From NCBI GenBank assembly GCA_013239625.1, contig MU053334.1, positions 186,001 through 248,000 on the forward strand: 62,000 nt of DNA. Reading direction: 5' to 3'. Of the stretch, positions 1-62,000 are shown piece after piece. Below the pieces are notes generated by a model. It saw only the letters and a list, made by a program, of their open reading frames with translations, was not told the origin of the DNA and did no database searches. The DNA is from Lama guanicoe. Its lineage: Eukaryota. Position 1 is the first letter of the stretch, and each line of letters begins with the position of its first letter. Position numbers and translations under genes: made by a program.

Positions 1-1059
1 CCCGCCAGGCCGCGCTGGGAAGTCTCCAGAGGACACTGCCGTGCGTGTGGGAGGGGACAGAGGCGGCAGAAGTCACCAGAGAGGAAGACGGGGCAAGGAT
101 GGGGCACACCCAGCAAGGCAGGTGCCTGTGGGAGGAAAAGGGCTGAGCGAGTATTAGAAGCAATCTGCATTCTGCAGGAGCTCATGCAGAGGACTGGAAG
201 AGTTCTGCAGGGGCAGGGAACGGCCCCGAAAGGGCGTCCATGGGTCAGTAAAGATGGAGGCAGGTGAAGCCGGGCTCTGTGACCAACCAAACGCTCATCC
301 CCAGCCCCCAGAGTCGAATCCCTGGGTCCCTCCTGAGTCCTGTGAGCACCTACGCCCCGGAAGGAACTGCTGTCCTGAGTCTGGGGTTCCCCTACACACA
401 CACTTGAACTTTAAGGCCTGTGTCCACCCCCCGATGCTGTGCAGGCTTTAAAGGGGAAGTTTAAAAGCTCTGGGGAACAGTCTCACCTCCCTGTCGCTCC
501 CCGCCAAGCTGCAGACCGGACAGGTGCCAGAGCACGTGTGAGGACAGGCTGACCAGGTAACAAACAGGGACCTCCCGCCACGGCCTGTGGGCAGCACAGT
601 GCAAGCTGCCCCACTGCCCCTCAGGCCTTCAGGTGACACAGCCCAAGCCTTGGGACAGAGCCAGAGCCACCCAGCCCAGCCACCCTCACAGTCTTTCACT
701 TAAATTGTGGTAAAATAGCTGTAACATAACAGGTGCCCACTTAACCGTTTTTATCTGTGCAGCTCGGGCACTTAGCTCTTTCACACTGTTGTGTGACCAT
801 CACCATCCACCTCCAGGACTTGTCCATCTTCCCAAAGTGACACCCTGTCCCCATGAAACACAGCCCCCCAGCCCCTGCCCCCACCGTCCTACTGTCTCTC
901 TCTGTGAATGGTGACCCTGGGGACCCCATGTGAGAGGAATCTCACAGGATGTGTCCCTCTGTGTCTGGCTTACTTCACTGAGCATCACGTCCCCGAGGTC
1001 CGTTCAAGTCGTGTGTGTCAGAACTGTCTCCCTTTCTGAGGCTGAACAACGTTCCTTCA

Positions 1060-1875
1060 TACAGAACACATTCCTGCACCCAGTCCCAACATGTGCGGCT
1101 TTTTCCCCAAACCACCAAGCACTCCTCCACCACCACCAGCTGGAGGTCAGACAATTCAACTCACTTCTCCTTCTGACTCTCTCCACCTGGAGATTGCACC
1201 AGAGTCCACGGGTCAAGGGCTCAGTCCCACGGGACGGCCCCCACTTCAGATGCCAAGCCAGGTTGCCACCTGTGCTTCTGACCAACCGACGACAAAGAGC
1301 AGGCTCCCACGACCCCCTTCTCTGGTTCGATTGATTTGCTAGGGCAGTTCGCAGAATCCAGGATACCAGTTTACTTACTAGATTGCTGGTTATTACAAAG
1401 GATATTAAAGGGTACGGACAAACAGCCAGAGGAGAGATACACGGGGCGAGGTTTGGAAGGGTTGCAAATACAGGAGCTTCTGTCCCTGCGGAGTTTGGAG
1501 CCCAGCACGTGGACCCGTTCTGGTTCGCCAACCTGGAAGCTCTCTGAACGACCCCCCTTTATGGGTTTTCATGGAGGCTCCACCCCTCTAATCATGGGTG
1601 GCTCCCCTGGCCACCATACCCCCATCCTTGGGGGATTTTCTGGAGTCACCTCACTAACACAGACTCCGCGTGGTCGTGGGAGGCTTGTTATGGATAACAG
1701 GACACCCGTTTCACTTCCTGGCTCTGAAGGGATTTCAGGAACTGAGGCCAAAAGACCCAATGTCATAAAAAGATGCTCCCGTTGCTCTTAGGAAATTCCG
1801 AGGGTTTGGGGGTGTGTGAGCCAGGAGCTGGGGACAAAGATCAACCCTGTATTGACCACAAATCACACTGCCACA
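1060..1875 (-). mobile_element. LTR, MER21-like (ERVL/ERV1 group)
   Basis: Recalled MER21-type motifs (CAATTCAACTCA.TTCT, AAGGATATTAAAGG, AAAAGATGCTCC..TTGCTCTTA) and an end ...ATCACACTGCCACA. Boundaries approximate. Confidence 0.6.
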
Positions 1876-2008
1876 TAGGGTTGTACCATGTCTCGTTTAT
1901 CCATCACCCGTCGATGGACACGTGGTGGTTTCCATGTTTTAGCTGTTGTGACTGATGCTGTGAACGTGGGTGTGCAAATACCTCGAGACCCTGCTTTCGA
2001 CTGGGGAT

Positions 2009-2435
2009 TGTGGAAGGAAAATAAAAATGGAAGGGGTATTGCTAAGGGCCAGCTGTAAAGCAAAGCCAGGAGCTCCCTGAGGAGGTGGGACTGTGCACGC
2101 CTCAGTCTGGATGGAGTCTGACCTTTGGGCTTGTTGCCCGAACGCAGCCATCAGAACATTGCCAGAAAGTCAAGACACTTGTCAGACCCTGACCCTAAAC
2201 CAGCAGCTGATTCCTTAGGGACAAGCACCTCCTGGCTCTCGTCAGAGTCAGTCCCAGGCTCAGCAGACAGCTCCAGCGTCCTCCGGCCCTTGTCTTTGAA
2301 AGCTGGACTCTTCCTCTTCCCCTGAACCCTCTTTCTGTTTCACCCAAATCTGTGTCTCCTGAACCACAGTCCTTAAGACCCCAGATCAACCGTCTTCTCC
2401 TATTTGTAGCCTCCCGCTTTGTGCTTTGGTCGACA
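2009..2435 (+). mobile_element. Solo LTR with 4-bp TSD
   Basis: TG (2009)...CA (2435) flanked by GGAT at 2005-2008 and 2436-2439; the host L1 rejoins seamlessly. Confidence 0.8.
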
Positions 2436-4982
2436 GGATGTTCCCAGAAGTGGACTTGCCAGGTCACATGGGAATTCTGTCTGTTGTTTTCTGAGGCCCC
2501 TCCACACCGTCCTCCATGGTGGGAACATCCCCCACCAGCAGGGCAGGGGCGGGGGTCCCCTTCCCCACACCCTCACAGACGCCTGTGTTTTCCGTTATGT
2601 TGAGAGTAGCCGCCCTCACGGGGGTCAGTGGTGCCTCCTTGAGGCTGTGACTTGCATTTCCCTGGTGGTCGGTGACTTCGGGCATCTTTGCTCATGGGCC
2701 ATTTGGGGCCTCTTCGGAGAAAGGTCCTTGCCCGTGTTTGAATCGGGTTGTTTGTTTTCTGCTGGGGTCGTAGGCGCCCTGTGTGTCTCCTGACACCAAC
2801 CCTCATCAGATGTGACGATTTGCCCCTTCATCCTGTAGACTGCATCCTTTGATACAAAGTTTAAAATTTTGATGTCACTCCTTTTATCACATTTTCATTT
2901 ATTGCCTGTGCTTTTGGTGTCATATCCAAAAAATCATCGCGCTCGTGGGGTTCCTGACCCACGGAAATGGCTCTCTTCCTTCCTCGTGACTAAGGCCAGT
3001 GGCAGGGATTGCTCAACCCAGCAGCCCCAGCCTTCCACACCTGCCCTGCGTGCTCGCCTGACTCACCGGCCGTGACGTCACCTTCACGCCCTCCACCCAG
3101 CACCCCCCAGGACCTGCCCTTCTCAGCCTCACCTGTGTCCATGCTCCCCTCCTCCACCTGCAGCAGCTCCTTTTCTCTGGGCCAAGCCCCACTGAGGTCA
3201 AATCCACCTTCTGCCCCTCCCGACCCCGCCCAGAGTTGCTGGAGGAACAGGTGGCACCCACCTGCCAAGCCCAGTCGCCGCGTCTCATTGGCCCAACCCC
3301 CCCAGCCCCCGCCCTCTCGGCTGGTGACTGGCCTCCTGGAACATCCCTGAAGACGGAAGCGGTCAGCAGAGCCTCCGCACATGTCCCCAGCATTCTGCCC
3401 CGCCTGTCGGTGCCCAGGCTGCTGCCTGCCCCTCCCACCACCCCTGACGCCCTGTCTGGTGACAAAGGCCACCCCTGCATGAGTGCCCCCACCCCAGCCC
3501 TTACTAGCTCTGCTCCCTTCACAGCCCCAAAGCCTTGAGTGAGCAGGACTCTACCCTTGCCCCACCTCCTCCTCCCACCCCTGACCGTGGTGGTCCCTGG
3601 CGGAGTCAGCACAGAGTCCCAGCAGGAGGCCACCCTCAAGGCCCTGGAGCACCCCTCCCACACCCCCAGGGCACCTAGTTTTCCAGATGCTCCTCCCAGA
3701 TCCAGGCCCCACCTTGCGCACGGCCTGGCCTTCTCCATCTCTCTCCTGGGTGGTCCCTCCTGCCTCCTGGCTTCAGGTGCCCTGGTTCGGTGCCTCTCAA
3801 ATGTGCTTCTCCAGGCTAAGCCCCCACTAAGCTCAAGACCTTAAACCCTCTGCAGCTTGGCTTTTAGCATCAAGACACCCCAAACCAGAAGCTCCTGCCC
3901 CCCACCCGGTGCACTCCCTTACGTCAGCCTGGGATGCGGGTGCTGGCTGTCTTGGCCCCTCGCTCATGTCCACTCTGCACCCACTCCATCCTAGCCGCCC
4001 TCTGGTCACTGTCCCTGCCCCAGGGAGAGCAGTGGCCCTGCACTGCCTCCACCCTCGCCCCCTCAGTCTGTTCCCCACACAGCACCCAAAGAAAGCCTTT
4101 AAAATTAAGTCCTACCTCATCCTTCCTCTGCTCCAAGCCCTCCAGACTCCTGAAACAAGTCTTTGCAGAGGGCTGGGTGATCTCAAGGGGTCCCCTGTTG
4201 CCTCCAGACCTCAGCTTCTTACAGTTCCTATGGCAAGCAGTGACTCCTGCCTCAGGGCCTTTGCACTGGCTGTTTCTTTTCTGCAGTGCCCTGCCTGGCT
4301 CTCCCCCAGAACCTGGTGTCTGCTCAAGGCCAGCTTCTCAAGGAAGCTTCCCCGGATGCCCCTGACCCCTCGCAGGCCCATGGCCTCTGCCCCATAGAGT
4401 TCCTATTTTGCGTGGTCCACAGGAGGGTCCTGGTGCTGCTGAGACAGAGTCCTGGAGCCCTCCCGGGCTGTGAGGATGCTGTGCTCTGCGCTTTCAGGGC
4501 CTGCAGTGAGGCTGGACCTCCTCAGGGCAGCCACCTGCCCACGACCCAACCCGACCCTCTGCCTGTCCCCAGGGATCAGTGTACTGGGTGGGGACCTGGC
4601 TGGGGACGCCCGGAGGGCACCGAGGCCCCTGGGGAGTCTCCTCCAGCCCATGCAAGAGCACCCAGGGAGTCTTCCCTGCCTTCCACCACCTGGGCCACAG
4701 GGCCAGGGCTTAGGGGCACCCTGGGAAGGGGCTGAGTCAGGTGCTGGACCCACGGGAAGCCCACCTAGATGGGTCAGAGCTAGCCAGGCACCCCTGAGAG
4801 CCTTCTCCCAGCCCCCTTTCCCCAACCCCTTGCTCCTTCTGTGACCCTGAGGCTTTAGCTCTCCCTTGTCCCCCTTCCTTCCTGTCTCACTTTCGTTCAC
4901 TGTAATGCTTGTGAGAATTAAATGAGTTGTTGCAGGTGTCAATGAGATAGGAAATTTCAATTAAAAAAAAGTTTTTAAAAAA

Positions 4983-5511
4983 TGAGACAGGAGGGAAGGG
5001 GGTGGGGAACAGCCATTAAAGGAACGACACAGCAATTAGCGCCAAGATGGCGGAAACGTCAACTCCCAGTAGACCTGGAGGCCCAAGACGAGGGAGATTT
5101 GACCTCCACTGGACCTTGAGCTTCATTACACACACTGTAACATGTTAGCCTGGTGAGTGACCCGAGGCTACCCATGAAAGGTGAAGGAGAGGGGGTGGCC
5201 CCCTCCCCAAAGTAGCTGGAATAACCCTCCCACTTGTCAGCACGTGATGACTAACAGCCCTGCACCTGGGGTCGTTCCTGGCTTCCCAGAAGGCCTGCAC
5301 TCTGCCTGCGGAGTGTGTATCTATTTCTACTTGACCCCAGCCCTTCCCCATTCATCTCTCTAAATAAATCTACTTTTACTCAACTGTGGCTCGCTCTTGA
5401 ATTCTTTCCTGTGCAAGCCCAAGGACCCTCACTGGGCGGGGTGCATTCCAGGGACTCGTCTGAGACCTGGGACACGGCCATCCTCTCATGCCCTACATTT
5501 TTCCTGTATCA
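4983..5511 (+). mobile_element. Solo LTR (ERV1-like)
   Basis: Starts TGAGACAGG, internal AATAAA about 5363, U5-like TTGAATTCTTTCCTGTGCAAGCCCAAG, ends TCA. No clear TSD. Confidence 0.65.
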
Positions 5512-5911
5512 TCGCTAGTCCATCACTATTCCTGGACAGGTGTCTCTGCTGCATGACGCTTCTGCTGATGGATATCCGGGTCCCTTCCAGCTGGGAAGTT
5601 TAATCAGTGACGCTGCTGTGATTATCCGTGTGCAGATCTTTGTGGATGCGTTCTTCTGAGGAGTGAGAGTGCCAGGTCACATGGTAAGTACGCGCTTGAC
5701 ATTATGACAAGACACCAAACCGTTTCCCCAGCAGTTCACCTTGTGTCATGCTGTGTCCCCTCCAGCGCCGTGGGAGTTCCAGTTTCTCCACAACCTCACC
5801 AGCACTTGGTATTGCCATTTGAGTGAGAGAAAGGAGACTGTGGTTTTAATTTGCATTTCTCTGATTAACACATATCTCCTGTGAAGTGTATTTCCTGCTT
5901 CTGCATTTCTC

Positions 5912-6472
5912 TGTGAAACTGAGCAGGACCCCATGGGGCAGTTCCAGGTGCAAACCCTTTCCTAATCCCCTGTTTTCTGTTTGCAGGAAGTAGGCGTCAT
6001 TCAGTCTCCTTGGCCCTCCCGAGTGCCAAAGGGCAGATTTGGCCAATTGCTACACAGGGGGGGAGGGAGTGCGACGCAAGGGAGGAAGAGCCCAGAAACT
6101 ACAGTGCAGCTGGGGCAGGTCCCGGCTCCTCCTCAAGGAACATGCAGAAAATTATCTTGTTTTTCTGCAGGAACTAAGGCCCCCACCCAGGCGGAGGATG
6201 GCAACTTCTGGCTGAGCACAAGATTCTGGAAACTTCACCTGGTTACCTCACCATCAACCAATCAGAAGAAAGTCACACATCCTGCCTCCCTCACCCCCAG
6301 TTTTACCTATGAAAACTTCTCCCTAAAAACCATGGGAGAGTTCTGGGCTTCTGAGCACAAGACACTGGTTCTCGCTGGGCTCTGCAGTAAACCTTTCTCT
6401 GCTCCAAACGCCAGCGTTTCGGTTTGTCTGGCCTCACTGTTCGTGGGGCACGTGAACTTGCCTTCAGTAACA
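5912..6472 (+). mobile_element. Solo LTR (ERV1-like) inserted in an L1 fragment
   Basis: TG...AACA ends, CCAAT about 6258, AGTAAA polyA-like signal, imperfect TCTC/TTTC flanks; L1-like sequence at 5520-5910. Confidence 0.65.
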
Positions 6473-6510
6473 TTTCCTATGACTGATGCTGTACTGCCTG
6501 GGACACCTTC

Positions 6511-7385
6511 TGTTGATGAAAAACTAAGCAGTTGATCTAAGAAAGAAACGGAAAATGTTATTTGAGCCAAACTGAGGATTATAACCTGGGAACAGCCCCT
6601 CAGAAAGCCCCGAGAATCATTCTGCCCATTAGACGTCAAGGCACAATTTTTGAGGTGGAGGGCAGTGTGTTAAATGACACATTGTTGACAGTCTATACAA
6701 TCCAGGTCTGGCTCCTTACGAGATCAAGAAGGAATTGTGGGGCCAACATCCTTCAAGTCCAAGGACACCATTCTCAGACGTCCGCCTGCGATCAATCCCT
6801 CAACAGATAAAGTACATTCTTTCCTGGGCGTGTTTCCCCAACAAACTGGCAGCCTCAGGTCATGCCCAACCTCACAACAGCTCCGGCTGGCTTGTTTCAG
6901 CCCACACCTCCACCTTATCAGAGCCATAGACCCTAAACTTCTTACCTCACCTGCAGCCAATCAGAGACGTGTGCACAAGCCGATCAGGCTACCTTGTGAT
7001 CCGACCTGATAAAAGACCCCAACACCCGGCCCTCGGGGCCCACACGAGCACCTCTCGCCTGTGGCAGCGTGACCTAACACACTCCTCTCTGTTCTCGCCC
7101 TTTGCCTTTTGTACCTGCTTTTACCAACCTGCACGCAACACCGACTGCTGAGTTGTGTTCACGACAGGAATGTTATCTTCAAGGAGCTGTCTTGTTGGTG
7201 TTGGGACAGTGTTGCTCTTTACGGTTAAGCAGTATTTCTGTTGATGGGGAGCTCGAAGCATAATGCAGATACACAACGCACAAGAGAGGGGAGACAGGAG
7301 GCCAAGTGGCAGAGAACACGTCTTTTATGTTTAAATTTTTCTTGTCTTGCCATAAAATGTGAATTTTATTTCGTATTTCTGAACA
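6511..7385 (-). mobile_element. LTR-like element split by a nested LTR
   Basis: TGTTG...GAACA termini and LTR-like composition; interrupted at 6736-7166. Confidence 0.5.
6736..7166 (+). mobile_element. Solo LTR with 5-bp TSD
   Basis: TG (6736)...CA (7166) flanked by GGAAT at 6731-6735 and 7167-7171; CCAAT about 6957 and GATAAAA about 7008. Confidence 0.8.
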
Positions 7386-8075
7386 TAGTACTACTCATCT
7401 GGGGCAGATTCCCAGAATCAAGGCAAGGACAACTGACCCATCCTGGAGAAAATGAAGCCACCTCACCGCCCCTCCGAGCCCCTCCCCAGGCACCAGGCCC
7501 GCCTGAGGTAGCCAGGGCCCGGAGGAGCGGCCAGGCCTGAGGAGAGGATGCGCACCCTGGGCGCCCCCAGCCCCACGAGGGTTGGCAGGGGGCGGCAACC
7601 CAAACCCACGAGCACACCCCCAGCGCACTCGCGCCGGCCGCCCCTCGCCGCAGGCGCCCTGACCGCCGGAGCGGCTGCCGGTCAGGGAGCAGGGCCAAGA
7701 AAGGCCTTTTTCACCGTCCGCGGGGGCCGTGGCCCAGGGTCTGAGGTGTCCAGGCCCCTCTGGGACTCCGCTCTCCCGAGACCGTTTAACGCCTCAGCCT
7801 GAACTCGGTGGGTCCTCGTCGGCCTGTGCTCCAGCTCTCTCCGCACTGGAGGCAGGAGGGAAGCGAGCCGGCGCGTTCGCCGGGGGCAGCACCTCTCAGG
7901 GGATCACTGCCCCAGGGGCGCACCAGTGCTGGGGGAGGCGTCACGCCGGGCTCAACGCTCCGAGGGGCTCAACGCCTCGCGCCGGGGGTACACCGATTTC
8001 GGGGCGCACCACTGGAAGGGTGCCTTGCTCCAACGCACTCCCGACTCCAGGGGCCCCGCCCCGCCCCGCCCCGCC

Positions 8076-8260
8076 NNNNNNNNNNNNNNNNNNNNNNNNN
8101 NNNNNNNNNNNNNNNNNNNNNNNNNNNNNNNNNNNNNNNNNNNNNNNNNNNNNNNNNNNNNNNNNNNNNNNNNNNNNNNNNNNNNNNNNNNNNNNNNNNN
8201 NNNNNNNNNNNNNNNNNNNNNNNNNNNNNNNNNNNNNNNNNNNNNNNNNNNNNNNNNNNN
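8076..8260. other. Assembly gap (185 N) covering the TALDO1 TSS and start codon
   Basis: Run of N between a GC-box array and the end of TALDO1 exon 1. Confidence 1.
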
Positions 8261-14873
<6,613 letters not shown>

Positions 14874-16269
14874 TGGCGCCTGAGGCTGGACCACGGACCC
14901 GCGCCGTCTCAGAAGCACCTCCTCAGAACCAGGGGTCCAACTGCACACGCCTAGTAGTGAATCTTGCCTTTTTTACTAATTGGAGTGGGGATGAATCACA
15001 GACTTCTGATTTTATGTAAAATTCTGCTCGGTGCATTAAAGCCCTCGTTTTTCCTTCCTGCCTGCAGGGCTTCATTCCCCTCTCCACACCAACCACCCTA
15101 CCTGGGCTGCCACTGCGGCCCCAACTGGGGTGGGGTTGGGTTACAAGCCCCACGAGGCCCTCAGGAGTGATAGCCCCTCACCTGATCACAAGCCTGCTGC
15201 TGGGCAGTGACCTGGAAGCCTTGACACTGAAGGTGGGGATTGGCCTGGAGCCCCCAGCGGCCCCCCAGGCTAGTGGGGTGTGCAGGCAGAGGGTTGGCAG
15301 CTACAGGCACCCAGGAGAGGAGCGGCCCCACCCCCTGCTTGAGGGCCTCCTGTCCCCACCTCCCTGGGGCTGAAGCATCAGCCTGGAGGACCCTCCTCAC
15401 ACCCTGGGTTCCTTGTGGGGCAGTGGCGCCACCTTGTGGGGATGGCACAGTGCACTGGCCAACAGCTTCAAAACCTCAAATCCAGAGTGAGGGGTGGGGA
15501 ATCATTTGCGGGGCTGGTGACAGGTGGTCCACACAGGAGCCCCCACCATCTGCTCCTGAACACAGCAAGGCAGGGACAAGGGTCTGGATGAGGCTGCCCA
15601 GGAGCAGGATGGGAGCCACAGGCCAGCACCCCCCAGCCCACCCCACCCCTGGTATGGAGGCAGCCCAGCTGGCCCTCCAGACCCAGTGGTGGAGCCAGGT
15701 GTTAGGACCTGTATATTGGACACAGCCCTGCTCCCGCTAAGGGTCAGCAGGGAGCCCCTGTGCCCCCCAATCCCTGCTTCCCTCTGGCAGCCACTCCCCC
15801 ATCCTGGGAGCCAGAACACACTTGTCTCCAGCTTCCTGCAGGGTTGTGGGGGCACCAAGCTCACTGAGCCCACTTGCTGGAGGTTGGAGCAGAAGGGCTG
15901 GGGGTTGGGGGTTCTGGAGCCACCTCCAGCCGCCCTCCCCAAAAGCAAACGCAGTGCTGGGCAGACAGGGCAGATCTAAGGACCGGCTGATCCAGCTCAT
16001 CAGGGTGCTGAAGGGGCCTCCTTGGGTTGGGTAGGGGCGGGACATCAAACCACAGGGACCTGCCGAGGGTCCAAGTGGTGGACAGGGCTTCTCACCTCTG
16101 CAGGGCCCCTCCCAGCTCTCAGCTGCCTGGCTGAGTTGGGGGCCAAGGCTTCCTACAGCCCCAGCAACCCCAGCCCCCTCCCCATGAGCAGTCAAGGGGC
16201 TGTCCTGGGGGGACAGAGATATCTCAGTCCAGCCTGGCCAGAGGCCTCAGGATACAGCCTACCCACTCA

Positions 16270-16640
16270 GCGTACAACCTGTGTGGCCAGCAGCACTGAG
16301 CTTTAGAGTATGTTTGTTCCCCTGAAAGAAGACATCATGTCCATCAGCCTCTGTTCGCACTCACAAATGACCAATCCACTTTGAATTTTCTGGGTATTTC
16401 CTATCTGTCTGGCTTCTTTCACTTAGCAAGGCGTTTTCAAGGTTCGCTCACACATCACAATGCTGTCAGAACTTCACTGTTTTCCGGCCACACAGCATTC
16501 CACCTTTACAGAGGTTATTATCCATTAATAAGGATGCTGCTTATGGAAGCTACGACTTCATGTCACCAATCACACCATGGACATTCACACACCATTTTGT
16601 GGTGGTGTAGGTTTTTCTTTCTTTGGGTAGACCTCTGGGT
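16270..16640 (-). mobile_element. Degenerate L1 3' fragment
   Basis: TCTGGCTTCTTTCACTTAGCA..TTTTCAAGGTTC motif. Confidence 0.55.
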
Positions 16641-18131
16641 CTGTTTTAAACACCTTGGGCATGTGGGGAAACCCCAGGCATCCACACCCACCCATCGGCC
16701 ACCTCCCAGCTTCAGGGGCTGCCCCCTGCCCCAACCCCAGTGTCCCTGGACCTGGCATACTCAGGACCAAGCCACAGAGGGCGGACTCAGCCACCCAGGG
16801 CACAGGGCTGTGGAGGGCCCCCTGCAGGGCCCACCTGGGTCTTGATCTGGCCCAGCAGAACCCCTTCAAAGATAACCAATGTTGCCCCTGAGGGCACCCC
16901 AAAAAACTGTTCAGAGCCGTTACTGTGTGAGGACTGCAGACACAGGACGACTGGACCCCTGGTGAGGCTGGCCAGGCCCACTGTGCACAGAGCAGGCCAG
17001 CAGGTGTCGGGACCCCCAGAATTGTTCTTCTGGGAGATGCCAGGGAGGAGAACGCATGCAGGGAGCACCTCAGCCTGGTCTGTGGAGCAGGAGGGAAGCA
17101 GCCTCGGACCCGGGGGCGCCCTGCTTCCTTCTGAGGGGTTGGAAGCAGCAGAGCCAGTCAGGCTGAGATAACAAGGAGGAGGGTGACAGAGAAAGGTTGG
17201 GGACACATGCAGCTCCAGGAGGACCCGCCTAAGGGCCACAGGCCAGGCCCCCCCAGGGAAGCTGGAGAGCGATCGGGCTGCACCAGGAGCCAGCCAGCCA
17301 GACCGCCACCTGGCGTACCCAGCAAAGGTCAGTCCAGGGCCTGCGAGGTAAGGACTGTCCGCCACCCCTGCCAACCCACGCCGGCCAGCCACACCCAGGG
17401 CTTCCTTCCAAGTGGAACTCGGGCCTCCCTCACTTCCACCAGGCAGAGCAGCTGCAGAACCAGCTCGGCTGTCACCACCTGGAGGCCCCTGGGCAGGACT
17501 AGGGTGGTGTATTCACAATCAAAGTGTTCCTCTCAACATCAGAAGGGACACGGTGGCACCGCAGCGTCCACCCCAAGGTCCACCCAGGCCTTACGCGGGG
17601 TCGCCCTCACACTGGCAACCATGCACCAGGTAAGGGTCAGCGCCAGTGGGCAGGACCCTCCCCACACAGCCCCCACCAACACCCAAAGCGATGGGGAGAC
17701 CGCAGACAGGCCCCAGAAATGGGACCCTGGGGCCCTGCCTGTCACTGCCCAGCTAGCCGTCATCCTGGCTTCCAGGAGGGCTCAGCCTCTGTTCCCCTAC
17801 ACGGGTGCAGAACGAGGGTAGGGAGGGGCCAGGACAGCCCCGCAGCCGACTCACTGGGCATCACAGCTTGCTCTCTGTGGAAGACAGAATTCTCAAGGAC
17901 CATTTGGCGGTCTCGGCGCTCTCCACCTCCTCCCCAAGGAGACGGTGCCGGGGTCGGGGCTGGGCCCGCCCCAGAGCTGACAGCCCTCAGGGAGGGTCCT
18001 CAGCCTCCACCCCCAGGGCCAGGTGAGGTGTCGCAGAGGCAGGCCCGGGAGGCCCGAGAGTCCAGCTGCCTCTGGGGACACCCGGGACGCCTGGAGGTGG
18101 CAGCACCTGCTGCCAGGCTGCTCCGGCCGCC

Positions 18132-21100
18132 TCACTTCCTGTAGGACGGACGCCAGGTCAAGGCTTGGGCAGCAGTGCCAGCATGTCACTGCCCACCTGG
18201 CCCAGCAAAGGGCTTGCTCACAAGCCAGGAACCCGCCTGCCACCCCAGGCCCAAAACCCTCACCGGCTACCGCAGAGGAAAAGCAGGTTCTGCACGGCCG
18301 GGACAGTGGAGCTGGCATTTTGGCCGGTGATGAGGTGGCGGTCCAACACAACGTGCACAGCATCAGGCTCACTGGCTGCAGGAGACCCGCGGACACCGGC
18401 CTCAGGCAGTGCCATGTGCTGGGCGTGGCCCCACCCCACTCCCCAGGCCGTGAGCTGCAGGTAGACTCCGGTGGTCAGGGGGTGGGCCGGCCTGCCTGGT
18501 CTCAGGTGCTGGCCCTTGAGGTCCACTGGACACGGCTCCAGAAGGCTGGCCCGGCCGGGCTGATCGCAGGCTGCGGCTGCAGCCCCTGCCCATCGCCACC
18601 CCTAAGTGCCCACCCAGCTCACCACTGAAGCAGGCGCCTGCGTCCTTCACGAAGTCCTCCACAATGAGGGGCAGGTGGGCAAAGCCGGGGGCCCTGACGA
18701 GCTCGTACACGGAGGGCTGTGGGGGAAGGGGTGTTGCCCCAGGTCAGGTAAGTCCCAACCGGGTACAGGGCATGTGAGGGGTCACAGCCGGGATCTCCCC
18801 CAGGGGCCGCACAAGCAGACAGGGAGCCCCTGCTCCAGAACCACCGGCTAGGCCAGCCTCGGTCCTCTCCCTGCAGACCCTCCCCCAGGACCCACCCCCA
18901 GGACCCTTCCTCTGCTCCCTGTCCAGTCAGGTCCTCCACCTAGAAAAGGAGTAATACACCCAACAGGCACCTCAGAAGGGCGGGAACGGCCCCTGCTCCT
19001 CGCCACTCCCCCAACCCTGTGCTGGAATTCTCCACAGCCCCACCTGAGCAGTGACCAGTGCCCCCACCAGAGGGACCCCCAGCTGGTCCCCGGCCTGTCC
19101 TCATGCTTCCAGGCACAGGGACAGGTCTGTCCATGCCTGTCACCGCCAGGGCCCCTGCAGTGCACTCACCCCCGTGACGCTGTAGCCTTGGAACACCCAT
19201 GACCTGTTCTCGGTGGTGGCACAGCAGAGTGCGGCGACGCCGTGGCCCACAGCGCAGATAGGCTCTGAAAGCAGGGGAGACACTGGGCCTCAGGCCGCCC
19301 AGCCCCCAGCACCCCCCACCCCCCACCCTCCCTTTCCACTGCCCAGACACGTCTCAGAACTGGGACTGTTTCGGTGACCTAGAAACAGACAGCGAGGAGT
19401 AAGGTGAGTGCTGGGGTCCGCTGGTCAAACTTGGAGCGCTCCCACCCTCTTCCCTCAGCACTGCCTGCACGGCTCCAGGCTCAGATGTGGCCTGAGGATG
19501 GATGTCAAACGGCACAACTGTCACGGTGTGGCAGCCCACCTGGGACCCTTCCTCCTTCTCTGAATGCAAGGGAAGCCTCTGTGCTGGGGGAAGGTGCCCA
19601 GCCCCAGTCTTGCCCCTCACGGCCACTGGAGGCAATACCCCCTCCCGCTGAGCAGTCACCCTGGCTCAGAGCCTTCCTCTTAGAAGGCAGCCTGGCACCA
19701 GAGCGTTCCCACGGCTGAGGTGGCCAGGAACAATTGACGCCTGTCCAGACCCTGCTGGGGACAGGAGGCCCCATTCCCACCAACAAAGGCCGCTGTGTGG
19801 AGCCCCTGGCTGTCTGCTGAACCCTAATAAGCACCCACCCCCACCCAACGGACTTGTCCAGCACAGCCCGGCGTCCCCACAGAGCAGACTCTCCCAGCCG
19901 CCACTGGCTTGAACCCCAAGCCCCACCAGGAGCAAAGCCAGCATCCTGCCCACCCACCTCGGAGGGGCCAGGGAAGGGGGGGCCATCTGCAGCCACCAGC
20001 CCGAGGGAGACAGGCAGAGGGACCATGGGGGCAGCGACCTGATGGGCACAAAGTCAGGGAGAGGGAATGCCCTGCCCACGTGTGTGCACACACAGAGTAA
20101 ACCTGCCCACTCACTGGTCAGAGGCTCTTCACATCTGCCGTCAGGGAATTTCCAGCACCAAAACCTGAACCCCACACTCCATGGCCACCACTGCCCACAC
20201 CCCTCATTGGTGTGGCCCACCCCTCCTTCCTGTGGGGAGAGCCCCATTTTTCATCAACCTGTAGAACCACCCCAAGTCCAGCTCCAAGGGCCACCTACTG
20301 CTCTCGCCGTGGAAATGCTGCAGGATCCGAGCCAGGGACCCACTGCTGGCCAGGTCAGACAGGGCCCCAGGACAGCTGGGAATCAGGAGGGCATGGTACC
20401 GGGCACCTGGCAGGAGACCACAGGCCAGTCAGTCACAGAGAGAGAGGTCCCCGGCCAGGGTCTGGTCCTGCACAGTGACCAGCCAGGCTCCTCTCTGCTC
20501 CTGCTGGCCAGATGTCATCATTTGTCACTTTTCCCCACATAAGCAAAGGTTCCTGAGGGCCATGAGCCACCTCCATGCCCCCACCTCTCTCCCCGAGGCC
20601 AAGCTCAGGAACTCTGGCCACAGGCTACAGGACTGGACACTGCCTTGGCAGGTCACAGAACTTGGTGGCAAGCCCCTGGGTGCTCCAGGAACAGAGCGAG
20701 AGAGTGCTCTGGGGCCACGAACCCCGCGGGAGCCCCACACGCACCCCAACGCTCACCGTCGATGGACTCGAGCTTGGCGGGGCTGGCGTAGGCCTTGAGG
20801 CGGAAGTCCTGCACCCAGCGGGCGTTGCTCTCATTCACGTCAACAAAGTCCATGGTCTTCCCCTGCAGAGCCCAGAGGCCAAGGGTCAGCACCAGACACC
20901 GCACGCTGGTGAGCACAGACCCGAGCAAATGCCGACTAGTCCCTCAGGACAGCCCTGCCCCTCACCAGGCCTCACCGCCCCCACCACCTGCCCCTGGTTC
21001 TCCGTCTCCCGCCTATGAAGCAGCAGCAAGTGTCCCATCCACCTCAGAGGTGACACTGGAAGCATCCAGGGTCACCACTATGACCAAGCCCCACACCATC

Positions 21101-23103
21101 GAGGGTCAAGAAGTCCTCCTGATGGACCGTCTGTGCTACCCTCACTCACGAGTGGAGAGATGCCGAACACACACTATCAAAGATCTCAGAGCCCAGAAAG
21201 TGAGGACCAGAACTTGACGGTACCCCTCAGCCCAAGCTGGCTCCTTCCTTGGGTGGTCACAGTGTTTGGTGGCAAGCCCTCAAGGGCTCACACCAGCCTT
21301 GGGCTCCCTGCTCCTCCCAGGGAGTGACAGCACTCTCCTGGCCAAGTCCCCAGAGAGGGAGGGACCCTGCTCGACCACTCTAAGAGGGTGGCTGGACTTA
21401 CCCCAGGGGTGGCCACCTGCAGGTTGAAGGCACCGCTGGCCAGAGTGAAGCAGTGGAGGAAGGACTGGGCCGACACACCTGCAAGGAGAGCGCATCCCCG
21501 GTGGGTGCAGGGCGCCACAGCCCCACTCCCGGCCCAGACGGCCCTGAGGAGCAGCCTCTTACCCCACCTCACCCAGGGTCTCCTCTCACATCCCTGGGGT
21601 TAGCAACCCTAGCCCACTGGCCCGTCATCCCCTGAGGCGGGCTCTCCCCCCAGCCCGAAGGCAAACCCAAATGTGAGGTTCTCTAACACTCAATTCATCC
21701 ACTCACTGAACCACCAGGGACTGAGCCCCCACCCCCCACACACATGAGTGGAGCCACCGAGGTGGGGCTACAGCCAGGGTCAGCAGGAAGGTGGGTGTAG
21801 CCGGACTCCTCCGCACAGGCCAGCACCTGGCCCTACCCTTGCCAGCGGACACTCCGCTCCTGGATCCTGCCCATCTCCCCATCCCCAGCGCTGTATCCAG
21901 TCCTCTTCTGCCCATGCCCAGTCCACAGGGCTCCTGGGAGCTGAGGCCCCACCAGAGACGCCTACTTCTAAAGGGACTTGATCTGCGTTCTTCTACAGTT
22001 ATTTTAACCGAGAGACCCGGTCCCTAAGCCTCGCTTTCATCTTTATTCACAATTACCAACTAATACACATTCATCATAAAGAGTCATATGTTGCACAGTC
22101 TCCCCATTTCTGCCCTCCCCGCCCCCGAACCCTCTCACCAGCACCCGCTTCACCCCAGGGTCCCCTGAAGGGTCTCTGGAGGGCCCACTCGTCCAGCCCA
22201 CAGAGCTTAGTGGCCTTTTCAGAGCTGTGCCCCGACCGGATGTCCTCAGCATCCCTTCCCCACGGCACAGCCAGGCCAATGCTACCTCTCCTCGCCCTTT
22301 ACCCTGCTCCAAAACCCCCAGCCTACCTCTTTAGAACTGAACCCCACTCTCAGAGGCTCACTCTCGAACTCTCCACGCAGGGAGTGGGCGTTCCTCAGGT
22401 CCTCCATCCCTCATTCTGGGCCCACCGCTCGGGGCCCTGGGGCTCAGCACACTGACCCCATGACCCGCAGTCCCCTCTGCCTCGCCCACTTGGGCAGCTA
22501 CAGAAGTCAAGAGGGAGACAGGCCCCAGAGGCGGACCCTAGGTCCCAGCCCTGTCTCTCCACCTCCCCGCGGTTCGACCGCGGGCTCATCACTTCCCTCG
22601 GAGCCAGAGGAGGCACAGAGAGGCTCCGGTAAGCGCTCGTGACAGTACCAGGCGCCCTCATCTGTTCACCCTTCCGGGCTGGCCCTGAGCACCCCGAGGA
22701 CCCGACCGAGAAACAGTGCGAGCGACGCGGGCCCCCGAGCTCTCCCGGCGCCGCTGCCACGGCAGGGCGAGGGCTGCTCTACCCTCGCCGTCTCCCGGCC
22801 CGCCGGACAGTCCCTTCTCCAGCCCTCCTCGCCGGGCCGCGCGCCAGGCCGGCCCCGCCTGCCCAGAACACCCGCCGCCCGGCGCACCGCCCCGGCCGCC
22901 CCGCGTGCCTGAGGGCAGCGGCCCGGCGCACTGACCTGGCCCCGTCTCCACAGAAGCCGAGCCCAGGCGGAAGCGCTCGCGGCGGGCGGCCCCCGGCCCC
23001 GGCGCCCGCCCCGCCCGCCCTCCCCTCCGCGAGCCTCACCTTCCGCGGCGCCGCTGGCCACGAGGAGGCAGGCGGGCCGGCTCGGGAGCCGCTCGGATGC
23101 CAT
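18132..23103 (-). CDS. GATD1: Glutamine amidotransferase-like class 1 domain-containing 1 (DJ-1/PfpI superfamily, PDDC1), 220 aa, 8 coding exons
   Basis: Exons 23040-23103, 21402-21478, 20757-20862, 20299-20406, 19170-19264, 18623-18716, 18264-18375, 18132-18138 total 663 nt: [32 protein letters not shown]...[15 protein letters not shown]...[11 protein letters not shown]. Confidence 0.97.
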
Positions 23104-23500
23104 GGTCTCTGGGGCAGCCGGCGAGGCCTGCGCGTGCGCGGAGTGTGCGTGCGTGCGTGCGCGCGCGCGCGCGCGCGGCCAGGGGACGCGGTCACGTGCC
23201 GCGGCAGCCTGGGGGCGGGGCCTGCGCTGCGCCGGACGCCCGAGCCGCCCCTCCGGCCCCGCCCCGCCCTGCCTTTCTTTCCCGCGTGAGTCAGGGTTCG
23301 AGTCCGCCCGGCTTCGCTGCGTCCCCATGCCCCTGCCCCCACACTCTGCCCTTGGCCCCGGCGCATCTGCACAGGGGCCTGAGGTTAGCCGCAGGACCTC
23401 AGGGGAGGCCCCGAGGGTCTTCCTGGGCCACAATCCTCAGCAGCCCTGAGCAGACCCCTGGCCCGACTCCTACTCGCGGCTGGGAACATACTTTCTTCCC
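22550..23500. promoter_or_regulatory. CpG island / GATD1 promoter (NRF1-like GCGC tract, GTCACGTG E-box, GC boxes)
   Basis: CpG-dense; alternating GC/GT tract about 23129-23176; GTCACGTG at 23191-23198; GGGGCGGGG about 23212-23220. Confidence 0.85.
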
Positions 23501-26500
23501 CTTCGCTCGTCCCTTACTCTGGCCAGGAAACAGCTGGGGCGGAAGTGTGACTCAGGAGAGAAAACCATGCCCCGTGGACGGGTGTCTCTTTTCACGGATG
23601 AGGGTCCGCCCTCCCCGTGAATCAAGGTCCCTTCCTGTGAATGAAGGTCCCCTGCCTGTGCATTTAGGTTGCCTACACCGCGGATGGGTAGAAGTTCCTC
23701 CCCGTGGATTTGGGCATTTAATATTCCGTCGCTGAGAGCCACCTGTGTCTCCCTCCATGCTGACACTGGGGCCACAAGATGGAATGCCAGAGGCAAAGTG
23801 CTCTGCTAGTGGGGCTTGTGTCCTGGGTGTAGGGCTGGACCTTGGATCCAGAAGGTGACAGCACTGTTCGTCAGCTGGTGAGAAGAGCAATCGGGGTGGG
23901 CCAGGGGGACAGGGAAAGGAGGGTCTCGCAAGGGTGGGAGAGGCTGGGAGCTACACGGAAATGGTGGGGGCATGTCTGAAGGGGTAAAGGCTTGAAAGAA
24001 GAGCTGGCCGAGCCACATGGCTCCAGGCAGGGGAGTGGGCCTGTGCTGGTGGGTCCCTGTGAGGGTGAGGGTGGGAGCCCAGAGGGCAAGAAGTGGTCCA
24101 AAGAGGTGGAGGTGGAGTGGATGATTGTAAGGGCACAGAAGTATCCAGGGTCTCTGGGGTTCAGCTGAGTCTCTGGAAGAATGCTGGTGTCACTTCCTGC
24201 GATGGGGATGCCTCAGGGGTGCTGAGTTCAGAGGAAAAATCAAGATGCCACTGGGCAGAGCTGCATTTGAAGGAGTTTTTCCACAGGAGAGCAAGGGGGC
24301 AGTCAGGTGGGGGTATACATGTGGGTCTTTAGGGACTGGCTGGAGAGAAGGGAGGCCTGTGGAGGAGCTTGGGCACAGGCTGGTGGTTAGGAGGGCTGGC
24401 GCTGCCCCTTGGCCCCACAGGTCACCCTCTAGTCCCTGCTCCAATGTAGAGGGGCAGCTGCTGCAGAAATCCTTGTCATGGGTGGAAACTGCCAAAGTGG
24501 GCGAGTCTAGGCCAAGGTGCTCCTCCTGGGCACCCCCTCCCTACACAACCATTAGCTCTGCCCTCTGCCCACCCTGTCCCCTGCTTCCAGGGGCCCTGAC
24601 CACCAGCAGCACAGTCAGGAGCACCCGCTCCTCACCCACAGGCAGTGCCTGAGTTGGGTGTGGGTGGGATTTGGATGGAGACCTGCACAGGAGAGCTTTC
24701 TAGGTCCATGAGTGTCAGACCCAAGCATTGGAGGGGCCAGGCTGAGTTGGGGCCATGGGGTCCCCCTGCTGGTCCAGCCCCACCTGCACCACGCCAGGGC
24801 ATCCGAGCCAGCCACCGGTGCTGGACAGAAGGTAGGGAAGAGCCCGGTGTCCAAGAGCCTCCTTGCCTCCACCCAGCGCGCAGGGACATCTGACGTCCAG
24901 TCATTTCTGTCTCTAAGGAAGAGGAGGGAGGAGGAAGCCGGGGCCATGACACTGCAGCGAGGCTAGTGTGTGGCAGGCAGGATGCTCCAGGTGCACACCC
25001 GGGGTCCAGGCTGGGGGGCTGACCTCCAAGTCCAGGATCTCGGGTCCAGGTCTCCCACATACACATGACCCCAAGCCCAGTCCAGGGCAGCCTGTGAGGC
25101 ACAGGTCCCACGTGGCATTTGGAGCTGGGGTAGGCAGACTGCACAGGGCCTCACGACCAGAATCCTCGTTCTGGGCTTGCCAGTGACCAGCCTCTCAATG
25201 TCTGCCCCTGTGTGCTGTGGTGAGGACACAGACAGGAGGACTCCCAAGGACCTGTCCTGGTGATTAGGATGCCCACAGGGATTGTATTCTTCCTGAGTGA
25301 GTTCCCATTCTGGGGGTCAGCCCCCTGCCCCTCATACCCTCATCCCAGCGGATGAGGAGGGGCATATCACTGAGGCCTGGCCATAACCTGGGCCAGGTGT
25401 CAGAGCACACCTGGGCATGGCGGTGGCTGCTATGACAGGCGGATCCTCCTCCCAGGGCAGAGTGCAGGAGGGCCTGGGGACCAGATGGGTGTGCAGCTGG
25501 CAGTCTAGGCCCAGGTGACTGTCTCCTGGGCAGAATCTAGACATGAGGGGAAGAGGCTCCCCTTCCCTGTTGTGCTGAGCCTCCCTCGAGAGCCCTGGCC
25601 CAGGGTCACGCCCGAGGTGTGGGCTTACCCAGCTTCCCTGGGCATCGTCTACCTGCTCTTCAGGTGCCTCATCCTCCAATAGTGAGTGTCCGCGTGGGGC
25701 CGGTGAAGGTGGGGGGGCACGGGGGCTCTCTTGCTGGGGGTTGTGACGCTCTTGAACCTGGGCTTCTGCATTTGTTTAGGACCCCGAGGCACAAGATACA
25801 TGGAGATCACTGGTCCTGTTGTCCTGCACTGATGTTTCATTCCTACCTCTGCTTACGCTTGACGCCAAGGATGGGTGAGTGGGCGAGTGTCCTGCGGGAC
25901 TTTCTGCCCTGTGGGGCTGGCCGTTGCCTCAGGTCACCCCTGCTTCCTCCCCTGGCAACTTTCTGGAGCATGTCTGAGCCTTTCCCTAGGAGCCTTTGCC
26001 CTTGCTATTCCTCCCTCTGAAATGCTGGAGCTCCTTGCTGCCTGCCAAACTCCTAACCGTCCCTCAAAACCCAGGGGCCCAAGGCACTGTCTACCCTGTA
26101 CTTTCTTTGGGAAAACACCCCCCACAGGATTGCACTGAGTGTCCTTTGTTCGTTCAGCCTGACTGCCGGATGGGCCTCACATACAGGGGCTTGGGACTGG
26201 GGTTCTCCAGGGTGAGCGTGTCATAGGAAGCCCATTACCCAGGCTGCCAGCAGATGCGTCCCTCTTCCCATCAGGGCACAGGCTCCTCAGCTCCTGGTTT
26301 GCTTTTGGCCAAGGCTGGGCTGCGTGGGGTCCCGAGACCTAGACCCCAAGCACCTGTGAGTTATGCAGACCCTGCACCAGAAAGCAGAGGGTGGCAGGTG
26401 ACAACCCAGAAAGCATGGGGCTGCTGAGGCCATTGCGGCCAGCTGGAGTGCTGGGCCCTTCTGCCCGGTGAGGGAGGGGGCATCAGCAGTCCTGTTGGGA

Positions 26501-27639
26501 GGGTAGAGCAGCCGGTACCACTGCCCACAGGTTGCTGGGGCCTGGCCAGAAGATGTCAGACAGGTGGGCAGGCAATGGTGCTTTGTGGCCTGGAGTGGGG
26601 TGATATGATATGGAGACAGGCTCTGTCCCAGGCTGGCCCAGCCCAATGTCCATCAGGACAGGAGCAGCGGATGCCCGGGAGGACCCAGAGGAGGGTCGGA
26701 ACGGGGTTCCCCCCAAACACACCTCCGGGGACCACTGGGCTGGAGAGAGGCTGACTTCCACCCAGGCTTTGCTCCCACGTGCCAGGGGTGGGTCACAGGA
26801 GGTCACCTCAGCGCTCTCTGCAGCACCATGGGCGTAAGCCTCTCTCCTGCCGGGGCAGGTCCCCAGTGCTGGAGAGCAGGAGCTGGCAGTGCACCTCGCT
26901 CCGTTCAACCCTCCGATAGCCGGCACCAGCTCTGCGGGTCAGACACTAGACAGGAGGTCCAGGCACGCTGGGACCAGTCGCTGGGACACAGACAGCCTCT
27001 GCCTGCCTGGGCCTGGGACCTCCTTGAGGCCTGGGAGCTGCGGGCCCAGGACAGGGGGCACTGAAGGCCTGACTCAGCAGCCACGGAGAGGGAGGGTCTG
27101 GAGCAGTGAGTCACCGGCCACCTCCGCCCTCCCCAGGTCTTAGTCACTCTGCCCTGATGGAGGAAGAGAGGCTCTGGAAGCCCCTACCTGGCTGTGCCCC
27201 TGTCTGGGGAGGGCGGATCCTGAGGCACTGGCCAGCCCTCCCCACCACTGCACCAAGAATGCATTTCAGGGTAGGGGTCCCCAAAGGGGAGTTAGGCACT
27301 CTTAGGGGAAGAAGGGTGCTAGGGAGGAAAGCCAGCTGGGCCCCTCTGCATCCCTGTAAGGTGATCCCACGTGAGCGCAACACAGCCCGGCAGCATCCTC
27401 AGTGCCCAGCCATGGGCACGCCTGCCCCTGGGGCTGCTGCCGCCCATCCGAGGTCCCCGTTTTTCAGATGTCCTTGTAAGTCTGAGGGGAATTTACGGTG
27501 TGTACTTTTTGGACACTGAATACTTTTTATATCTGGTATTTTTTTTTTGGACATTGAAAATAGTTCTGTCACAAAAGTATATTTAAGCCAACCTTGGGCG
27601 TCCCTGAGAGTGTTTTTGTTTTTTCCACTTTGGAGGCCC

Positions 27640-29063
27640 CCCTGCGTTACTCAAGCCTGGGGATGCTATGAACCAGAGGCTGAGAGTCAGAACTCACACG
27701 GGGTCCCAGGGACCTCGGCTAACCAGTCTGACTGAGCCTTCCCCGTGGAGGGGACGCTGGTGACTCGAACTCATAAGAGATGGAGAAACGGGAGCTCATT
27801 GCAATGTGATATCACAAAACTGCAGTGTGGCCTTGTGTCAGGTGCAGGCAGGCCCAGGACAGGCCCTGGCTGTGGAGGAGGAACCGCAGGGGACAGCATC
27901 ACTGTGGGGTCAGGGGGACCATCCATTTCTCGAGGCTGGGCTATCGCTTCTGCTAGTGGGAAGGAGACAACATGAATTTTGCAGCTTCCTCCACAGAAAA
28001 CCTAAAGTCCAGGTGGATTAAAGGCCTAAATTCGAGTAAATTGCAAGAATGTCAGACTAGCACGAGAAGACTATCCTTGAAACCAAGACCCCAGAAGCTT
28101 GGTGGTAAAGGGAGCAGCTGAGGTTTTGGAACTTCTGGACTCAGGAAACAGAGTGAGAGGCAAGGCAGCCAGCAAATGAAGACACGTGCAGGTCGGCAAA
28201 GGCTTGGAATACAAAACACAGACAGGCATCCTCCGGTAAATGAGGAGAAGGCATCCCATCAATAGAAAAATGGACAAATGGCACCACCAGGAAAAATCAC
28301 AAGAGGCAAGCCCCAGATGGCCGGGAACCTGGCAAGCAGTAGCAGTCGGACCAGTGCAAAGGGAAACCACCAGGAGTGGCCAGCTTGCCCCGTTCGGCCT
28401 GCAGAGCCTTGGGTGCTTCGCCGCTCCTGGTCACTGGGCGAGGGCAGCGCTGCTCTCATGGCCAGCCCGTGGCACAAGACCGAGCGGCAGAGTGTAGGAC
28501 GCACACCCGGCGTGGCCCAGCCATCCACCTTCGGGTGTGTCCCAGAGAGGGTGGGTGCAGGGTCCCAGGTGTATGCACACCCGTGTTCACGGCAGCGTTA
28601 CAACAGCCAACAGGTGGAGCCAGCCCAGTGTCCGTCAGTGGATGGGTGGATCCACAAAACGTGGTCCATCCACACAGTGGGATGCGATTCAGCCTTCAAG
28701 GGAGGGAAATCCTGACACGGCTACAACATGGATGAACCCTGGCGACGTGATGCTCAGTGAAATAAGCCAGACAGAAGGACACGTGCTGTCTTGATTCTAT
28801 TCGTACGAGGTCCCTAGAGGAGTCAGACTCATAGAGGCGGGAAGCGGACAGTAGGGACCAGGGGAGGAGAAGGGGGCGGGGAGTGGGTGTTCATGGAGAC
28901 AGAGTGTCAGTTTGGGGAGCTGAGTAGTTTCCAGAGATGGGTGGCGTGATGTTAACACAACAACATGAATGTTCTTAATGCCAACCATCTGTGCACCTGA
29001 GGGGCTGAGATAAAATGGTACGTTGTACGTGATGCACATTTTACCACAATAAAACAAAAAAAA
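27640..29063 (+). mobile_element. Degenerate L1 (ORF2 3' part plus 3'UTR)
   Basis: GTGGATTAAAGGCCTAAA, ACAACATGGATGAACCCT, CTCAGTGAAATAAGCCAGACAGAAGGAC, TTTTACCACAATAAAACAAAAAAA end. Confidence 0.75.
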
Positions 29064-31302
29064 GGTGTGCCTGCAGGATGCCCAGAGACACGGGGTAGGG
29101 GGCAGCGGGGAGGCCAAGGACTTCTGTGACAGCTTTGTCTGAGGCTGCAAACGTCCTGAGACAGCCTCCACATGCTTTAATGGAGAATCGAATCGCGGAG
29201 TAAGACGAAGCAGCATCCTGGGTGGGGCGTCGCAGCGTTGGGAGGGCCTCTCGGGGATGACCACAGAGCCCATTTCAGTCACCTCTGCCCCTCCCCAAGT
29301 CCCCGCAAGTGCCAGGAGTTTTGTTTCCTTTTAAGCTACAGCCACAGAGCAGAGAGAACGGGAGGGGGCACTGGGTGGTAGGAGGCTGGAGGTGGGGGCA
29401 GCCCCTCCCCTTCGGTGGCTGGGCTCAGGGGCAGGAGGCTTGGGTGCGGAGGAGGGGCGGGCTCAGGGCAAGGGCGGCAGGTCTGTTTGGGGTGTGTTCA
29501 CCCCAGGGAAGCTCTCCGGACTGTCTGGGCCTGAAGTGGGCGTGTAGGGACAGGATGTGCCCCTCGGGGAGGTACTGGGAAAAGAAGAGGAAGAGGTGCC
29601 ACATGGCCCCCCACCCCCCAGCTTGAGGAAGCCCAAGGGGAGTGGCCCAGGGTGACAAAGCCTGCAGGGACACTTCTGGAGTCCAGGAGGCCCTGCTACC
29701 CACAAGCCCACGCCCCAGCAGGCTCCTCAGGTGGACACCTGGCCAGAGCAGGCTCAGGGAGCTGTGGGCAGGTGAGAGGAGGAAGCCGTCCCCTTGAGGG
29801 GACTCCGCAGCCCACCCCTGGGGGGCCAGATCACTGTAGAGGGTGGGGCGGAAAGAGCCCCCCAGCAGAAGAGTTCAGCCTGACAAACAAGGTCCCCTTC
29901 CCTGCCCCAAGTCCTTGTGGCTACAGTCCGGCTCGGCCCCCTGCACTGAGGCCGCAGCCTGGGCGCAGGAGTGGGTCCTGCAGCCCCGGGTATCCATCTA
30001 GGGTTGGGGCCAGCAGGGAGGCCCGGCTGTGGCTGTGGGTAGAGCCCACCAGGATCAAGGGCATGGAGGTGGCAGGAGGGGCTGGGAGGGGCACCTGGGG
30101 GTCCCTGCCCCTTCCTGTAAAGCCCTGGGTGTGGATACATGACACCCCCTCCTGGCCGCCTGCAGGTGAGGACCCCAGCCCAGCCTGTAGAGAACAGTTT
30201 ATTTCAAACTCAGCCTCCACTCGGGCCCAGGGTTCCAGTGGCCATTGGCCAGGCAAGGGCCCATCGGGCTCCCACCGTGCCTGCTGCCACTGCCATTGTG
30301 CCATGGGCCAAGCTGGAACGGAGGCACGAGGGCGGGTCTGAGAGCACGCCTCCCTGCAGGCACGATGGGGCCGTGGGCATGGGTGAGGGCCCCCCGCCCG
30401 GCGGCTCTACCCGTGTTACTGCATTTATATGCTTGTGAGACTCCAAGGATGCCGGGTGAGGCAGGAGGGGCCGTCTGTGGGGCCTGGGCAGGCACTGCCG
30501 CCCACCTGCTGGAGTCTCAGCGGCCCCCAGGACGACTGCCACAGCACGGGGAAGGGGCTCAGGGCAGGGACTGTGGGAGCCCAGCCAGAAGGTAGATGTT
30601 GGGAGCCCCTCCCAACATCAGCCTCTGGGCTGTCTATCCACGCAGCCAGGGCACAGGCCACCAGCCAGGTGGTGGTCAGGCTCTGATGATAGGACCACCT
30701 GCCCCAGGTCAGCCGCAGGGGGTCAGGCCCACCCAGATGGATCCCTACCCCCACCCCGCCCCACAGCTGCAAGCAAAGAGCAGAAATGGGGGCAGCACAA
30801 CAACCACACCTTTAATGTCCCCGTGTGGGCCGGACCCAGGTCAGAGCCCATCCCAGGCCCCTGCCTAGCCCTGGAGGATGGCCTCCTGAGGACGCTGCTG
30901 CCGGGACGCCCACAGCACTGCTCGGGCTTCTCAGGACAGGCTGGCACATGTGGGTATGTCCACCGTGGATGGGCGGCCACACTCAGGGGACCTCCCTCCT
31001 CTGCCACCAGGCGCCCCAGTCCAGGCCGAGCCCTCTACCCGTGTCGCTGCTCTGTAACCCCAGCGCCTGGGTGCCTTCCGCTGAGGTTGGGCGGGGGACG
31101 TGCTGGGGGCCGATCAGCCGAGCGGGCTTGGTTTCCACCGCTGGGCGGGTTGGGGGCTGCCCGTTTCTCTCTCCTTCTGTGTGAATCTGGGGGTCTACAA
31201 GTATGCATGTTACGTGTGTAGAGATAGCTGTGTGTGAACTTGGCATGCACTAGATTCCCGAGTCTATACAGGAGTGGCTGTGCCCGACCTGGGTACCAGC
31301 CA

Positions 31303-31743
31303 TCATTTTTTTCGGGCCAGGAAGGCTACACCAAGAATCAGGGCTGCTGCTGCCACAGCCACACCCCCAGCCACAAGCAGGGGTGTCAAGTTCTCGAAAG
31401 GGCAGGGACCTCGGCCCCCGGGACCCCCACTGGGGGCCTCGTCCTCCTCAGCCCCATCCCCAGAGCCCTTGGGCTCAGGGGCTGCATTGGGGCTGCTGGG
31501 GGCCAAGGGGGCTGGCTTCAGGTTGCTGTGGTTGTTGAGAAGGGCAGGGTCTGCCTTGGCCGGGGTCTTCTTGGCAGGTGGTGGGGTGGGGGCCACTGGA
31601 GGCTCCTGCTTCTCCACTGGGGCTTCCTTCTTCCCAGGCTTAGCTGAGGGGGCTTTCCCATCTGCAGCCGGGGGTGCTCTGGCCTCAGCAGCGGCCTTCG
31701 TGTCGGCCTTGGGGCTATTGGCCGACTTCCCTCTGGACTCCAT
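31303..31743 (-). CDS. CEND1: Cell cycle exit and neuronal differentiation protein 1 (BM88), 146 aa, single coding exon
   Basis: [12 protein letters not shown]...[15 protein letters not shown]...[32 protein letters not shown] with a C-terminal tail anchor. Acceptor at 31819-31820; minus-strand AATAAA at 30198-30203. Confidence 0.97.
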
Positions 31744-33049
31744 GGTGGGCGTGCGTGGGTGGGCAGGTGTCTAGACCACAGCAGCTCAGGACAGCTCGCC
31801 TCTGGGCATTCTATGGGCCTGGAGAGACACAATGAGGCGATGGCCAGAGACTTGGCCCTCCTGCCCATCCTCCACCTCCTCGTCCCTGTAGAGACCCTGC
31901 TCAGTTCTCTAGACTCCACCAGACCCCTCCAGGACCTGGACAACCTTCTGAGAAGCCCCTCCAACCACACTGGCAGGCACTATGCCCCCATCTGGGCTGG
32001 GGGGGTCCAGATGAGAGCAGCCAGAGGTTTCAGTTTCCTTATCTGTGAAACCCACACATATGTGGTGCCCATCACACTAGCCCAGGGAGGGGCAGTCCTG
32101 ACAGGGAAGTGAGAGCCCCCCAGCCCTGAGAAGGGTGTGCAGTCAGGGAAGGTGGGCTGCAGCCCAGTGGGCCCATGCAGAACTGACCGTGTAGCCTTCT
32201 CCAGAGGGGGGCTGGGTCCAAATGGGGGGCAGGGCAGGGTGGGGACTCAGAGTCTGGGCAGGGAGGAATGGGCCCAAGGCCTCCAGGACCCAGATGTGAC
32301 AAAATCAAGAAGGCTGGAGAAGCCAGGGGGCAGCGACAGGCCTGTGCCCCCCGGCCGGCCATCTTCTCCCCAGTGCCAGGCACCCAACCCCAAGGCCGTC
32401 CTTGCCTGCTCCAGCTGACGGGCAGGAAGTCCTTCCTGAGCCTCTGGTGGGAGAGGGGATACCTGGCGTGACCCTAGGGTGGGCACATGCCCTGTCAGTC
32501 AGCCTCAGCATCCCTGAATCTGGGCCAGGCTGACTGACACGTGGCAGAGGATGGGGCCATAGGAAAGGCCTGACCCAGATTCTCAGTCTGGGGAAGAGGA
32601 GGGGCTGGGGGCCGAGCCATTCTGGACCCGAGTCCTCCCTCCCTGGAGACCTGGACATCAGTTGTCTGCCTCTCCTCTGGGAGGCTGGAACTCCCACCTC
32701 TACCCCCTGGGAGAAGGAGTCCAGGTGGGAGGGGGCAGCCTGAGTTCCCCACCCTAGTGATGCACACTAACCGTGAAGGTCGCCTGAAGGTCACAGCATG
32801 ATGGGGGTGTCCTGATGAGAGGCCCAGCTGCTGTCCCACCTCCCAGGGAGCCCCAGCGGCCCTCACTCCCTGCCAGTCTGCAGGGTCACCCAGCTGCTGG
32901 GCATCAGGTTTGCAAAGAGCAGGTGGTCCACTTCCCACCCTCCTCCCCAGACCCTTGGTTATTTTGGTTTCATACTGACGTCACCCAGCTGCCCCTCCCC
33001 CTCCAGGCCGCGGTGCCCAAGAGAGCAAGGGGCCAGGAAGAGCGCCCCC

Positions 33050-33330
33050 GATGACCTTCATGGCAGGGGAACCACCGCTTCATCCCGCCGGACCCAGCGC
33101 CCCCATCCCGCCCCAGATCCCGGGCTGCAGAGTCCCCGCCGCCTTACACTGCTGCTTCTAGGCCTCCCACCTCGGCGCAGCGCACTCTGCGGGACCACGG
33201 CGGGCGGCGAGCGGCAGCTGTGGATGCAAGGACTGGGAGTTTCCCACAATGCACTGCTCCTGACGCAGGAAGAGAGGCGGGGACGGCATCAGCGCTGGCT
33301 CCGCCCCCCTACTCTTGGCCACCACAGTGC
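33050..33330 (-). promoter_or_regulatory. CEND1: Small CpG island with probable non-coding exon 1 of CEND1
   Basis: Minus-strand GTAAG donor at 33147-33143, GC boxes upstream (about 33275-33310), full CRE TGACGTCA at 32976-32983 in intron 1. Confidence 0.6.
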
Positions 33331-34192
33331 CCTGGGCTGGCTGGGACTTCTGGGGTCCCCCAAACCAGCTCCTCTTTTGATCCCAAGGGTTGTTTAGGGT
33401 CAGGGATGGGAGAGGCTGAGGCTGGCTTTCCCACACACCCAGCCCAGACTGCAAGGGAGTCAGGCGGCTGTTCGCCCAGGAACCCCTCCAGGCCAACGCG
33501 CCTGTCAGTAGGCGGCAGGACCAAGGACTGCAGGGGGAGGGGAGCAGGCTACCAGAAGAGGGGGTGCCCTTCCGTTCCTCGTCTCTAACAGAGTCTCAGA
33601 GATGAGGCGAGGCATCTACTTAGAATATTTATTTATCTTCTTACGTGACAAGACACAAAAAGTTACAACTCCTTAAAACTCTTCAAAAGAAAAAAATATA
33701 ATTTTGTAAGCAGCAGCAGCAGCTTCCAAGGTACAGACGTGACAGGAGAGAGCCGCCAGTCCTCAGGAACACCTGTGAACCGGGGGGCCCAGGCCTGAGC
33801 CCCAGGTGGTGTCACCGGGAAGGGGCCTCAGAGCAGGGGCGGGGTGGGGGGGACGACACAGCACCAGCACGTCGGGATCAGTCACCAGCACGGTCATGTG
33901 GCTGGGGGCAGGGCAGGGCGGCCTGCCTCAATTCACAATATCAATGGGGGCGGGGCCTGGAAGTGCGGTGGGGGCAGGGCTCGTGCAGAGGCCCAGAGAG
34001 CTGGGTGGGCCCTGTGCAGACGGAAGGGGCAGCTCCTGGGGCCCTGCAAGCAGAGAAGATACTGGTCCTCATGCCTGCCCTCCCTTGGACCCAGGGTGGT
34101 GGTCTCAGAAGAGGGGTCTGCTAAAGGTGCAGCAGGAGGGGCTGGCCGGAGAAATGAATTCCTGGACGGGGTAAGTGGGGAGCCTAGGGTGT

Positions 34193-34221
34193 GCACACGC
34201 ACACACACGCACACACACACA
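34193..34221. repeat. Imperfect (CA)n microsatellite in the SLC25A22 3'UTR
   Basis: GCACACGCACACACACGCACACACACACA. Confidence 0.8.
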
Positions 34222-35025
34222 GCCTGGCCACGTGAGGAAGGGCAGCAGCCCCCCACAGCCCCATCCCTGAGGGACCAGGCCAGCTGAGGGCTGGTGGGCA
34301 TAACCTGTGCCCACAGCATTTGCACATACACAGGCCTCACACGCAGGGCCCCTGCCTGGGGGGAGGGGCGGAGGGGCCCACCAGGAGGGATGTTGGGTCC
34401 CATGGTGAGGGCAGGGGATCTGCCCTGGGAGTCAGAACTCAGGGCGACCCCCAACCTAGGATGCCTGGCTCAATACGGGGGCAGGAGAGCCCCGCCCTCC
34501 GGCAAGGCTGGCTGAGGCAAGAACAGCAGCAGGGGGGTGGCAGGGGCTGGATGGACAGACAAGGGACAGACAGGGCCGCCTGTGCTCGGCAAGGTAATAA
34601 ACAGGTTTGTGCGGGGTCCCCTCTGTGGACGGGGGCCAAGCCCCAGGGACGGGTGCTGGGAGACTGGAAGGCAGGGTCCAGCGAGCCCAGCCCAGGCCTA
34701 GAGGCGCCCAGCCCAGGCCTTGAGGCCCCCAGTCCAGAGACCAGCTCTGTCCCTGGGGGTGTTCAGGCTGGGCCAAAGGTAGGGCAGGGCTGGCGCCAGG
34801 AATGTAAAGATTTCTGCGTTTTCTACATAAATAAGACATTGATCCCAGTGGTGGTGCAGGCAGGACCTCGCCAGGCCAGTGTCTGCACCACCGTGTGGAT
34901 CCTGCACCCGCTTCCTCTCCCCCACCCTCCATGGGGAGAGACTTGTGCTCGGTCCTGGGTGGACCCCCTGGCTCTGGTCCCACTCTGGTCCTGCTCGGCT
35001 GGAGGGTGGGGAGTGGCTGCCGGGC

Positions 35026-38103
<3,078 letters not shown>

Positions 38104-39289
38104 TTAACTCCAGGGGCAACCAGGTAGGGGCGGCAGAGAAGGATGCCGGATGGGGAGGTGGTAGAGGAGGGGGAGGGGTGGTCTTCTCCTCTCAGGGGAA
38201 TTTCAAAACCACACTCCTGTCCTAGGAGAAAGAGGGCGCTGGAATCAGCGGGGGTGGGCAGAGGCTTGGAGGCGCACCAGAGCAATAAGCTTCCCCAGAG
38301 CCTTCCTCCCAGCACCCAGCCCCTCACCCAACCACCGAGGCCAGGGCTGCCACGTGTTCTGGGCGTGTGGTGTGCGGAGAGGCACCCGCCACCTGGCCCC
38401 ATCCCCAAGGCCACCAGTTTCACCCCAAGGCCCCCCACCACCACCAGCAGCGTCCTCCCAGCTGGCCTTGCACAGGCGCCCAGGCTCCCATTCACGCTTA
38501 TGCTCACGTGCACACCGAGCCCTTTAAAGGGCCAGGCGCCTCTGCGGGAGGCAGCATCGGGAGACGGGGCCACAGCGCCAGTCAGGGCACCTCAACCCCT
38601 GGAGTGGGCTGTGGCAAGCCCCCATCCTTGAGCAAAGGCGGTGGGCACCTGTCCTCTTCAGGATGGGGGTGAGGGTCTCCTCCTTCCTGGTGCCCCAGGA
38701 CCCCTACCTGGGCTCAGATCACAAGTGCAGGTAGACACAGCCAACTCAGGTGTGGCCCCTACTCCATGGCAACTCCGTGCTGGACCCCTGACCATCCCCT
38801 CCCCTCGGAGAAGCACCAACTCAACCATAATCAGCCCTGTGTCCACCCACCTCTCCACCCCTCCCAAGAATTTCACTCCCAGACTGACAGACAGACAGAG
38901 AAATGCAGTGACCGTCAGGACCTCTGATAAGGGGGTGGCTGACCTTCTGAGGCTCCATGTGGTTGGGCCCCCCATCTACTCTAGGGATACAGGCAAGCAG
39001 TCTCTCTCACTAGAAGCAGGGTGGGGGAGCCAGAGCCAACATCGGGGCCTCCGATGGAGGGGCACAGGCATAAAACTGAACCGTGGGGGGGCCTTCCCAA
39101 CTCCGGCCCCCTCAGAGGCCAGCTGTCACCAGTTTGCACCCGAAGTGCTACCACCCAGGGTCACACAGCCCAGCTGTCCCTCCGAGGACTGGTGACCTTC
39201 CCCTCAAGCTTTCCTGGACCACGCTCTCCCCTGCCTGCCCAGCATCCCCGCCGCCCCGGCTGCTGCCTCCCGCCCCGGCCCAGGTCGGC

Positions 39290-39440
39290 TCACCCGGAGG
39301 TGCACAGGACTCGGCTCCTCCTCCAGGACTGCTGCCTGGGGCTCACCGCGGAGATCCGAAGCCGAAGGAGGTGCCGGCTGCGAGGATTGGCTGCGGGGCG
39401 GGGCGGGGCGGGGCTGGCGGGGGAGGGGGACTTTCTCTTT
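39290..39440 (-). promoter_or_regulatory. SLC25A22: Candidate alternative promoter / non-coding first exon of SLC25A22
   Basis: Minus-strand GTGAG donor at 39293, CCAAT (plus ATTGG about 39386-39390), tandem GGGGCG boxes about 39395-39430. Confidence 0.55.
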
Positions 39441-39757
39441 CACTTCGGGCGGGATGAGGCTCCCTGAAGCTGTGGGTGAAGAGATGAGAAGGGGTGTGAC
39501 AGCTTCTGGGAGGCAGGGACTGACCTCAGAACCCCCCTCAGCCCATGGGGCAGTGGGTCTGATTCAGGCTGACTCAGCCAAGCCAGGCAACCTGCTCACA
39601 GGGACCTCAGCCCCGGGCCATAGTGCCCCCAGCTGCCCCATGGCTTCGGGGCTGCAGTGTGCAGGCTGGATCCTGTCTAGGGTCCTGGGACCCCATGGAC
39701 AGGGCTCTCCCCGTGTCCAGGCACAGGAAATCCAGTGTCATGGAGTGAGATGAATCT

Positions 39758-41629
39758 ATGCCCACTTGTGTCTGTGACACTTGTGTTTCTTTTGGGGGAA
39801 GGAGCATTTCAGGGAAATCTCAGGCTGGAGCAGAGGAAGATGTGCCTGTCTGCTGGGGCTCGGAGGCCCCTGGCTGCCACCCACAGGCCTGTTCAGTTGG
39901 CAGGTCCAGAGGGCAGGGGAACTGGCACTCCCAGAACCCTCCGCCCTGCCAAGCTGTCCCCCACACCCCATTCACCCAGGGCCTCAGTGTTAAGGACCAG
40001 CTTCTCCATGCCCCAGCCTGCAGAGAAGTGACCTCTGCACTTCAACCTCACCCTGTCTCCCCACCCCTCCACTTCCCTGGTGCAGACTGGCCACAGCTGA
40101 TTCTCTCTGTTGTCTCTGACCCTTGTGCCCTCTGGGGACTGAGCATCACCAGACCCCACCTCCTGTCTAGGATAAGGGACACTTGGATGACGGGGGTCCG
40201 GGAAGTCAGGCAGACTATCCAAGGTGGGGAGGGGAGCAGTTGTCCTAGGATGAGAGGCAGGCCTGGAGACCCCAAGCCTGAGAAGACAGTCAGCCCTGGG
40301 GTCCCACATCACACTCTGCTGGCTGGAGTGGGGAAGATGGCTGCAGAATTGAGAACTGTCGGGCAGAAGGGGGTCTGCCGGGGGAAGACTGACCCGGGGT
40401 CCTCTGGATGGAGAACCCTTTTTTCTCTGTCTTCACTCAGTGGTTCATACTCCCTGCTCGGGAGACAGCTTGGAGGCCCCTCTCCTTTCCCCCCTGTTGC
40501 TATAGAAACCCCGCAGTCCCAGCCAGGCCAGAGGCCCCAGGGCCATCAGCCCTCCCCTTCTCCCCTGTCTCCTGTCTCCTCCCTCCGATTCTGCAGCCTG
40601 GTAAACCGAGGTTGCAGGCAAGGCTGTGGAAGGCTGTGGAAGGCTCGGGTCACAGAGACCACCCACAAGACAATGCTGCTGCTCCCAGGCACCCCAGAGG
40701 TAAAATCTCCCACAAATGAAGCCCTCAAGAAGGGCAGTGGGACTGAGGCTGCGTCTGGGACTGGCCATTTGATCCCCCAGCCCTTTCCCCCTGGGGAGGC
40801 ACTTTCTGTCCAATGGGCTGCAATCCGCCGACAAAGGAGACGCGAGGTGGGGGTTCAGGGAGGCCTCTTGGAGGCCGGCTCAGCTCCTCGACCCCTAGAG
40901 AGGTTCCAGACGGGACCCGGGCGGCCACGCTGTCCCCGGACAGGCGATGAGGCTCCAGCCAGGCACGTGTCCACGTACGTCCCGCAGGGTCCCACGTGTG
41001 TTCCTCCCCACCCCCCCAAGCCTGGCTTCTGTTCCTCGGGCAGGGGCACCAGTCTCCCACCCCGCGAGGACACGTGTGCGCGAGGAGCGCGCCCGACACC
41101 GCCCGGGGCCGAGCACGGCCTCCTACACTCGGGCGGCAGCGGGTCGGAGCATCCGCCGGCGCCGAGTCCCGCAGGAGCCGCCTTGTCCCGGCAGATGTCA
41201 CCTCCCACAGCCGCTGTGACGCTCCTGGCCCCCGCAGCCCAGCCACACTCGGGTGGGCGCCGCGGAGGGGACCCGCCCCGCGGGCACTCACCGCGCGCTC
41301 TGCCGCCGCCTCCGCCGCGCTCGCCTCCCCGCTGCGCCGCGCGCCCGGCTGCACCTAGACGTGGAGGCGCGTCCGCTCGGCGCCGCGCGCGCTCCGCCCC
41401 CGGCCCTCGGCCCGCACGCGGGCTCCGGCTCCCCCTCCCGGCCGCCGCGGCCACTGCGCCCGGCCGGGCCAGCCCGCACCCCAGGTCCCCAGGGGTCTTC
41501 CTCTGTGGTCTGGCCTTGCGCCTTTGCATGGACTGGGACCCAAGGACTACTCCCCCAAGGGCCAGCAGATGGTGGGGTGCTCTGGGACGAGGTGTCCTAG
41601 GGGAGGAACGGTCCTGGGCCACAAAGTAG
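39758..41629 (+). other. 623-codon open frame antisense to the SLC25A22 5' region, at the syntenic position of human PANO1
   Basis: ORF track; Arg/Pro/Gly-rich C-terminal part; plus-strand AATAAA at 41919-41924. Protein identity with PANO1 not verified. Confidence 0.35.
40900..41500. promoter_or_regulatory. SLC25A22: CpG island with distal non-coding first exon of SLC25A22
   Basis: CpG-dense; minus-strand GTGAGT donor at 41291-41286. Confidence 0.7.
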
Positions 41630-42064
41630 GAGCTGAGAGGGTACTGAACTGGCCAAACACCCACCAGCCTGCCCCAAGGGCAGATGCGCAATCCCGCTAA
41701 CTGGTGACTGTATCCACCGGTGCTGCAGCCGTTACTTTGTAGCTGGGGCTCCCAACGCTCCCAGAGAAGATCAGGACCAAGAGGAGGCCCAGGGCATGTG
41801 AGGAGGAGCAGGGCAGGAGCAAGGGCTGTGGGGGAGTCTGTTCGCAGGGCCCCTCCCAGCAGGGCCAGGCCTCTGCTCTCAGCCACCCCTCACCTTCCAC
41901 CTGCCCTCCCACCCAACAAATAAACTGAACTGAGACAGCAGCCAGAACACTACACGTTTGTTACACATGGGGGTCACTGTCCCCATGCCCAGAGAAGGCT
42001 TGAAAGTGGGAGCTTCCAACCACTGGCCAGGGAGTGTCGGGGACCAGCCCAGAGTCGGTGGGTT

Positions 42065-45000
42065 CTAGGCCTGGGCAGGCTCTGGGGATTGCAACGCTGA
42101 AGGGCCAGGTGGACCAAGGTCCCCGGGGGCCAGGCTTGTGCGCTGGATGCCCTCCTGGTACTTGCGGCGGCCAAGCTCCAAAATGGCCTGCACCTCTTCT
42201 GCAACGTCCTGCCGGTCACTCTGCTCCAGGGCCTGCACTAGGAGCCCCACAGCTCCTGGCCGCCCAGCCTGGCGCTCAGCCCAGGAGAAGAGCATATGGC
42301 GGATCTGTCCATCCAGGTCGTCCCTGGGGGGATGGATGATGGGGGTATGGTGAGAGACAGGAGAGAGGGGAGAGAGGGGAGGGAAGGGCCTGGCCTAGCC
42401 CAGCCCAGCCCAGGACCACCCACCACACCCAGGGTGGTGCTCACCCTCCCCTGATGGGTGCCTCAATCCCTAGGCTAAGGGTGGGCAGACCCTCCCTTCC
42501 CTGCCCATTTGCCCTGGCTCCACCTCCTGTGGACGGAACTTCAGCCAGCCTCAAGCAGGGCCCTCCGGGCAGCCAGGCCTAGGCCTGAGGCTTGCCTGAG
42601 ATCAGTGGCAGGAGGCTGAAAGGAATTCACCTGAATTCATGCCTGATGCGCTGCAGCTCACGGTAGGGCATGCCCAAGTGCAGGGCCACGGCTGGCCAGT
42701 CGGGGCCCAGGCGCCCAGCCACAGTCAGCAGGTTGCTCTGGGTCAGGAAGCCAGTCTCAGCGTCGCCCAGGTTCAGAGGTGCCAGGGAGAGGCTAGCCCC
42801 CTGCCCTGGCCCCTCCGACCCCCGCAGTCTCTGTGGGGAGGACGCAGTGGCAGTGAGCCCTGGCTCCTGCCCCCAGGTTCCACCCCTGTACCCCTGGCGA
42901 CCCCCTGCCCCTTCACACACTGCCCCCCACCAGGCCACACCGGCAGCTTGATAGGCAGAGTGGCCATCCACAGGGTATCCATGCCCTTCTTCTGCCGGGC
43001 AGCCTCCGCCTCCTCGGGCACCTCCTCTGGCACCTCTCCCCGGTAGAAGGACACCTGGGTGGGGGGATGAGGTGGGGTTCAGTGCTCCTGCCTCTGCCCA
43101 GGTGGCCCGGGGGGCCCTACCCCATTGGCTCACCTGGCCCCTCACAGCCTGAGCCTTCCGGTCCAGGGCGGTGGTCACGTACACCTCCTTCACGTTCCTC
43201 AGGTGCGAATAGAAGACAAAGCGCAGCCTGCCCTCCACGCAGTCCGGACGGCCTGGGGGCAGGGGTGGGCTCAGCAGGGACCCGGGGCGGGGGCCGAACA
43301 CAGGGGCCATTCTCCAGGGGCAGGGGGCGTACCGGCATCCACGTCGATGCCTCCCTCAAAGGCAGCGAAGAATTTCTCGCCCTCAAACATCTCCACAGTG
43401 TCTGAGGGCTCGGGGCCGCGGTACCGCTCCAGTAGCCGCCGCAGGGTGGCATCCACCTGGGGGGTACCCACTGGCTGGGAGCCCAATGCCCTGCGCCCCC
43501 ACCTGGCCCCTGGACCCCACTTGGCTGGCTTCCTAACAGGCCCTCCGCGACCTCCGGCCCCCACCCCACACCTTGTTCCGGGGCAGGCACTGCAGCAGGA
43601 CCTGCTCAGGGTCCCGGCGTCTCTGCAGCGCGATCAGGTTCACGCGGTGGAGCCGCAGCCGCTCCCAGGCCTTCCGGGCCAGGCCCCCCACGCAGGTCGC
43701 AGTGGTGTACCAGAGCCAGTACCTGGGAAGCTGGGGAGTGAGGTAGGCAGTGCAGACAGGCGGGTGGGGAGGGACTGAGGAAGCCAGAGGGAGAACTGAC
43801 CAGGAAAAGCGTGTGACCTGGAAGCGGGCGTACAGGTGGGTGAGCTCTAGCGCCACCTGAGCCGTGATGTCATCCCAGGCAGCTGCGGGAGGGGCCCTGT
43901 ACAGCAGGTGCAGGCGGGAGCGGTCCAGACTCAGGCCTGGGGTGAGAGTGGCCGAAGGCTGAGGCCACCCTGGCAGGGCTCCCTTCTGAGCATCGCTGCC
44001 CGCCCCGGGGCCACAAGTCCAGGGATACAAGCCGCCGCCTCTCACCTGTGACGCCGGGGGGCAGAGGCAGCTGCACAGTGACCGGCTGGAGGAAGCTTGG
44101 GGGACCACTCTGGGTGAGGCACAGCAAGGGGCTCGCGGCTGCCTCAGGCTCCTCCAGCAGGGCTGGCCGTCCTCTGCTGCCCACGTGCACCACCTGGAGC
44201 AAGCAGGCCACCCGAACACTCAGCTCGGTGCTGAGGCACGCCCACCACCCTTGGCAGCTGCCCAGCCCGTACCTGCATGTGGACATGCCGGGGCTCCTCA
44301 GTGGCCCCAGGGGGGAATGTGACCTTGACCCCAGGATGTCCCGAGGAACACAGCAATGTCCCCTCTGGTGGCACCAGACAGGTGTTGGACACGGGGCGCG
44401 AAACCACAAGGAACCACGAAAAGTGGGGTACCTGGCAGCGGGCCCAGAGCCGCTGGGCGTCGGAGGCAGGGTTAGAGGGAACAGGGTCAGGGCTAGGGTA
44501 GAGCTGCTCCCCCTCCCGGACAGGCCTGGACAGCCCTCACCTTGGGTGCCTCTTCCTCCAGGTGGGTCTCCAGGTCACTCCAGCTGTTGTCACTCAGGGT
44601 CCTGACCACCACCTCCCGGCAACGCCGGGCCCGTGGTGGCACAAACAGCAGCCACAGGCCCACCTCCTGCCAGGCAAGGGCAGCATGAGCGCTGGGGCCA
44701 GACCCGTGCCTTCCTCACCCACCCCCCGAGCCGCCCTGGCTGTGCCTGCAGGAAGGCCACCCCGTGGGGCTGCAGCTCCAGGACACCACTGAGCAGAGAG
44801 TCATGAGGACCCAAGGGGACGAGGCGGGGCTCCGGCAGCCACAGTCGGTAGCGGATGGTAACAGGGGTGGCAGTGGCCCCAGCAGGGAACTGCAGGCGGA
44901 CGCCACAGGCCAGGGTCACAGAGCAGCCTTGAGGGGTCACGGGGAAGCTGAGAGGGGACAGAGTGGGTATCAGGTCAGACAAAGGCGAGTTTGAGAAGGG

Positions 45001-46885
45001 AGACCCCCGAGGCGTGGACAGGTGCTTCTCCAGCCCCTCCTCTCCCCCACACCATACCTGTCCACATCTGAGGTCAACAAGAGTCTGGGCATTTCTGGGA
45101 CCACGGGTGTCCCTGTGGAAAGACAGGCAAGTTGTTAGGGTGGTGAGGACAGCTGCGTCCTGACTGTGGTCTGCCCCTGCATGCCAACAAGCCTACCTGG
45201 GGGGCTGTGGGGGTCCGGGGGGGCCCTGCCCAGGGGGTTTCCTTGCAGGCGCACAAAGGGGGCGTCCAATAGCTCGGGGGGCACGTCCCGGAGCTGGTTG
45301 TCCCTCAGGTCCAGCCGGGTGAGCAGTGGGAGGCGGGCCAGGCTGGCGGGCACCGAGGCCAGAAGGTTGCTGTGCAGAACAAGGAGCCGCAGGGACCGGA
45401 GCCCCGCTGCGGGCAGGCACTGGCTTAGGGCCAGCAGAGGACTGCTCGGTGCCATCCCTGGCCTGGAGCACCAGGGCAGGCTGCTCCCACTAGGGCCTCC
45501 CAGAGAAGCCCTTTCAGTCTCTGCCCTGTGGCTGGACTAGAGAGCTCAGGCAGGCCTGTGCAGGGAGCCTCGAAGGCCAGGGAAGTTGGGGGCTGCCAAG
45601 GGGAAAAAGGCTCAAAAGTGGGCAAGCCTGTGTGTGCAGGGCCCCGCAGAGGAGATAGGGGCCACGGCAGAGTGCAGGCCGGGCAGTGGCCGACAGGCGC
45701 TCCCCACCAGGCCCAGTGAGCCAAGGCTGCGACTCACCAAGGGAGGTGGGGAGGCTCTGCAGCCGGTTGGAGGCCAGATTGAGCTCAGCAAGACTGCTCA
45801 GGCCTCCGATCTCAGGGGGCAGAGTGTCCAGAAGGTTCTCAGAGAGATCAAGGCGCTGCAGGGTGGACAGGGACCCCAGTGCTGTGGGCAGTGTTTCCAG
45901 GCGGTTGTGGGTGATGGCAAGGAAGGTGAGGGCAGGGAGCGCCCCCAGGGCCTCGGGCAGCTCTGAGAGGCAGTTATGAGAGAGCAAGAGGGCGCTCAAG
46001 CCACACATCTGTGGGACACAGGCTGGCAACGTCTCCAGGCTGTTGAAGCTCAGATCCAGGTGGGCCAAGTGGGTGAGGCCACTCAGGCTGGCAGGCAGCG
46101 TGGTCAGGGAGCCCTGGAGGCAGGCACCCAGAGCATTCCGGCGTTGCCCACCTGGGATGGGGGAAAGGCAGACATGACCCTCAGAGCCAGAGTCCCAGGT
46201 CCCAGCTCAGCCCTGCTAGCCATGGAAATAGGTGCATGGAAACAGAGACCTCCACCCCAACCCCACCAGACAAGGATCGACAGAGATACTGGAGAGACAG
46301 CAGCAGGTAGAGGAGGCAGGGACAGACAACGCAGGATCATCTCAGCAGATAGCCCCCATCCAGGAAAAATACCCACGCAGGGGTCTTCTGGGGACCCCAC
46401 TGGGCAGCTGCAGGGCCCAGGAGTGGGGCTCAGCCAGCTCCCTCTTGGGGGAAAATGGGATGGGTAGAGCTGTGCAGAGAATAGTGGAGGGGCTGGGATC
46501 GGGTTTGCCCGTGAGGACCAAGAGGCAGAGGCAGGAGTTAGAGATGGGGTTGGGACAGGGCTGGGAGGAGGTAGGGCTCACCTTTGAGGACCAGGGAGCG
46601 GAGGCGTGGCAGGCTCCAGGGCAGCCGGGCCAGGGTGGCCTCCAGCAGCCGAGGGTCCTCGTGGCTGCTCAGCTGCAGGAACTCCACCTCCAGCAGCTGA
46701 GGGACCTGCTGGGCACACAGGTGCAGCAGCCGGTGGCAGCCCCTGGGGTACAGGTCCAGGCTCAGCCGGTTCCCAGCCAGGAGAGGAGGCACCCCGGGCC
46801 CTGCATCCACAGCATCTGCAGCATCTCTTGCAGCATCTTCTGCAGCAGCTGACTCGGTCTCCAGCCCCTCCGCCACTGCAGCCAT
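42065..46885 (-). CDS. PIDD1: p53-induced death domain protein 1 (LRR-ZU5-ZU5-UPA-DD), 913 aa, 15 coding exons
   Basis: Exons 46582-46885, 45738-46151, 45197-45406, 45058-45112, 44746-44947 (GC donor), 44541-44666, 44273-44452, 44046-44193, 43801-43936, 43572-43722, 43333-43456, 43134-43252, 42941-43054, 42631-42830, 42065-42323 total 2742 nt. LRRs (LDLSFNSLETLP), VPHFSW and the death domain (DWPAVALHLG...MLFSWAERQ) are present. Confidence 0.97.
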
Positions 46886-46910
46886 CGCCCACCAGTCGTC
46901 CTCGGGGGCC

Positions 46911-46939
46911 AGACATGTCCCAGCTTGCCAGGCAGGCCT
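46911..46939. promoter_or_regulatory. p53 response element in the PIDD1 5'UTR
   Basis: AGACATGTCC (perfect RRRCWWGYYY) followed by CAGCTTGCC and AGGCAGGCCT; PIDD1 is an established p53 target. Confidence 0.75.
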
Positions 46940-47449
46940 GCTCAGGCAGGGCCCAGGGAGGCTGCAAGGTCAGGGGGAGGAGTGGGTAGGAGGGGGCTGG
47001 GCCCTCCTGCCAGCCCGAGGAAGGGGGACTCTGGCTGGGGGGGGAGCCCTTGAGCCAGGCCAGCTGGTTCAGAATCCAAAGCCTAGGCTGGACAGGTCAT
47101 CGCTGAAATGGGGCTGGGCAAGGCAGCAGGCAGGGAGACCCCTGTGTGCAGACGGGTCTGGGGACCTGCTTGAGGGATGGGGGAGGAGTGAGGCTTCACG
47201 TCCCAAATCTGGAAACTTAGACAAGGGACTCCTAGAACTGTCAGGTATCCTGGCTGCCTGCCCCTCTCCTGCTCCCGCACAAGAGTCGTGGGTCCAGCCC
47301 CCACCTCCAATCTTCTCCATCAGCTTTAACCAGAGGTCCAGGAATCTCTTCTACCACGTGGGGGCGGTGGCCCAAGCAAGGACCATAGTGACCGTGCCCG
47401 CGTCCGTCAGACCAGTGAGTGTGAGGGGGTTCCTGAGGACGGGACCCCA

Positions 47450-47900
47450 CTTCCTGACCCCTGGAGGCGGGCTCTCCCGCCACTTGAGCTCGCACCTCGG
47501 TCCGCTGGGGAGGTCGGTTCACCGCTCAGTTGCGGCCCCCACCGTTCGGGGCGGGTCCCGGCGCGGAGAGCGCGCCCTCCCCCACGCCGCCGTCCCCAAG
47601 GCGCGCTCGCGGCCGGCGCTTTACCTGCGCTCCCGGCGGCGCGTTTCCGGGCCCCGCCGCGTCAGAAGCGCGCCTCTCGCGGCGGGGTCCGAAAGCGGAG
47701 GCCTCAGGGTCCTTCCCGCCCTGCCTTCCCTCTGCCAGTCGCCGCCCCGCTGCACTCAACTTCCTGCCAGGCCGCAAGCGTCCGTGCCGCCCTCCTAGAG
47801 GTTCTTGGCCCCTCAGGCCCGCTCTGCTCCTGGACTCTGCATTCCTGGCCCCGTGTCAAAATTAGCCGGTGCGATCTCGGGTCGCAGTGGGTATTGGGGG
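47450..47900 (-). promoter_or_regulatory. PIDD1: CpG island with probable non-coding exon 1 of PIDD1
   Basis: CpG-dense; minus-strand CAG|GTAAA donor at 47624; ETS-like TTCCGG. Confidence 0.6.
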
Positions 47901-48499
47901 CTGATCGCCATTGCTGCTCCATACCCACCTCTTGCTGGAAGACAAGAGCTCTCAGAATGTCCCCAGCCAGCCCCAAGGGCCTCCTCTCAAGCCCTGCAGA
48001 GCCCGACCCCCAGCTCCAGTGACCCCACTTTATGGACTACCACTCTGGGCCAGATGTCCCGAGCAGCTGGCTTCCCCACGTGCTGCGCCTCCTTCAGTCC
48101 TTCTCTGCTACAACTCACAAAAGAGGAAAAGGAGGCTCCGGGAGTTCGGACGTTGCCCAACGCCTCTTAGCTGGTGAGTGCTGAAGCCAAGGGCCACAAA
48201 CCAGGTCTGTCTGGCCCTCAAGAAAGCATTCCCCACTCGTGCCTGCATCTTGTCCTAACCCCGCAGAGCAGGTGCCCTGGAAAGGAACACGTGAACACAC
48301 CCTCTTCTGCCTGTTCTGCCCCCAAATCACATGGTACGCACTGCACTGTTTCCTCCAGCCTCCCCAGCTCCCAACATCCCTCTCACCAGGATGGGCAGTT
48401 TCTGCCAGGCCTCCTTTCTCCCCAGCTCTTTTTCCCCATTCAGTTTCCACAGAGCTATCAGGAGAATTAAACAAAACCAAAAAATTCATCACAGGAACA

Positions 48500-48870
48500 T
48501 CATTCAGTCTTAAAAAGGAGTGACATCCTGACACAGGCTACAATGTGGATAAACCTTGAGGGCATTACAGTAAATGAAATAAGCCAGATACAAAAAGGCA
48601 AGTGCTGTGTGTTTCCACTTACAGGAGGTCTCTAAAGCAATCAAATACCAGAGACAGAAAGTACAATGGGGAGGTGGGGATGTGCAGGGCCTGGGGGAGG
48701 GGAATGCGGAGTTACCATTTAATGGGTAGAGTTCAATTTGAGAAGATAAAAAAACTTCTGGAAACAGATGGTGCTGATTGTACAACAGTGTGAATGCTCC
48801 TAATGCCGCTAAATTGTAGGAGTAAAACGGTAAGTTTTATGTTATGGATTATTTTACTGTCAACAAAAAT
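48500..48870 (+). mobile_element. L1MA/MB 3' fragment
   Basis: CTACAATGTGGATAAACCTTGAG..GAAATAAGCCAGATACAAAAA..GATGGTGCTGATTGTACAACAGTGTGAATG. Confidence 0.75.
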
Positions 48871-48949
48871 GAGAACAATCACAACATGCCACCTCCCTGT
48901 GTGATGGCAATGAAGTCACATCCTCGCCAGACGGTTTCCCCACTTTAGC

Positions 48950-49060
48950 CCCGCTGTGTGACCTTGAGCGGGAAAGCCTTTCTGTGCCTGACCTGTTCAT
49001 CTATATAATGGGGGTGCTGTATGGTGTGTGTTAGTTAACGCACTAGCGCTTGATGCGCTA
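48950..49060 (+). mobile_element. MIR SINE fragment
   Basis: CTGTGTGACCTTGAGC..TCTGTGCCT..TCATCTATATAATGGGG core-like motif. Confidence 0.55.
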
Positions 49061-49399
49061 CACACGTGGGTTCCCCTTGTCGTCTGAGCCCGCATGGGCT
49101 GGTTGCTGCCTCTGGACACACCTCCGACCACCTCAGGGCCTTTGCATCTGATCCCGCTGGCCTGGGCTCGCCCCAGATCTTCGCAGGGCCGGCTCCTTCC
49201 TATCCTTCAGCTCCGTGTCGCCGCCTCTTCCCTCAGGGTCTATCTCAGCCTGGGACGGCCTCGTTTATTGACTTGGTGTGTCTGCGCGCTGGAACCTAAT
49301 TTCCGCGCAAGCAGAACTGGGCCTGTTCCCTCTCAGGACAGACGCCAGCCTGCAGCAGGGCCCCTGACACGGAGGAGTGAATGAGTGACGTGTGATGTG

Positions 49400-50680
49400 T
49401 CCGCGTGAACTCTGAGGCCAGTTCGGAGCCGACAGGGCCAAGGCGGGGGCAGGTCACGCAGCTGTCGGGACTCCTGGCTCCACTCCTCGGGGCGGCTGCG
49501 GTGACAGGGCCCCTCCAGCTTCGCCCGAGGCCCCCGCCATGGCCCTGGATGGGAGCAGCGGCTCGATCCCGCGGTGTGAGCTCGCGGAAAGGCTCGCCTA
49601 CCTCACTGGGCCAGGCTGGGCAAGACCGCCACCAGCCCTCACCGGTCAGCGGGCGGGAACCACCGGAGAGCCGGAAGGCCCGCGGATCGGACCAGAGCAG
49701 CTGCGCTCGGGCCACGTGCGGCCCGCTCAGGCTGTGGCGCAGCCGCACTTCCGGGAGCAATGCACCATGGGACTTGTAGTTCGTCGGCTGCTCCAGCAGA
49801 GATGTGACCGGGACGTGGAAGCCGCGCTGCATGTTGGGAGCTGTAGGCGCCGCGTGGCATCCTGGGAACCCTGAGGGAGAAACGCTGCACTTCGGGTTCG
49901 CGCCTCGCATCGCCCCGCAGCCCCCAGGGACTTCGAGGGACACTCGCCCCATCCTATACAAGAAGGCAGCCCCAGAACTGCCCTTCGCCTTTGTGGTGCG
50001 GGACGGGACAACGGCGTTTCCGCGTCCTCGCTGGCTGAGCACGTGTGACGTCACTCGGAGGCGCCTGCACGGGGCGCGGCGGGCAGGTCCCGGAGGCTTC
50101 TGGGTAGCGGATTATCCCCGCCCCCAGCACCGGCGCCTTCCTTTCCGTCCTTGACGCCGCCGAGGTTGCACGCGTGAGGCCTCTCCCCCGCTGCCGAGTG
50201 AGTGGGGAGGCCGGGGCACGGGCTAGTCGCCGTCGTGAGCGTCGCGGAGGGCAGGCAGGGCGCGGGGCCGGGTGCGGAGCAGGGCGCGGGCTGGGCCTCA
50301 GAGGGGGCCCTCGGGCCGGGCCACGCGCGGCCGCGCACGGGCCGGGGTGGGGGCGGGAGGCCTCCCGGCAACGCCGCCGCCCTCTCCGCACCTCAGGATG
50401 CGCTACGTCGCCTCTTACCTGCTGGCCGCGCTCGGGGGCAATGCCTCCCCCAGCGCCAAGGACATCAAAAGGATCCTGGACAGCGTGGGCATCGAGGCAG
50501 ACGATGACCGGCTCAACAAGGTAGCCGCCCCGCTGGGACCCGAAGCCCCCGGCCAACTCTATTCTGCGCACAGGGGGTCCCTCTCTTCCTTTCGGGAAAG
50601 TGTAGGCTGACGTGCCCGCGGGTTTGAGGGGAGGCTTGCGCCAGCGCATGTGGTCATTGGGTGCCCTTTTGAGATACCGA
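49400..50680. promoter_or_regulatory. CpG island / RPLP2 promoter with TOP start; ZNF143, ETS, CRE and E-box motifs
   Basis: CACTTCCGGG 49746-49755; GCAATGCACCATGGGACTTGTAGTTC 49757-49782 (reverse ACTACAAnTCCCA); CACGTG 50040-50045; TGACGTCA 50046-50053; pyrimidine tract CCTTCCTTTCC about 50136-50146; exon 1 donor at 50198. Confidence 0.85.
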
Positions 50681-51991
50681 TACGGCCAAAAAGAAACAAG
50701 TTGGGGTAGAGGTAAAGTCCCCATTAGTAGGGCTCAGTGGGAATACAACACAGTACAGCTCACTTGTAACTTAGGTATTTTAGCAACTTTTATTTTAACG
50801 AAAGTAGCTAAATTCAGCTTTTTTCCATCTACCTTACTGAGGATGTTATTTTAACGTGTTGAATATAAATTGAGATATCTTGCATTCTTTTAAGCAACAT
50901 GTGTTAAAAATGTGGTGTTAAGTCACCACGCATGGCACGTCTCACTCACCCCTCTTGAGCGTGGGTCACGATGGCTGGGCTGGAGGGTCTGTGATGGTGG
51001 GCCTCTAACTGTGCTGGTCCTCCACTGCAGGTCATCAGTGAGCTGAACGGAAAGAACATCGAGGACGTCATTGCTCAGGGTGAGCTTGTGGTCGGAGCTT
51101 TTGTTTTCATGGTCCATCCTAATCCCTGCGGGTCAGCCTGTGACCTGCCAGGTTTCGCTTGTGGACTAGAGCATCCTAGAAGTCTTACCCTCAGGAGTGA
51201 GCAGGGTTTGAGAGAGCTCACGTCACGGGCGCTTCTAGACATCCCAGGGGCAGTGCTCTCACTGAGCCTGTTTATAAACAAGTCTCACTTTTCCCTCTTG
51301 GTGAGAGGCGTTCCGAGCAGAGAGCAGGGGTGCCCGGGAGGACCGCAGCCACTGCTCTCCTTTGCTGGGCACGTGGTTTCCTAGCGACATCAGGCTGGTG
51401 GGGCTTGTGTGGAATTGGAGCTGTTGGGGAGCTGTTTCTGTCCCTGGGTACGTGGTGAGCTTGCTGCCAGAGGTGAGAGTCTGTTCCTGCCTGATCTTTG
51501 GTGTGTTTATCCGACTTACATCCTGGGTGGGGCAGTGTGGTCCTGCTGGAGAGATTCCTAAAAGCCAGTTTTTGGGAGCAGTGACAGAATCTTCTGTCTG
51601 GGAGAGCAGAAGTCTGTGATACAGGTCCTGATACGTGGGCAGACTGTTTCTTTATCCTTAGGCAGCGTTCAGGCCAAGCACCTGCCGTGGTCTCACCTCC
51701 CCTTTCTGGTTTCTGTAGGCATCGGCAAGCTGGCCAGCGTGCCTGCTGGCGGGGCTGTGGCCGTCCCAGCTGCCCCAGGCTCTGCAGCTCCTGCTGCGGG
51801 TTCTGCCCCAGCCGTAGGTAAGTGCGGGCTCAGGCAGCCACCCCTGCAGGTGCACTGGGGTCTCAGCTGGGAGGGTGGCCTGCACTGGGGTCTCAACGCT
51901 CTTTCTCCCCACAGCAGAGGAAAAGAAGGAGGAGAAGAAGGAGGAGTCAGAGGAGTCAGACGATGACATGGGGTTTGGCTTGTTCGACTAG
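50398..51991 (+). CDS. RPLP2: 60S acidic ribosomal protein P2, 115 aa, 4 coding exons
   Basis: Exons 50398-50520, 51031-51079, 51719-51817, 51915-51991 total 348 nt: MRYVASYLLAALGGN...EESEESDDDMGFGLFD*. AATAAA at 52008-52013. Confidence 0.99.
50727..50990. mobile_element. Possible MER33/MER3-like hAT DNA transposon relic in RPLP2 intron 2
   Basis: AT-rich island with TGAGATAT.TT.CATTCTTTT and CACGCATGGC..G motifs; family from memory. Confidence 0.4.
51110..51244 (+). ncRNA. SNORA52: H/ACA box snoRNA in an RPLP2 intron
   Basis: Two hairpins (TGGTCCA...TGGACTA and TCTAGAAG-like...CTTCTAGA), H box AGAGCA 51168-51173, ACA 51239-51241 three nt from the end. Matches the recalled SNORA52 sequence and host gene. 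Confidence 0.92.
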
Positions 51992-52163
51992 AGTCTCGCT
52001 CCCTGCAAATAAAACTCTTTTTACGTATTTCTTGAGTTGTCTGTGAGCAGTTCATTAGAGTGGTCTCTGCACTCTAGTCTCATTCTGGGAGGAGCCAAGG
52101 CCCTTGCTCCGAGAGGTGTAATGGAGTGCCTGGGAGTGGGAGACACTTCCCACTGTGGGTCTT

Positions 52164-52848
52164 TTTTTTTTTTAACATTTTTTATTGATTTATAATCATT
52201 TTACAGTGTTGTGTCAAATTCCAGTGTTCAGCACAATTTTCCAGTCATTCATGGACATATACACACTCATTGTCACATTTTTTTCTCTGTGAGTTATCAT
52301 AACATTTTGTGTGTATTTCCCTGTGCCATACAGTGTAATCTTGTTTATCTATTCTACAATTTTGAAATCCCAGTCTGTGCCTTCCCACCCTCCACCCCCC
52401 TGGTAACCACAAGTCTGTATTCTTTGTCTGTGAGTCTATTTCTGTCCTGTATGTATGCTTTTTGTTTGTTTTTGTTTTTTAGATTCCACATATGAGCGAT
52501 CTCATATGGTATTTTTCTTTCTCTTTCTGGCTTACTTCACTTAGAATGACATTCTCCAGGAGCATCCATGTTGCTGCAAATGGCATTATGTTGTCGGTTT
52601 TTATGGCTGAGTAGTATTCCATTGTATAAATATACCACCTCTTCTTTATCCAGTCACCTGCTGATGGACATTTAGGCTGTTTCCATGTTTTGGCTATTGT
52701 AAATAGTGCTGCTATGAACATTGCGGGGGTGCAGGTGTCATCCTGAAGTAGATTTCCTTCTGGATACAAGCCCAGGAGTGGGATTCCTGGGTCATATGGT
52801 AAGTCTATTCCTAGTCGTTTGAGGAATCTCCACACTGTTTTCCATAGT
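52164..52848 (-). mobile_element. Young 5'-truncated L1 with polyA tail and 14-bp TSD
   Basis: PolyT at 52162-52173; open ORF2 C-terminus (LWKTVWRFLK...WYIYTMEYYSAIK...EKYHMRSLICGI*); TSD CCACTGTGGG(T/C)CTT at 52150-52163 and 52849-52862. Confidence 0.9.
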
Positions 52849-55784
52849 CCACTGTGGGCCTTGAGTGTGGCCAAACCTTAAACAGGCTCAGGAGAGGGCG
52901 TGAGCCTTCTAGGACACGGTCCTGGCTCCTGTGGACTGCCAGGGCCTTCCCAGGGAGTGAGGCCTTCAGGGGACACCCAGGAAAACTTGAGAAGCATCAG
53001 TTAGGTTTCTGCTGTGCGTTCCGGTCCTGGCCAGTTGAGACCAGCACTTCCTGCAAGACTGGTGACGTCCTCCGGTTATGCACCAGAGGTGGTGGGTGTA
53101 TGGGTTCTGCGTGTCCTTGTAGGATCAGGGGCCCAGTTATTGTTCATTTCAGTGCTCCAGCTCCGCCTTAACCCCTGAGCAACTTGAGACAGCCACTTAG
53201 CTCTTCTGAGCCTCAGCGTCCCCAGCTGTCTGGTGGGCCAGCCCCTTTGCTGGCCAGCTGTGGAAGTGGTTTGTGGGCAGTGATACTGGGCTGTGTGCTC
53301 CTATGTCCTTTGGTGGCCTGGTGCCTCTTCTGCCAGGCTCTGGCCCAAAATGTGGGGCAGAGGAGATGGGCCCTCCCTTTACTTATTGATGCCAGGTCGC
53401 TCAGCAGACACTTTGCTTCCCCCTCTGAAGGCTCTGGATGGGCAACTAGCTGTGATGTGTGCTCCTACTGTGTTCCAGGCCACAGCACTGAAGGCTTTGC
53501 CTCTGGAGAAAGTAATGAGTACCACACGGGGTGGGGTGGGTGGAGGGCTTGCCTCAGGAAGAGGCCCCAGGGCAGGAGTGTGTGTGGGGTGGAAGGAAGA
53601 CTTAGGATCCCTTTTGCTAGAGGAGTGGGGACTAGGAATGGAGGGGTTGGGAGTGGTGGGGGAACATGGAGCCAAGGGAGAGTGGGGACCCCTGCAGGGA
53701 TCATAGCGGTGTGGGCCACAAGGCCACAAGTGTGAATGGGATGAGGGGTGGAGCAATGGGTGCCCAGGGACACAGGGACCTGCAGAGGAACGGAGCCAGG
53801 GTCCCACCCTTGGACCCTGAAGAGAAGGGCCCTGTGTGGGCCAGAGGACACCACGGGAGTGGGGGCATGGCACCTGCCTGGCAGAGTCATCAGATACCAA
53901 GGTTTCTCATCTGTGCTGACGGGGAGGAGGCAGGGCCACGTCCCACCCCCAGCCAGGGTTCCAGGAAGGGCTGCCTTGTTCCTGGCTCCAGGCCTTGTGG
54001 TCCCAGGGGCCTGGAGGGAGGTATATCTATCCAAAGCAATTTGGCCATGATGTGGAAATGAGAGAAGAGGTCTCCCTGCACTGGGGCGGCGCCACCCTCC
54101 AGGGCCCCCAGTCCCGGGAGCGGGCAGGGCCTGGACCCTGGCTGCTCCTTGGGGTGGGTTGCAGAAATGGCCTTCTGAGTGTCCTGGCTCAGCTTGTGCT
54201 GCCCGGGGCCTCCAGCAGCGCCACACCCTCTGTACTGTACCTCCCTCCAAAGCCCTTGGGGGCTGGGGTCCCACATACAGTGGAATTCCCTCACCCCCTC
54301 TGCTTTCCCCTTTCCTAGCACCCAGCCTTGAGCTCCCCTCTCAACCCTCAAGCCCAGGGCCTTTACATGTCCTGTAGGACGGTGGCCCTGTGCCCGTCCC
54401 AGGTTAACTGTATCCGCACACCCCTTCCCCATCTTAGTTCTTATTTGAGCTTATGGAAAGCATCTCTCCTACTCACCCCACCCTGAGTAAGGCCCGTTTG
54501 TGTTGACTTTGCTCACTGTTCAAATCTTTGCCAGCAAACATGGTGATAAGTATGGGTGGCTTGGAGCACAGAGGCTGAGGACTGGGTGGCCTGACCCCAG
54601 ATGGCTGTGTCCTGGGGAGGCCCTGCTCTGGCTTCTCAGCCTGGGCCTGGGTGGGGCAGCCCCCAGCCACAGCTCTGGCACCAGCTGGGTCCTGCCTGGG
54701 GGTGAGTGTTCTGGAAAGACAAATGCACACTGGCTACTCACCCCCCAGCATAGACCAGCACTTGGTTGAGGGGTGGGGTTGGTGCAGGGCTGGCCCTGGA
54801 GCCAAGCCGGGCTAGGCCTGCCACACAGTCCAGGAGAAAAATGCGGAAGAGGAGGCGGGCGGGTGACATCACCGGGAGTGCTCCACCTGCTGGGGCAATT
54901 AGTGGCGGCGGATGGGGCTGAGTCACATCTGCGGAGACCACCCCGGCCTAAGAAGCTGCGCCAGGACACAGGTCGACCAGGTCAGTGCCCAGGTAGAGGG
55001 GGCGGCTCAGCGGGGAGGGCGGGGGCCGGGATGTTGTTGGGGGACAGTGTCTGCGGCAGGCACGGGTGTGTTCTCTCTGGAAGTCGTCTGTGTGTGGTTC
55101 CCGTGCGGCCCTGTGTGTATATGGGTCAGTCTGTGGATGAGTCCGTAGGTCCTTCGAGTCCCTGCCCCTCAGCGAGTTCCTCAGTGTCCAGGGTGGGTGT
55201 TGTAAGCAGACCCCCGAGGGAGGGGGCGGTTGCTGCCTAGACACCATCGCCCCACCTTTGCGGGTATCCGGACCCCGGTCCCCACACCTCTGGGCCACTG
55301 TGTGTCCCCTCCCAACCGCCCACGATGGTTCGGGGTGGGGGAAGGCAGCTAGAGGCCAGGGGCATGGATTCTCGTCCAGGCCTGGCCAGTGCCTGTGGCT
55401 GGGCCGGCGTCTCAGGGCCCAGTGGCCTGGACAGCGGGCGGGAGGGGCTGGGGGCCGAGTCTCGGGGCCGGGGCGGGGGCTCCGGGCCCAGGCTCTGGGC
55501 CCAGGGAGACTTCCGGGGAGGGGCGTGGTCTCAGGGCTCGCCCCGAGGGCGCGGCCGTTCCCCGCCGGCCCCGACTGGCCGCGCGTGCCGGCTCAGTCCC
55601 GCCCCCCCCCGGTAAATTCACCGCCTCCGTCACCTCCCCGCGCAGCGTCTCCAACCCCGCCGGCGGAGACCCCGAGTTAGAGCAACCGCGGGGGTCTGGC
55701 CCCCTCTCCAGAGCGAGCAGCGAGCGCGCGGTGCACAGCGAGGCCGGCCGCCCGCGGAGCCTCGGAGCCCGGCGGGACGCCGCG

Positions 55785-60134
<4,350 letters not shown>

Positions 60135-61844
60135 GCGCCCCTGCTCCAGCCTGCCCCAGTCCCCTGGGACCCTGGTGCTGAGGGCTGGGCCCCCCAGCTC
60201 CCCTGCCCGGCGAGACGGGGGCCCTGGGACCCGCTGAGATCCCCCTCCCGACCTCTCCGCCCCCGCTGCAGAGTGAGGAGATGGGGGCCCCTCCTGCTGT
60301 CAGGGGGCGCTTTGCTGTCAGCCGACCACTCGCCTGCTGCACTAAGGAGGCAGGCACGTGGAGTACTCCTCCCCACAAGGCTCCCCTCTCTGTGCCTTAA
60401 TCTCTCCTTCCCAGACCCCACCCTGGAGTGGGGCGGTCATGGCTGGGGCTCCTGCACCTGCCGCCCCTGCCCAACACCCCACCCATAAGGGCAGTATTAC
60501 TCCTGAGAACTTTGCACCTGCTCCTTCCTCCACGTTTCTCTTGTTTTGCTGAAGCATGTGTGTGAAGAATTATTTATTTTTGCCAAAGCAGATGTAATAA
60601 ATGTGACAGCTTAGCCCCTGCCTCCTTCACTTGTATGGGACAACCCCCCCCGACCCCCGCCGCCCCCAGCTGGCCAGTCTCTACAGCTTCAGGTCAGGAC
60701 TTCCGGGGGCCACTCTCCCTGAGTCTGGCACCTCTAAGCCTGCCAGCCGGGCCTGGGGCTCCCCCTGACCCCCCTCCAGCTCACTCTTCTGACTGGGACC
60801 CTTGGGCACAGCTTTCCAAGGGCTAGGGGAAATATTTGGGACCAAGATACTTGCTAAATAAAAACTAAGAAGTGTTTACAAAAGGTGGTGTCTTCACCCC
60901 CGCTCCACGGTGACGTGGGGGGGGAGCTGATTTCAGGGTTGGATGGTTGAGGCGGAGGAGGTTCCCAAGCCGAGTGCTGAGGACCTGGCAGTGGCGTGGG
61001 GGGGGGCTGCTCCACTTTGGGTGTTCCCCCCAAGGCGCTGTGGGAGGTGCAGGTCTTCCCCTGTCATGACCAGCCTCACAGGCCAGATGTAGACACCTTG
61101 TTCCCCATCAGCCTCCCCCCAGCAGAGTACCCAGTCTCCTGTCCATGTCCAGGAGGGATCTGGGATATTAGGCGGGGTGGAGTCTGAGTTGAAGGGGGCT
61201 GGACTTTGTTCTGGGGTAGATATGGTTTTCTGAAAGCTTCTGCTGCCCTGGGCAGTCTGAGGGGTGCCCCAAAGGGCCCGTGGGGTGAGGGGTGCTGGCA
61301 CAGAGTCCAGAGCTTCGCTGGCTGTCCAGAGTTCTTAGTCCTACCTGGTTAAGCCCGCATCTGCCCCTTCCCCTCAGGGCATGGGGCAGCTAGGGTGGCG
61401 GTGGCCACGGCCCCCAGCCAACAATAACGGTCGGTAGTGGGACTGCCCGACTGGGAGAGCCGGCTCAGCAGGTCCCCGGTGTGCCTGTGCCAGGGGCCAC
61501 CCCCCCTTGGTCTCAAGGTCCTGTCCTATAGTCACAACCTGTTCCAGTTGAGCAGGATCCGAGGCTCCTGGAGAGACGGAGGCCTCCAGCCCCCCAGCGC
61601 TGCCAGGCCAGCCCCTCCAGGTGGGTGCAGGGGTGGGTTGGGGGCTGGGAGGAGGACCCCTGGGAAGAGGTTGGGGTTTTCTCCTCCAGCAGGATGGTCA
61701 CACGCAGGTCCCACCCAGCACCTTTTCCCAGCACCCCGTAACAGGAACCAGCCTCAGGGCTGTGCCCCCAAAGGAGTGCTTGGGGTGCCCCCACCTGTCA
61801 CTCACCCTCACAGGCACAGGCACTTGTGTCACTGCTTTAAATAC

Positions 61845-62000
61845 CATTTTCTAGTATATTACATGTTTATTATTTAAAAATGGAAAAAAACAAAAGTTGA
61901 GAAGTATAAGGAAGAAAAAGTCACCCCACTTCCAGAGATAACGACTGAAAATATTTTGGTCTATTTCCTGCTGGCCTTTTCCTGCACATGCATTTTGGTG
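61845..62000 (-). mobile_element. Probable ancient L1 (L1ME-like) fragment
   Basis: AT-rich; CCAGAGATAAC.ACTG..AATATTTTGGT.TATTTCC motif. Confidence 0.4.

Follow-up and report, generated by a model that had tools for sequence, protein, structure and literature searches.

Self-cleavage of PIDD1 determines which signalling complex the protein builds, and a PIDD1 gene from Lama guanicoe, in which the second cleavage motif reads Arg-Phe-Ser (RFS) instead of His-Phe-Ser (HFS), raises the question of whether the second cut is still made. As far as the available text of the literature goes, PIDD1 has two HFS sites (S446 and S588), and the second cut yields PIDD-CC, which is needed for the caspase-2 PIDDosome; the background given in a first-pass annotation of this DNA agrees with this. 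Cleavage at the second site has been demonstrated for the human and mouse proteins and is reported to be required for the activation of caspase-2 by extra centrosomes, and both motifs are described as very well conserved among mammals in the accessible part of a recent text. The human numbering of the second site, H586/S588, is used here as it is given in available excerpts of the literature.

The PIDD1 gene and its two self-cleavage sites

The window, that is, the whole stretch of 62,000 nucleotides of contig MU053334.1 that was analysed, contains a PIDD1 coding region on the minus strand (42065..46885). A spliced model, which was built against the alpaca PIDD1 isoform X2 (P0184) and for which tblastn was also used, consists of 15 coding exons and encodes 913 amino acids:

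46885-46582, 46151-45738, 45406-45197, 45112-45058 and 44947-44746, minus strand: PIDD1 coding exons 1 to 5 of the spliced model
44666-44541, 44452-44273, 44193-44046, 43936-43801 and 43722-43572, minus strand: PIDD1 coding exons 6 to 10 of the spliced model
43456-43333, 43252-43134, 43054-42941, 42830-42631 and 42323-42065, minus strand: PIDD1 coding exons 11 to 15 of the spliced model
42065..42830, minus strand: coding exons 14 and 15, death domain (Pfam Death, residues 802-875 of P0184)

The predicted protein equals alpaca PIDD1 X2 in 912 of 913 residues (one mismatch, 99.9% identity) and each of three Camelus proteins in 903 of 913 (ten mismatches); judged by these protein comparisons, the gene is that of a camelid, with alpaca the closest among the proteins compared. 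The architecture of a PIDD1 orthologue, leucine-rich repeats (LRRs) followed by two ZU5 domains, a UPA domain and a C-terminal death domain, is present. Pfam matches on P0184 comprise LRR_8/LRR_4, ZU5 in two stretches, Peptidase_S68 (424-456) and Death (802-875); the UPA has no separate Pfam match, and its region aligns to the ZU5-ZU5-UPA of ankyrin. This ankyrin comparison comes from the ZU5-2/UPA part only; a PDB search with full-length PIDD1 was dominated by LRR proteins. The exons of the mitochondrial glutamate carrier 1, the neighbour expected for a PIDD1 orthologue, lie downstream on the same strand (approximately 39379-35029; tblastn, via the fused model P0010). The death domain is needed by PIDD-C and PIDD-CC alike.

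The following features make up the two cleavage sites and their surroundings:

44431-44414, minus strand: first autoprocessing motif V-P-H447-F448-S449-W (GTA CCC CAC TTT TCG TGG), intact
43801..43936, minus strand: coding exon 9, end of the second ZU5 domain, closing in R589-F590-S591-W592 (split codon)
43811-43809, minus strand: codon CGC of Arg589, position -2 of the second autoprocessing motif, His586 in human
43808-43806, minus strand: Phe590 (TTT), hydrophobic anchor at position -1
43805-43803, minus strand: Ser591 (TCC), nucleophile at position +1, equivalent of human S588
43723..43800, minus strand: GT-AG intron of 78 nt adjoining the motif, in frame and with no stop codon
43572..43722, minus strand: coding exon 10, start of the PIDD-CC part past the second site (YWLWYTTATCVGGLARKAWERLRL...)

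The sequence bears out the earlier description of the first site as an intact VPHFSW. Its H-F-S tripeptide (44425-44417) lies where the first ZU5 domain ends, is covered by the Peptidase_S68 match, and its histidine has undergone no change in the gene tree of 63 mammals described below. At the second site, coding exon 9 ends in CAG GTC ACA CGC TTT TCC TG|gtcagt on the minus strand, which gives V-T-R-F-S-W, and the replacement of HFS by RFS that the first-pass annotation had reported is thus confirmed; the name exon 10 used there for the motif-bearing exon presupposes a non-coding 5' exon in the count. The predicted scissile bond lies between Phe590 and Ser591, both of which are in place, and Arg589 occupies the position of the histidine. 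The GT donor (43800-43799) follows straight after the end of the exon at 43801; coding exon 10 begins at 43722 behind an AG, completes the TGG of the tryptophan and continues with YWLWYTT. An open reading frame (43533..44219) runs through the 78-nt intron, and intron-retaining isoforms in the databases (P0005-P0009, and others from further species) have 26 residues inserted right behind FSW. No dibasic motif, as a new protease site made by the arginine, was seen by eye in ARFQVTR|FS. The C and G of the Arg589 codon form a CpG, and a single transition would therefore turn CGC into CAC (His) or TGC (Cys).

Origin and distribution of the arginine

A chance test is impossible for a single codon, and recurrence across species was used as the test instead. 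The translation of coding exon 9 is 100% identical, including the arginine, in Camelus ferus, C. dromedarius, C. bactrianus and Vicugna pacos, which come from different assemblies; alpaca and the three Camelus species thus have Arg where a CAC codon would have spoken against the first-pass annotation. Furthermore, all 122 sampled 31-mers of window positions 43400-44600 are contained in each of 14 DNA-type sequencing runs, which belong to four organism codes and five studies and 11 of which carry a flag as a possible source of the sequenced DNA. By assemblies and k-mers, the Arg codon at the second PIDD1 site is genuine and fixed. The first-pass annotation had allowed for an error of one base in the assembly or for a polymorphism, in favour of which nothing beyond prior possibility can be cited; given that independent assemblies of four camelid species and 22 further cetartiodactyls have the same arginine, and given the k-mers of the 14 runs, such an error or a variant private to the sequenced animal retains a negligible probability. 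Assembly error as the source of Arg589 was ruled out by the recurrence across independent assemblies.

The arginine extends far beyond the camelids. Among 34 cetartiodactyl species, position -2 of the second site is Arg in 26, His in seven (six delphinids and one muntjac) and Gln in one dolphin (Sagmatias), where the His of Muntiacus and the Gln of Sagmatias come from one named assembly each and a cluster (P0029) also reads QFS. The arginine is retained in camelids, pigs, ruminants (cattle, deer), the hippopotamus and most whales. Among 76 species of other mammals, 74 have His and two, both Sorex shrews, have Arg. These assignments are made at the protein level, the codon itself being read in the window alone. 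The first protein search ordered its matches by likeness to the Arg-bearing exon, and its listing is therefore enriched for Arg proteins; a representative search with full-length camel PIDD1 was dominated by LRR proteins, with about 12 PIDD1-like proteins among the 32 examined of 150 listed.

In a PIDD1 gene tree of 63 mammalian species, the Cetartiodactyla form one clade (SH-aLRT 99) with Arg in 23, His in seven and Gln in one of its members. The residue at position -2 requires at least five changes on this tree, including one on the stem of the Cetartiodactyla and at least three that lead away from Arg inside this clade; none of 200 shuffles of the labels gave as few as five changes. As mapped on the gene tree, the change from His to Arg is old and clade-wide, and it lies on the stem of the Cetartiodactyla rather than being camelid in origin. 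The first-pass annotation, which had placed the change in "this lineage", i.e., the camelids, has to be revised in this respect: the arginine maps to the stem, is carried by 26 of the 34 cetartiodactyls and turns up again in Sorex. His would have been replaced by Arg once on the stem and Arg would then have been kept in most branches, followed by later changes to His in delphinids and the muntjac and to Gln in one dolphin, and by a separate origin of Arg in Sorex. A camelid-specific adaptation was ruled out by the species distribution of the arginine.

It could be argued that such a distribution reflects selection for the arginine itself, the charge of which might stabilise the tetrahedral intermediate, set a regulated rate or form a binding or modification site. 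Selection would account for the persistence of a hypermutable CpG codon, such as the one found in the window, and the presence of Arg on all major cetartiodactyl branches and its second origin in Sorex are in line with it. However, Arg was lost at least three times within the clade, which neutrality between Arg and His fits equally well, and the other species are compared at the protein level. Moreover, the nine columns that are diagnostic for the clade include no conspicuous co-varying substitution. We regard selection for the arginine as improbable.

Possible consequences for the second cut

HFS-type self-cleavage proceeds by an N-to-O acyl shift, in which the hydroxyl group of the serine attacks the strained Phe-Ser bond and the resulting ester is then hydrolysed. 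Two parts of the motif would be indispensable for this reaction, the Phe as anchor and the Ser as nucleophile; both are intact in the window and neither varies among the sequences compared, and the residue at position -2 may do no more than tune the rate. The arginine is thus probably a tolerated or rate-tuning substitution, as far as can be read from sequence: the RFS site would still cut, perhaps more slowly, and would still give PIDD-CC for the RAIDD/caspase-2 PIDDosome.

The constraint around the site bears on this reading. The Phe-Ser of the second site is shared by all 63 mammals, all 20 vertebrate sequences and all 120 clusters of ray-finned-fish PIDD1 that were compared. On the tree of 63 mammals, position 589 shows five changes (mean of the 913 columns 3.0, median 1) and positions 590-598 (FSWYWLWYT) show none. 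Since the whole block 576-598 is nearly frozen on this tree, the invariance of Phe-Ser-Trp could mean packing rather than cleavage. The nearest solved relative of the ZU5-2/UPA part is ankyrin, which is not known to self-cleave and has N-V-S-A in place of R-F-S-W, so that the Phe and Trp are not mere features of the fold.

Natural variants at position -2 exist at other PIDD1 sites. In the 120 ray-finned-fish clusters, the first site has Gln in 84, His in 30, Glu in two, Ser in two, Asn in one and a gap in one, and Phe-Ser follows in all 120 irrespective of the residue at -2; the Gln variation is confined to the first site and does not affect the second. The second site reads SFS in hagfish and EFS in lamprey. 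The second-site histidine itself is kept by all 120 fish clusters and by 74 of the 76 mammals outside the Cetartiodactyla and is therefore under constraint there.

Mutagenesis points in the same direction as the natural variants. According to the accessible portion of one report (PMC3210808), which cites Hodel 2002, autocleavage of Nup98 is "only slightly affected" by H862Q and H862A. The same portion states that CARD8 and NLRP1 cleave despite a Ser at position -2, that CARD8 cleavage changes little or not at all with S295A and S295Q, that cleavage of the FIIND depends on a different His and on a Glu of the ZU5 domain, and that a Phe-to-His exchange abolishes cleavage in both PIDD and CARD8 (PMC3210808). 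None of these natural or engineered substitutes at -2 is an arginine. The expectation of the first-pass annotation that loss of the histidine lowers PIDD-CC is weakened by these mutants, as far as the available text describes them, and by the natural non-His residues that stand beside an invariant Phe-Ser. The rest of the gene is free of signs of decay, with an intact reading frame, 99.9% identity to alpaca and only nine clade-diagnostic substitutions, among which nothing suggestive of a compensating exchange, such as a new His, was found.

Arginine is protonated at physiological pH and cannot serve as a general base; by established chemistry it is thus unable to deprotonate the serine. Together with a review that, in its available part, calls the motif histidine essential, this keeps the expectation of reduced PIDD-CC alive. 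The arginine might slow or abolish the second cut throughout the clade, leaving little PIDD-CC in Cetartiodactyla and Sorex, which we consider possible but doubtful. A shift of the balance towards PIDD-C functions or a weaker caspase-2 checkpoint for ploidy and centrosomes, with cutting restored by the His of delphinids and the muntjac, is put forward just as tentatively. The strong conservation of the second-site His in the fishes and mammals listed above argues for such a loss, as does a preprint on the related GAIN/MAIN domains, the accessible text of which describes the His as the base that deprotonates Ser/Thr; the secondary sources, as far as available, disagree on the histidine at -2. 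On the other hand, Phe-Ser-Trp and the downstream strand do not vary among the 31 cetartiodactyls in the tree, non-His residues are fixed at -2 in large clades at other PIDD1 sites, the effects of the Nup98 and CARD8 mutants are small, and PIDD1 lacks signs of decay. Moreover, trace amounts of PIDD1-CC suffice for caspase-2 activation according to the available part of a preprint (bioRxiv 10.1101/2025.06.23.660994). The literature searched, which leaves most subscription journals outside, yielded no experiment on an RFS form of PIDD1 or on a human H586 mutant; for PIDD and caspase-2 in pigs it gave no blot of pig PIDD, and for PIDD1 in cetaceans it gave a paper that, by its title, deals with gene copy number and diet. 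A shift towards NF-kB signalling or an altered polyploidy checkpoint as a result of RFS is speculation.

If the arginine is silent, it is an ordinary neutral substitution. The clade that contains the main livestock species has Arg at the second site, and most ray-finned fishes have Gln at the first; either PIDD1 can do without the histidine, with implications for how ZU5-type autoprocessing is catalysed, or the output of the PIDDosome differs systematically between clades, which bears on pig, sheep and cattle as models of liver and heart ploidy. Pig cardiomyocytes show marked multinucleation. It is an unlikely reading that Cetartiodactyla and, independently, Sorex carry a naturally slowed second site, so that less PIDD-CC would be made and the PIDDosome polyploidy checkpoint would be loosened or re-timed after failure of cytokinesis, with delphinids and the muntjac having returned to the fast His by a CpG transition. 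If this is true, H, R and Q would be a series of naturally occurring alleles at a motif regarded as fixed in reviews, and the slowed site might connect to species differences in ploidy and multinucleation of hepatocytes and cardiomyocytes.

Comparison with known self-cleaving domains

The closest counterpart is the second site of human and mouse PIDD1 (H586-F587-S588; mouse S593; unit 2 of the MEROPS-type "PIDD auto-processing"), which lies in the orthologue and has the LRR-ZU5-ZU5-UPA-DD architecture around it in common with the camelid protein. The flanks ARFQVT-FSWYWLWYTT are identical, and the Phe, the Ser and the position at the ZU5/UPA junction are the same; however, the residue at -2 is His in human and mouse and Arg in the camelid of the window. 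The FIIND (ZU5-UPA) of NLRP1 and CARD8, with its SF/S motif, likewise self-cleaves between Phe and Ser at a ZU5-UPA junction and does so without a His at -2, as far as the available text goes. These are paralogous domains of other proteins, and they have a small Ser at -2, in contrast to the large cationic Arg found here; counterparts of their helper His and Glu were not identified in PIDD1. The autoproteolytic domain of Nup98 (H862-F863-S864) is built on a tripeptide of the same logic and likewise cleaves by an N-O acyl shift but belongs to another domain family and context, and Arg is absent from the substitutions reported in the accessible part of the literature. The first site of ray-finned-fish PIDD1, mostly QFS, resembles the cetartiodactyl case in that a whole clade has a non-His residue at -2 alongside an invariant Phe-Ser; it differs in that the first, putatively self-cleaving site is concerned rather than the second and that the substitute is Gln rather than Arg.

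The second processing site of PIDD1

In human PIDD1, self-cleavage takes place at S446 and S588 inside HFSW motifs, and only PIDD-CC, the product of the second cut, supports caspase-2 activation; the exchange S588A blocks activation of the PIDDosome by extra centrosomes (excerpts of PMC7883297 and bioRxiv 10.1101/2025.06.23.660994). In the window, both motifs of PIDD1 can be read directly from the minus strand, with a G+C content of about 0.66 in the GC-rich region around site 2:

44431-44414, minus strand, site 1 motif VPHFSW
43811-43809, minus strand, Arg codon CGC of site 2
43808-43806, minus strand, Phe codon of site 2
43805-43803, minus strand, Ser codon of site 2

The exon carrying site 2 ends with CAG GTC ACA CGC TTT TCC TG, followed by gtcagt, and is translated as LSLDRSRLHLLYRAPPAAAWDDITAQVALELTHLYARFQVTRFS; the downstream exon starts at 43722, completes the split Trp codon and continues with YWLWYTTATCVGGLARKAWERLRL. 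The first-pass annotation had reported RFS in place of HFS at site 2, which is confirmed in the sequence, and its codon positions match the minus strand exactly. A spliced model, built by script against alpaca PIDD1, consists of 15 coding exons (46885 to 42065) and encodes 913 residues, with the motifs H447-F448-S449 and R589-F590-S591. Its introns are GT-AG throughout, save one with a GC donor, which in the best spliced model lies at 44744-44745 on the minus strand and follows coding exon 5, whose last base is 44746. Alpaca isoform X2 is the closest of the proteins compared, with one mismatch (E733 versus K), and each of three Camelus proteins shows ten, so the window is camelid DNA. The domains that Pfam assigns to the nearly identical alpaca protein are LRRs, two ZU5 stretches, Peptidase_S68 across site 1 and a death domain.

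The 78-nt intron directly after site 2 (43723-43800, minus strand) is in frame and free of stops, and models labelled 'isoform X1' in the databases keep it in camelids, whales, pig, hippo, elephant, a bat and some primates, reading FSW and then SVLPLA or similar. In these models, retention adds 26 residues just where the post-cut strand should be; it may be genuine alternative splicing or an artefact of annotation. Exons of the mitochondrial glutamate carrier 1 (SLC25A22) are found just downstream of PIDD1 (about 35029-39379, minus strand); both genes are fused in several database models (P0010, P0152), and such models drew glutamate-carrier proteins into the 90% cluster of sheep PIDD1.

Distribution and history of the -2 residue

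With the site 2 exon as query, a search of 5.8 billion proteins gave 199 matches with E <= 0.001 among 210 candidates, 120 of them listed. The best matches come from Camelus ferus, C. dromedarius and Vicugna pacos; these PIDD1 proteins, encoded on several different scaffolds, are 100% identical including the Arg, and cluster members add the Arg of C. bactrianus, so that the proposed comparison across camelids finds it in the PIDD1 proteins of four species. Furthermore, all 122 sampled 31-mers of positions 43400-44600 are present in fourteen DNA-type sequencing runs (four organism codes, five studies), eleven of which are flagged as possible sources of the same DNA and three are not; five runs recorded as RNA contain 0.21-0.42 of these words, which is what transcription of the exons would lead one to expect. 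The alternative raised initially, a single-base assembly error or a private polymorphism, is ruled out since the Arg recurs across species and assemblies.

Among the 120 listed matches, the residue preceding Phe-Ser (-2) is His in 93, Arg in 26 and Gln in one, proportions that are biased because this search ranked matches by likeness to an Arg-bearing query; the species-level presence of a residue is unaffected. Arg carriers extend beyond camelids. Exon matches, cluster members, 50%-identity representatives and the matches to a shrew protein used as a second query together cover 34 cetartiodactyl species, and the states of Muntiacus and Sagmatias come from one named assembly each. QFS is also found in the protein cluster P0029.

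Residue at the -2 position of site 2
Arg, 26 of 34 cetartiodactyls: four camelids; Sus, Phacochoerus; Hippopotamus; Bos mutus, Bos indicus, Ovis, Oryx, Moschus, Dama, Cervus canadensis, Odocoileus; Physeter, Kogia, Mesoplodon, two Balaenoptera, Megaptera, Eubalaena, Eschrichtius, Delphinapterus, Monodon, Phocoena
His, 7 of 34 cetartiodactyls: Tursiops, Globicephala, Delphinus, Orcinus, Pseudorca, Lagenorhynchus albirostris, Muntiacus reevesi
Gln, 1 of 34 cetartiodactyls: Sagmatias obliquidens (database entries P0127, P0141, P0142)
His, 74 of 76 other named mammals, among them: bats, horses, a rhinoceros, a pangolin, 10 carnivores, primates, rodents, lagomorphs, afrotheres, xenarthrans, the mole relative Galemys
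Arg, 2 of 76 other named mammals: Sorex araneus, S. fumeus

The framing of RFS as a peculiarity of the camelid lineage was therefore wrong. Toothed whales show three states, namely Gln in S. obliquidens, His in six other delphinids and Arg in porpoise, beluga and narwhal.

In a maximum-likelihood tree of 63 species (one canonical isoform each, 913 columns including the trait column), Cetartiodactyla form a single clade (SH-aLRT 99) with 23 Arg, 7 His and 1 Gln. At least five residue changes are needed on this tree, and as few were obtained in none of 200 label shuffles. With the tree rooted on afrotheres and xenarthrans, the simplest five-step history would place a change from His to Arg on the cetartiodactyl stem, a return to His in the ancestor of Delphinidae (a clade with support 96), a subsequent change to Gln in Sagmatias, a change from Arg to His in Muntiacus and one from His to Arg in Sorex. 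Going by divergence dates, we take the stem change to be more than 50 million years old. A smaller share of our confidence goes to the idea that Arg is positively maintained: in the window, to which the codon evidence is confined, the codon CGC contains a CpG and is one transition away from His or Cys, and yet Arg persists in all major branches. However, at least three departures from Arg occurred within the clade, and neutrality between Arg and His fits equally well.

Constraint around the two sites

On the 63-species tree, the His of site 1 shows no change and position 589 shows five (mean of all columns 3.0, median 1), while positions 590-598 (FSWYWLWYT) show none. Five residues ahead of the first cut, position 442 (alpaca numbering) is His in 34 and Arg in 28 of the 63 mammals, with 7 changes; thus, His/Arg exchange is common near these motifs, too. 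A wider alignment of 20 sequences, which adds lamprey, hagfish, gar, tarpon, arowana, a frog and a lizard, has Phe590 and Ser591 invariant in all 20. At site 2, the lamprey Lampetra fluviatilis (P0190) carries Glu at -2 (EFS, then L) and the hagfish Myxine glutinosa (P0192) Ser; the resulting SFS is the motif type of NLRP1 and CARD8. The gar isoform X2 model (Lepisosteus oculatus, P0196) contains a very long N-terminal tandem repeat with units like EESREGLEEQRGERRHT, which is missing in the other aligned sequences and could reflect either true expansion or faulty annotation.

All 120 PIDD1 clusters of ray-finned fishes (P0193, P0195, P0396-P0513) have HFS at site 2 and Phe-Ser at both sites; at site 1, 84 have QFS, 30 HFS, two EFS, two SFS, one NFS and one a gap. 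The fish pattern, with site 1 variable and site 2 HFS, mirrors that of cetartiodactyls. Phe-Ser invariance, together with clade-wide replacement of the -2 residue at one or the other site, argues for Phe-Ser as the universal core. The nearest solved relative by sequence is the ZU5-ZU5-UPA part of ankyrin (E 5e-14), which has N-V-S-A at the positions of R-F-S-W; Phe and Trp are thus not simply required by the fold. The PDB copy searched held no structure for the ZU5-UPA part of PIDD1. Nine columns in the whole protein set cetartiodactyls apart from other mammals, among which there is neither a new His nor an obvious partner for position 589.

Probable cleavage at an RFS site

Site 2 appears to be built for an N-to-O acyl shift, in which Phe590 would anchor a strained turn where the second ZU5 domain ends and Ser591 would attack the Phe-Ser bond; hydrolysis of the resulting ester would release the UPA-death-domain fragment for assembly with RAIDD and caspase-2. 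Arg is unable to act as a general base. If an RFS site cuts, it would do so by strain and another proton acceptor or water, the route that NLRP1 and CARD8 must take at their SF/S motifs.

What is published on the -2 residue differs between sources. A review, as far as its available text goes, calls the His essential in PIDD1 and NUP98 and Ser in its place in NLRP1 and CARD8 harmless (PMC9162469), and a preprint on bacterial GAIN-like domains, in the part available, repeats the model of a His that deprotonates the nucleophile. According to sections of D'Osualdo et al. (PMC3210808), who for Nup98 cite Hodel 2002, cleavage of Nup98 is only slightly affected by H862Q and H862A, and that of CARD8 hardly or not at all by S295A and S295Q. 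In both PIDD and CARD8, Phe-to-His abolishes the cut, and a second His together with a Glu within the ZU5-like domain is also of importance in their account. A recent preprint describes, in its accessible portion, mammalian PIDD1 as very well conserved around both sites and trace PIDD1-CC as enough for caspase-2 activation (bioRxiv 10.1101/2025.06.23.660994). No report on RFS, H586R or artiodactyl PIDD processing was found in the literature searched, which covered few subscription journals.

We lean towards retained cleavage at the RFS site, possibly at a changed rate, because Phe-Ser-Trp has remained unchanged throughout the clade over a very long period, other sites of the family accept different residues at -2, mutants of relatives are reported to show small effects and the reported requirement for PIDD-CC is very low. 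We regard it as less likely that the second cut is truly weakened throughout the clade; in favour of this reading, the His of site 2 is otherwise invariant, Arg is absent among the cited -2 substitutes and secondary sources term the His essential.

The RFS variant is common to the main livestock species and most whales, and it is modestly surprising against the statements of recent PIDD1 papers. The renal-cell work on PIDD and caspase-2 behind a cisplatin review was reportedly done in pig LLC-PK1 cells. The Arg of site 2 is an ancient, naturally occurring H-to-R substitution in a self-cleavage motif that is already known. In its available text, the cisplatin review refers to renal cells in which caspase-2 is activated in a PIDD-dependent manner. 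RFS PIDD1 is not a new kind of system. It has a parallel in the Gln variant at site 1 of most ray-finned fishes.
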